Source of the DNA: an uncultured Planctomycetia bacterium | GTDB taxonomy: Bacteria; Omnitrophota; Gorgyraeia; Duberdicusellales; 4484-171 | Reading direction: 5' to 3' | Length of the DNA: 24,000 bases | Assembly (NCBI GenBank): GCA_964536865.1 | Contig: CAZHYN010000013.1 | Coordinates: 19,100 to 43,099 of the forward strand | Part shown: positions 1 to 24,000 of the stretch, piece by piece | Numbering within the stretch: the stretch's first letter is position 1 | How the letters are laid out: every line of letters starts with the position of its first letter | Position numbers and translations under genes: made by a program | Notes under the pieces: model-generated | What the model was told of the DNA's origin: nothing | The model's database searches: none | Seen by the model: only the letters and a program-made list of their open reading frames with translations

Positions 1-624
1 ATAATGATTCTTATGAGTAATTTTTTTCTCGGCCCCTGGAGAGACAGTTCTAACTTTTTGTTAAAAATTCTATGGTTTATGATTCTTCTTGGTATAGCTG
101 TAGGGGCATTTTTATCTTTTAAATTATTCATAACTACTCCTGGAGGAAGACGTTGGTGGGATAATGCTAAATTTAGAATGTATATATTTGGGAAAATCTA
201 TAAAAAAATAACTATGCTTAGGTTTGCTTCAATGCTCAATGTGCTTTATCAGGCAGGACTTCCCATTCTTAATATTCTGGATGTTGTAAAAATCACTATT
301 GGGAACGTGGTGTTAGCTAAAGAGTTGGATAATGTAAAAAGGTTTGTAGCTGATGGTAAAGGAATTTCTGGAGGTCTTTTAGGTAGCAAATTATTTCCCC
401 CACTAGTTTCTTATATGGTCTCTGTAGGAGAAAAGGCAGGGGCATTATCTACTATGCTTGATTCTCTATGTGAGTACTATTCCTTAGAAGTAAGAACTTC
501 TCTAAAAAACTTAACCTCTTTGATTGAGCCTATTATGACTTTAGTTTTAGGGGTAGTGATAGGAGGAATGGCTTTAGCGATATTCCTGCCTATGTGGAAT
601 TTGATTTCTATTATCCGAAGATAA
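1..624 (+). CDS. pilC: Type IV pilus / T2SS inner-membrane platform protein, PilC/GspF family, C-terminal part (5' end outside window)
   Basis: Frame 1 is open from base 1 to TAA 622-624. The translation shows a GspF-type repeat (LNVLYQAGLPILNILDVV, SYMVSVGEKAGALSTMLDSLCEYY) and a terminal TM helix (IEPIMTLVLGVVIGGMALAIFLPMWNL). A pilin gene lies 3 kb downstream. Confidence 0.8.
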   Translation: MMILMSNFFLGPWRDSSNFLLKILWFMILLGIAVGAFLSFKLFITTPGGRRWWDNAKFRMYIFGKIYKKITMLRFASMLNVLYQAGLPILNILDVVKITIGNVVLAKELDNVKRFVADGKGISGGLLGSKLFPPLVSYMVSVGEKAGALSTMLDSLCEYYSLEVRTSLKNLTSLIEPIMTLVLGVVIGGMALAIFLPMWNLISIIRR

Positions 625-1434
625 GTGATTTTTGGTTTTTTAATAGGAATAGTTATTCTAATAATTTATATTATTATCTCTTCCTGGTGGTGGAGAAGAA
701 AATTACATTTTTATGTTAAAAAATCTCGAGAAGAGGAAGCTAGACTCATTCATCTAGAGAAAATGGCCTCTTTAGGAACTTTAGCTGCTGGAGTAGCTCA
801 TGAGATTAATAATCCTTTGACCTTTCTTCTTACTAATCTAGGACTCCTTTCTCACTATATAAAAGAGGAGAAGAGAGTCAAAGAAGAGTTACAAAAAGAA
901 ATAAGTGTAATTTTAGATGAGTGTAACGAAGGAGTGAATAGAATAAAGAGGATTGTTCAAGATCTGCTTTCTTTTTCTCACCGCTCACGAGGTAAAAAAG
1001 TTTCTACAAACATCAATGAGTTGCTGGATGTAAGTATAAGAATTCTATGGAATGAGATAAAGTATAAGGTTGATATAGTAAAAAATTATGAAGCAGTAAC
1101 TCCTCTTCGGATAGATCCTAATCAACTAAGTCAAGTATTTTTAAATATAATCATCAACGCTACTCATGCAGTAAAGAATAAAGGGACAATTTTTCTTTCT
1201 ACCCAAGAGAATGAGAAGGAATTTATCATTAAGGTTTCTGATACAGGAGAAGGAATTCCTAAAGAAGTTCTTCCCAAGATTTTTGAACCTTTCTTTACTA
1301 CTAAGGGAGGTACGGGTTTAGGACTCTATGTAAGCAAAAATATTGTGGAGAATATGGGGGGTAGGATAGAAGTAGAAACTCAATTGGGAGAGGGTAGTAC
1401 ATTCACTATTTTTCTGCCTAAAGTTAAAAAATAA
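625..1434 (+). CDS. Sensor histidine kinase (one N-terminal TM helix, HisKA + HATPase_c, no recognisable sensor domain)
   Basis: GTG 625 directly abuts the pilC stop. H-box AAGVAHEINNPL, N-box NIIINATHA, G1 DTGEGI, G2 GGTGLGL. Confidence 0.85.
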   Translation: MIFGFLIGIVILIIYIIISSWWWRRKLHFYVKKSREEEARLIHLEKMASLGTLAAGVAHEINNPLTFLLTNLGLLSHYIKEEKRVKEELQKEISVILDECNEGVNRIKRIVQDLLSFSHRSRGKKVSTNINELLDVSIRILWNEIKYKVDIVKNYEAVTPLRIDPNQLSQVFLNIIINATHAVKNKGTIFLSTQENEKEFIIKVSDTGEGIPKEVLPKIFEPFFTTKGGTGLGLYVSKNIVENMGGRIEVETQLGEGSTFTIFLPKVKK

Positions 1435-1455
1435 TTTCTTTAAGAGAAAAGTGCT

Positions 1456-1809
1456 ATGGGAGTAGAGAAAAGAAAGTATCCTAGGGTTAAGGTTAAGTTT
1501 TCCGTAGAGTATAGGGGGAAGAATGTTTGGCAAAACGCTGAGATTGACAATATCTCCAGAGGGGGGATGTTTATTGTTACGGAGAAGATAGAGCCACCAG
1601 GAACAAATATAGAGCTTATTTTTGAACTAGGAGAAAGTAAGAGGAAGATCCAAGCTCAAGGAGTAGTGGTGTGGACACGTACTCAATCTCAGCACAATCA
1701 TGAAGGTAGGCTTCTCCCTCAGGGTATGGGAGTCCAATTCACCAAAATTTTCCCTGGAGAAGCAGAAAATTTTTTGGCTGATTTAATAGAGAAGTGGAGA
1801 GATGGATAA
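1456..1809 (+). CDS. PilZ domain protein (stand-alone c-di-GMP receptor)
   Basis: Canonical PilZ motifs: RxxxR (RKYPR) and (D/N)xSxxG (DNISRGG) about 22 residues apart, on a roughly 117-aa beta-barrel-sized protein. Confidence 0.8.
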   Translation: MGVEKRKYPRVKVKFSVEYRGKNVWQNAEIDNISRGGMFIVTEKIEPPGTNIELIFELGESKRKIQAQGVVVWTRTQSQHNHEGRLLPQGMGVQFTKIFPGEAENFLADLIEKWRDG

Positions 1810-2374
1810 ACATACTATTCTCGTTGTAGATGATGAGCCTAATATAGTTTCTTCCCTAAAGAGGGTTCTTGCCTCCGAGGATAGAGAGATTTTATCTGCC
1901 TATAGTGCTGAAGAGGCTTGGAGGCTTCTTCAAGAGAAGGGAGAAGTAGAGGTAATTATTTGTGATAATAAATTACCGGGAGCCTCTGGCGTAGAATTCC
2001 TTTCCAAAGTAAAAACTGCTCATCCCCACACAGTAAGAATTCTTATTACTGGTTATCCTGATTTGACCAGTGTTGCAGAGGCAATAGATAAGGCAGGCAT
2101 CTGGCGGTACCTCTTAAAGCCTGTAGAGATAGAGGAGTTAAAAACTTTAGTAAACCAGGCTTTTGGTTACTATAGGATTTTAAAAGAAAATCAAATTCTT
2201 TTTGATATCGTTTGTCAACAAGCGGAGTGGCTTAAGGTATTAAGAGAAAAGTATCCTGAGATTGTGTCCCGGGAAGTAGAAGAAGGGAAGATAATTGATA
2301 TAGAATGGAGAGAAGCTTCTGACACAGTTAGAAAATTCATAGAAAAGTACTACCTTCACAAAAAAGGAGAATGA
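1802..2374 (+). CDS. Response regulator: CheY-like receiver domain plus ~70-aa uncharacterised C-terminal domain (no DNA-binding or GGDEF/EAL motif seen)
   Basis: VVDDEPNI acidic pocket, phospho-acceptor context IICDNKLPGASG, TGY and LLKP signatures. ATG 1802 overlaps the PilZ stop (1807-1809) by 8 nt. Confidence 0.85.
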   Translation: MDKHTILVVDDEPNIVSSLKRVLASEDREILSAYSAEEAWRLLQEKGEVEVIICDNKLPGASGVEFLSKVKTAHPHTVRILITGYPDLTSVAEAIDKAGIWRYLLKPVEIEELKTLVNQAFGYYRILKENQILFDIVCQQAEWLKVLREKYPEIVSREVEEGKIIDIEWREASDTVRKFIEKYYLHKKGE

Positions 2375-3183
2375 AAGAGTTAGAAAAAAGATTGGTAAAA
2401 GAAGGATGGGTTACCTCTGCTCAACTTATAAAAGCTAAGGAAGAGCAGAAGAAAAAAAAGAAGAAATCCTTATTCTCTGTTTTAGTAACTTTGGGATATC
2501 TAAGTGAAGAGGATATTTACCTATTCTTTGCTCAGAGTGCTCAGATACCTTTTGTAAGGCCAGGCGATTATCTTTCAGATGAAGAACTTTTTAATCTTTT
2601 TTCCGAAGACTTCTATCGGGAGCATCTTTTTGTTCCTCTCTTTAGAATAGGAAATACTCTTTACATTGGGACTGCTAATCCCCTGGATACAGAGTTTATG
2701 GATACCTTAAGGAAGCATACTAATTTAGATATCTTTCCTCTATTTGCCTCTCCTTCTTCTATCTTAGAGGCAATAAATCGTGTATTTGGGCCAGAGAAAG
2801 TATACTTACAGTTAGAGGAGTTAGTTAGTTTCTCTCCTTCATTAAGTATACTACCCTTAGGAAGAGAATCTGAAAGGATAGTGATAAATACACCTGTAGA
2901 GTTTAAAGTTATTGACAAGAGGATAACTTTAGCATCTTCTCAATATCTAAAGGGAACTGCTTTGAATATTTCTCAAAGTGGTAAGGGGGTAGGGATAAGG
3001 ACTTTTCTTTTTCTTCCTTCTGGAGCAAAGATTCTTCTAAAGTTTCCTTCATTCGATCCTAATTGTGAATTAGAAGCAGAGATAACCCACTGCAGAATGG
3101 AACAAGGTTATTATTTCTTAGGAGTGAAATTTCTCCAAACAAGAAAAGATTTATTAAGATATTTATTGGAAGAAAAAAAATAA
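2371..3183 (+). CDS. Fusion protein: N-terminal T2SSE_N/MshEN-like domain + C-terminal PilZ domain
   Basis: The N-terminus resembles the GspE/PilB N-terminal domain (LVKEGWVTSAQLIKAKEEQ..., VLVTLGYLSEEDIYLFFAQSAQIPFV). The C-terminus has RxxxR (RESER) and NxSxxG (NISQSG). ATGA start/stop overlap with the response regulator; RBS AAAGGAGA at 2363-2370. Confidence 0.65.
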   Translation: MKELEKRLVKEGWVTSAQLIKAKEEQKKKKKKSLFSVLVTLGYLSEEDIYLFFAQSAQIPFVRPGDYLSDEELFNLFSEDFYREHLFVPLFRIGNTLYIGTANPLDTEFMDTLRKHTNLDIFPLFASPSSILEAINRVFGPEKVYLQLEELVSFSPSLSILPLGRESERIVINTPVEFKVIDKRITLASSQYLKGTALNISQSGKGVGIRTFLFLPSGAKILLKFPSFDPNCELEAEITHCRMEQGYYFLGVKFLQTRKDLLRYLLEEKK

Positions 3184-3225
3184 TTTTCATAACTCTCTGA
3201 TATTAAAGAGATAATGAAAGCGGAG

Positions 3226-3255
3226 TTGACAGAGCAGAATTTTATATGTTATACT
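3226..3255 (+). promoter_or_regulatory. Putative sigma70-type promoter driving the riboswitch leader
   Basis: TTGACA 3226-3231, 18-nt spacer, TATACT 3250-3255. The predicted start lies about 35-40 nt upstream of the aptamer closing helix. Confidence 0.4.
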
Positions 3256-3296
3256 TAAATTGAAGCTCTTTATATTAAGGATTTATACTTTTATTA

Positions 3297-3480
3297 TACT
3301 ACTCGACAAAGGCAAACTCGTGGTAACACGAGGGCGCAAAGCCGTGCGTCCCGCTCTTTCTAAGACCCAGATTAACAGGGGTTTGAAGTTAAAGTGCATA
3401 AGGGATGCAGAGGCAGGTAAACTGCAGGATTTAACTAGAAATATGAAAAGGGCGGGATAGGCAGGTTGCCGAAAGTAGTA
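3297..3480 (+). promoter_or_regulatory. c-di-GMP-I (GEMM-I) riboswitch aptamer with an enlarged P2 arm
   Basis: 3308-3343 AAAGGCAAAC-TCGTG-GTAA-CACGA-GGGCGCAAAGCC matches the GEMM-I 5' core (GGCAAAC, GNRA-capped hairpin, GCGCAAAGCC). 3451-3471 GGCGGGATAGGCAGGTTGCCG matches the 3' core (..GGUAGGUAGC..GGUUACCG). Closing helix is TACTACT 3297-3303 / AGTAGTA 3474-3480. The P2 base TCCCGC(3349-3354)/GCGGGA(3452-3457) encloses about 95 nt. Confidence 0.75.
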
Positions 3481-3494
3481 TTTATTTTTTATTT

Positions 3495-3540
3495 AAGCCG
3501 AACTACTTTAGCCTTTAGGAGAGTAGTTCGGCTTTTTTGT
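3495..3540 (+). terminator. Rho-independent terminator (riboswitch expression platform)
   Basis: Perfect 13-bp stem AAGCCGAACTACT (3495-3507) / AGTAGTTCGGCTT (3522-3534) whose 3' end runs into a T6 tract (3533-3538). Confidence 0.8.
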
Positions 3541-3559
3541 TCTCCGAGAGATAAAAAAC

Positions 3560-3588
3560 TTGACTTACTCTTAAAAAGCTGATATTCT
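3560..3588 (+). promoter_or_regulatory. Possible second promoter immediately upstream of the pilin RBS
   Basis: TTGACT 3560-3565, 17-nt spacer, TATTCT 3583-3588. The -10 is weak, so this is tentative. Confidence 0.3.
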
Positions 3589-3612
3589 TAATAAAGAAAG
3601 GAGGTGAGTAAG

Positions 3613-3972
3613 ATGCGCAGAGGTTTTACTCTTATTGAATTAATTATGATTATCGTTATCATTGGTATTTTAGCAGCTATTGCTATCCCTAAATTTATTG
3701 ACTTAAGAACTGATGCCCAAAAGGCTTCTTGTTTTGGTAGTGCTGCAGCAATTCAAACTGCTCTTTCTAACTATTATGCCCGCCAGGCTATAAAAGGAAG
3801 CCCTGGTTTTCCTAGCACCTTACATGATACATCCTTTACTAGTGAGTATTTCACTGAAGCTACTCTTCCTGATCATCCCAAAGGATGGGATTGGGATACC
3901 TATTATAGCAGTAATACCGGGGCTCTTCATACTGGTAAAGGGGCAGATAGCGGAGCCTGTACAAACTTTTAA
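3613..3972 (+). CDS. pilA: Type IV pilin (prepilin-type N-terminal cleavage/methylation domain)
   Basis: MRRG|FTLIELIMIIVIIGILAAIAIPKF is the class III signal peptide with G-1, F+1 and E+5. RBS AAAGGAGG ends at 3604, 8 nt before ATG 3613; the ORF-track GTG 3604 sits inside the RBS. 119 aa, with two Cys residues. Confidence 0.85.
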   Translation: MRRGFTLIELIMIIVIIGILAAIAIPKFIDLRTDAQKASCFGSAAAIQTALSNYYARQAIKGSPGFPSTLHDTSFTSEYFTEATLPDHPKGWDWDTYYSSNTGALHTGKGADSGACTNF

Positions 3973-3995
3973 TAGCTGAGTTCCTAAGACTACAT

Positions 3996-4023
3996 AAACC
4001 CCGCTTTTTTAAAAGCGGGGTTT
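3996..4023. terminator. Bidirectional intrinsic terminator between convergent pilin and GT-C/TPR genes
   Basis: AAACCCCGCTTTT / AAAAGCGGGGTTT palindrome followed by TTTATTATTTTT on the + strand. It overlaps the last codons (KPRF*) of the minus-strand gene. Confidence 0.6.
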
Positions 4024-5901
4024 ATTATTTTTATCTCTAAGAATAAGCTTACTTAAGGAGAGGGCAGGCCTAAATTGAGGGTTAAGACTAATTGTTTTTT
4101 CTAGCTCCTTTAAAAAGAGTGGATTCTTCAATTTCATATAAACCAATGCCAGAGCATAATGAGAATAATACCAGTCAGGTTTAATTTCTATAGATTTCTG
4201 GTAAAGCTGTTGGGCTTTGTGTAAATCTCCCTTTTTCTCATAAATTTTTCCCCATAGAAAGTAAGAGTAGAATTCAAAAGGGTTTATTTCTATAGCTTTT
4301 TTTATATATCTTTCTGCCATAGTTAGCTTATTTTCCTCTATATAGATTCGTGCTAACGCTTGGTAAGCTCGTTCACTGTAAGGATTTAATTTTAGAGCTT
4401 TGTTTAAATAATAAAGAGCCTTCTCTTTATCGTTCTTTTTTTCGTAAAGAGTGGCTAAGTTAGTATAGATCTGATATACTCTTGCTTGGTTAGGTTCTAG
4501 TTTTAAAGCTTCACTTAAATATTTTATTGCCTCATCATATTTTCCTTCCATGAAGTAAGTACCTGCTAAATTAACATATATTCCCGCCTTCCAATCTATA
4601 TCTTTGGTAGAGATAGTCAGAGCCTTAAAAAATATTTTCCTTGCCTTTTTTAAATACCCCTTCTCTTTATAACTTACCCCTAAATTTAGCCAGTTTCCTA
4701 TATGTTGGGGCTCTTTTTCTGTGCCTTTTCTCCACACTAAGGTAGGATAGTTAAGTTGACAATTTCTTTCCACAGTGAATATAGATAGAATGAAGATTAC
4801 TCCTAATGCAGGATACAAAAAGTATCTTTTGTTTTTTATATAAAAATTTTTAAAAACCTCCATCAGAATTATGTATATACCTATACTGGGAAGATAAAAG
4901 TGGTGTTCCATAGCAGGTACTTTTAAGGTCGCATAAAACTTCGGAAGAAGCATTAAGAGATACCAAAAAACCCCTAAACTTAAAAGATATATTCTTTTTC
5001 TTAAGAGTAGAAGAGTAAATACAAGAATAATTATTCCCATCAAAGGAAAAAAACCTTGAGGTTGAAGAATAGAATTTAGCTGAGGGTAATAATGCAGGAA
5101 ATTAAGATTATCGGGAAATAAAAATAATCTCAGATAGAAAAAGCTTACCCAACTTTGAATAAGAATATTAGAAAGCGGACTCCTTAATCCTCCAGGAGTA
5201 ATTCCCTTAAAGAAGGCTTTTTTGTAAAGAAAATAGAGGAGAGAAATAGTGATGAGAGAAAATAAAAGAAAAATATTCTTCTTCTCTTTAAAAGTGAATT
5301 TAAGACTCCTATATTGATAAAGAAGGTAGTGGCCTCCTATCAAAAGCGGAAAACATAGCCCTGTTTCCTTAGTTAGCAGAGAAAATACATACAGTAAACA
5401 ACTTAAAGCATATCTTTTCTTTAAATAAAGTAAGAATCCCCCCAAAATAAAAAAAGTTACCATCAAATCCGACCTACTAGATATGTAACTGACCGCTTCG
5501 GTATTTATAGGGTGAACTAAAAACAAAAGGATTATAAGAAAGGCTAAGGTTTTGGGGGTATCTTTTTTTAGAGAAGTTAATAAAAAGTAGAGAAGAGTAG
5601 CATTTAAGAAGTGAAGAAGAACATTTATGATGCGGTACCCCACAGGGTTAAGACCTCCACCCCAATAATTAAAAGCAAAACTAAGCATAAGAAGAGGTCT
5701 ACACATTCCTTTGGGGATGGGGTAGCTGGTAACATATCCTTTAAAAAACAGAGGGAAGTATTTTGGATTTTTTATGAAAGTATTTTCTTCTATCATATAG
5801 TAGTCATCGAAGATAAAGGGAGCATTAAGAGCACTGCTATAGGTAAGAAGAGAGATAACTACTAAAGAAAGTATTACAAGATAATCAATTTTACTTTTCA
5901 C
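4009..5901 (-). CDS. TMTC/PMT-like GT-C fold glycosyltransferase (polytopic N-terminal domain) fused to C-terminal TPR repeats, paralog 2
   Basis: About 390 aa of hydrophobic helices with the first-loop acidic motif FIFDDYYMIEEN (GT-C DD/DE loop, as in TMTC and PMT/ArnT families). These are followed by about 6-7 TPR units (e.g. AIKYLSEALKLEPNQARVY, ALYYLNKALKLNPYSERAY). GTG start 5899-5901 overlaps the upstream paralog's stop by 11 nt. Confidence 0.7.
   Translation of the reverse strand: MKSKIDYLVILSLVVISLLTYSSALNAPFIFDDYYMIEENTFIKNPKYFPLFFKGYVTSYPIPKGMCRPLLMLSFAFNYWGGGLNPVGYRIINVLLHFLNATLLYFLLTSLKKDTPKTLAFLIILLFLVHPINTEAVSYISSRSDLMVTFFILGGFLLYLKKRYALSCLLYVFSLLTKETGLCFPLLIGGHYLLYQYRSLKFTFKEKKNIFLLFSLITISLLYFLYKKAFFKGITPGGLRSPLSNILIQSWVSFFYLRLFLFPDNLNFLHYYPQLNSILQPQGFFPLMGIIILVFTLLLLRKRIYLLSLGVFWYLLMLLPKFYATLKVPAMEHHFYLPSIGIYIILMEVFKNFYIKNKRYFLYPALGVIFILSIFTVERNCQLNYPTLVWRKGTEKEPQHIGNWLNLGVSYKEKGYLKKARKIFFKALTISTKDIDWKAGIYVNLAGTYFMEGKYDEAIKYLSEALKLEPNQARVYQIYTNLATLYEKKNDKEKALYYLNKALKLNPYSERAYQALARIYIEENKLTMAERYIKKAIEINPFEFYSYFLWGKIYEKKGDLHKAQQLYQKSIEIKPDWYYSHYALALVYMKLKNPLFLKELEKTISLNPQFRPALSLSKLILRDKNNKPRF
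5338..5778. repeat. 441-bp block, copy A, identical to 7313-7753 (direct repeat, offset 1975 bp)
   Basis: Base-by-base comparison of the two stretches found no mismatch. Identity breaks sharply at both ends (5337 c vs 7312 a; 5779 a vs 7754 g). Confidence 0.95.
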
Positions 5902-7870
5902 TTTTTCTGAGGTTATCCTCTATTATCTTCAGAAATTCGTTATCTACTCTAAACCCTAAAGATTTAGCAATCAAAGCATACTTTCTTGCCAAATCCCATC
6001 GGGGAGGAATTAAAGAAGCATAAACTACAGCTAAGTCATTATAAGCAGGGGCAAAACTAGGGTCAATGCTAATTACTTTTTTAAATTCGGAGAGTGCTCT
6101 GCCATCTCCTATTCTTGCATAAAGAGTACCTAAATAGTAATGAGAATTCCGATGCTTGGGATTAAAGTATATTGATTTTTTGTACATCTCTATTGCTTTT
6201 TTATAGTTGTTTTTCTCTTGAAAGATTTGTGCTAAACCATAATAGCCTCCATAGTAAGTAGGATTTATCTGAATTGCTTTTTTAAACATTTCTTTTGCTT
6301 TAAAAAGATTTCCTTCCTTAAGGTAAAAGAAGGCTAAGTTACATCCAGCTTCCACAGAGGCAGGGTAGAGCTGTAGTTCTCTAAGCCAGGCTTCCTCAGC
6401 CTTCTTTTTCTTACCCATTTTTGAATAAATGATCCCTAATAAATTATAACTACCCATAGGCGGAATTTTCACTGATTTGGTAGCATCGTTTATTAACTTT
6501 AACGCTTTTTCGTATTTTCTCTGTTTTATGTAGATGTGCGCTAAATTGCCTCTAGCATTAACTATACTCTCTATCCTATCTGCAGTATTTATTGCTTTTA
6601 TAAATTCTTTTTCTGCTTGGAATGTGGCTCCCATCTTTAGATACACCAGTCCTAACTGATTAAGAATGGTTGCTGATTTAGGGTTTCTCTGTGCAGAGAT
6701 TTTCCAGAAAACTAAGGGATTTCTGTATTCATAGCTTCTAATTAGAGTAAAAGATGCCAAGATAGAGATAATTCCTATAACGAAATAGGTAAAGTACTTG
6801 GTATACTTTAGATAGATTCTTCTTAAGATACTTATCAAAACTATATAGATGCCTATACTAGAAAGATAAAAATGGTGCTCCATAGCAGGGAAGCTAAGCC
6901 GGGCATAAAATTTGGGAAGCAAACCTATAAGCAGCCAGCTTAATCCGATACTTATTAAGAAGTTCTTCTTAATAAAGAGGAGAGCTAAGATAATTAAACC
7001 TACTATTCCTAAGGTTGAGAATAATACAGGGAAATGAAAAAGAGAACCAAACTCCGGAAGATAGTGAATGATATTTAAGGAATGAGGGAGAACGAGTAAT
7101 TTAAAGTAAAGAAGAGTTACTACCGACTGAAGAAGAATGTTTTGGTAGTAAGAACGAGGTATCCTTGCAGGAGTGGAGGAAAAGACCTTCGATTTATAGA
7201 TGAGATACAGTAAAGTAATTAAAACTATTCCTATGTAGACAAACTTTCTTTTCCCTATATCTTTTTTAGAAAGAGGATAGTCTTTTATAAAGTAGATAAA
7301 CTCATAGCTTAATATCAAAAGCGGAAAACATAGCCCTGTTTCCTTAGTTAGCAGAGAAAATACATACAGTAAACAACTTAAAGCATATCTTTTCTTTAAA
7401 TAAAGTAAGAATCCCCCCAAAATAAAAAAAGTTACCATCAAATCCGACCTACTAGATATGTAACTGACCGCTTCGGTATTTATAGGGTGAACTAAAAACA
7501 AAAGGATTATAAGAAAGGCTAAGGTTTTGGGGGTATCTTTTTTTAGAGAAGTTAATAAAAAGTAGAGAAGAGTAGCATTTAAGAAGTGAAGAAGAACATT
7601 TATGATGCGGTACCCCACAGGGTTAAGACCTCCACCCCAATAATTAAAAGCAAAACTAAGCATAAGAAGAGGTCTACACATTCCTTTGGGGATGGGGTAG
7701 CTGGTAACATATCCTTTAAAAAACAGAGGGAAGTATTTTGGATTTTTTATGAAGGTGTTATTTACAATCATATGGTTGTCATCAAATAGGAAAGATCCAT
7801 TTAAGGAAGGTAGGTATATAAGAAAAGATAGACTTGCAAAAATAATTATAAAGATTTTCTCTATTTTCAT
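5891..7870 (-). CDS. TMTC/PMT-like GT-C fold glycosyltransferase fused to C-terminal TPR repeats, paralog 1
   Basis: Same architecture as the neighbour (FLFDDNHMIVNN loop, multi-TM core, TPR tail such as AIEMYKKSIYFNPKHRNSHY). 147 aa are identical to the neighbour and the rest is roughly 35-40% identical by eye. Confidence 0.7.
   Translation of the reverse strand: MKIEKIFIIIFASLSFLIYLPSLNGSFLFDDNHMIVNNTFIKNPKYFPLFFKGYVTSYPIPKGMCRPLLMLSFAFNYWGGGLNPVGYRIINVLLHFLNATLLYFLLTSLKKDTPKTLAFLIILLFLVHPINTEAVSYISSRSDLMVTFFILGGFLLYLKKRYALSCLLYVFSLLTKETGLCFPLLILSYEFIYFIKDYPLSKKDIGKRKFVYIGIVLITLLYLIYKSKVFSSTPARIPRSYYQNILLQSVVTLLYFKLLVLPHSLNIIHYLPEFGSLFHFPVLFSTLGIVGLIILALLFIKKNFLISIGLSWLLIGLLPKFYARLSFPAMEHHFYLSSIGIYIVLISILRRIYLKYTKYFTYFVIGIISILASFTLIRSYEYRNPLVFWKISAQRNPKSATILNQLGLVYLKMGATFQAEKEFIKAINTADRIESIVNARGNLAHIYIKQRKYEKALKLINDATKSVKIPPMGSYNLLGIIYSKMGKKKKAEEAWLRELQLYPASVEAGCNLAFFYLKEGNLFKAKEMFKKAIQINPTYYGGYYGLAQIFQEKNNYKKAIEMYKKSIYFNPKHRNSHYYLGTLYARIGDGRALSEFKKVISIDPSFAPAYNDLAVVYASLIPPRWDLARKYALIAKSLGFRVDNEFLKIIEDNLRKSEK
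7313..7753. repeat. 441-bp block, copy B, identical to 5338-5778
   Basis: See copy A. It encodes residues FIKNPKYFPLFFKGY...TKETGLCFPLLI in both paralogs. Confidence 0.95.
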
Positions 7871-7958
7871 AAACTTACTTTAAAATTATATCATATACTT
7901 TCTGTAATTTATAATAAAATCAGAGAAAGAAGATACCGAATAGAGAAGAATAAAATAC

Positions 7959-7987
7959 TTGTCAAAATTTAAAAAGATTTTATTATA
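7959..7987 (+). promoter_or_regulatory. Possible promoter for the GT2 gene, positioned for a leaderless or near-leaderless mRNA
   Basis: TTGTCA 7959-7964, 17-nt spacer, ATTATA 7982-7987, then 6 nt to ATG 7994. No Shine-Dalgarno sequence is visible. Confidence 0.3.
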
Positions 7988-7993
7988 AAATTG

Positions 7994-8854
7994 ATGGGAG
8001 TAACAGTCATTTTGCCTGCTTATAACGAAGCTAAGAATCTGGAAGAGCTCTTACCGAAAGTTTTTCAAGTCTTAAGTGGGAATAATGTAGAGATTATTGT
8101 TGTAGATGATGCTTCCCAAGATAATACTTCCGAAGTAGCTGAAAAATACGGAGCCAAAGTAATAAGAAATCCTTATAATATGGGAAACGGAGCAAGTATA
8201 AAAAGAGGAATAAGAGAGGCAAAAAATGAGATATTAGTTTTAATGGATGCCGATGGTCAGCATCCTCCAGAGGAGATCCCTAAACTACTTAAAGATTTGA
8301 ATAGTTTTGATATGGTGATAGGGGCACGTTTAAATACTCCTCAAGTGTGGTGGCGCTATTTTGCTAATAAAATGTATAACTTTTTAGCTTCCTATGTGAG
8401 TGGGATAAGAATAAAGGATTTAACTTCGGGATTTAGGGGAGTTAAGAAGAGCAGAGTAGTTAAATTTTTATACCTTTTACCAAATACCTTTTCTTATCCT
8501 TCTACTTTAACTTTATCTTTTATAAAAGCTGCCTATCCGATAAAATTTGTCCCTATTAGAGTTTTGCCAAGAAGAGAAGGGAGAAGCAAAATCAATCTCT
8601 TAAGTGATGGATTAAGGTTTTTTATTATTATTGTACGTATTGCTGTCTTTTTTTCTCCCTTAAAAGTATTTTTACCAATAGCTTTGTTTTTCTTTCTCTG
8701 TGGGTTTTTCTATTACCTCTACACGTTTTTGAGTTTCCACCGTTTTACAAACATGAGTGCGGTGCTTCTTACAACCTCGGTGATAATTTTTATGTTAGGC
8801 TTAGTATCAGAACAGATAGCGAATTTGAGGATGGAAAAAATAGATGATAGATAA
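7994..8854 (+). CDS. GT2-family polyprenyl-phosphate glycosyltransferase (Dpm1/GtrB/ArnC-like) with C-terminal TM helices
   Basis: VTVILPAYNEAKNLEELLP, VVDDASQDNT and the DXD motif LMDADGQH, plus two C-terminal hydrophobic helices (FFIIIVRIAVFF..., AVLLTTSVIIFMLGLVSEQI). ATG 7994 is preferred over the TTG 7991 of the ORF track. Confidence 0.85.
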   Translation: MGVTVILPAYNEAKNLEELLPKVFQVLSGNNVEIIVVDDASQDNTSEVAEKYGAKVIRNPYNMGNGASIKRGIREAKNEILVLMDADGQHPPEEIPKLLKDLNSFDMVIGARLNTPQVWWRYFANKMYNFLASYVSGIRIKDLTSGFRGVKKSRVVKFLYLLPNTFSYPSTLTLSFIKAAYPIKFVPIRVLPRREGRSKINLLSDGLRFFIIIVRIAVFFSPLKVFLPIALFFFLCGFFYYLYTFLSFHRFTNMSAVLLTTSVIIFMLGLVSEQIANLRMEKIDDR

Positions 8855-8911
8855 GAACCCTCTCTATTCTTTTCTTATGTTTCTACAGAAGGATATCTTC
8901 TCTCAATCCTT

Positions 8912-9985
8912 ATGAGTAAGAAAAGGATGTTAATAATTTCTCTCTCCGGAATAGGAAATACTCTGTTAGCTTTACCATTTTTAACCTCATTAAAAGATAA
9001 CTTCTCCTCTGCTCAAATAGATTTGGTGTGTTTAACCCAAGGCATAGTCGAGTTATTAAGCCCCAGGGGCCTTATAGATAACTTTTATGTATTTTCTAGA
9101 AACATAGTCAAAGTTTTATTTATGATTCTTAGATTAAGAAGAAATAAATATCTTTATTCATTTACTATATTTCCTTCCAACAAGTGGCAATTTGATTTAG
9201 TGGCATTTATGATAGGAGCAAGGTATAGGGTCACTCATTGTTATAAGTATAGGAGCAAGATAAACTTAAGTTTTCTTCAAAACATAAGAATTAAGGCAGA
9301 GGAAACTCTTCATGATGTCGAGCAAAATCTAAATTTTTTGAAGATTTTCAATATCAATTCTAGCCAAAGGGAGGTAGAACTATTTTTAGATGATAGAGAG
9401 TTAGCTTTTGCTGAAGATTTTCTTAAAAATAAAGGGTTACAGGAAGCATTCTTAGTTGGTATTCACCCGGGAGGAGGGGGGCGATTAAGTAAAAAATGGC
9501 AGGGAAGGTTTAAAAGGTGGCCAGTGAGCTATTTCTCTAAACTCTGTGATAGGCTAATAGAGCAAAAGGGAACTAAGATCTTAATATTTGGGGGAAGAGA
9601 GGAGAGTGAAATCAAGAAGGAGGTGAAAAGAATAGCTAGTCACAAAGAGAGCCTTTTTATCATTGAGGAACTATCTTTAAGGAGAGTTTCTGCACTCATT
9701 AAAAAATGTAAATTATTTATTTCTAATGATACTGCTTTAATGCATATCAGTGCTGCCTTAGGTGTTTCTACACTAGGTATTTTTGGTCCTACTAACTGGC
9801 GAAGAACCGCTCCTTATTCTAATTCCGGTTATTATATTTCTTCAGATATTCCTTGTTCTCCCTGTTTAAAATATCCCTTTTTTTCTAGTAGCAGTAAGAT
9901 CAAATGTAATAAAGGAGTAAAATGTTTGAAGGAAATTACTGTAGAAAAAGTTATGGATAAATTAAAAGAGTTGAATTTGATATGA
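8912..9985 (+). CDS. GT9-family glycosyltransferase (ADP-heptose:LPS heptosyltransferase-like)
   Basis: N-terminal LIISLSGIGNTLLALPFLTSLK, then GIHPGGGG...KRWP and the C-terminal ISNDTALMHISAALGVSTLGIFGPT signature typical of RfaF/RfaC-type enzymes. Confidence 0.8.
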   Translation: MSKKRMLIISLSGIGNTLLALPFLTSLKDNFSSAQIDLVCLTQGIVELLSPRGLIDNFYVFSRNIVKVLFMILRLRRNKYLYSFTIFPSNKWQFDLVAFMIGARYRVTHCYKYRSKINLSFLQNIRIKAEETLHDVEQNLNFLKIFNINSSQREVELFLDDRELAFAEDFLKNKGLQEAFLVGIHPGGGGRLSKKWQGRFKRWPVSYFSKLCDRLIEQKGTKILIFGGREESEIKKEVKRIASHKESLFIIEELSLRRVSALIKKCKLFISNDTALMHISAALGVSTLGIFGPTNWRRTAPYSNSGYYISSDIPCSPCLKYPFFSSSSKIKCNKGVKCLKEITVEKVMDKLKELNLI

Positions 9986-10072
9986 GATTTTTCCTTACGA
10001 AAATATTTTTAAAAGTATAGTAAACAGAAACACTCTTTTTATTTGGAGGAGGAGATAATAGAATAAATACCA

Positions 10073-11170
10073 ATGATAAAAGTCTTAGGGATATCTAGAG
10101 AGTTTCCTCCTTATGATAAAGGAGGAGAGGGGAGAGTATTAGAATATCTGGCTAAGTATTCAAAAAAGTTTGAGGTAGATTTAACAGTAGTTACTGGTTA
10201 TCCTTTCCTAAAAAGCTATAAAGAAAGTTATAATGGTATCCAAGTCTACCGTGTTCCTATGATAGGTGATAATTTCTTGACCAAAATTCCGACATTCGCT
10301 TATTTTCTCTGGCAAATTTTAAAAAATATTCAAGATAAATTCGATCTTATCTATAGTATTTCTGTACCAATATTTGGAAAATTAAAAAAACCACTGATAG
10401 CTCATTTCCAAAATACTAGATACGGAGAGTATATAGCCTGCAGGATGATAAAGAAGAAGATTTATGCCTTTTTAAATAAGATATACATTCCTTTTAATAA
10501 GATTCTTCTAAAGAAAGCTGATGGAGTATTTGTTCTTTCCAGAAATATGATTGAAGAAATTAAAGCCATGAAAGATTGTGAAGGAAAAGAAGTTGTTGTA
10601 ATTCCCAATGGAGTTGATACGGAGCTCTTTAAGCCATCTGGGGAGAGAAGATTTACCTCTCAAGAAAAGAAAGTTCTCTACGTAGGTAGGTTAGACGTGA
10701 GAAAAGGTATAAGTACTCTTTTTTATGCTCTTAAGGAGGTAACAAAGAGAGTAAAAGTAAAGTTGTTAATTGCAGGAGAGGGTAGGGAGAAAATTAGGTT
10801 AACCGCTTTAGCTAAAGCTTTATCCCTGCCAGTTGAATTTTTAGGGAAGATAACTTATCATGATTTGCCTCAAATTTATGAGAGGGCAGATTTATTTGTT
10901 TTACCATCCTTATATGAGCCCTTTGGTATGGTGGCTTTAGAGGCAATGGCGTGTGGGACACCTACCGTTGTCTCCACGGCTTGTCCTATTGAGAGGGTAC
11001 CTAAATTTAAAAAAGGAAGTGCGAAGGATCTTGCCGACTTACTTTTAAGTATACTTTCTTCAGAGGAAAAGTTAGTTGAGATTTCTCACCAATGTAGGGA
11101 AATAGCAAAAAGATACGATTGGGAAAACATTATTTCTAAAATTGTCACTTTCTTTAGGAAATTTGTTTAG
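10073..11170 (+). CDS. GT4-family (GT-B, group 1) glycosyltransferase
   Basis: C-terminal EX7E-type region LPSLYEPFGMVALEAMACGTPTVVS and LLIAGEG. The frame is closed upstream by TAA 10064-10066. Confidence 0.85.
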   Translation: MIKVLGISREFPPYDKGGEGRVLEYLAKYSKKFEVDLTVVTGYPFLKSYKESYNGIQVYRVPMIGDNFLTKIPTFAYFLWQILKNIQDKFDLIYSISVPIFGKLKKPLIAHFQNTRYGEYIACRMIKKKIYAFLNKIYIPFNKILLKKADGVFVLSRNMIEEIKAMKDCEGKEVVVIPNGVDTELFKPSGERRFTSQEKKVLYVGRLDVRKGISTLFYALKEVTKRVKVKLLIAGEGREKIRLTALAKALSLPVEFLGKITYHDLPQIYERADLFVLPSLYEPFGMVALEAMACGTPTVVSTACPIERVPKFKKGSAKDLADLLLSILSSEEKLVEISHQCREIAKRYDWENIISKIVTFFRKFV

Positions 11171-11178
11171 AGATAAAG

Positions 11179-11829
11179 ATGAATTATAGACAAGCCTTAG
11201 AGGATTCAGCAAAAATAGAGAGGAACATTCTCAGCCAGTATGAGGAGTTTAAAAAAATAATCTTAGAGAATGTAAGAGGTAAGTGTTTAGAAATTGGTTG
11301 TGGTGATGGTTTAACAACCGAGTTTTTAAAGAGATATACCTCTAGCCTAATTTCTCTTGATCTCTCATATAGAAGAATCAAGATAGCAAAAAAAGTAAAT
11401 CCAGAGATACCGTTTACCCTTTCTGACGCTAGAAACCTCCCCTTTAAAGATGAATTCTTTGATAGTGTATGTGCATTTGAAGTAATAGAGCATCTACCTT
11501 CTTACTTCGATCATCATAAATTTTTAAAAGAAGTGAGGAGAGTTTTAAAGAAGGGGGGAGTATTTATTGTATCCACACCTAACAGACTTGTATTTAGAAT
11601 TTATTGTAGATTACTAGGAGAGAAACATACTACCCATTTTTCTGAGCTTACCTACTTCCAGTTTCGAAAGATACTTAGAGAGTACTTTACCCCAGTTAAG
11701 CTCTATGGCCAGTTTGGCTGGCTATCTCTTTTTTATAAGTTGCCCCCTGTGAAGCTGATTCATTTTCTCTTGAGTAAGCTAACTTTTCTCTGTAAAGGAT
11801 TATTAGGGGTGTGTGTAAAACTAACCTAG
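11179..11829 (+). CDS. Class I SAM-dependent methyltransferase (Methyltransf_11-like)
   Basis: Motif I CLEIGCGDG, post-I LDLS, then FDSVCAFEVIEHL and LKKGGVFIVSTPN. Confidence 0.85.
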   Translation: MNYRQALEDSAKIERNILSQYEEFKKIILENVRGKCLEIGCGDGLTTEFLKRYTSSLISLDLSYRRIKIAKKVNPEIPFTLSDARNLPFKDEFFDSVCAFEVIEHLPSYFDHHKFLKEVRRVLKKGGVFIVSTPNRLVFRIYCRLLGEKHTTHFSELTYFQFRKILREYFTPVKLYGQFGWLSLFYKLPPVKLIHFLLSKLTFLCKGLLGVCVKLT

Positions 11830-11830
11830 A

Positions 11831-12622
11831 ATGGAAATAATTTTTATACCCATAATCCTTCTCTTGATGTCCTCTTTGGGAGCAGTAAATTTTTATCTCT
11901 TCGTAGGGAGGCAGGTGAGCATAAAAGAATCATTTAAACTAGTGACTTCAGCATTAGCGCTTAATAAGCTTCTTTTTACTGGTTCAGGATATCTAGTTTC
12001 AAGTTTCTTCTCTCGAAGTAAAAATTTACCTTTTTATAAGACCCTGACCGTTTTTGCATTTCTAGAATTTATGGGCAATTCTTTGTGGTTAATTTTAGGT
12101 ATTTATTTTGGCGCCAAGTTAGCTATAAGGGTGCCCTTAGCTCTTATAATAATATTGATTATCTTTGGTATCACCTTTCTATTTAAAAGACATAAATTTA
12201 TTCTATTCTTTAAAAATATTTTGCAATACTTTAAGGAAGTGGGTGCTAGGATTTTTCTTATCCTCCCCTTTACGATTACCAATGTATTTTTAGTAGTTCT
12301 TTATTATTTTTTTCTTTTTCGTTTCTTTTCTTTCCATACGGGAATTCCCTCTATTTTAAAAATTGTTTCTGTTTCTTTTACTATAGGGTACCTATCTCCT
12401 GCTCCTTCAGGTATTGGCTTCAAAGATACGGGATTGGTATTACTTCTGGTAAGAGAAGGGATCGATCTTCCTGGAGCTTTATCTATTGCTATATGGGATA
12501 GATTGATTACCACTTTTTTCTGGATATCATTAGGAGGAGTGGTGGGTTTTAATTTGATTAAAGAAGTGATGAAGGAGAAATTTAAGATAAAACTAAAGAG
12601 TAAAGAAAGTAAGAATTTATAA
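11831..12622 (+). CDS. Polytopic membrane protein, flippase-like / UPF0104 (LPG-synthase TM-region-like) family
   Basis: About 8 hydrophobic segments. The GYLSPAPSGIGFKDTG loop resembles the conserved P-x-P-G-G-x-G-x-x-E loop of UPF0104 proteins. ATG lies 1 nt after the methyltransferase stop. Confidence 0.5.
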   Translation: MEIIFIPIILLLMSSLGAVNFYLFVGRQVSIKESFKLVTSALALNKLLFTGSGYLVSSFFSRSKNLPFYKTLTVFAFLEFMGNSLWLILGIYFGAKLAIRVPLALIIILIIFGITFLFKRHKFILFFKNILQYFKEVGARIFLILPFTITNVFLVVLYYFFLFRFFSFHTGIPSILKIVSVSFTIGYLSPAPSGIGFKDTGLVLLLVREGIDLPGALSIAIWDRLITTFFWISLGGVVGFNLIKEVMKEKFKIKLKSKESKNL

Positions 12623-12720
12623 ATTCTCTTTTTACTTGTAATACAATGTTTATAGATTAAAGTTGATAATAATGCACAAGAAAAGTAAAATAAAAGGCTA
12701 CAGGAGCTTTGTGTTGAGAG

Positions 12721-13299
12721 ATGTTTACAGGAATTGTTAAAGATATAGGAAGAGTAAAAAAGATTGTAAAGAGGGTAAACTTATGGAGGGTAGGAATTAA
12801 CTGTCTGAGACTCTATAAAGAAAGTTCTTTATCTGATAGTATCTCTGTAAATGGGGTATGTCTTACCTTGACTGAAAAAAAACAAGACTTGCTTTTCTTT
12901 GATATAATAAAGTCTACTCTGGAGAATACTAATTTAAAAAGATTAAAGATCGGCTCTTACGTTAATATTGAGCTCTCTTTGAAAGTAGGTGAGAGAGTAG
13001 GTGGACACTTCGTTTTAGGTCACGTGGATTGTGAGTCGAAAATAAAGAGCATAAAGCACAAAAGAGATTTTTATACTTTTGAAATTGAGCTTCCTAAAAG
13101 ATTTAAAAACCTAATTACAGAGAAAGGTTCAATTGCTGTTGAGGGAATTAGTTTAACCCTTCAAGAAATAAATCCTACATCTTTTGCTATTGACGTAATT
13201 CCCTATACCTTTGCACATACCAATTTAAAATATAAGAAAGTAGGAGACTGGGTTAATTTAGAATTTGACTACCTTCTTAAATCAACTATTAATAGGTAA
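12721..13299 (+). CDS. ribE: Riboflavin synthase (alpha chain)
   Basis: MFTGIV N-terminus, duplicated lumazine-binding repeats (SISVNGVCLTL / SIAVEGISLTL), and GGHFVLGHVD. Confidence 0.9.
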   Translation: MFTGIVKDIGRVKKIVKRVNLWRVGINCLRLYKESSLSDSISVNGVCLTLTEKKQDLLFFDIIKSTLENTNLKRLKIGSYVNIELSLKVGERVGGHFVLGHVDCESKIKSIKHKRDFYTFEIELPKRFKNLITEKGSIAVEGISLTLQEINPTSFAIDVIPYTFAHTNLKYKKVGDWVNLEFDYLLKSTINR

Positions 13300-13304
13300 T
13301 TTTT

Positions 13305-13381
13305 CGGGGCGTAGCTCAGGTGGTTTTAAGAGCACTTGGTTCGGGACCAAGAGGTCAGCAGTTCAAATCTGCTCGCCCCGA
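13305..13381 (+). tRNA. tRNA-Pro (anticodon CGG)
   Basis: Cloverleaf read by hand: acceptor CGGGGCG/CGCCCCG, D-stem GCTC/GAGC with a 12-nt loop, anticodon stem CTTGG/CCAAG with loop TTCGGGA (CGG, G37), T-arm AGCAG-TTCAAAT-CTGCT, discriminator A. CCA is not encoded. Confidence 0.9.
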
Positions 13382-13498
13382 TCTTAATTTAATGAGAGAG
13401 TAGATATAAAAATCAAGAGTTCTCCAAACTCAGCTTTTTGTCTTAAAGAAAACTTGAGTTGACATTTGAGATATGAAAGTGAAATAGATTAACTCTTA

Positions 13499-13527
13499 TT
13501 GAAAGAAGTTGACTTTTATGGTATAAA
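13499..13527 (+). promoter_or_regulatory. Putative ssrA promoter
   Basis: TTGAAA 13499-13504, 17-nt spacer, extended -10 TGgTATAAA (13519-13527). The predicted start is about 12 nt upstream of the mature tmRNA 5' end, consistent with RNase P processing. Confidence 0.4.
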
Positions 13528-13546
13528 TATATTGCTCTTAGAAAAT

Positions 13547-13908
13547 GGGGGTGAAAGGGCCTCGACTCAATAAGCAGGGAAGGAGTTGCATGCCAGCGGG
13601 TAGACCAGCTGTTTAAGAGGTCTACACCAAATAAAGGCAACAAGCTATGCCTCTACTCCTGCTTACGCAGTTTGTTAAGCAGGGCTCTTAATCCTGTTTG
13701 TCTCTGACGGGATTAAGGGTTCGGTAAGAGAGACTAGAGGTAGATTCTTAACCTTGGGGATTTACCTCGAAAAATCAACAAGGTTGCTTTCTAACAGATC
13801 CTGTCTCTCGGAGCTGTTAGAGAAAAGATCAAAAGAGAGACTAAGCATGTAGTAGGCTCCTCTTTTAGCTTATTGAGGACGCGGGTTCGATTCCCGCCAC
13901 CTCCACCA
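13547..13908 (+). ncRNA. ssrA: tmRNA (SsrA), one-piece, CCA encoded
   Basis: 5' GGGGGTG pairs with 3' CACCTCC, including the G3:U wobble. T-arm GGACGCGGGTTCGATTCCCGCC, then ACCA. PK1-like GTAGACC/GGTCTAC lies before the tag frame GCA..TAA (13637-13678). Helix-5-like CCTGCTTA/TAAGCAGG carries the stop codon. Confidence 0.92.
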
Positions 13909-14011
13909 TTATCTCTTATTTTCTTTTGTTCCTTCCTGATACAATTTTTCTGCTAAGATCTAGTAAATATAGAATTTGGCAAAGAAAGAGTTCTTTTATA
14001 TAATAATTTAT

Positions 14012-14263
14012 ATGCCTATATATCTTTATCGTGTTGATAAAGGGGAGAAAGGGTGTAAATTATGTAAGATAGGATTGGAGGTTCTTCAGAAAGTAGGAGA
14101 AAAACCTCTTAAAAGATGTCCTAAATGTGGAAGTAAGCTTAGAAAAGTATTTTCTACCTTTTCTTTGGGTTTTTCCAAAACAGGGTTGGAAAGAAGAGCA
14201 AAGGAAGCAGGGTTTCATAAGTTAAAGCGAGTAGATAAGGGAAAGTATGAGAAGCTATATTAG
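14012..14263 (+). CDS. FmdB-family zinc-ribbon protein with basic C-terminal extension
   Basis: MPIYLYR...CKLC...LEVLQKVGEKPLKRCPKCGSKLRKVFS resembles the FmdB signature (MPIYEYxC..CG..FE.lq....pl..CP.CG). ATG 14012 is chosen instead of the upstream TTG 13976. Confidence 0.65.
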   Translation: MPIYLYRVDKGEKGCKLCKIGLEVLQKVGEKPLKRCPKCGSKLRKVFSTFSLGFSKTGLERRAKEAGFHKLKRVDKGKYEKLY

Positions 14264-14274
14264 AGACCACTAAG

Positions 14275-14697
14275 TTGTATAGAAAATTATCTACTTATCT
14301 TCTTGAGATTAATAATAAGACAGAGAAGGAAATAAATATTGGAAGACTGGGGAAGATAGAGTTTAAAAAGGGAACCTATCTCTATGTTGGTTCAGCAAAG
14401 AAAGGTTTAGTCTCTCGTCTAAGGAGACATCTATCTAGAAAGAAAAGATTATTCTGGCATATAGATTACTTTCTAAATGAGAAGGAAGTATCTGTAGAGA
14501 AGATTTGGCTTACTTATTTAGATGAGTGTCTTACATCAAAACTTATCTCTGAAAGTGTAGAAGTAGTAAAAGGATTTGGCTCTTCCGATTGTCAATGTTT
14601 AGGACATCTTTTCTACTTAGGAAGAAGTAAAATAAGGAAAAACCTAAAAGACAAACTTAAACTAGAGTCAGTGGGAAAAAGGGATTTGGTTGCTTAG
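14275..14697 (+). CDS. DUF123 / GIY-YIG (Uri) superfamily nuclease-like protein
   Basis: GTYLYVGSAKKGLVSRLRRHL...FWHIDYF and GFGSSDCQCLGHLFY match the DUF123 pattern. The TTG start is uncertain. Confidence 0.6.
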   Translation: MYRKLSTYLLEINNKTEKEINIGRLGKIEFKKGTYLYVGSAKKGLVSRLRRHLSRKKRLFWHIDYFLNEKEVSVEKIWLTYLDECLTSKLISESVEVVKGFGSSDCQCLGHLFYLGRSKIRKNLKDKLKLESVGKRDLVA

Positions 14698-14825
14698 AAA
14701 AAATTTGAAGAAAAATTATTCGGATAGCTTAAATTATGGTACAATTATAGTCTCTATTTTGTGTAGGTTTACTTAGTAACTTAGTAAAGGTAAAGTTTAG
14801 TAAGTTTATATTTAATGTAGGAAGA

Positions 14826-15182
14826 ATGATAGAAAGAAGAAAATATCGAAGAGCGAGAGATGGAGCACGAGTTATCTTCAAAATTTTAAATAAGAAGGGG
14901 GAGATAGAACTTGATACTATCGACGTTGGAGCAGGAGGGATGTGCATTCCTTTAAAAGAAAGAGTTAACCCCAACACTCTCATAGAGATAGGATTAATCC
15001 TTCCCGGAGAAAAGAAACCTTTTTACGTATTTGCTGAAGTTAGATGGCAGGCAAGATTACCTAAAAGAGATGATAGAGGTAATTTATATTTTCCTACTGG
15101 GGTAATGTTTCTAAAAATGAATAAAGATGAGAGAAAAAAACTCATCCAGCATATCTACCATTCTACTAGAGAAAAAGAGTAG
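14826..15182 (+). CDS. PilZ domain protein (third in window)
   Basis: RRKYRR (RxxxR) and DVGAGG (DxSxxG variant with G in place of S), in a 118-aa protein. Confidence 0.75.
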   Translation: MIERRKYRRARDGARVIFKILNKKGEIELDTIDVGAGGMCIPLKERVNPNTLIEIGLILPGEKKPFYVFAEVRWQARLPKRDDRGNLYFPTGVMFLKMNKDERKKLIQHIYHSTREKE

Positions 15183-15199
15183 CCGAATCTGTTAGCTCT

Positions 15200-16132
15200 A
15201 TGAGTTACCTTTACGGTCCAGTGTACTCACGAAGATTAGGGCTTTCTTTAGGAGTTGATCCATTCTCCAGGAAAGTATGTAGCTTCGATTGCGTTTACTG
15301 TCAGTTAGGCCCCACCCCTAGAAAAACCGTAGTTAGAAGAGGAGGAATTGATTTACAGAAAGTAAGAGAAGAGTTAGAGAATATTTTGAAGAGTAAAACA
15401 AAAATAGATTATATTACTATCTCTGGATCAGGGGAACCAACTCTCATTAAAAATCTAGATAAACTAATAAGACTGATAGGGAAGATTTGTAAGTATAAAT
15501 ATCCTATTTGTGTAATAACTAATTCTTCTCTTCTCTATAGAGAAGATGTAAGAAATCAATTAAGAGATGCAGATTTAGTGATTCCCTCTTTAGATGCTCC
15601 TAATCAAGAAATTTTTCAAAAGATTAACAGACCCCATCCTCTAGTTACGTTAGATAAGATAGTTAAGGGACTTATAGAGTTTAGGAAGGAATATAGAGGG
15701 AAGATATGGTTAGAGATTATGTTAGTTAAAGGAATTAATGATAAAGAGAATTTTGCTTACCAATTTAAGAGAATAATTCCTGAGATTGATCCTGATAGAG
15801 TGCAAATTAATATCCCTATAAGAGCTATTCCTTACCTTAAGAAAAGTTTACTCCCTTCTCCCAAGGTTATATATCAGTTTAAGAAAATTCTAGGGAAAAA
15901 TTGTCAGGTTGTTAGCTTCAGAAAAGTTAAAGTTAAAAAGATAAGGACTTTTATAGATAAGAATCTAGTATTTGCCTCTTTAAAAAGAAGGCCTCAAAGT
16001 ATTGAGGAGTTGAGTGTATCTTTAGGAGCAGAATCAGAAGTGATTGAAAAATGTGTTAGAAGTCTCCTAAAAGATAAAAAAGTAAGAGAAGTTATGAGAG
16101 GGAATAGAAGATATTTAATGATTAAAAGATGA
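15200..16132 (+). CDS. Radical SAM protein (COG0731-like) with a possible C-terminal winged-helix segment
   Basis: CX3CX2C cluster motif CSFDCVYC preceded by YGPVYSRRLGLSLGVD, plus GSGEPTL. The stop TGA 16130-16132 overlaps the next gene's ATG 16129-16131 (ATGA). Confidence 0.8.
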   Translation: MSYLYGPVYSRRLGLSLGVDPFSRKVCSFDCVYCQLGPTPRKTVVRRGGIDLQKVREELENILKSKTKIDYITISGSGEPTLIKNLDKLIRLIGKICKYKYPICVITNSSLLYREDVRNQLRDADLVIPSLDAPNQEIFQKINRPHPLVTLDKIVKGLIEFRKEYRGKIWLEIMLVKGINDKENFAYQFKRIIPEIDPDRVQINIPIRAIPYLKKSLLPSPKVIYQFKKILGKNCQVVSFRKVKVKKIRTFIDKNLVFASLKRRPQSIEELSVSLGAESEVIEKCVRSLLKDKKVREVMRGNRRYLMIKR

Positions 16133-16784
16133 TAAGAGAGAATGTAGAAAGGATACTAAGACAAATACCCTCTTATGTAGAGGTGGTAGTAGCAACGAAA
16201 AAAGAATTCCCTCCGAGATTTTAGAGGCTATCACTGCAGGAATAAAGATAATAGGGGAAAATTATGTTCAGGAGGCAGAGAAAAAGATAGAAGTAATAGG
16301 TAACAAGAATGTGGATTGGCACCTTATTGGTCATCTTCAGAAAAATAAAGTGAAAAAAGCGGTGAGACTATTTGATATGATACAGACTTTGGATTCTATA
16401 GAGTTAGCACAACTTCTAGATAAGGAGTGTAAAAGGATAGGAAAAATTATGCCTGTTCTAATTGAAATAAATATTGCTAAGGAGTCTGCCAAAGCTGGTA
16501 TATTTCCCGATGATTTGGATAATCTTGTTAAGGAGATTTTACCGTTAGAGAATTTAAAGGTGATGGGCCTTATGACTATGGGGCCATCAGTTGAACACCC
16601 CCATCAGTTAAGGCCTTACTTTAGAGAGATAAAGAAGTTGTTTGATGGTATCAAAGAAGAGTATCCTGCTCTTTCCGATTTTAAATATCTTTCTATGGGT
16701 ATGAGTTCTAGTTTCAAGGTAGCGATAGAGGAAGGAGCAAACATGATAAGGTTGGGTACAGTTATTTTTGGTCCTCGGGAGTGA
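16129..16784 (+). pseudogene. yggS: YggS/PLPBP-family pyridoxal-phosphate homeostasis protein, interrupted by a frameshift in an A6 run
   Basis: Frame 1 from ATG 16129 reads MIRENVERILRQIPSYVEVVVATKK, then hits TAG 16222-16224. Frame 3 continues from 16203 as RIPSEILEAITAGIKIIGENYVQEAEKK...HLIGHLQKNK...LSMGMSSSFKVAIEEGANMIRLGTVIFG. One extra A in A6 (16198-16203) would join them. Confidence 0.8.
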
Positions 16785-17491
16785 TGAGATTAAGGGTTCT
16801 GTTTGACAAAGAAGTTATGAATCAAAGTTTTGAAGGGGGTTGGGGTGTTTCTTATCTTGTAGATGATGATCTTCTTTTCGATACGGGAGAAAAGTTTTCC
16901 TATATTGAGAAGAATAGTAAACTAATGGGTATAGATTTAATGGGGATAACCAAGGTAGTTATTTCTCATCAACATTGGGATCACACCCAGGGATTAGATG
17001 GTTTTTTGGAGATAAATAAAGACATTACCGTTTATGTGTGCGCCCACTCTAGCAAAGATTTTAAGGATCGTATTCTAAAACGGAAAGCGAAGTTAGTAGA
17101 AGTGAAAGATGTAGTTAGCATAAAAGAAGGGATATACTCCAGTGGGGAGTGTCTTGCTTCTTATAAAGGAAAAGGGATTGCTGAACAAAGTTTGATAATT
17201 GATAGAGGCAAGGATTTAGTTTTACTCTGTGGATGTGCTCACTTTGGTTTGCTAAATATTATAGAAAAAGTAAGGAAGAGTTTCAATAAAGATATATATT
17301 GTTTAATAGGAGGATTTCATCTTATGGATAAAGAGAAAAGGTTTATTGAGTATATAGTTAGGGAATGTAGAAAAACAGTAAAGAAGATAGCACCTTCTCA
17401 CTGTACAGGATTTCTTGCTGTTTCTTTATTTCGGGAGGTTTTTAAGGGGGATTTCTTGGAGATAAAAGTAGGTAAAGAGATAGAATTTTAA
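16784..17491 (+). CDS. MBL-fold metallo-hydrolase (COG1237-like)
   Basis: HxHxDH motif ISHQHWDHTQG, with downstream GCAH and GGFHL. ATG 16784 shares a base with the yggS TGA (TGATG); GTG 16781 is an alternative start. Confidence 0.75.
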   Translation: MRLRVLFDKEVMNQSFEGGWGVSYLVDDDLLFDTGEKFSYIEKNSKLMGIDLMGITKVVISHQHWDHTQGLDGFLEINKDITVYVCAHSSKDFKDRILKRKAKLVEVKDVVSIKEGIYSSGECLASYKGKGIAEQSLIIDRGKDLVLLCGCAHFGLLNIIEKVRKSFNKDIYCLIGGFHLMDKEKRFIEYIVRECRKTVKKIAPSHCTGFLAVSLFREVFKGDFLEIKVGKEIEF

Positions 17492-17578
17492 AGATATGGA
17501 GATTGTTTTTCATTCTCTAAAGCAGGCTTTAATAATTCATCTTTTCTGTTCTCTTAACTATTTTTACCATATGTATTT

Positions 17579-17610
17579 AGTTTCTATCTTTAAAAGTTTC
17601 TATCTTTAAA
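17579..17610. repeat. Tandem direct repeat, 2 x 16 bp (AGTTTCTATCTTTAAA), with a third CTATCTT core at 17618-17624
   Basis: Read directly: 17579-17594 and 17595-17610 are identical. They lie in the 271-bp gap upstream of mpg. Confidence 0.6.
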
Positions 17611-17762
17611 AAGAGAACTATCTTATTCATCAAGGAGGCAAGTTATTCCTTGGAAGGTTATTATATCTGAATCTATGAGCTTGAAAGGCTAAAAAATCTA
17701 TTTTTAAGTCGATTGTGTTAGAAGATTTGAGAGATTTTAAAATTAGTCTCTTAAGGAAACGT

Positions 17763-18344
17763 ATGCGAACAAAACATTTCTTTCTTAATCAGGCTCCTTA
17801 CGTTGCTTACCATCTTTTGGGTGATTACATAGTAGTTGCTAAAGGGAGAAAGAATTTAGTAGGGAGAATTGTAGAGACAGAAGCCTACCTGGGTGTAGAG
17901 GATGATGCTTCTCATGCTTTTGGCGGCAAAATCACTTCTAGAAATAAATTTCTCTACCAAGAAGGGGGTATAATTTATGTATATTTAATTTATGGAAAAT
18001 TTTGGTGTTTTAACGTGGTAGTTTCAAGAAAAGGGGATCCCCAAGCAGTGTTTATTAGAGCTATCCAGCCTCTTAGGGGGGTAGAGATTATGAGGAAGAA
18101 CAGAGGAGGAAGAGATCAGAGAGAGCTCACTAACGGCCCGGGGCGATGGACACAAGCCTTGGGTATTGATGGAAGATTATTAGGCAGAAGTATTACCTCT
18201 ACAGACTTTTTTATTTCCACAGGCCTCTATAAAGGATTTTCTGTAGTAAGAACGAAGAGAATAGGAGTTGATTATGCTGTTCGTTGTAAGGATCTTCCTT
18301 TGAGATACTATATTAAAAATAATCTCTTTGTTTCAGTGAAATAG
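17763..18344 (+). CDS. mpg: DNA-3-methyladenine (3-methylpurine) glycosylase, Mpg/AAG family
   Basis: GRIVETEAYLGVEDDASHAFGGKITSRN, YVYLIYG, FIRAIQP and LTNGPG are hallmarks of PF02245-type glycosylases. ATG 17763 (preceded by AAGGA) gives the typical ~193 aa; the ORF-track GTG 17715 adds 16 unconserved residues. Confidence 0.85.
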   Translation: MRTKHFFLNQAPYVAYHLLGDYIVVAKGRKNLVGRIVETEAYLGVEDDASHAFGGKITSRNKFLYQEGGIIYVYLIYGKFWCFNVVVSRKGDPQAVFIRAIQPLRGVEIMRKNRGGRDQRELTNGPGRWTQALGIDGRLLGRSITSTDFFISTGLYKGFSVVRTKRIGVDYAVRCKDLPLRYYIKNNLFVSVK

Positions 18345-18345
18345 T

Positions 18346-19659
18346 TTAGGTAGTAAACCCCGAACCCCGCCCTTTCCTTGAAAGGGTGGGGTTCGGGGTA
18401 AATTTCTTGTTGAGTTCTCGTACGTAGTTCTTCATTTGGTAGAAATCTCTAAATTTATCTTCGAAGAAGATAAATATAGAATTATTGTGGAGAAGGGGTT
18501 CTTTCAACTTCTCCTGATATAGCTTAAATAGATCCGTTCCGGGTACAGGAGAGTATTCTGCCAGAGAAACTTTTGCCCCTAAAGAATGTAGAAAATCGAT
18601 TTCTTTCTTAAGCTCTTCTAAATTTTGGTTAGGATAGCCTAGAAGAAGGTATACACTGAATTCCCCTTCTTTAAATCCTCCCTTTTTTAAAAAATCTATT
18701 CCTTTAACTACTTCTTCAGTAGTTACTTTGTCCCCCCACATTTTTTGTAAATTTCTGTTAAGCGTTTCTAAGCCAAAGTGGATATTAACGAATCCCAATT
18801 TCTTTAAAAGGTAAGCAATTTCTTCATCAAGGAATCTAAAATGGAGGGCGTTGGGAGTGTGAAAATTTGCTTTAATCTTTAGAGTTTCTAATTTTCTTAA
18901 TAAACTTTTCACTTTATCTTTAGAATAAAGAAAAGCATCATCATAGAGAACAAAATTTCTTATACCTTTACTGTAATGGTAGGAGATAAATTCAATAATT
19001 TTTTCCTCTGGTAGCCGTAAGAATCCATCAAATAATTTCTTTATGGCACAATAGCTGCAGTTGAACGGACATCCCCATGAGGTTCTTACTACTACATAAT
19101 CTAGATGAGAGTAGAAGTGTTCGTAATCAGGGAGAGTGAAGTAAAATTCTTTAAAGTCAAAAGGGACATTTAATAATTCAAAGAAAGTTTGTAAATCTTG
19201 ATTCTTAAATATATAATCGCAAGAAATGTTAGCTTTGGCATGGTGATACATTAAAGTGGGATAAATCCCTCCAAGAATTATTTTTGTAGAGAATCGCTCT
19301 CTAATAATTTCTACTAACTGACGTATTCCCCAGTACCAATAAGTCATAGAGGATGTGAGGAGAATAAACTTAGGGTTCTGATGGGGGAGTAGCTTAAGGA
19401 ATTCTTGGGGAGTAATCCCATACCTTTTGAAATAACGAGGTACTGAATTTAAGAGTGGCGGCTTAGAGACAATTTCAGAATAGTATTTGCCTCTTCCAAA
19501 ATTGTCTACAGTTGTTTTTTTCTCTAAACAGTCTAAGTATGTTATTCCTACTCCTTTATTCTTAAGGTAGGTTAAAATTACCAAAAATCCGTAAGGTTTG
19601 AGCCAAAAGTCGTAGGCAGCGAAATCGTAAATCCAGGGATTTATTGCTAAGATTTGCAT
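18346..19659 (-). CDS. B12-binding-domain radical SAM protein (class B-like)
   Basis: The N-terminal Rossmann-like region (ILAINPWIYDFAAYDF..., FILLTSSMTYWYWG) precedes the CX3CX2C motif WGCPFNCSYC. The last 14 codons run through the hairpin at 18357-18399. Confidence 0.8.
   Translation of the reverse strand: MQILAINPWIYDFAAYDFWLKPYGFLVILTYLKNKGVGITYLDCLEKKTTVDNFGRGKYYSEIVSKPPLLNSVPRYFKRYGITPQEFLKLLPHQNPKFILLTSSMTYWYWGIRQLVEIIRERFSTKIILGGIYPTLMYHHAKANISCDYIFKNQDLQTFFELLNVPFDFKEFYFTLPDYEHFYSHLDYVVVRTSWGCPFNCSYCAIKKLFDGFLRLPEEKIIEFISYHYSKGIRNFVLYDDAFLYSKDKVKSLLRKLETLKIKANFHTPNALHFRFLDEEIAYLLKKLGFVNIHFGLETLNRNLQKMWGDKVTTEEVVKGIDFLKKGGFKEGEFSVYLLLGYPNQNLEELKKEIDFLHSLGAKVSLAEYSPVPGTDLFKLYQEKLKEPLLHNNSIFIFFEDKFRDFYQMKNYVRELNKKFTPNPTLSRKGRGSGFTT
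18357..18399. terminator. GC-rich 19-bp hairpin between/over convergent mpg and radical SAM genes (probable bidirectional terminator)
   Basis: ACCCCGAACCCCGCCCTTT (18357-18375) pairs with AAAGGGTGGGGTTCGGGGT (18381-18399), with one G:U pair and a 5-nt loop. It is a striking GC island in AT-rich DNA, but neither side has a clean U-tract. Confidence 0.5.
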
Positions 19660-19728
19660 TACTAGTCAGTATTTTATTATAATTTTATCACCAAGGCAAT
19701 CATCCCTTATGATATAATAGAAAGTAAA

Positions 19729-20715
19729 ATGGTAGAGGAGACTTTCCTAAAGGCTTTATCCCGACATCAACTCTTAAGATCAAGAGATAAAGTTATCTTG
19801 GGAGTTTCGGGGGGGCCAGATTCGGTATGTATGCTTTATCTTTTCTCTCAGATAAGAGATAAGTTCAAACTTAAATTACTGTGTGCACATTTTAATCACT
19901 GTTTGAGAGAAGAAGCAAAGAGTGAAGAGGAGTTTGTGGAAAAGATATGTAACCAATGGAAGATAGATTTTGTGAGTGAGAAAAAAGATGTTAAGAAATT
20001 TTTTAATGGAAACTCTTTAGAACAGACTGCTCGAAATCTAAGATTCGATTTCTTTTTAAAGTGTGCAAGGAGATATAAATTTAAAAAGTTAGCATTGGCT
20101 CATAACAAAGATGATGTAATAGAAACTATTCTTATGAGAATAATAAGAGGAGCAGCCCTTAAGGGTTTAAGGGGGATATCGCCGAAAACAAAATTTAAAA
20201 ATATTATTATAGTGAGACCACTTATTGAGATAAGAAAAAAAGAAATTTTAGATTGGCTGAAGAAAAAAAATATCCCTTACCGAGTAGATAGAAGTAACTT
20301 TGAAGATAAGTTTTTCAGGAACAAAATAAGGTTGAAACTTCTTCCTATTTTAGAAGAGTTTAACCCCAATATAGTTAATGTGCTCTTTACCTTGGCAAAA
20401 GCTACCTCTTTAGATTACGAGTTTATTTATTCCTTTACTAAAGAACAGTTTGCTCATCTAAAAAAACAGAGAGGGAAAGGATATATAAGGCTAAATATAG
20501 ATGAGATAAAAAAACTTCCTGAGTCTATAATAGTTAATCTCTTGCGATTAGCGGTAGAGGAAGTTAAAGGAGATACTAGGAGATTAACATTCAGGCATTT
20601 TGAGCAAGCTCTAGAGTTAATTCACAGGAAGGATTCCTATGGGAGTTTGGATTTACCACTCTTGGAGGTGAAAAAAGAGGATAGATGGCTTACAATCAAG
20701 TCCTTGCTTTTTTGA
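19729..20715 (+). CDS. tilS: tRNA(Ile)-lysidine synthase (short form)
   Basis: PP-loop ILGVSGGPDSVCML; LALAHNKDDVIETILMRIIRG; conserved position upstream of ftsH. Confidence 0.9.
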   Translation: MVEETFLKALSRHQLLRSRDKVILGVSGGPDSVCMLYLFSQIRDKFKLKLLCAHFNHCLREEAKSEEEFVEKICNQWKIDFVSEKKDVKKFFNGNSLEQTARNLRFDFFLKCARRYKFKKLALAHNKDDVIETILMRIIRGAALKGLRGISPKTKFKNIIIVRPLIEIRKKEILDWLKKKNIPYRVDRSNFEDKFFRNKIRLKLLPILEEFNPNIVNVLFTLAKATSLDYEFIYSFTKEQFAHLKKQRGKGYIRLNIDEIKKLPESIIVNLLRLAVEEVKGDTRRLTFRHFEQALELIHRKDSYGSLDLPLLEVKKEDRWLTIKSLLF

Positions 20716-20739
20716 AAGTATAAATTATAATGAATAGGT

Positions 20740-22614
20740 ATGAATAACCGAAGCGGTAAAGATAAGAGACCTTCTTCTGAATTCAAATTTATGAAGGGGA
20801 TAATTCTCTGGCTCCTTTTATTTTTAGGATTAATGTGGCTTTTTAGTTCCCTCCTTCCAAACTTTATGGGAACGGTAGAAAAGTTGAACTATAACGAGTT
20901 CTATTATCTTTTAGAGAATAATTTAAAAGAATCTAATATAGAATGGGTTAAGAAGACCGATAACTTGATTCAAGGACAATTTACCTCACGGAGGGGAGGG
21001 AAGAGATTCTATGTTTATGTTCCTCAGGAAGACAAAGAGCTTATTAAGTTGCTTAAGAGGAATGTTAAAAAATTTGAGATAGAACCTCCCAAGACTATTT
21101 GGGCGAATCTTTTTTACTCTTTAGGACCGATGATTTTGATTATTCTGTTCCTTTGGTACTTTGCCTACCGAGGTTCTCAAATAGGCTCTCGAGTATGGTC
21201 ATTTGGGAGAGCAAGGACTCATATGATTGAAAAGGGAAAGACGCCTAAAGTTACTTTCCGGGATGTGGCAGGAATAGACGAAGCTAAAGAAGAGTTAGGA
21301 GAGGTAATTGAGTTTTTAAAAGACCCTAAGAGATTTCAAAGACTAGGAGGGAGGATTCCTAAAGGAGTTATCCTAGTAGGTCCTCCGGGCTGTGGGAAGA
21401 CTTTATTAGCTAAGGCTGTAGCGGGAGAAGCAGATGTACCTTTTTTTAGTATAAGTGGCTCTGATTTTGTTGAACTCTTTGTAGGGGTAGGAGCAAGTAG
21501 GGTACGTGATCTTTTCGACCAGGCCAAAAAAGCAGCTAAATTAGGAGGAAGAGGAGCAATTATTTTTATTGACGAAATAGATGCTGTAGGGAGGCAGCGC
21601 TTTGCAGGAATTGGAGGAGGGCATGATGAAAGAGAGCAAACATTAAATCAGTTACTAGTTGAGATGGATGGATTTCAGACCGAAGAGGGAATTATCGTGT
21701 TAGCAGCTACCAACCGTCCCGATGTTTTAGATCCTGCTTTACTTAGACCAGGAAGATTTGATAGGCACATTGTTATTGATGCTCCAGATATAAAAGGAAG
21801 AGAAGAGATATTGAGAGTGCATACCCGAAAGATAAAATTAGCCAGCGATGTAGATCTAAATGTGCTTGCTAAACAAACTCCAGGATTCTCTGGTGCAGAT
21901 TTAGAGAACCTTTGTAATGAAGCAGCCCTTTTAGCAGCAAGGAAGGGGAAAGAGGCAGTGGAAATGGAGGAGCTGCAGGAAGCAATAGAAAGAGTGGTAG
22001 CTGGTCCTCAAAGAAAGAGTAAGGTAATTTCTAAAAAAGAGAAAGAGATCATTGCCTATCATGAGGCAGGACATGCTCTCCTTTCCTTATACCTTCCTGG
22101 GGTAGATCCTCTTCATAAGGTTTCCATTGTGCCTAGGGGGGTGAGTGCTTTAGGGTATACTATGCAGTTACCTTCTCAAGACAGGTACATTTTGACAAAG
22201 TCAGAACTTCTGGACAGAATATGTGTTTTGTTAGGGGGAAGGGCTTCTGAGGAGTTAATTTTAAAAGATATTACTAGTGGTGCACAGAATGATTTAGAGA
22301 TGGCTACAAAGCTTGCTCGGAGGATGGTTACGGAGCTGGGGATGAGTTCCAAACTGGGCCATCTTACCTTAGGGAAAAAAGAAGGATCGGTATTCTTAGG
22401 TAGAGATCTCATAGAGCGGAAAGATTACTCTGATGAGACAGCAAGATTAATAGACCAGGAGGTCAAGAAAATCGTTGATGAGGCCTACGATAAGGCCAAG
22501 AGAATAATAGGAGAACATTTAGACAAACTTAAGCTTTTAGCAACTAAACTCTTAGAAAAAGAGGTATTAGATTCTCAGGAAGTAAAGGAAATTGTAGGAT
22601 TTGAGAATGCCTAA
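20740..22614 (+). CDS. ftsH: ATP-dependent zinc metalloprotease FtsH
   Basis: Two N-terminal TM helices, Walker A GPPGCGKT, Walker [33 protein letters not shown], zinc site HEAGHA. Confidence 0.95.
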
Positions 22615-22620
22615 TTTTAG

Positions 22621-23832
22621 ATGAGAGTAATTCCTATAGATGTAAAGAACTTAACTCATGCTTATAAGATTATGGATTCCTTAGGTGTAGACAGAGAAGG
22701 TATAAAGATAATGGCTCCTAAAGGCATCTTTAGAGTTTTTAAGATCGAAGGGATAGATTCAGTAGGTGCCAATATAGTAAAGCAACATCTCCTTTCCTTA
22801 GGGGCTGAAGCAAGTTTGCCTCGAGGAGCGTTAACTAAGAAGATTTCTACAGAGATGATTATCTTTGCCACTCTTTCTCAGCTTAAAAGAGTCATTCCTA
22901 AACTAAAAAGACAAGGATTTGGTCTAAAAGAATTAGGAGAAAAATTAGCTACTCTTGTTAAGGAGAAGAAAAATCACTTATTGGTAGCTAGAGATAAAAA
23001 AGTGCTCATTAAAAAACCTATAGTTTGTGGAATTATAAATCTTACTCCTGATTCTTTCAGTGGAGATGGGATTTTTAAAGAATCTTTATACTCTTCCACT
23101 AAAACTAAGTATATAGTCTTAAAAAAGGTAGAGGCAATGGTAAAAAATGGAGCAAAAATGATTGATGTGGGAGGAGAATCTAGCCGTCCCTTCTCCCAAA
23201 GAATAAGTCCAGAGGAGGAGGTAAAGAGAGTAATTCCTTACTTTAAAGAGATAAGAAAGCGATTTCCTTCAATTTTACTTTCTATTGATACTTACAAGTA
23301 TAGAGTTGCTAAGGAAGCAGTTAACGAAGGTGCAGATATCATAAATGATATTACTGCTTTAAGAGATTCTCCTCAGATTCTCTCTTTGGTTAAAAAGTAT
23401 AGATTAGGATGCATTTTAATGCATATGAAGGGTACACCTCAAACTATGCAGATTAGACCTTTCTATAAAGATGTAGTTAGAGAGATTATAAGTTTTCTAG
23501 AAGAACGAGTAGATTTCTGTTTGGAGAAAGGAGTAGAGAAGACTCAACTCCTGATAGACCCCGGGATAGGATTTGGTAAACGTCTCCAGGACAATATCGA
23601 GATTCTTGCTCGGTTAAGAGAATTTAAAACTTTAGGGTTACCTATTTTCTTAGGAGTTTTCCGAAAGTCCTTTATTGGTCAGATTCTGAATCTTCCTGTA
23701 GAAGAAAGGTTAATCGGTAGTGTAGCAGCAGTAATCTGGGCTATTCTTAAAGGAGCCAATATTTTAAGAGTTCATGATGTAAAAGAAACCTATCAGGCTC
23801 TCAAAATTATTGAGAGGTTGGCAAGAAACTAA
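22621..23832 (+). CDS. folP: Dihydropteroate synthase with ~130-aa N-terminal extension
   Basis: The pterin-binding core starts at VCGIINLTPDSFSGDG (residue ~135), followed by DVGGESSRP, INDITAL and DPGIGFGK. The preceding 130 aa have no motif I can name. Confidence 0.9.
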   Translation: MRVIPIDVKNLTHAYKIMDSLGVDREGIKIMAPKGIFRVFKIEGIDSVGANIVKQHLLSLGAEASLPRGALTKKISTEMIIFATLSQLKRVIPKLKRQGFGLKELGEKLATLVKEKKNHLLVARDKKVLIKKPIVCGIINLTPDSFSGDGIFKESLYSSTKTKYIVLKKVEAMVKNGAKMIDVGGESSRPFSQRISPEEEVKRVIPYFKEIRKRFPSILLSIDTYKYRVAKEAVNEGADIINDITALRDSPQILSLVKKYRLGCILMHMKGTPQTMQIRPFYKDVVREIISFLEERVDFCLEKGVEKTQLLIDPGIGFGKRLQDNIEILARLREFKTLGLPIFLGVFRKSFIGQILNLPVEERLIGSVAAVIWAILKGANILRVHDVKETYQALKIIERLARN

Positions 23833-24000
23833 TGGAATTACTAGCTAAGTTATTAAATTGGAAAGCAATAATAGAGGTTTTAATTTTATGGTTTGTTATC
23901 TACCGAATATTCTTATTCCTAAAAGGAACAAAGGCAGTTTATCTTCTAAGAGGTATAGTTATCTTAGTCATTTCTTTCTTTATATTTCAAAGGTTAGGGT
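23832..24000 (+). CDS. cdaA: Diadenylate cyclase CdaA, N-terminal TM region (3' end outside window)
   Basis: ATG 23832 overlaps the folP TAA (TAATG). MELLAKLLNWKAIIEVLILWFVIYRIFLFLKGTKAVYLLRGIVILVI closely parallels the CdaA N-terminus (..DILLVWYVIYKLIMVIRGTKAVQLLKGIVVIVL). The frame is open to the window end. Confidence 0.75.
   Translation, partial: MELLAKLLNWKAIIEVLILWFVIYRIFLFLKGTKAVYLLRGIVILVISFFIFQRLG

Follow-up and report, generated by a model that had tools for sequence, protein, structure and literature searches.

A candidate regulatory cassette at the 3' end of an Omnitrophota type IV filament assembly operon

How might c-di-GMP and a phosphorelay be brought to bear on a type IV filament assembly machine whose platform gene runs directly into genes for both? 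This question is raised by four genes near the start of the window (the whole 24,000-nucleotide stretch of DNA analysed here), whose source genome is that of a Candidatus Omnitrophota. A sequence-only reading had described them as a histidine kinase (HK), a PilZ protein, a response regulator (REC) and a T2SSE_N-PilZ protein appended to pilC, and had proposed that their signals meet post-translationally on the pilus motor. The explanation that we favour, holding it as a whole (its mechanism included) with confidence a little better than even, is that the four genes constitute the regulatory 3' end of a type IV filament assembly operon in an Omnitrophota bacterium, an operon that is similar to type IV pilus and MSHA clusters.

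Gene layout and domain content

The tight spacing first described for the four genes was confirmed from the ORF coordinates: the platform-gene stop codon (TAA, ending at 624) is followed with a gap of 0 by the GTG start of the HK gene (625), the HK and PilZ genes are separated by 21 nt, the PilZ and REC genes overlap by 8 nt, and the REC and MshEN-PilZ genes share an ATGA overlap (Table 1). A scan of 625-3183 gave no convincing internal promoter or terminator. Pfam and NCBIfam profile searches, together with Foldseek structure matches, upheld the earlier PilZ, HisKA, REC and T2SSE_N assignments (MshEN being the current Pfam name of T2SSE_N), and every Pfam match to T2SSF, HisKA, HATPase_c, PilZ, Response_reg and MshEN lies above its gathering score (22.5 for PilZ, PF07238). 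The platform gene begins upstream of the window, and a full 420-aa version that is 100% identical to the window's portion is found at locus L021; the protein scores under the cut-offs of both the NCBIfam PilC and GspF models. In agreement with the reported absence of a diguanylate cyclase or phosphodiesterase, no GGDEF, EAL or HD-GYP domain was found among the window's ORFs of at least 90 aa.

Table 1. Coordinates of features in the window and the evidence for each
Feature	Position	Strand	Evidence
Platform protein, C-terminal 206 aa (PilC/GspF/MshG type, inner-membrane)	4..624	+	Pfam T2SSF 86 bits
Sensor-less histidine kinase (HK), GTG start	625..1434	+	Pfam HisKA 44.7 bits and HATPase_c 96.4 bits
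Single-domain PilZ protein, 117 aa	1456..1809	+	Pfam PilZ 57.6 bits; motifs RKYPR and NISRGG
Response regulator (REC), receiver and conserved ~70-aa helical tail, 190 aa	1802..2374	+	Response_reg 82.6 bits
MshEN-PilZ fusion, 270 aa	2371..3183	+	Pfam MshEN 74.8 bits and PilZ 30.0 bits
Strong sigma-70-like promoter, TTGACA-18-TATACT with upstream TG	3226..3255	+	11/12 matches; conserved in L005 and L008
Candidate c-di-GMP-I-GGC variant aptamer with ~96-nt insertion in the P2 loop	3302..3474	+	RF03167 58.7 bits (gathering 59)
Terminator-like hairpin, 12-bp stem AGCCGAACTACT/AGTAGTTCGGCT followed by a T-run; probable expression platform	3496..3541	+	Read from sequence
Second promoter-like site, TTGACT-17-TATTCT with TG	3560..3588	+	9/12 matches
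Major pilin or pseudopilin, 122 aa, class III signal peptide	3604..3972	+	N_methyl 30 bits
Strong terminator after the pilin gene	3994..4025		
Third PilZ gene, beyond the two of the cassette	14826..15182		

Hydropathy and Pfam agree with the earlier view of the kinase as a protein with one transmembrane helix and no sensor domain: a single hydrophobic segment (residues ~1-23) lies ahead of the DHp domain, and no input domain or further Pfam match was found in the HK or in 8 orthologues. Its H-box (His59) is invariant across these 8 orthologues, in which the transmembrane sequence varies, and is followed by the N-box (174), G1 (206) and G2 (229). In favour of the GTG start, the HK gene of the closest relative, L005, begins with ATG at the equivalent point, immediately behind the stop codon of its platform gene. 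Short HK homologues number at least 120, and all those with an organism name come from Omnitrophota/Omnitrophica.

Two of the four proteins carry intact PilZ motifs, as had been noted. Those of the small PilZ protein are conserved in 8 orthologues, and the protein scores 68.4 against TIGR02266 (cut-off 68.7). By score and motifs, both PilZ domains appear to be of the canonical c-di-GMP-binding type, and binding is predicted.

In the AF2 model of REC (pLDDT 83), a canonical (beta-alpha)5 fold is predicted, with alpha-5 extended to residue ~150 and then two short helices forming the tail. The 33 homologues compared all share D10, D11, D55, T83 and K106, and the tail has conserved positions of its own (N130, L133, P152 and Y183). 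No HTH, GGDEF, EAL, HD or ANTAR Pfam match was found in REC even at E<=1, and the tail gave no Pfam or PDB sequence match. The absence of HTH, GGDEF, EAL and HD-GYP motifs from the tail therefore stood, but its description as unassignable was too strong, since about half of it aligns with the receiver-plus-linker part of REC-HD-GYP regulators (NF053512 covers REC residues 6-157, corresponding to model positions 1-151 of 422). An RpfG-type REC-HD-GYP phosphodiesterase was rejected, as this match spans the receiver and linker only and no HD or HD-GYP Pfam match was found; a PilR-type regulator was likewise set aside, REC being 190 aa long without a sigma-54 AAA+ or HTH domain and the HK having a single transmembrane helix. 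As far as sequence comparison goes, this is a new, putative output tail without a known relative.

The cassette in Omnitrophota assembly operons

Searches seeded separately from MshEN-PilZ, REC and HK all converged on one operon, giving a sample of 19 non-redundant loci with the order PilM/N–PilO–secretin–coiled-coil–TPR–ATPase–(AAA22)–platform–[insert]–MshEN/PilZ–pilin. pilT was absent from the operon in the 19 loci, and in the window's genome the ATPase gene and then the platform gene lie upstream, with neither pilT nor AAA22. The pilBTC neighbourhood proposed earlier was thus not borne out, the arrangement being instead ATPase-(AAA22)-platform, as in MSHA and T2SS clusters. The gene-neighbourhood check did link the cassette to pilus genes, which adjoin it in 19/19 loci: MshEN-PilZ is encoded 3' of the platform gene in every one, usually with pilin genes next. 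The idea of four genes acting as one module, however, held only in part. MshEN-PilZ is the invariant core, whereas HK and the small PilZ protein form an optional, co-inherited pair, both present in 13 loci and both absent in 6 (perfect co-occurrence, n=19), so that the small PilZ protein is found only where there is also an HK. This co-occurrence could reflect clade history rather than function, and because 7 of the 19 loci came from HK or REC seeding, the share of full cassettes is inflated. REC is present in 17/19 loci, 4 of which lack HK and PilZ, and MshEN-PilZ occurs without REC in 2; an overlap or abutment of the REC and MshEN-PilZ genes recurs in relatives. The cassettes of relatives contain one or two further small proteins that have two hydrophobic segments; the REC-GGDEF-like neighbours in relatives are degenerate, and a che cluster is nearby but separate in L018 and L023.

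The sequence-only reading had also placed a riboswitch on the pilin transcript. A candidate aptamer does lie upstream of the pilin gene, but the better fit is to the GGC variant (Table 1), it is present in only 4/19 loci, and between it and the pilin gene come a terminator and a second promoter. The canonical model, RF01051, scores 37.1 bits (gathering 35) and covers only the 5' half (3301-3379); orthologues lacking the insertion score 68 (L005/L006), 59 (L008) and 73.7 bits (L024) against RF03167. The terminator-like hairpin, which is partly conserved in L005 and L008, falls outside the reports of the terminator scan, whose loop limit was 8 nt. The second promoter stands between this terminator and the pilin gene, and its TTGACTT and TATTCT elements are conserved in three loci. 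Against both the PilA and GspG models, the pilin itself scores below cut-off.

The MshEN-PilZ fusion and candidate c-di-GMP sites

The MshEN-PilZ fusion is a previously undescribed architecture, in which an ND0/ND1 module is joined by a disordered linker (142-167) to a PilZ barrel (RESER 165-169, NISQSG 199-204). Its AF2 model (pLDDT 83.9, pTM 0.78) has two domains with a flexible linker: the MshEN half folds as a four-helix ND0 and an alpha/beta ND1, and the PilZ half (residues 169-267, pLDDT about 90) as a six-stranded beta-barrel with a C-terminal helix, the barrel fold having been examined in the fusion protein only. In Foldseek searches the MshEN half found MshE-N (5HTL, top match, TM 0.73) and also PilB-N (7LKO), and the PilZ half found the PilZ domains of BcsA, MotI, PP4397 and Alg44. 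The fusion's MshEN is a free-standing copy of the N-terminal ND0/ND1 of the assembly ATPase.

The two halves differ in what they retain for c-di-GMP binding. In the PilZ half, R165, R169, S201 and G204 are invariant in a 15-member family alignment, RxxxR is retained in 16/16 fusions, and (D/N)xSxxG is found in 13/16 and in all 10 HK-containing cassettes. Of the 4 cassettes with the small protein and REC alone, 3 carry a G->A change in this motif, and c-di-GMP binding may therefore not be universal. The MshEN motif was sought in a relaxed form, [RKPN]hGxxhhxx[GAS]hhxxxxhxxxhxx[QNKRYWST], in two 24-residue copies (PMC5013675). It was matched by 0/15 fusion proteins and 0/9 linked ATPases of relatives, and the ATPase encoded by the window's genome has no copy either. 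Neither half of any of the 15 fusions has the Gly called for at position 3; at position 1, motif 2 deviates in 14/15 and motif 1 in about half, the window's protein included. In both ATPase and fusion the RLG has degenerated to xLE, xLK, SLF or SLY, and the NCBIfam MshE-related motif model still gives the fusion 34.4 bits (cut-off 38). Real motifs are detected by this test, since an unlinked second ATPase passes in both halves in L014 and in one half in L016. In XpsE, c-di-GMP binding was lost through comparable substitutions (G11V, R38G, G40L), and the loss of motif residues likewise predicts lost binding for the MshEN of the fusion and of the operon's ATPase, which by sequence is catalytically intact. 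The PilZ parts are thus the only credible c-di-GMP sites, and c-di-GMP sensing appears to have been delegated to them.

Possible mode of action, alternatives and comparison with known systems

No DNA-binding, sigma-54 or enzymatic output domain was found in the four proteins. As a result, post-translational action fits, the cassette is set apart from PilS/PilR and Pil-Chp regulation as had been claimed, and post-translational control of the assembly motor by it is plausible; convergence on the motor itself, the other part of the earlier proposal, is kept here as a conditional step. Starting from the presence of the PilZ motifs, we infer every later step of the following model. c-di-GMP would be read by the PilZ domains and relayed to the motor through the MshEN-like module, which would dock at the sites used by ATPase N-domains, either the cytoplasmic ring of PilM/N or the ATPase, and thereby gate pilus extension. 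As precedents, PilZ binds PilB at its MshEN-like N-domain, and GspE and EpsE use ND1 to bind the PilM paralogues GspL and EpsL (PMC8389850). The optional HK/PilZ addition would supply a second signal through a kinase that is membrane-anchored and translationally coupled to the platform protein; the small PilZ protein may serve this HK as a trans-acting c-di-GMP sensor or, alternatively, the HK may respond to the condition of the platform or of the pilin pool in the membrane. The HK would then phosphorylate REC, whose helical tail would act as a protein-protein output, and the overlap between their genes suggests a complex of REC with MshEN-PilZ. All outputs of the cassette would be post-translational. 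In a bolder version, which we think rather unlikely, c-di-GMP sensing has moved from the ATPase to a free-standing decoy of its N-domain, MshEN-PilZ competing or bridging at PilM/N only when its barrel binds c-di-GMP, and a chain runs from c-di-GMP through PilZ, HK and REC~P to MshEN-PilZ, with the small PilZ protein as a detachable HK sensor. If true, a pilus motor would here receive direct input from a two-component system that is itself gated by PilZ.

The same parts could also carry parallel signals that bypass any MshEN-PilZ/REC complex: REC would be a CheY-like single-domain output acting directly on the motor or on its polarity as PilG/PilH do, HK-REC would form a phosphorelay of its own, and the two PilZ proteins would serve as separate c-di-GMP brakes or clutches. 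A REC without enzymatic or DNA-binding output and the separability of the parts across loci are in line with this, as is M. xanthus PixA, a PilZ and REC protein that regulates motility independently of Frz (PMC8316039). However, the conserved overlap or abutment of the REC and MshEN-PilZ genes, and a conserved tail that argues for a dedicated partner rather than a generic CheY surface, leave us regarding it as improbable. [quoted passage not shown] Its invariance and position among structural genes, the G->A decay in 3 loci, and the chaperone or adaptor function that PilZ has for PilB in P. aeruginosa and X. citri (PMC11461919; PMC8389850) would suit such a role, but chaperone-type PilZ proteins have lost their c-di-GMP motifs (PMC8389850), whereas RxxxR persists in every fusion and the full motif in 13/16.

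The nature of the machine bears on the argument as well. Against GspE, GspF and GspD, the scores of the ATPase, platform and secretin equal or exceed those against PilB, PilC and PilQ (the secretin reaches 122.6 against the MshL model, cut-off 250), and the filament could therefore be a pseudopilus. A type II secretion-like machine, with a cassette that regulates protein secretion, is further suggested by a Pfam T2SSG match of the L001 pilin and by the best NCBIfam match of the HK, the 'T2SS_HK' subfamily, far under its cut-off. Yet the operon has PilM/PilN/PilO instead of GspL/GspM, plus a TPR pilotin-like gene, no adjacent GspH-K minor pseudopilin set, and one or two pilin genes with their own strong promoter and terminator, as is typical of a major pilin; we consider this reading quite unlikely. 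We disfavour, as very improbable indeed, an ANTAR-like RNA-binding REC tail that antiterminates at the terminator preceding the pilin gene. Full-length REC does find EutV (REC-coiled-coil-ANTAR, 190 aa) in Foldseek with a TMq of 0.70, but with an rmsd of 8.3 A and 18% identity; besides the lack of an ANTAR Pfam match at E<=1, profile and tail-only PDB searches yielded no ANTAR protein, and the riboswitch and terminator occur in only 4 loci, REC in 17/19.

Set against known systems, the regulatory 3' end proposed here most resembles X. citri PilB-PilZ-FimX and P. aeruginosa PilZ/PlzR-PilB, in which an MshEN-like ATPase N-domain without a c-di-GMP motif is bound by a PilZ-fold protein and accessory proteins bring the c-di-GMP input (PMC8389850; PMC11461919); the fusion's MshEN half resembles the PilB N-domain of 7LKO. 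Unlike these systems, the Omnitrophota operon has no FimX-type GGDEF-EAL receptor, its PilZ domains keep the canonical motifs that those adaptors have lost, it embeds a two-component pair, and it encodes the MshEN-like module as a protein of its own, in fusion with PilZ, one chain uniting the two folds that interact in X. citri. V. cholerae MshE, the MSHA ATPase, shares the domain family and fold, and the secretin / AAA-type MshM-like / TPR / ATPase / platform order of relatives, without a dedicated retraction ATPase, recalls msh clusters; however, AAA22 is missing in the window's genome, and direct MshE-style activation by c-di-GMP is unlikely because both 24-residue motifs are degenerate in the Omnitrophota ATPase and fusion. 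M. xanthus PixA likewise combines a canonical PilZ domain with a phosphorylatable receiver for pilus-dependent motility, without DNA-binding output, but fuses them in one orphan protein acting on polarity (PMC8316039). In Omnitrophota the two are encoded separately within the assembly operon, accompanied by a cognate kinase and by MshEN-PilZ as a partner. In PilS/PilR and Pil-Chp regulation, too, a phosphorelay acts on type IV pilus function. PilS, which detects pilin inside the membrane, is a possible analogy for a sensor-less, membrane-anchored HK, although it has six transmembrane helices rather than one; PilR differs from REC in its sigma-54 AAA+ and HTH domains, and CheA, MCP and CheW of Pil-Chp have no counterpart in the operon. 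In C. difficile, the pilin gene pilA1 is under a class II c-di-GMP riboswitch. A GEMM-type aptamer directly upstream of a major pilin gene is common to both cases; here it is a candidate GGC variant (RF03167) followed by a terminator and second promoter, in 4/19 loci.

Type IV pilus ATPases are known to be controlled by c-di-GMP directly through MshEN (V. cholerae MshE), through PilZ–FimX adaptors (Xanthomonas) or by way of transcription and riboswitches. The Omnitrophota operon suggests a fourth arrangement, in which the MshEN site of the ATPase has decayed and an adjoining paralogous MshEN is fused to a canonical PilZ domain, alongside an embedded kinase and receiver with a new, putative output tail. 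Current models are not overturned by it; by joining the two interacting folds of X. citri in one chain, the fusion supports the idea that the PilB N-domain/PilZ contact is widespread. Type IV pili are among the subjects discussed in published genome surveys of the Omnitrophota, bacteria that are uncultured and often ultra-small, and a phylum-wide cassette on the main pilus operon provides a concrete handle on how these organisms decide on pilus extension, just as the recurrent pairing of a GGC-variant riboswitch with a pilin gene beside PilZ proteins narrows the search for the ligand of this variant.

Layout and conservation of the signalling cassette

Behind the platform gene (T2SSF; PilC/GspF/MshG type) lie four signalling genes, encoding a histidine kinase (HK), a small PilZ protein (PilZ), a receiver protein (REC) and a fusion (MshEN–PilZ) of an ATPase-N-domain-like ND0/ND1 module to a PilZ barrel, MshEN being the current name of T2SSE_N. 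The tight layout of the four genes after the platform gene, noted in a sequence-only reading of this DNA, was borne out by the ORF list and the raw sequence, and its HisKA, PilZ, REC and T2SSE_N-PilZ assignments also held, the domains in all five proteins exceeding their Pfam gathering scores. This geometry is one of translational coupling, with good Shine-Dalgarno sequences before REC (GGAG) and MshEN–PilZ (AAGGAGA); a scan for promoters and terminators gave no convincing candidate within 625-3183, and the first strong promoter lies ahead of the riboswitch. In line with the same reading, no diguanylate cyclase or phosphodiesterase was detected, GGDEF, EAL and HD-GYP being absent from every window ORF of at least 90 aa.

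Coordinates of the features discussed, in the window and in homologous loci from other contigs (L numbers)
Feature	Locus	Position	Strand	Remarks
Platform gene fragment	window	4-624	+	T2SSF (Pfam); TAA at end
HK	window	625-1434	+	GTG start; gap 0 to platform gene; HisKA and HATPase_c
PilZ	window	1456-1809	+	21-nt gap after HK; Pfam PilZ
REC	window	1802-2374	+	8-nt overlap with PilZ; Response_reg
MshEN–PilZ	window	2371-3183	+	ATGA overlap with REC; MshEN and PilZ
Promoter ahead of riboswitch	window	3226-3255		scan
c-di-GMP-I match, gathering mode	window	3301-3379		37.1 bits; half of element only
c-di-GMP-I-GGC aptamer (RF03167), E-value mode	window	3302-3474		58.7 bits; gathering score 59
Terminator hairpin	window	3496-3541		after aptamer
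Second conserved promoter-like site	window	3560-3588		TTGACT-17-TATTCT; 3′ of terminator hairpin
TPR protein gene	window	4009-5901	-	overlaps next gene
TPR protein gene	window	5891-7870	-
tRNA gene	window	13305-13381	+
tmRNA gene	window	13547-13908	+	full-length; 167.8 bits
DUF123 ORF	window	13976-14697
Third PilZ gene	window	14826-15182	+	118 aa; Pfam 44.4 bits
~66-aa protein genes	L001	8609-8812, 9217-9417		two copies
Region of second secretin pair	L014	6767-13834
Region of second secretin pair	L016	13712-20792
Second secretin pair	L022	12831-14843
REC–GGDEF-like gene	L017	15044-16003	-	downstream of operon
REC–GGDEF-like gene	L018	10446-11384	-	downstream of operon
REC–GGDEF-like gene	L023	11078-12016	-	downstream of operon
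REC–GGDEF-like gene	L024	13774-14730	-	downstream of operon

The region upstream of the window is revealed by a public contig (L021) that is 100% identical to it over 4 kb. Here the order is a PilM/N fusion, PilO, a 154-aa protein, a secretin, a coiled-coil protein, a TPR protein, a 605-aa MshEN+T2SSE ATPase and the platform gene, with no pilT in the region. MshEN–PilZ homologues formed 16 clusters in a word-indexed search and, when 1.84 billion representatives were searched exhaustively with a profile, about 30 full-length clusters (50% identity level); the reference-genome matches come from Candidatus Omnitrophota MAGs, of which some bear the label Planctomycetia. Neighbourhood searches were seeded from MshEN–PilZ, the receiver (about 52 clusters, all of those with an organism name being Omnitrophica) and the kinase (at least 120 short clusters), and all three seeds reached one and the same operon.

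Collapsing near-identical loci left 19 non-redundant ones. MshEN–PilZ follows the platform gene in every one of them, with pilin genes next in most, and is the core of the cassette; linkage to pilus genes in other genomes, on which the sequence-only reading had staked its case, thus holds throughout. What varies is the insert between the two genes: HK–PilZ–REC in four loci, the window among them; these three genes plus one or two small proteins of ~66 aa in nine; a small protein and REC only in four; a small protein alone in one; and nothing in one. HK and PilZ are gained or lost jointly (both in 13 loci, neither in six), and REC is present in 17 of the 19, although the share of full cassettes is inflated because seven loci came from the HK or REC seeds.

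The ~66-aa proteins, which do not occur in the window, are present as one or two paralogous copies within the cassette of most relatives, for example in L001, and also in L003, L007-L011, L014, L015, L017-L020, L023 and L024. Two hydrophobic, TM-like segments are their sole evident feature, and they have no Pfam or NCBIfam match. They occur in 10 of 11 loci with the MshM/ExeA-like gene AAA22, found between the ATPase and platform genes of some relatives, and in none of four loci lacking it.

Putative ligand sites and domains of the cassette proteins

The AlphaFold2 model of MshEN–PilZ, computed from the family alignment (pLDDT 83.9, pTM 0.78), begins with a four-helix ND0 and an alpha/beta ND1; a disordered linker (residues 142-167) then continues to the RxxxR motif, and the chain ends in a beta-barrel plus C-terminal helix. 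In Foldseek searches its N-terminal half matched MshE-N (5HTL, TM 0.73), the X. citri PilB N-domain (7LKO, a PilB–PilZ complex) and XpsE-N, and its C-terminal half the c-di-GMP-binding PilZ domains of BcsA, MotI/DgrA, PP4397 and Alg44. The MshEN site consists of two 24-residue motifs, for which Wang et al. 2016 supplied a relaxed search pattern, ascribing the loss of binding in XpsE to changes such as G11V, R38G and G40L (PMC5013675). This pattern was found in none of 15 MshEN–PilZ proteins, in none of nine operon-linked ATPases of relatives and not in the ATPase of the window genome itself. The helix spacing and the 5-residue spacer are kept, RLG being replaced by xLE, xLK, SLF or SLY, and the operon ATPase is otherwise intact (Walker A GPTGCGKT). 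The MshEN module of the fusion was therefore rejected as a second c-di-GMP site.

The PilZ motifs have fared differently. As the sequence-only reading had it, RxxxR and (D/N)xSxxG are intact in both PilZ domains of the window cassette. The alignment of the fusion family shows no variation in RESER or in the Ser and Gly of the second motif; across loci, all 16 fusions checked retain RxxxR, and the second motif is intact in all ten HK-type cassettes checked, whereas its Gly has become Ala in three of four cassettes with a small protein and REC only. With the PilZ motifs kept and the MshEN motifs decayed, c-di-GMP would most plausibly be read by the PilZ domains, and not by MshEN, in this Omnitrophota operon.

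Some relatives carry a second secretin pair some kb downstream, followed in L014 and L016 by a second, unlinked ATPase that matches the relaxed pattern with canonical MshEN motifs, in both halves in L014 and in one half in L016. A motif-bearing and a degenerate MshEN ATPase can therefore coexist in one genome. REC–GGDEF-like genes also lie some kb downstream of the operon in four relatives, with no equivalent in the window. Their signatures read GSDDF, QDDDY or GGDDF versus GG(D/E)EF, and both genes scanned (L017, L018) match GGDEF only in part; a cyclase call is thus unsupported, and judging by these signatures the genes are probably non-catalytic and were set aside as a c-di-GMP source.

Hydropathy, sequence boxes and Pfam agree that the kinase has one TM helix and lacks a sensor domain: it has a single hydrophobic segment (residues ~1-23), retains His59 and the N, G1 and G2 boxes, and yielded no further domain beyond its core. 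Its best NCBIfam match, the subfamily model 'T2SS_HK' (NF038348), reaches 206 bits (cut-off 450) and covers the catalytic core only, hinting at curation elsewhere of kinases tied to type II/IV filament loci.

The receiver keeps all catalytic residues, and Pfam searches confirmed that it lacks HTH, GGDEF, EAL and HD domains, and also ANTAR, even at E<=1. Its AlphaFold2 model (pLDDT 83.3) shows a canonical REC fold with alpha-5 prolonged into a helix of 40 residues and two short helices after it, and structure and profile searches relate the core to HupR/NtrC-type and RpfG-type receivers. In the tail, N130, L133, P152 and Y183 are invariant, and no sequence relative was found in Pfam or the PDB. 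A truncated HD-GYP enzyme was considered and rejected: the NCBIfam REC–HD-GYP model aligns over its first 151 positions only, covering receiver and linker, and HD residues are absent.

Pilin leader and other window features

In E-value mode the whole aptamer matches the c-di-GMP-I-GGC variant; its P2 loop is enlarged by an insertion of ~96 nt. Close relatives lack this insertion, and their orthologues score 68 (L005/L006, L005 being the closest relative), 59 (L008) and 73.7 (L024) bits with RF03167. The GGC variant thus recurs before the pilin gene of this operon; no locus has a canonical class I match at the pilin leader. By its position upstream of pilin the riboswitch may act on the pilin transcript, as proposed, but the element is missing from 15 of the 19 loci. 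Three loci keep the order promoter, aptamer, terminator hairpin, second promoter-like site and pilin; given this second site after the terminator, pilin may be transcribed from two promoters, with the riboswitch controlling only one.

Elsewhere in the window, the products of the two tandem, overlapping genes on the reverse strand are large, hydrophobic in the N-terminal half, and contain TPR repeats. Over the N-terminal ~229 aa the two share 76% identity (175/229), which suggests a recent duplication; since L017 has a comparable pair of TPR-protein genes behind its pilin genes, a link to the pilus is possible, for instance in pilin modification. The third PilZ gene encodes a single-domain protein and adjoins a radical SAM gene, well away from the pilus operon; it carries RRKYR and DVGAGG, the latter with Ser replaced by Gly, and is thus partly degenerate. 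The tRNA gene lies just upstream of the tmRNA gene, with the zinc-ribbon and DUF123 ORFs behind them.

Possible mode of action and relation to known systems

The N-domain of X. citri PilB, which is MshEN-like, is a binding site for PilZ; in GspE and EpsE, ND1 makes the contact with GspL and EpsL, which are PilM paralogues (PMC8389850). By analogy, MshEN–PilZ could act as a c-di-GMP-gated adaptor or decoy whose ATPase-like N-module engages the motor or docking ring. Phosphorylated REC, whose gene overlaps that of the fusion, would modulate it via the helical tail, and the sensor-less kinase, starting right after the platform-gene stop, might respond either to the state of the machine in the membrane or to the small PilZ protein inherited along with it. 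Since all four proteins lack a DNA-binding or enzymatic output, such control would be post-translational. We lean slightly towards this general picture; the specific version, in which PilZ gates the kinase and MshEN–PilZ is a decoy, seems unlikely.

Several alternatives have to be set beside it. The receiver might act in parallel, in the manner of CheY, or MshEN–PilZ might have a constitutive chaperone role. An ANTAR-like antiterminator role for the REC tail, prompted by a fold match to EutV, was rejected in view of the Pfam result, of profile and tail-only PDB searches that likewise returned no ANTAR, and of the failure of REC to co-occur with the riboswitch and terminator. The machine itself could be a T2SS and not a pilus: its ATPase, platform protein and secretin score about equally with T2SS and T4P equivalogs and miss all cut-offs, and we therefore name it a type IV filament system. 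Its pilus-like features are PilM/N/O, a TPR pilotin-like gene and a major pilin gene with a separate promoter.

Control of pilus ATPases by c-di-GMP is an established theme, as in MshE (PMC5013675), PilB–PilZ–FimX (PMC8389850), PlzR (PMC11461919) and PixA (PMC8316039), and all individual domains of the cassette are well known, so that it represents no new category. A literature search for MshEN–PilZ fusion proteins found no paper, and PilZ is absent from the fusion list of the MshEN paper and its supplement (PMC5013675). The fusion family appears to be undescribed, as do its constant position in an Omnitrophota pilus operon with a decayed ATPase MshEN site, the co-inherited pair of sensor-less kinase and PilZ, and the conserved REC tail. 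Without overturning current models, the cassette, which is conserved and testable, bears on pilus control in uncultured Omnitrophota.

Follow-up and report, generated by a model that had tools for sequence, protein, structure and literature searches.

In a bacterium of Candidatus Omnitrophota, the leader ahead of an MSHA-like pilin gene contains a c-di-GMP-type aptamer whose second hairpin carries a large branched insert, and the question raised by this locus is whether the insert makes a new riboswitch design or is an addition to an ordinary one. The window, that is, the whole stretch of 24,000 nucleotides that was analyzed, encodes PilC, PilZ and MshEN-PilZ proteins at the pilus locus, and the switch sits among these genes for protein receptors of c-di-GMP. 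The pilin gene that the first-pass annotation had placed downstream of the riboswitch is there, with an N_methyl domain (Table 1). The favored reading, with a probability of about 0.7, is a canonical GYRA-tetraloop class I c-di-GMP riboswitch lacking a receptor, with a recent and tolerated P2 insert, acting as an OFF switch. Control of pilin genes by c-di-GMP riboswitches is already established, and the present locus would extend it to this uncultured phylum.

Table 1. Positions in the window of the genes and RNA elements of the pilin leader
Feature	Position	Strand	Description or evidence
Stand-alone PilZ-domain protein gene	1456..1809	+	Same pilus locus
MshEN + PilZ protein gene	2371..3183	+	Upstream; two c-di-GMP-binding domain types
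Promoter 1 (predicted)	3226..3255	+	TTGACA, 18-nt spacer, TATACT, extended TG; 11/12 consensus positions
P1 5' strand, AUACUACU	3296..3303	+	Sequence and fold
Aptamer 5' core	3308..3343	+	Covariance-model alignments
P2 5' strand (AGCC, bulged G, UGC, GUCCCG)	3340..3353	+	RF03167 alignment
Lineage-specific 99-nt insert in P2 tip	3354..3452	+	Boundaries from alignment with L137
UCUAAG, 5' half of 11-nt-receptor-like motif	3359..3364	+	Matches family consensus uCUAAg/uAuGa
UAUGA, 3' half of receptor-like motif	3442..3446	+	
P2 3' strand and 3' core (CGGGAU, AG, GCA, GGUU, G, C3469, CG)	3453..3471	+	RF03167 alignment
Antiterminator hairpin (predicted)	3472..3509	+	AAAGUAGU 3472-3479 with ACUACUUU 3502-3509
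P1 3' strand, AGUAGUAU	3474..3481	+	Pair probabilities 0.82-1.0
Intrinsic terminator	3495..3540	+	17-bp stem and six-U run; fold, -22.2 kcal/mol
Promoter 2 (predicted)	3560..3588	+	TTGACT, 17-nt spacer, TATTCT, extended TG; 9/12 consensus positions
Ribosome-binding site of pilin gene, AGGAGG	3600-3605		
Type IV (MSHA-like) pilin gene	3613..3972	+	N_methyl domain; homologs labelled MshA or prepilin by sources

The class I c-di-GMP (GEMM-I) aptamer occupies 3296-3481, its conserved halves being split by the large insert at the tip of P2. The Infernal search with RF01051 (c-di-GMP-I/GEMM-I, clan CL00126) that the first-pass annotation had proposed gave a match at 3301-3379 with 37.1 bits against a gathering threshold of 35, though the alignment mis-placed the 3' half of the aptamer, forcing it into the insert. 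When RF03167 was run at an E-value threshold, all 80 model positions were aligned across 3302-3474 (E 1.9e-13), the P2 loop taking up an insertion of about 100 nt; the score, 58.7 bits, falls just below the model threshold of 59. The GEMM-I identity is upheld by both models. RF03167 (c-di-GMP-I-GGC) is the best-scoring Rfam model for the window, as this model covers P1 and has a short, receptor-free P2. Two caveats for annotation arise from these searches: RF01051 misaligns the 3' half of P2-expanded aptamers, and the GGC and UAU variant models may outscore it on aptamers without the variant nucleotides.

The GEMM-I architecture is complete: the first hairpin contains an internal loop of 3 nt and ends in a GNRA tetraloop, the AAA linker and the second hairpin are both present, and P1 closes the structure. 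In P1, TACTACT (3297-3303) pairs with AGTAGTA (3474-3480), and the helix reaches 8 bp (3296-3303/3474-3481). Within the 5' core, AAAGGCAAAC includes the equivalent of G20 (G3311), the hairpin CUCGUG-GUAA-CACGAG spans 3317-3332 (tetraloop 3323-3326), and GGC with the C44 equivalent (C3335) is followed by GCAAAGCC with the A47 equivalent (A3338). The RF03167 alignment identifies G3460 and C3469 of the 3' core as the equivalents of G83 and C92. Both cores (3308-3343 and 3451-3471) and the P1 heptads were found where they had been annotated. Compensatory changes in the aptamer helices are seen across the window and loci L010, L148, L082 and L092. In the minimum-free-energy fold of 3290-3545 (z-score -5.3), P1, the GUAA hairpin, the terminator and a P2 bearing the branched insert all form.

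The roles of the GEMM-I contact nucleotides have been described (PMC4744006, PMC5888326), including those of G83 and C92 in the 3' core (PMC4744006). By alignment, the equivalents of G20, A47 and C92 are all present, as the first-pass annotation had claimed, together with the C44-G83 interhelical pair (C3335 with G3460). Such a set fits c-di-GMP as the ligand, not the GGC, UAU or cGAMP variants. The c-di-GMP-I-GGC variant of RF03167, "GGC" being taken as G20, G47 and C92 from a comparison of two Rfam consensus lines, needs G at the A47 position (GCGAA), where the window has A3338 (GCAAAG). GEMM-Ib, the 3'3'-cGAMP riboswitch, needs A at the position occupied here by G3311.

The Vc2 riboswitch of Vibrio cholerae (RF01051) shares with the window the three-helix junction, the AAA linker and, by alignment, the G20/A47/C92 contacts and the C44-G83 pair. 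In Vc2, the tetraloop is GAAA and the second hairpin carries an 11-nt receptor around base pair 10; in the window, the tetraloop is GUAA, the receptor position is taken by a CCC:GGG helix, and the 99-nt branched insert lies beyond it. A tetraloop-receptor-like pair had been proposed within the insert. As far as sequence goes the motif is present, UCUAAG/UAUGA being the family consensus and a close variant of CCUAAG...UAUGG; by a rough calculation, its chance probability is about 0.2%, and a neutral insert leaves it unexplained. Its proposed role is doubtful. Counted from the junction, the C-G pair of the motif is base pair 20, compared with base pair 10 in the family consensus, and is thus 10 bp too far for a GAAA/11-nt receptor contact, while the tetraloop opposite is GUAA, not GAAA. 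The fold of 3290-3545 contains no GAAA hairpin, and no partner tetraloop is apparent. GYRA-type loops are rarely paired with the 11-nt receptor (PMC1950547); in the sample examined here, CUAA was found at the normal receptor position in 2 of 41 GYRA-type aptamers vs 45 of 66 GAAA-type aptamers. CC occurs at P2 base pairs 9-12 in all ten distinct GUAA-type P2 sequences of this sample, and CCC at 3350-3352 probably offers the GUAA tetraloop its helical docking site.

The location of the insert in the P2 tip, as first annotated, agrees with the RF03167 alignment and the fold. Four parts are predicted: a helix extension (3354-3359/3447-3452), a hairpin (3363-3368/3379-3384), and a stem (3387-3393/3430-3436) around small hairpins at 3395-3409 and 3413-3425. 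The GTTAAA strand of this stem, previously listed as 3389-3394, lies at 3388-3393. Taken alone with its stem, the insert has a more stable predicted fold than shuffled sequences do (z -3.9). It alters no core nucleotide or helix of the aptamer, and it is unlikely to disturb the latter, because the pairing probabilities predicted for P1 and P2 do not change when it is removed. No known RNA family was found above noise inside the insert in Rfam at E values up to 10.

Relatives were taken from 148 fetched loci, coded L with a number. In a sister lineage, comprising L137 and four further samples (L142-L145), the riboswitch is the same but has a loop of 9 nt, AUAUUAUAU, in place of the insert, and the flanks are about 93% identical. 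In the more distant orthologous leaders L010 and L148, the same GUCCCG/CGGGAU stem is capped by a loop of 5-6 nt. All of these compact orthologs share with the window the promoter, the aptamer, the stem, the terminator, the second promoter and the MshEN-PilZ to pilin gene order, and differ in having P2 loops of 5-9 nt vs 99 nt. Separately, L148 was seen to carry A at the G20 position. At the level of the pilin, the 90% identity cluster comprises just two types, that of the window and the compact one of L137, and the next relatives, at 77% identity or less, are without the insert. An assembly artifact was ruled out: an independent assembly (L141 from ERZ27248455) has the insert without a single difference, and the 3' junction of the insert was also found in L001 from SRR7517634. 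A check for mobile or repeated elements detected no second copy in the 24-kb window, the 148 fetched loci, phage and plasmid collections or viral contigs. As the data reached held no second version of the insert, its covariation could not be assessed.

Since its closest relatives are without it, the insert was probably acquired recently by an ordinary riboswitch that tolerates it, and does not make a new design; a gain here, in place of a loss in the relatives, would follow from parsimony over three compact lineages. The first-pass annotation had seen a distinct expanded aptamer architecture, and had named beforehand a lack of conservation of this segment as counting against it. Segment 3354-3452 is absent from the homologous leaders, those of L137, L142-L145, L010 and L148 being compact, and that part of the earlier proposal is not supported. 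Ten other GEMM-I aptamers (L018, L026, L043, L050, the second aptamer of L082, L092, L093, L105, L115 and L127) have expansions at the same site, with full-length matches to RF01051 or RF03167, 60-95 extra nt and total lengths of 139-171 nt. Their inserts are unrelated to that of the window, mostly simple long hairpins and in some cases built of short repeats; with about 173 nt, the aptamer of the window exceeds all others seen, and its insert is branched. A conserved expanded-P2 subclass of GEMM-I was rejected, the insert being missing in the orthologous leaders and the other inserts being unrelated. The first description of the motif already mentions P2 stems of variable length (PMC1950547). 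The gap between the two cores is 126 nt in the window vs a median of 41 nt in ordinary aptamers (5-95% range about 25-58 nt), a comparison that is qualitative, as many matches in the underlying metagenome pattern scan were tandem riboswitches and the simple 3'-half finder missed 56 of 126 cores.

Most likely, the insert is a neutral expansion that the aptamer tolerates, at a site exposed to solvent and variable in length, and takes no part in ligand sensing. It might instead be a functional module, either a receptor for the aptamer, another RNA or a protein, or a nested second sensor, and the whole would then be a new composite architecture. The stable fold, the consensus receptor motif and the unchanged sequence in two assemblies are in keeping with such a module, which is nevertheless very improbable: a sister lineage has an otherwise identical riboswitch without the insert, as do L010 and L148, the receptor lies past the reach of the GUAA loop in a leader without a GAAA hairpin, Rfam offers no matching family, and no homolog was found that could give covariation support. 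It is highly improbable, too, that a recently gained self-folding module with a partnerless 11-nt tetraloop receptor confers a new property on the riboswitch (docking to another RNA, dimerization, a second input or a handle for a protein); if it did, the birth of a composite riboswitch would have been caught between two sister lineages. A further account takes the insertion as an early disabling lesion in a riboswitch that is being lost. The element is unstable in evolution at this locus, being absent in L005, L007, L003, L139 and L146 and decayed-looking in L013, but the core nucleotides, P1, antiterminator and terminator are intact and identical to those of the sister lineage and the insert occupies the one site of known length variation, making loss quite improbable. 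The two lineages offer a natural experiment, a near-identical pair of riboswitches differing only by the 99-nt insert, on which the tolerance of the GEMM-I fold for additional RNA in the P2 tip could be cleanly gauged.

The terminator is present at 3495-3540, as had been annotated. The antiterminator hairpin is worth -7.4 kcal/mol prior to synthesis of the terminator 3' arm, and the full antiterminated fold exceeds the one with aptamer plus terminator by only about 6 kcal/mol. In addition, ACUACUC of the P1 5' strand (3298-3304) is complementary to GAGUAGU of the terminator 3' arm (3521-3527). The antiterminator pairing is kept in L137 and is rebuilt with different bases in L010 (CCG-AAGU with ACUU-CGG). 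The energies and the conserved pairing support the competition between P1 and an antiterminator from which an OFF switch had been predicted. In the proposed mechanism, transcription would start at promoter 1, near 3262. Without c-di-GMP, AAAGUAGU (3472-3479) would pair with ACUACUUU (3502-3509) in the terminator 5' arm, allowing read-through to the pilin gene, and the P1 5' strand could pair with the terminator 3' arm. With c-di-GMP, P1 and the junction would be locked, the terminator would form and transcription would stop. Pilin expression from promoter 2 (3560-3588) would bypass the switch. The antiterminator has only 8 A/U-rich bp vs the 17 bp of the terminator, and the aptamer and terminator coexist in the minimum-free-energy fold; therefore regulation would have to be kinetic, and termination could be constitutive.

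Two other views of the expression platform were weighed against the OFF switch. Promoter 1, the aptamer and the terminator could form a self-contained unit, giving an RNA of about 280 nt that would terminate at 3540 regardless of ligand and act as a small RNA, c-di-GMP-binding or trans-acting, with the pilin expressed essentially from promoter 2. The strong terminator, thermodynamically compatible with the folded aptamer, and the weak antiterminator accord with a small RNA, as does promoter 2. The latter, first proposed from the window, has 9 of 12 consensus positions and an extended TG, and its hexamers and spacing are conserved right after the terminator in L137, L010, L013 and L148, with a varying spacer sequence. 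The conserved antiterminator pairing and its rebuilding in L010 make the small RNA unlikely; the complementarity of the P1 strands to both terminator arms is hard to account for without switching, and the element is always immediately 5' of the pilin gene on the same strand. The second view is an ON switch, with c-di-GMP raising read-through to the pilin gene. c-di-GMP promotes MSHA pilus assembly via MshE and turns on pilA1 in Clostridioides difficile; from this usual promotion of MSHA-type pili, and in a locus rich in c-di-GMP receptor proteins, ON might be expected, which counts against OFF. This direction is improbable on the pairing evidence: 3482-3494, between P1 and the terminator, is all A/U, no antiterminator that the ligand could release was found there, and the sole alternative pairings involve the P1 strands, predicting OFF. 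Both directions occur in C. difficile, where terminator-based c-di-GMP control acts on genes for surface appendages as it would here. Cd1, which precedes flagellar genes, is an OFF switch of the GEMM-I type, and the switch upstream of pilA1 is an ON switch of class II, a different structural class.

Promoter 1 is conserved in L137, L013 and L010, and the 3' arm of the terminator, GAGUAGUUC, is invariant in the window, L001, L013 and L010. Judged by eye, L148 has antiterminator strands of the L010 type.

On sequence evidence, the element at 3296–3481 is supported as a class I c-di-GMP (GEMM-I) riboswitch ahead of the pilin gene. With curated thresholds, the Rfam GEMM-I model RF01051 matched 3301–3379 above the cut-off (37.1 bits against 35), as the first-pass annotation had anticipated, with the 3′ half of the model pushed into unrelated sequence. 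Under permissive filters, the clan member RF03167 aligned at all 80 positions over 3302–3474 (58.7 bits, E 1.9e-13). Because this alignment runs end to end, with about 100 inserted nt accommodated in the second-hairpin loop, the earlier pairing of 3308–3343 and 3451–3471 as 5′ and 3′ cores of one aptamer is correct.

Layout of the pilin leader (window positions)
Feature	Position	Place in leader
MshEN-PilZ gene	2371–3183	upstream limit of leader region
Promoter 1, strong sigma-70-type	3226–3255	first of five elements
GEMM-I aptamer, closed by 8-bp P1	3296–3303 with 3474–3481	second of five elements
Intrinsic terminator	3495–3540	third of five elements
Promoter 2	3560–3588	fourth of five elements
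Pilin ribosome-binding site		last of five elements
Pilin gene	3613–3972	downstream limit of leader region

In the model alignment the equivalents of Vc2 G20, A47 and C92 are retained as G3311, A3338 and C3469, and the interhelical pair C44–G83 as C3335–G3460; the roles of these nucleotides are documented (PMC4744006, PMC5888326). G3311 speaks against the cGAMP-type GEMM-Ib, in keeping with the c-di-GMP specificity proposed earlier. RF03167 describes the GGC variant and is the top-scoring model only because P1 and a short receptor-less hairpin are modelled in it. Its consensus has GCGAA where the window has GCAAA, and the GGC variant is therefore ruled out. RF03167 likewise outscores RF01051 where position 47 is A and P2 is short and receptor-less (window 3302–3474; sister-lineage L137 3428–3510; more distant L010 2230–2308), so Rfam clan competition would label such aptamers GGC variants. 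In another orthologous pilin leader (L148, 909–988), with the same MshEN-PilZ to pilin order, AAGAGCAAAC stands in place of AAAGGCAAAC. This puts A at the G20 position with C92 kept, which is the sequence signature of GEMM-Ib. The best Rfam model there is the UAU variant RF03168 (69.2 bits), and neither U is in the sequence.

The unusually large P2 insertion is real and comprises 99 nt at 3354–3452. A genome scan with the upstream MshEN-PilZ protein as query identified the closest relative, L137, a Candidatus Omnitrophota MAG with 89% protein identity. The L137 leader matches that of the window at about 93% identity and holds the same aptamer, the 5′ half letter for letter, with only AUAUUAUAU between GUCCCG and CGGGAU. 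Four further sister-lineage samples (L142–L145) are identical to L137, and the more distant orthologous leaders L010 and L148 have the same stem with the short loops CUAGU and AAGUGU. The 99 nt are lineage-specific, since all these relatives have short loops, and with three compact lineages to compare, a recent insertion is the more parsimonious reading. An assembly artefact was ruled out because the identical insert is seen in an independent assembly (L141), and its 3′ junction also in a third (L001). The data reached contain a single version of the insert; no second copy was detected in the window or the 148 fetched loci, in phage or plasmid collections or in viral contigs, and no Rfam family matched it. 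By the criterion given with it, the proposal of an expanded architecture as a conserved design is refuted, as segment 3354–3452 is not conserved in relatives. The insert is a lineage-specific expansion at an already variable site, not a new aptamer architecture.

P2 stems of variable length were noted in the first description of GEMM (PMC1950547). Expanded aptamers were found by a metagenome pattern scan and then confirmed with Rfam. Full-length matches of 139–158 nt occur at nine loci (L018, L026, L043, L050, L092, L093, L105, L115, L127) and one of 171 nt as the second aptamer of L082, each expanded at this P2 site by a different, unrelated sequence. The P2 tip is thus a known soft spot for expansion. 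L082 and L086 share the core type and GUCCCG stem of the window with a different insert of about 95 nt. The core-to-core distance is 126 nt in the window against a median of 41 nt in resolvable ordinary aptamers, which places the window at the upper extreme of a variation that, though rare, recurs. Aptamers also occur in tandem or clusters: L082 has a compact GAAA-with-receptor aptamer (8068–8153) followed by the expanded GUAA aptamer (8234–8404), L026 four matches and L073 three cores. L127 9254–9465 scored 48.4 bits with a group I intron model, just under the threshold of 50.

Compared with shuffled sequence, the insert has a more stable predicted fold (z −3.9). It is predicted to form a six-pair helix extension, a side hairpin and a stem (3387–3393 with 3430–3436) enclosing two small hairpins; leaving it out does not alter the predicted pair probabilities of P1 and of the conserved P2 helix. 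UCUAAG (3359–3364) and UAUGA (3442–3446), annotated earlier as a tetraloop-receptor-like pair, do equal the family consensus receptor uCUAAg/uAuGa, with a chance occurrence roughly estimated at 0.2%. However, the receptor C–G pair is the 20th from the junction rather than the 10th, with a first hairpin of normal length, and the window tetraloop is GUAA. GYRA loops almost never occur together with a receptor (PMC1950547). In this sample, CUAA was at its normal position in 45 of 66 GAAA-type aptamers versus 2 of 41 GYRA-type, and CC was present at pairs 9–12 of the second hairpin in 10/10 distinct GUAA-type P2 sequences. The latter fits the helical CC:GG site at which, reportedly after Costa and Michel, GUAA loops dock; the window has CCC:GGG in this region. 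Position, loop type and the nearer site argue against a working contact between the insert motif and the aptamer tetraloop, so that the motif would be partnerless. No GAAA hairpin that could serve as docking partner was found anywhere in the leader.

AAAGUAGU (3472–3479), overlapping the P1 3′ strand, is the perfect complement of ACUACUUU (3502–3509) in the terminator 5′ arm. The resulting antiterminator hairpin is predicted at −7.4 kcal/mol before the terminator 3′ arm is made. A second complementarity links ACUACUC of the P1 5′ strand to GAGUAGU of the terminator 3′ arm; a fold that uses it together with the antiterminator costs only about 6 kcal/mol more than the fold with aptamer and terminator. 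In the sister lineage the antiterminator is unchanged; L010 has CCG-AAGU with ACUU-CGG instead, again using the aptamer 3′ end, and by eye the L148 strands are as in L010. An OFF switch is predicted because ligand-stabilised P1 would free the terminator. Nevertheless, the antiterminator is weak, and since the minimum-free-energy fold contains aptamer and terminator together, termination could be largely constitutive. The complementarity behind the earlier OFF-switch proposal holds, and such a switch is judged moderately likely.

Across orthologous pilin loci the riboswitch is expanded in the window, compact in L137, L010 and L148, and absent at L005, L007, L139 and L146; it is also absent in L003 and L014, where the pilin has other gene context. 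At L013 (1–340), whose pilin is 77% identical, both promoters, the ACUACUC segment and the terminator persist in the leader, but the GEMM-I core has degenerated (AAAGGUAAGU present, CGCAAAGC missing) and Rfam gave no match at E below 0.05; this is apparently a decayed riboswitch. The second promoter after the terminator, suspected earlier, has the pattern TTGAC(A/T), a 17-nt spacer and a TG-preceded TAT(T/C)CT-like hexamer. Its recurrence in the window, L137, L010, L013 and L148 despite varying spacer sequence suggests a real promoter, in which case the riboswitch would gate only promoter-1 transcripts.

The pilus locus upstream (4–3183) encodes a PilC-like T2SSF protein, a histidine kinase, a stand-alone PilZ protein, a response regulator and the MshEN+PilZ protein, so that protein and RNA c-di-GMP receptors adjoin. 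Next to the pilin gene, on the minus strand (4009–7870), lie the genes of two large TPR-repeat proteins of 630 and 659 aa. This gene order is conserved in L005, L007, L142 and L144; the TPR gene of L146 and L148 shares the pilin's strand. A strong 14-bp hairpin (3994–4025), flanked on either side by U/A runs, separates the convergent pilin and TPR genes and probably terminates transcription in both directions. Rfam also placed a tRNA gene (13305–13381, 61.5 bits) directly upstream of a tmRNA gene (13547–13908, 167.8 bits).

Follow-up and report, generated by a model that had tools for sequence, protein, structure and literature searches.

We find that a four-gene locus of an Omnitrophota bacterium probably encodes a periplasmic O-glycosylation system directed at its own pilin, of the three-component type that uses a lipid-linked monosaccharide, a reading based on sequence, modelled structures and analogy with characterised enzymes. 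As part of the same explanation, the setting would be an MSH-type type IV pilus locus controlled by c-di-GMP. Positions 3613-8854 of the window (the whole 24,000-nucleotide stretch analysed) hold a type IV pilin gene, two GT-C/TPR genes, here called A and B, and a GT2 glycosyltransferase gene. All are where the first-pass annotation had placed them, including the overlap of A with B and the divergent pair at 7870 and 7994, and all the computational tests that it had proposed lend support, at the level of sequence and models, to its overall interpretation as protein O-glycosylation.

A (4009-5901, minus strand, 630 aa, GTG start) and B (5891-7870, minus strand, 659 aa) are arranged in tandem, the end of B with its stop codon and the beginning of A sharing 11 nt, and an equal overlap is called in the related locus L001. 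Each encodes an 11-TM-type membrane domain (TMTC-like, approximately residues 1-392 in A) followed by TPR at the C-terminus, and Pfam TPR matches cover residues 400-620 of A. A and B share 31-41% identity and, judging from the sequences, are old paralogues, B belonging to a separate and old paralogue clade. The invariant residues in A are D32 D33, R68 P69, H97, H130 P131, E135, R143, D145, K178 E179, E332 and Y336, and the motifs DD, RP, HP.NTEAV, R/D, KE and E..Y vary little or not at all among 21-40 diverse members of the family.

The Pfam and HHpred checks suggested at first reading recovered TPR, while neither A nor B matched PMT_2 or DUF1736 in Pfam by sequence alone, so that recognition of the kinship with TMTC required profile-profile comparison. 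The family profile aligned with human TMTC1-4 over the whole membrane domain (hhalign probability 100%, E 1.6e-39, 368 columns), while ArnT, used as a control, gave a probability of 0.3% and no similarity; the grouping with ArnT that the annotation had named as evidence against its own reading did not appear. The AF2 models of A were confident, with a pLDDT of 93.7 for the whole protein and of 89.7 when limited to the N-terminal domain, and a Foldseek search of the latter against the PDB returned GT-C enzymes only (STT3, PIG-M, Pmt4, Pmt1/2, ALG12, ArnT, PglB and Emb/Aft), a comparison that does not separate GT-Cs acting on proteins from those acting on lipids or glycans. Profiles and models thus bear out the proposed GT-C identity and indicate that the membrane domain of A and B is specifically TMTC-like. 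The residues DD, RP, H, HP.xTEAV, R.(D/E), KE and E...Y are invariant in both families; the A/B family does not keep the 'DW' motif of TMTC or the Arg of 'ERxxY'. Nor does it keep the mannose-contacting HKSY residues of TMTC motif M2, and on this sequence evidence mannose should not be assumed to be the sugar transferred.

The GT2 gene (7994-8854, plus strand, 286 aa; ATG at 7994, TTG at 7991) diverges from B across 123 nt, and its product has two TM helices at the C-terminus along with a DAD motif. It matched Glycos_transf_2 in Pfam (E 1.7e-33) and, in NCBIfam, AglJ, Dol-P-hexose transferase, PpgS, PgfS and ArnC, all below cut-offs. Its best PDB matches were Pyrococcus furiosus DPMS (5e-27), ArnC (2e-18) and GtrB (2e-16, over the full length including the TM helices), in agreement with its earlier description as a Dpm1/GtrB-like lipid-sugar synthase, and we infer that it makes the lipid-linked monosaccharide donor. 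In relatives, GT2 also adjoins another GT-C, a PMT_2-type enzyme lacking TPR, and may therefore supply this enzyme too, perhaps even chiefly. The A+T-rich region between B and GT2 (7871-7993) contains promoter-like hexamers on both strands (TTGTCA-16-TATTAT at 7959-7986, plus strand; ATGACT-17-TATAAT at 8010-7982, minus strand), which are consensus matches only and no more numerous in this region than in shuffled sequence. Further downstream, a gene at 11831-12622 (plus strand) encodes an LPG_synthase_TM or 'flippase-like' membrane protein (PF03706, E 2.1e-9; TIGR00374, E 1.9e-9). It recurs near GT2 or GT-C/TPR genes in L010, L014, L018 and L082 and is tentatively put forward as a candidate flippase for the lipid-linked sugar.

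The prepilin (3613-3972, plus strand, 119 aa, ATG at 3613 preceded by AGGAGG) is of the type found in MSH-type type IV loci, with the leader MRRG/FTLIEL and the mature N-terminus G/FTLIELIM, and it matched N_methyl in Pfam (E 3.4e-7) and IV_pilin_GFxxxE in NCBIfam. Its C-terminal half had been described as Ser/Thr-rich; these residues do make up 26% of the last 61 positions (19-32% in orthologues), but the enrichment is only modest. The Thr of a Y-x-x-x-T-G-x-L motif is conserved in 13 of 16 pilins encoded beside a GT-C/TPR gene. The region of the pilin 5' leader contains a predicted c-di-GMP-I riboswitch aptamer (3301-3379, plus strand; RF01051, E 4.6e-4, with 37.1 bits where the gathering score is 35), followed by a hairpin and T run read from the sequence at approximately 3497-3541 (plus strand), and the orthologous position in L001 matches RF03167, c-di-GMP-I-GGC, with 68 bits. 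The riboswitch probably regulates the gene of the proposed acceptor. Between the convergent pilin and A genes, a palindromic G+C-rich hairpin (3994-4025, a 14-pair stem and then a T run) overlaps the A stop codon and looks like a bidirectional terminator.

The association of these genes extends well beyond the window, in line with the co-occurrence that the annotation had proposed to survey. Among approximately 22 loci from Omnitrophota relatives with at least ~38% identity, 16 have a pilin gene no more than 320 nt from GT-C/TPR (the window, L001, L002, L004, L006, L009-L014, L017, L019 and L021-L023). Most of these pairs are co-directional, and in single-copy lineages the pilin comes first with a gap of 60-230 nt. 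GT2 orthologues (53-71% identity) lie at most 1.3 kb from the pilin-linked GT-C/TPR gene in 13 loci independent of the window (14 with it). Pilin-like open reading frames number 21 within 1 kb of GT-C/TPR genes, compared with 12 per 603 kb far away. The pairing also occurs outside the Omnitrophota, in 'Clostridia' metagenome-assembled genomes (L028 and L065) and Verrucomicrobiota (L062), and also in L034 and L078, and a neighbour-joining tree places pilin linkage as ancestral to the whole pilin-adjacent clade. Paralogues at 42-56% identity stand without a neighbouring pilin in L003, L007, L008, L016 and L018. More distant members occur in pilin-free arrays of 5-8 copies, so that pilin specificity is not a property of the whole TMTC-like family. 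The locus is not kept intact everywhere either: GT2 is missing beside the pilin, A and B of L002, and in the close relative L083 unrelated genes follow B.

The two paralogues share a tract of 441 identical nucleotides, 5338-5778 in A (codons 42-188) and 7313-7753 in B (codons 40-186), both on the minus strand, while the flanks have only about 55% nucleotide identity. This is an even sharper pattern than the converted catalytic core noticed in the first-pass annotation. The tract spans the donor-binding motifs M2 (RP), M3 (HPINTEAV..SRSD) and M4 (KET), and the DD motif is 9 codons outside it. L001 and L082, two independent assemblies of one sister lineage with ~90% nucleotide identity, have the same tract with exactly the same boundaries; it differs from that of the window at 28 nucleotides, alike in both copies, a pattern that points to gene conversion. 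In the L002 pair such a tract is absent. We give little credence to the alternative that a near-repeat was collapsed in the de Bruijn graph: every source is indeed a short-read metagenome assembly, and several of the clustered proteins are partial and break off close to the repeat, where assemblers struggle, but the boundaries agree across the NCBI window contig, L001 from JGI and L082 from ENA, all three assembled independently, and the 28 differences between lineages recur in both copies. The absence of the tract from L002 also argues against an artefact, and even a collapsed bubble would imply copies far more alike than the flanks are.

In the mechanism that we propose, GT2, by homology with DPMS, GtrB and ArnC, would charge polyprenyl phosphate with a sugar taken from a nucleotide sugar on the cytoplasmic face, and the product would be flipped, possibly by the LPG_synthase_TM protein, which is suggested by gene neighbourhood only. 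On the periplasmic face, the TMTC-like domains of A and B would take up this donor, in an active site presumably built from the DD of the first loop, KE(T) and an E-H-H-x-Y loop. The TPR domains, placed in the periplasm from the topology of TMTC and TfpW, would bind the acceptor, most likely the adjacent pilin given the conserved gene linkage and the precedents of TfpW and TMTC, and Ser/Thr in the C-terminal globular half of the pilin would be modified before or during pilus assembly. Gene conversion would hold the donor-binding core (TM2-TM6) identical, while divergence affects the first 41 residues, the TPR domains and what remains of the membrane domain. Such a combination fits paralogues that draw on one donor but act at different acceptor sites or in successive steps; that A and B have different acceptors is speculation.

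Unlikely, if well worth weighing, is a reading in which A and B O-glycosylate a broad or differing set of proteins in the periplasm (envelope or surface proteins, the secretin or pilus machinery), with the pilin as no more than one target among many and its gene lying nearby because surface structures are co-regulated. In favour of this, the TMTC-like family is very large (122,814 clusters at 50% identity, E≤1e-3), Omnitrophota genomes carry several paralogues, some without an adjoining pilin, and TPR is a generic protein-binding module; eukaryotic TMTCs are reported to act on a fold class, the cadherin EC domains, and not on one protein (PMC7801869, PMC11292533). Against this, the pilin-adjacent members are one coherent clade with ancestral linkage and operon-like gaps, and the characterised look-alike TfpW is pilin-specific.

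Decidedly unlikely is an ArnT- or GtrC-like decoration of a non-protein acceptor (LPS core or lipid A, a surface glycopolymer or peptidoglycan), the locus being a glycan island that abuts pilus genes. The full-length similarity to TMTC1-4 and the lack of any to ArnT speak against it, although Foldseek is blind to acceptor class and residues 83-197 give a weak NCBIfam match, under the cut-off at E 9e-9, to the 'AZOBR_p60025 family cell surface glycopolymer formation protein'. The island itself is suggested by GT9 heptosyltransferase-like, GT4, methyltransferase and flippase-like genes 3' of GT2 and by the replacement of this block between close relatives (homology with L001 ends at 8844). What is conserved across lineages, however, is the pilin, GT-C/TPR and GT2 and not the GT9/GT4 block, and L002 keeps the pilin, A and B with no glycan genes nearby. 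Hardly credible is the idea that A and B are inactive TPR scaffolds of the PilF/PilW/MshN kind on a degenerate GT-C anchor, aiding pilus or secretin assembly. The near-invariance of the motifs would be unexpected in a degenerate domain, the motif-bearing segment is exactly what gene conversion preserves, a dedicated donor synthase is co-conserved, and the loci already have their own MshN-like TPR gene; these points stand against TPR scores for type_IV_pilW, Tgl and GltE, all far below cut-off, and the missing TMTC 'DW' and 'ERxxY' Arg.

Our preferred reading, pilin-directed O-glycosylation, recalls several known systems. Periplasmic glycosylation of pilin Ser/Thr, often by an enzyme encoded beside the pilin, is common to our proposal and to PilO/TfpO, PglL, TfpM and PglS, but these have a Wzy_C/O-antigen-ligase fold without GT-C fold, DD motif or TPR and move preassembled Und-PP-linked oligosaccharides en bloc, whereas Wzy_C was absent from the genes here in a Pfam search. 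The proposed logic is that of GtrA/GtrB/GtrC, ArnC/ArnEF/ArnT and actinobacterial Ppm1 with Pmt, in which a GT2 makes a polyprenyl-P-sugar, a flippase turns it over and a GT-C on the extracytoplasmic side passes on that one sugar, to O-antigen, lipid A or, for Pmt (GT39, with a MIR-less loop), Sec-exported proteins. The GT2 here matches the corresponding synthases, while the flippase candidate is of the LPG_synthase_TM type and not GtrA or ArnE/F, and A and B differ further by the lack of ArnT profile similarity and by their TPR; to our knowledge, GtrC, ArnT and Pmt carry no TPR domain. With eukaryotic TMTC1-4 (CAZy GT105), A and B share a homologous membrane domain, the motifs M1 (DD), M3 (HP.xTEAV..R.D/E) and M4 (KET), in part M2 (RP) and M7 (E...Y), a C-terminal TPR, presumably on the non-cytoplasmic side in A and B as in TMTC, and the pairing with a Dpm1-type Dol-P-sugar synthase. 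They differ in the missing DUF1736 match, a shorter EL4 loop and the replacement of M2 H-K-S-Y, the metal-binding 'DW' and the 'ERxxY' Arg (consensus here GMxRP, PxxLxxxHxxP and EHHxY), and the acceptor is probably a pilin in place of cadherin domains.

The annotation had called bacterial TMTC-like proteins functionally uncharacterised, overlooking TfpW of the Pseudomonas aeruginosa/paraeruginosa group IV PilA-TfpW system. TfpW of P. aeruginosa is a 646-aa, 11-TM GT-C with C-terminal TPR, encoded beside pilA, that glycosylates Ser/Thr of the pilin and requires its DDX motif to do so (bioRxiv 10.1101/2020.04.19.049825). The host and the MSH-type locus are different here, tfpX is absent, two paralogues are apparently homogenised by gene conversion, and a Dpm1/GtrB-type GT2 takes the place of DPPR synthase/DprE1/DprE2, which supply polyprenyl-P-D-Araf to TfpW. 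The likeness, which is drawn from the published description of TfpW and not from its sequence, extends to a length of approximately 650 aa, about 11 TM helices that follow a cytoplasmic N-terminus, two periplasmic loops with motifs, DD(X) in the first and Y-x6-P in a late one, and a TPR at the C-terminus that is periplasmic in TfpW and presumably so here. In both, the gene immediately adjoins that of the major pilin, the order in single-copy Omnitrophota being that of pilA-tfpW, and the polyprenyl-phosphate monosaccharide donor and pilin Ser/Thr acceptors that we propose here are those shown for TfpW.

The conserved core of the locus is a pilin gene, GT-C/TPR and a GT2 gene. In the window, the gene order obtained from an ORF listing and domain scans runs on the plus strand from a partial T2SSF/PilC-like gene (4-624) through genes for a histidine kinase (625-1434), a PilZ protein (1456-1809), a response regulator (1802-2374), and a MshEN+PilZ protein (2371-3183) to the prepilin gene (3613-3972). 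The GT-C/TPR paralogues A (630 aa, 4009-5901) and B (659 aa, 5891-7870) follow on the minus strand, and the plus strand then carries GT2 (7994-8854), a GT9 heptosyltransferase-like gene (8912-9985), a GT4 gene (10073-11170), a methyltransferase gene (11179-11829), and a gene for an LPG_synthase_TM, or "flippase-like," protein (11831-12622). The first-pass annotation described A and B as overlapping by 11 nt, B and GT2 as a divergent pair, and the pilin gene as lying tail-to-tail with A; this observation is confirmed, with 123 nt between B and GT2 and 36 nt between the convergent pilin gene and A. A 14-pair palindromic hairpin lies between the latter two as a descriptive feature, and promoter and terminator scans of the window gave counts not above those in shuffled sequence. 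The window, part of a Candidatus Omnitrophota genome, has a G+C content of 31 to 41%, and the close homologues of its proteins recovered by homology search were all Omnitrophota MAG proteins; its own proteins have NCBI entries that belong to a 46.5-kb contig. Farther downstream on the plus strand, a tRNA-Pro (CGG; 13304-13383) and then a tmRNA (13547-13908; 167.8 bits; tag peptide ATSYASTPAYAVC) are both ordinary housekeeping RNAs.

The pilin begins with a prepilin leader and hydrophobic helix, MRRG↓FTLIELIMIIVIIGILAAIAIP, that has the G↓F(T/S)LxE form of a class III signal peptide, and it matches N_methyl and TIGR02532, both above their cut-offs. Its peptides include FPSTLHDTSFTSEYFTEATLPDHPK and GWDWDTYYSSNTGALHTGK. 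The peptides quoted earlier as marks of a Ser/Thr-rich C-terminal half are present, and Ser and Thr do make up 26% of its last 61 residues. The T2SSF and MshEN-PilZ genes upstream of it identify a pilus assembly locus, and in the related loci L001 (JGI) and L002, an MSH-like set extends beyond the pilin to a secretin, a TPR protein, T2SSE-MshEN, T2SSF, and MshEN(-PilZ), with an AAA_22 protein placed in L002 and also listed for L001. Upstream of the pilin gene, in its leader region, is a c-di-GMP-I riboswitch aptamer (3301-3379, plus strand; 37.1 bits against a gathering score of 35), and together with the nearby PilZ, MshEN, and RR-GGDEF genes, it suggests that the pilus is under c-di-GMP control. 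A promoter-like TTGACA-17-TATACT was read by eye at about 3227 to 3255, before the aptamer, and a hairpin and T run at about 3497 to 3541 (plus strand) follow it. The orthologous site in L001 (9068-9150, minus strand) scores 68 bits as the c-di-GMP-I-GGC variant (RF03167). No c-di-GMP-I aptamer reached the gathering threshold in L002, L004, L006, or L009 to L014.

The association of these genes is conserved well beyond the window. L001 and L002 (GCA_964635565.1) were found by exact protein look-up, and in both, the tandem pair lies tail-to-tail with an orthologous pilin gene. Among genomes sampled at one per GTDB species, 79 distinct loci were recovered and then annotated by tblastn and a prepilin-motif search. 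A pilin gene lies no more than 320 nt from GT-C/TPR in 16 of about 22 Omnitrophota loci (relatives of at least about 38% identity), namely, the window, L001, L002, L004, L006, L009 to L014, L017, L019, L021, L022, and L023. Most of these loci, and the single-copy lineages in particular, have the pilin gene followed by GT-C/TPR on the same strand, in the single-copy lineages with gaps of 60 to 230 nt, as in the pilA-tfpW arrangement. A GT2 gene is present within 1.3 kb in L006, L010 to L014, L017, and L019 to L021, with 53 to 57% identity to that of the window (71% in L006), as well as in L001 and in L082, an ENA locus of the same sister lineage as L001; L022 has a partial GT2 with just 30% identity at the same place, none adjoins the pair in L002, and several contigs are too short to be informative. 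Linkage of pilin, GT-C/TPR, and GT2 is conserved over many Omnitrophota loci. Pilin-like ORFs numbered 21 within 1 kb of a GT-C/TPR gene versus 12 in the 603 kb beyond that distance. At about 30 to 36% identity, the pairing recurs in two "Clostridia" MAGs (gene order T2SSE-T2SSE-T2SSF-pilin-GT-C/TPR), a Verrucomicrobiota MAG, L034, and L078.

A neighbor-joining tree computed from positions outside the converted tract described below places every pilin-linked gene in a single clade, which indicates that the linkage is ancestral there. It separates an "A" clade (A of the window, L001, and L002, with L003_2 and L004) from a "B" clade (B of the same three loci, with L006, L007_1, and L008). Distant members of the GT-C/TPR family, with 26 to 33% identity, form head-to-tail arrays of five to eight paralogues in Latescibacterota (L038, L051, L070, and L069) and Gemmatimonadota (L047 and L064), with neither a pilin gene nor GT2 as a neighbor.

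Other parts of the neighborhood are less constant. An RR-GGDEF gene often lies on the opposite strand between GT-C/TPR and GT2. This diguanylate cyclase of about 318 aa is conserved there in single-copy lineages, on the minus strand of L010 (8003-8959), L011 (10088-11053), L012 (10036-10992), L013 (9979-10938), L017 (10111-11067), and L021 (10022-10981), and is not at that position in the window. The content 3' of GT2 is variable and includes a TPR-less PMT_2-type GT-C of about 500 aa, UDP-GlcNAc 2-epimerase, methyltransferases, GT4, and flippase-like proteins. Homology between the window and L001 ends at 8844, and with both L001 and L082 it goes no farther than the end of GT2; the segment that follows (window 8845-12622, L001 1-3660, and L082 1-5010) looks like a replaceable surface-glycan cassette. 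Beyond GT2, the window has its GT9, GT4, methyltransferase, and flippase-like genes, L001 and L082 have a short GT2, a 493-aa PMT_2-type GT-C, and GT4, and L082 further has a methyltransferase and a flippase-like gene. Another JGI contig, L083 (3300017593 Ga0187538_161954), matches window positions 8140 to 5843 over its first 2,298 nt with about 92% nucleotide identity, covering the start of GT2 and B; the match to this close relative ends 58 nt inside A, and beyond that point lie a gene for an M24 peptidase and others unrelated to this locus. The contig is either chimeric or the product of a real rearrangement in which A and the pilin gene were lost.

A and B were originally called TMTC/PMT-like. 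Pfam bore out the TPR part, with TPR_1/2/8/12/17 over residues 400 to 620 as the only matches, and found neither PMT_2 nor DUF1736 in A or B themselves: their first 392 to 398 residues match no family even at an E value of ≤10, DUF1736 (PF08409, the TM7-TM8 loop) included. Searches of this membrane domain against PDB sequences, with a single sequence or a profile HMM, returned nothing relevant. Nearly all of the about 300 relatives given by homology search are Omnitrophota proteins; PF13231 PMT_2 is matched by a few that are more distant, and one carries the JGI name "protein O-mannosyl-transferase." An alignment of 21 N-terminal membrane domains (numbered as in A) shows as invariant or nearly so D32 D33, N40, R68 P69, H97, H130 P131, E135, Y139, R143, D145, K178 E179, Y256, P263, E332 H333, Y336, and R379. 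The F-x-F-D32-D33 motif directly behind TM1, invariant or at least 90% conserved among 21 to 40 homologues, corresponds to the DD/DE(X) of the first loop in GT-C enzymes. The AF2 models of the full-length protein (pLDDT 93.7, pTM 0.91) and of the N-terminal domain (pLDDT 89.7, pTM 0.91) are of high confidence, and the former predicts about 16 paired helices beyond residue 385, the C-terminal TPR domain seen in the TMTC family. Since the full-length profile (against PDB) and the full-length model (in Foldseek) were swamped by TPR matches, the N-terminal domain alone was used, and the only significant Foldseek matches of its model in the PDB were GT-C enzymes: STT3, PIG-M, Pmt4, AglB, Pmt1/2, ALG12, ArnT, PglB, AftD, EmbA/B, and DPY19 (probability 1.0, E values between 7.5e-4 and 0.1, and TMq between 0.43 and 0.58, with STT3 at 7.5e-4 and 0.57).

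The sharper comparison came from aligning the 21-sequence profile with the membrane domains of human TMTC1-4 (Additional file 1 of PMC7801869), which hhalign matched with 100% probability and an E value of 1.6e-39 over 368 columns (14-384 against 7-432). The same profile reached a probability of only 0.3% against ArnT (5EZM), and an ArnT-like classification was rejected. These two results together make the family specifically TMTC-like, as the first-pass annotation had guessed. A Wzy_C/PglL-type oligosaccharyltransferase was also discarded, that domain being absent in the Pfam scan. By the motif definitions of PMC7801869, the family keeps M1 (DD), M3 (HP.xTEAV..R.D/E), and M4 (KET). Only RP is left of M2 (SHKSYRP; consensus here GMxRP), and in M7 (ERxxY), the phosphate-binding Arg is replaced by His (E332-H333-H-x-Y336). 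DUF1736 is found in 1 of the 21 members (E value of 0.086), and the EL4 loop is shorter, with the metal-binding "DW" (...CDW...) replaced by PxxLxxxHxxP. The H-K-S-Y residues of M2 are modelled to contact mannose in TMTC (PMC7801869), and their absence argues against assuming mannose as the sugar.

GT2 contains PF00535 (E value of 1.7e-33), a DAD motif within LMDADGQHPPE as expected of a GT-A enzyme with DxD, and hydropathy peaks for C-terminal TM helices at residues ~203 to 228 and 255 to 273. Its best PDB relatives are all polyprenyl-phosphate sugar synthases, with E values of 5.3e-27 for the Dol-P-Man synthase (DPMS) of Pyrococcus and 1.8e-18 for ArnC, and an alignment with Synechocystis GtrB (1.7e-16) reaches residue 275. 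The Dpm1/GtrB-like type claimed for it therefore stands. All of its NCBIfam equivalog scores are below the cut-offs (AglJ, Dol-P-hexose transferase, PpgS, PgfS, and ArnC at the top; the best is AglJ, with 121.7 bits against 325), so that a sugar specificity is not assignable.

A shared converted core had been claimed for A and B, and we find 441 nt that are exactly identical (5338-5778 and 7313-7753), whereas the sequences flanking them are about 55% identical. At the protein level, A and B are 41% identical over residues 1 to 41, 100% over residues 42 to 188, 38% over residues 189 to 392, and 31% in the TPR domain. The tract covers motifs M2 to M4, the donor- and metal-binding part; the DD loop (9 codons upstream), the EL4/EL5 loops, and the TPR domain lie outside. 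L001 and L082, which come from independent JGI and ENA assemblies of one sister lineage with about 90% nucleotide identity to the window, have the same 441-nt identity with the same boundaries, and their tract differs from that of the window at 28 nt (7 aa), with both copies changed alike; such a tract is missing from the L002 pair. Shared boundaries and lineage-specific changes in both copies are the signature of concerted evolution via gene conversion. A collapsed assembly bubble could also make two copies look identical and is an improbable explanation here; even a collapse of this kind would require tracts much closer to each other in sequence than the flanks are. Many of the A and B copies in databases (cluster members P0247 to P0254) are partial proteins of 280 to 515 aa that end near the 441-nt repeat, as is expected where contigs break at a true repeat. 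Short-read assemblies thus routinely break at the tract, which calls for caution with gene counts in MAGs. Gene conversion limited to one domain would make the pair a clean natural case of an identical catalytic core with diverging specificity domains.

The interpretation offered in the first-pass annotation, a putative periplasmic protein O-glycosylation module abutting a pilin, is supported by comparative genomics and structure prediction. GT2 would put a sugar on polyprenyl phosphate, a flippase would move the lipid-linked sugar outward, and in the periplasm A and B would transfer it to Ser/Thr residues of the pilin, which the TPR domain would bind as the acceptor. A candidate for the flippase is the LPG_synthase_TM-type protein, whose gene recurs near GT-C/TPR or GT2 in the window, L010, L014, L018, and L082. 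The membrane orientation of A and B is taken to be that of TMTC (PMC7801869) and of the TfpW reporter fusions, since a simple positive-inside count on the AF2 helices is ambiguous.

We regard pilin-directed O-glycosylation by A/B and GT2 as the probable function, on the strength of gene linkage, predicted structure, and likeness to known systems. That the enzymes act on broader protein targets is unlikely but deserves to be kept in mind: paralogues in L003, L007, L008, L016, and L018 have no pilin neighbor, and against these stands the ancestral linkage in the clade to which A and B belong. A lipid or glycan acceptor is a still weaker candidate, with ArnT among the structural matches on one side and the specific likeness to protein O-mannosyltransferases on the other. 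It is hardly conceivable that A and B are a non-catalytic scaffold; the lack of the "DW" motif and of the Arg in M7 would fit loss of activity, and the conservation of D32 D33 and of M3 and M4 speaks for active enzymes.

Starting from pilin-directed glycosylation, a wider reading can be proposed that we consider doubtful as a whole. Bacterial TMTC-like GT-C/TPR proteins may ancestrally glycosylate adhesive filaments (pilins) and thus be where the eukaryotic TMTC enzymes that O-mannosylate cadherins have their prokaryotic roots. Here they would form a tandem, modular two-enzyme system in which recurrent conversion locks the donor-binding core and leaves the TPR and outer membrane segments to evolve apart for different pilin sites or successive sugars, with GT2 supplying a non-mannose sugar. 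To our knowledge, the bacterial TMTC-like GT-C/TPR family is mostly unannotated, with almost no member having an assigned function. In a library of 1.84 billion proteins, the profile matched 122,814 clusters (50% identity) at an E value of ≤1e-3 and 49,067 at ≤1e-30. If filament-glycosyltransferase ancestry is true, it would give a first functional handle on a bacterial family of over 100,000 protein clusters that are uncharacterised. The clade that is tightly and ancestrally linked to a pilin and a Dpm1-type synthase offers a concrete, testable acceptor and donor hypothesis for this huge family. Real sequence homology also ties the eukaryotic TMTC O-mannosylation machinery to a bacterial system. 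Pilin glycans commonly alter adhesion and shield pili from phages, and Omnitrophota are thought to live attached to other cells or to prey on them; both roles of the glycans would be relevant to such a lifestyle.

The closest functional precedent is TfpW of Pseudomonas aeruginosa, a protein of 646 aa with 11 TM helices and a TPR domain at its periplasmic C terminus, in which periplasmic loop 1 carries a DDX and loop 4 the motif Y-x6-P-F-x7-P; it is encoded next to pilA and needed for arabinosylation of pilin Ser/Thr from a polyprenyl-P-Araf donor, and its homologues adjoin pilA in several Proteobacteria (bioRxiv 10.1101/2020.04.19.049825). Compared with TfpW (AAM52060.1) by description alone, A and B have the same architecture (630 and 659 aa, D32 D33, and a TPR tail), and their family has a (near-)invariant Y256-x6-P263 followed by P273. 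Adjacency to the pilin gene is conserved across species in the TfpW case and likewise in the Omnitrophota GT-C/TPR loci. The systems differ in the donor: instead of the polyprenyl-P-D-Araf pathway, a Dpm1/GtrB-type GT2 is co-conserved here, and no genes for DPPR synthase or DprE1/E2 are present in the window or related loci. GtrABC, ArnC/ArnT, and Ppm1/Pmt follow the same three-component lipid-monosaccharide logic, while the Wzy_C-type pilin oligosaccharyltransferases (PilO/TfpO and PglL) are unrelated to A and B. The human protein O-mannosyltransferases TMTC1-4 (GT105) are homologous to A and B by sequence, but A and B depart from them in three of the TMTC motif tests. We found no paper that describes a linkage between pilins and TMTC-like genes in Omnitrophota. 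TfpW-style pilin glycosylation, known from a few Proteobacteria, would now reach Omnitrophota and further uncultured phyla, and while the concept has precedent, its apparent combination with a Dpm1-type donor synthase, a TMTC-homologous pair, and conversion confined to one domain would be new here.

Follow-up and report, generated by a model that had tools for sequence, protein, structure and literature searches.

Probable interlocus gene conversion confined to one segment of two tandem genes for predicted GT-C/TPR membrane proteins in Omnitrophota

The gene pair and its predicted architecture

The window analysed was a 24,000-nt stretch of a metagenome-assembled Omnitrophota genome (contig CAZHYN010000013.1 of assembly GCA_964536865.1). 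It contains two co-oriented, overlapping paralogous genes followed by a hairpin:

5891..7870, minus strand: upstream gene, long-type paralog, 659 aa (open reading frame and translation; identical to database protein P0001)
4009..5901, minus strand: downstream gene, short-type paralog, 630 aa, with a GTG start (ATG in the relative L023)
3994..4025, unstranded: hairpin of 14 base pairs and then a T-run, between the short paralog and a convergent pilin-like gene (3604-3972)

The short gene overlaps the stop of the long gene by 11 nt, and the two are therefore probably co-transcribed. The hairpin includes the short paralog's stop codon (4009-4011) and looks like a bidirectional terminator closing the two-gene unit. 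The exact short protein was present in the protein collection as P0125/P0129.

The long paralog was modelled with AlphaFold (pLDDT 95.9), and its N-terminal domain was also modelled (pLDDT 87.9). A multi-helix membrane domain of GT-C fold (approximately residues 1-390) is followed by a C-terminal TPR domain, in which the helix pairs of the model span residues 385 to 658. The short paralog has the same architecture with a shorter C-terminal tail. When the N-terminal model was compared with the PDB using Foldseek, the best 22 matches were all GT-C enzymes, namely STT3, PglB, ArnT, Pmt1/2, Pmt4, ALG9 and AftD, plus the GPI-transamidase subunit U (probability 0.98-1.00, E about 1e-3), with modest query-normalised TM-scores of 0.40-0.55. 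In both proteins, residues ~400-620 matched the Pfam families TPR_1, TPR_2, TPR_8 and TPR_17 with E values of 1e-20 to 1e-29. No Pfam family was matched by the N-terminal 397 residues even at E ≤ 10, and a profile search with the membrane domain found no PDB chain matching in sequence. The only NCBIfam match, to the AZOBR_p60025 glycopolymer-formation family, was below threshold (33-35 bits against a cut-off of 150). The initial annotation had described the pair as GT-C/TPR paralogs. At the level of the predicted fold this is supported, and both are considered to be GT-C-fold membrane glycosyltransferases with C-terminal TPR domains; a Pfam GT-C family to accompany that assignment was not found.

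In combining an N-terminal multi-pass GT-C domain with C-terminal TPRs, the proteins resemble the TMTCs of the TMTC1-4/PMT/ArnT clan of GT-C glycosyltransferases (Eisenhaber et al. 2021, PMC7801869), and, as in that clan, their first external loop carries a DD pair. In the long paralog this pair is D30 and D31, located between the model helix 2-22 and the short helices of the loop; both residues are kept in at least 90% of 100 homologues, and a catalytic role would be expected by analogy with PMC7801869. Unlike the members of that clan, the window proteins matched none of the Pfam families DUF1736 (PF08409), PMT and PMT_2 (PF13231). Among the homologues, the precomputed list placed PF08409 in a single distant protein (P0093), and PF13231 was found in a few distant ones (P0088, P0089, P0091, P0110, P0113, P0114 and P0116). 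TMTC-like GT-C enzymes carrying TPRs constitute CAZy family GT105. By analogy with GT-C enzymes, the putative reaction of the window proteins would be sugar transfer from a polyprenyl-phosphate-linked donor to an acceptor.

A 441-nt block shared by both genes

The two genes were compared base by base at an offset of 1975. The features concerned are:

7313..7753, minus strand: copy 1 of the 441-nt block, residues 40-186 of the long paralog
5338..5778, minus strand: copy 2 of the block, residues 42-188 of the short paralog, the same as 7313-7753 at every base
7754..7783, minus strand: the 30 nt adjoining the block on the gene-5' side of the long paralog (partner 5779-5808 in the short paralog; 73% identity between copies)

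The two copies matched at 441/441 bases in a single unbroken run, as the initial annotation had proposed. When the sites of the gene alignment were shuffled 10,000 times, no run of identity arose that was longer than 34 nt. The abrupt boundaries that had been noted were borne out in 30-nt bins: identity was 100% within the block and fell to 27-47% in the low-coordinate flank, while in the high-coordinate flank it was 73% in the first bin and 43-60% thereafter. This first bin encodes the residues that directly follow the DD motif (long protein DNHMIVNNT, short protein DYYMIEENT), and the BLAST match between the copies extended to 471 nt at 98.3%. The 73% stretch can be explained either by an older tract that has partly eroded or merely by conserved sequence.

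The encoded peptide of 147 aa (FIKNPKYF...GLCFPLLI) agrees with the one reported earlier and begins 9 residues past the DD pair. Overall, the long and short proteins are 52% identical (311/603). With the block removed, the value was 36% ((311-147)/(603-147)), which falls within the 35-40% originally estimated. At the nucleotide level, none of the ~100 synonymous sites in the block (99.7) differed between the copies, giving a paralog dS of 0, whereas outside the block pS between the paralogs was 0.66-0.76, that is, saturated.

In the model of the long paralog, the block takes in the remainder of the first external loop and the subsequent helices (44-50, 67-80, 84-109, 115-127, 129-158 and 162-175), and ends at the start of helix 177-196. 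Three motifs lie within it, KGMCRP (62-67), RSD (141-143) and KET (176-178) in long-paralog numbering, which align with the TMTC motifs M2 (SHKSYRP), M3 (RxD) and M4 (KE(T/Q)xxT), respectively. TMTC motifs M2-M4 have been taken to be donor-binding (PMC7801869). The DD motif, the EHHFY motif, which aligns with TMTC motif M7 (ERxxY), and the TPR domain are all outside the block. It had been suggested that conversion homogenises the donor-binding core. This is plausible by homology for the residues aligned with M2-M4; with DD and EHHFY lying outside, the block would cover part of that core only. It is also the best-conserved part of the family, with a mean frequency of the commonest residue of 0.60 compared to 0.43-0.46 elsewhere. 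The block reads in frame and has homology to the remainder of the family, and Rfam gave no match in it; a mobile element or an RNA gene within it was therefore rejected.

The block in related lineages

For comparison, the window pair is designated W (W1 long, W2 short), and loci in other assemblies are designated L0xx. Two separately assembled loci, L023 (JGI Ga0190363_1000085) and L024 (ENA ERZ1742239 NODE_10298), were ~90% identical to the window at the nucleotide level over 5.4 kb and differed from one another at 13/7857 positions. Both have the same gene pair and the same block with the same edges, and within each of them the two copies are 100% identical. Between W and L023, the block differs at 28 sites (19 synonymous and 9 non-synonymous) with a dS of 0.22, similar to that of the flanks. 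All of these differences between the window and L023/L024 (28/28) are common to both copies in each genome. At three of the 28 sites a further locus, L025, sides with W, indicating that those changes are derived in the L023 lineage, where they are present in both copies.

Protein identities gave the same picture. Within the block, identity was 100% for both W1-W2 and L023_1-L023_2 but 95% between W and L023; the pairs of the more distant L001 and L006 were 93% and 90% identical within the genome, compared to ~73-75% between genomes (~74% for L001 against the others). Outside the block, values for the rest of the membrane domain and for the TPR domain, respectively, were 87% and 92% for W1-L023_1, 96% and 96% for W2-L023_2, 52% and 49% for W1-L001_1, and 54% and 61% for W2-L001_2, and only 38% and 32% for W1-W2. 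Based on identity matrices and a block tree without bootstrap, the copies from one genome thus cluster together inside the block, whereas outside it the clusters follow paralog type.

Other Omnitrophota pairs exhibited islands in the same N-terminal region, with differing edges and ages:

L001 pair: perfect over 423 nt, residues 28-168, with edges unlike those of the window
L006 pair: 94% over 249 nt
L007 pair: 91% over 143 nt
L003 pair: 90% over 197 nt
L002 pair: 86% over 150 nt
L008 pair: 77%

A true repeat would be expected to interrupt assemblies, and several contigs indeed break within the block. The L014 contig stops 123 nt inside it, and further breaks were found in L006, L018, L020 and L022. 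The protein P0121, on a 26.7-kb JGI contig, begins at residue 145 of the long paralog, which places a contig break there on the basis of the protein only; that contig also codes for the exact short protein, block included.

Origin of the block and its meaning

Based on these data, we consider with a probability of about 85% that the block is genuine and arose by interlocus (ectopic) gene conversion between two tandem paralogs that are ancient, share an orientation and overlap. The mirrored differences at 28/28 sites, together with an ordinary dS of 0.22, point to repeated conversion rather than to extreme purifying selection, and the possession by distant lineages of their own islands with other boundaries shows a recurrent process rather than one recent event. 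The pattern is one of segmental concerted evolution via repeated interlocus gene conversion. The recent non-reciprocal recombination proposed at the outset is accordingly supported by the mirrored blocks of L023 and L024, and the distant islands extend it to a recurrent process. Since every short-type lineage has possibly been converted itself, there is no unconverted reference from which the donor copy and the direction of transfer could be assigned.

That selection at the codon or nucleotide level could have held both paralogs identical without any conversion is suggested by the high conservation of the block and its many invariant residues. This explanation, put forward as an alternative from the beginning with the expectation of normal synonymous divergence between orthologous pairs in relatives, is refuted to the extent that its probability is negligible: the 19 synonymous and 9 non-synonymous changes between W and L023 demonstrate that the block is free to change, each change recurs in the other copy within its genome, and protein identity in the block is only ~73-75% across genomes.

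An assembly artefact had been named as something to be excluded, and here two forms must be distinguished. A chimeric mis-assembly, in which one gene alone carries the block and the diverged sequence of the other was replaced by the assembler, deserves consideration for a metagenome-assembled genome, particularly as no contig with the exact long or short protein was found in the gene-position index. It is nevertheless very unlikely, as the same architecture and the same four junctions recur in L023 and L024 (~10% from the window and 13 sites apart), and a separate JGI contig carries the exact short protein with the block as well as the long protein from residue 145. Moreover, the diverged edges on both sides lack the shared k-mers that a mis-join would require, and both reading frames are intact with all family-invariant residues present. 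A partial collapse is unlikely but less so: the copies could have been very similar through older conversion, with small differences merged into one consensus that was written to both. Small bubbles between copies of a repeat may be popped during assembly, which would erase a few true differences, and a merged repeat would automatically make lineage differences look mirrored in both copies. The ends of the L014 and P0121 contigs within the block would correspond to a collapsed node in the assembly graphs, identity is perfect in every assembly that threads the block (W, L023, L024 and L001), and L023 and L024 are very similar populations, maybe assembled with similar software, so that the same collapse could have occurred twice. 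However, related assemblies retain islands at 94%, 91%, 90% and 86%, showing that assemblers do not as a rule remove divergence of a few per cent or more. Even with such a collapse, the island (at least ~95% compared to ~45% in the flanks) and its origin by conversion would stand, and only the reading of zero divergence and a very recent event would be weakened. The exact 100% identity therefore holds at the assembly level, and a few real differences may have been collapsed.

What is known of homologous recombination suggests how conversion would produce this pattern. The two copies would pair within a genome or between sister chromosomes, and a non-crossover event would write one copy over the other. 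Enough similarity between the copies would be needed where a tract starts and ends, which would confine tracts to the most conserved N-terminal stretch. The identical stretch would then be a very efficient substrate for more conversion, and the island would thus persist with fixed edges while its flanks stay saturated. A direct repeat is in principle also a substrate for deletion or duplication, as the initial annotation pointed out; that part stands, but the predicted repeat-repeat chimeras of the W and L023 lineages were absent among ~15 billion proteins, a weak negative.

The tufA/tufB genes are a bacterial paralog pair under interlocus gene conversion and concerted evolution. A catalogue of gene-converted bacterial paralogs covers 26 genes (Wang & Chen 2018, Commun Biol 1:12, PMC6053082). 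As in such cases, paralogs of the same genome are closer here than orthologs, synonymous sites are homogenised, and several lineages are affected. In contrast to them, only an internal segment of 423-441 nt is homogenised between saturated flanks, producing mosaic genes, and the window genes are tandem and overlapping rather than dispersed. Conversion limited to part of a gene, with mosaic divergence in tandem duplicates, is described for eukaryotic TLR1/TLR6 (PMC2077338) and HMA4 (bioRxiv 10.1101/2025.10.29.685298); unlike these, the window pair is bacterial and from an uncultivated phylum. The TPR-carrying GT-C family of Omnitrophota was not found in a literature search on gene conversion in glycosyltransferase paralogs, the 26-gene list of PMC6053082 being outside the scope of that search. 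The process is known and the example new, recurring at the same place in several related lineages, and it provides a clean, replicated case, seen from sequence alone, of concerted evolution restricted to a gene segment in an uncultivated phylum.

For metagenomics, the repeat of 423-441 nt keeps breaking contigs in this gene family and could mislead binning, gene calling and phylogenies built from the N-terminal half. Trees of the family must use the region past residue ~190.

For the enzymes themselves, conversion may be tolerated or favoured at this position since, by motif homology to the TMTC modelling paper, the block would bear sugar- and phosphate-binding motifs usable by both. Paralog-specific functions, probably acceptor recognition, would fall to the other membrane helices and the TPR domain, which would be held apart by selection. 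A more speculative and rather doubtful extension is that selection keeps the island, with the co-transcribed enzymes acting on one shared lipid-linked donor, possibly as a Pmt1-Pmt2-like heteromer, so that the M2-M4 half co-evolves by conversion while the acceptor half and the TPRs diversify. Several Omnitrophota lineages would then, if this is true, maintain a natural design of the type 'one donor module, two acceptor modules'. The pair represents a natural experiment on the GT-C fold, in which residues ~40-186, aligned with M2-M4, are interchangeable between enzymes otherwise ~64% different; it is therefore predicted that this segment sets the donor and not the acceptor.

The identity block and its two host genes

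The two paralogous genes are co-oriented and overlap by 11 nt, and the enzymes are probably co-transcribed.

Host genes of the identity block
5891–7870, minus strand: upstream (long) paralog, 659 aa
4009–5901, minus strand: downstream (short) paralog, 630 aa, GTG start

Self-comparison of the window, offset by 1975 nt, gave a single unbroken identical run of 441 nt (5338–5778 = 7313–7753), and a repeat finder and BLAST agreed. In 30-nt bins, identity was 100% within the run and fell immediately to 27–47% on the low-coordinate side; on the high-coordinate side the first bin was at 73%, followed by 43–60%. In 10,000 permutations of the aligned sites of both genes, the longest identical run was at most 34 nt. 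By the Nei-Gojobori method, the block showed no synonymous and no non-synonymous differences between the paralogs over 99.7 synonymous sites, while pS outside it was 0.66–0.76, which is saturated. The two proteins are 52% identical in full and 36% when the block is excluded ((311−147)/(603−147)). The run, its sharp edges and its diverged flanks had all been described correctly, in each checkable detail, in the initial annotation. An 84-aa antisense ORF within the block (5611–5865, plus strand) showed no sign of being a gene and is most likely spurious.

Conversion, constraint and assembly

The initial annotation had cautioned that, for a metagenome assembly, a chimeric or collapsed assembly must be excluded. 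Separate assemblies were sought among members from other sources in the clusters to which each protein belongs at 90% identity, and two sister-lineage contigs, L023 (JGI Ga0190363_1000085, 50.6 kb) and L024 (ENA ERZ1742239 NODE_10298), were compared. Over 5.4 kb, each shares ~90% identity with the window, and they are distinct sequence records, since 13 of 7857 positions differ between them. Each has this overlapping gene pair, with the same 441 nt identical between copies and the edges unchanged. In several other assemblies the contigs are interrupted within the block. The Guaymas MAG contig L014 terminates 123 nt into the short copy's block, the exact short protein is found on a JGI contig on which the long protein begins at residue 145, and contigs of more distant relatives (L006, L018, L020 and L022) begin or end in the block region. 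Such breaks are the behaviour expected of an assembly graph at a true two-exit repeat. Because the separate assemblies agree and contigs break at the block, a chimeric mis-join is very unlikely to have made it. Bubble-popping may have merged a handful of real between-copy differences, but large-scale collapse is opposed by the paralog islands of 94, 91, 90 and 86% identity retained in related assemblies.

The alternative of extreme purifying selection, also raised in the initial annotation, was examined in the orthologous blocks, which diverge ordinarily. Between the window and L023, 28 sites of the block vary, 19 of them synonymous and 9 non-synonymous, and the dS of 0.22 is comparable to that of the flanks (0.22–0.36). 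Since the block can thus accumulate substitutions, constraint at the nucleotide level cannot account for zero divergence between the paralogs and was ruled out. At all 28 sites, the two copies of each genome agree. At three of these, a third lineage (L025) matches the window, so the L023 lineage has the derived state there, in both copies. Without conversion since the split of the two lineages, ~28 within-genome copy differences would be expected, and none was observed. Using the 95% Poisson bound of 3 differences out of 28, at the rate implied by the window/L023 divergence, the last homogenisation in the window's lineage was estimated to have taken place within approximately the most recent 10% of the interval after the two lineages split.

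Identity between paralogs and between orthologs (L001, a relative's contig) by region
Block (residues 40–186): window long–short 100%; long–L001 long ~74%
Rest of membrane domain (187–390): window long–short 38%; long–L001 long 52%; short–L001 short 54%
TPR domain (391–609): window long–short 32%; long–L001 long 49%; short–L001 short 61%

Within genomes, block identity was 100% for the L023 pair, 93% for L001 and 90% for L006; a third copy on L003, from the same MAG as L006, matched both L006 copies at 92–95%. Between genomes, block identity was ~73–75% irrespective of paralog type. The copies cluster by genome within the block and by paralog type beyond it, which is the classic signature of conversion. 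These matrices and the 28 shared substitutions support the earlier proposal of non-reciprocal recombination between the tandem copies.

Recurrence and proposed mechanism

The tandem long and short arrangement is old and syntenic, and a pilin-like gene is convergent on the short copy in the window, L001, L002 and L023. In other pairs, islands occur in the same N-terminal region, with differing boundaries and ages.

High-identity islands in other tandem pairs
L001: perfect over 423 nt (8082–8504 = 10051–10473), residues 28–168
L006: 94% over 249 nt, then 88% over 243 nt
L007: 91% over 143 nt
L003: 90% over 197 nt, reaching the contig end
L002: 86% over 150 nt
L008: 77%

The L001 island takes in the DD motif and ends 18 residues before the end of the window's block. 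No island was found in the most distant pairs, L015 and L017. Every tract lies within residues ~26–186, the most conserved stretch of the family (mean commonest-residue frequency 0.60 vs 0.43–0.46 elsewhere).

Several relatives showed further irregularities. L003:1859–4126 and L006:1–3914 (MAG JAHJHM01) seemingly hold three tandem copies, of long, intermediate and short type, with 90–95% mutual protein identity between the three blocks; the contigs break exactly in the island. The long paralog at L007:3964–5918 is split into two overlapping ORFs (3964–4468 and 4157–5918) by an apparent frameshift inside the island region, a sign of either a pseudogene or a mistake in sequencing or assembling the repeat. 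The second copy of L002 (9929–11926) has a long-type C-terminal tail (…PPDWKLAKEFAEKAANFGF…) and clusters with neither type, and its annotated start (10043) removes the N-terminal helix and DD motif; this pair may come from a different duplication. At L032:3972–9847, a single contig has three members of the family whose N-terminal regions are 72–77% mutually identical, an array without recent conversion. Direct-repeat arrays (period ~267 nt, 77–89% identity) downstream of a family gene on the JGI contigs L034 (2134–3188) and L037 (1874–3241) probably belong to a repeat-domain protein, and a perfect 127-nt direct repeat at the start of L009 (1–127 = 205–331) resembles an artefact of assembly at a contig end.

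The best-supported reading of the block is that non-crossover homologous recombination has recurred between the two tandem genes. The most protein-constrained stretch would retain nucleotide similarity sufficient to initiate recombination, and every conversion would reset perfect identity and make the next easier. Diverged flanks would stop tract extension, which would explain the identical sharp edges in the window and L023. Selection probably purges tracts that overwrite paralog-specific parts.

Crossing over at the direct repeats would produce chimeric genes, with 1975 bp either lost or present in triplicate. The chimeras predicted for the window and L023 lineages were absent from a collection of ~15 billion proteins, which is weakly consistent with both genes being needed. 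Contig L025:1–2400 (JGI 3300017593, Ga0187538_161954), from a close relative, has the long paralog and lacks the short one. Its homology to the window extends only to window 5843, 58 nt within the short gene and outside the block, and is followed by a Peptidase_M24 gene. Repeat-mediated deletion was rejected for L025 because of this breakpoint; the contig is chimeric or else records a true rearrangement or loss.

Fold, motifs and neighbourhood

Homologues of both paralogs all came from Candidatus Omnitrophota metagenome-assembled genomes and metagenomes; in the protein collection, the long protein is identical to P0001 and the short one is likewise present. The C-terminal halves are TPR arrays. 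The N-terminal 390 residues matched no Pfam family, even at E ≤ 10, and no PDB chain in a profile search; the only NCBIfam match, to a 'cell surface glycopolymer formation' family, was sub-threshold. The full-length AlphaFold model was confident (pLDDT 95.9), and the N-terminal domain modelled alone reached 87.9. With the latter model, the best 22 Foldseek matches were all GT-C enzymes, including STT3, PglB, ArnT, Pmt1/2, Pmt4, ALG9, AftD and GPI-transamidase subunit U (probabilities 0.98–1.00, query-normalised TM-scores 0.40–0.55). The modelled structure thus supports a GT-C fold, at the level of the fold rather than of any particular GT-C family.

Aligned by eye and by conservation, the family-invariant residues appear to correspond to the TMTC motif set (PMC7801869).

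Putative TMTC motifs in the long paralog
M1 (DD): DD, residues 30–31, outside block
M2 (SHKSYRP): KGMCRP, residues 62–67, inside block
M3 (RxD): RSD, residues 141–143, inside block
M4 (KE(T/Q)xxT): KET, residues 176–178, inside block
M7 (ERxxY): EHHFY, residues 331–335, outside block

For TMTCs, M2 and M3 have been attributed mainly a sugar-binding role, and M4, together with M5 and M7, a role in binding phosphate and metal (Eisenhaber et al., PMC7801869). Whether or not selection purges other tracts, the interchangeable part of the paralogs would be the part with candidate motifs M2–M4.

Genes for GT2, GT9 and GT4 enzymes and for methyltransferases are clustered on one side of the pair; the cluster on the other side is type-IV-pilus/T2SS-like and includes PilZ and MshEN proteins as well as a pilin-like gene. 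Upstream of the latter gene (3604–3972), a c-di-GMP-I riboswitch aptamer (3301–3379, plus strand) was matched by Rfam RF01051 at 37.1 bits (gathering score 35). It adjoins PilZ, MshEN-PilZ, response-regulator and T2SSF genes (4–3183), an arrangement that suggests a c-di-GMP-controlled pilus locus beside the glycosyltransferase pair. The window also contains a tRNA-Pro (CGG) gene (13304–13383, plus strand) and a tmRNA gene (13547–13908, plus strand; tag peptide ATSYASTPAYAVC).

By analogy with TMTC, PMT and ArnT, both enzymes would use a polyprenyl-phosphate sugar donor and glycosylate acceptors in the periplasm or at the surface, chosen by the TPR domain. An unlikely extension is that selection maintains one donor module common to two enzymes that work together. 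Interlocus gene conversion and concerted evolution are well documented in prokaryotes (e.g. PMC6053082), and segment-restricted conversion has precedents among the tandem paralogs of eukaryotes. The block is a well-replicated new case from a phylum and an enzyme family about which little is known, and its particular twist is recurrence in one structural segment.
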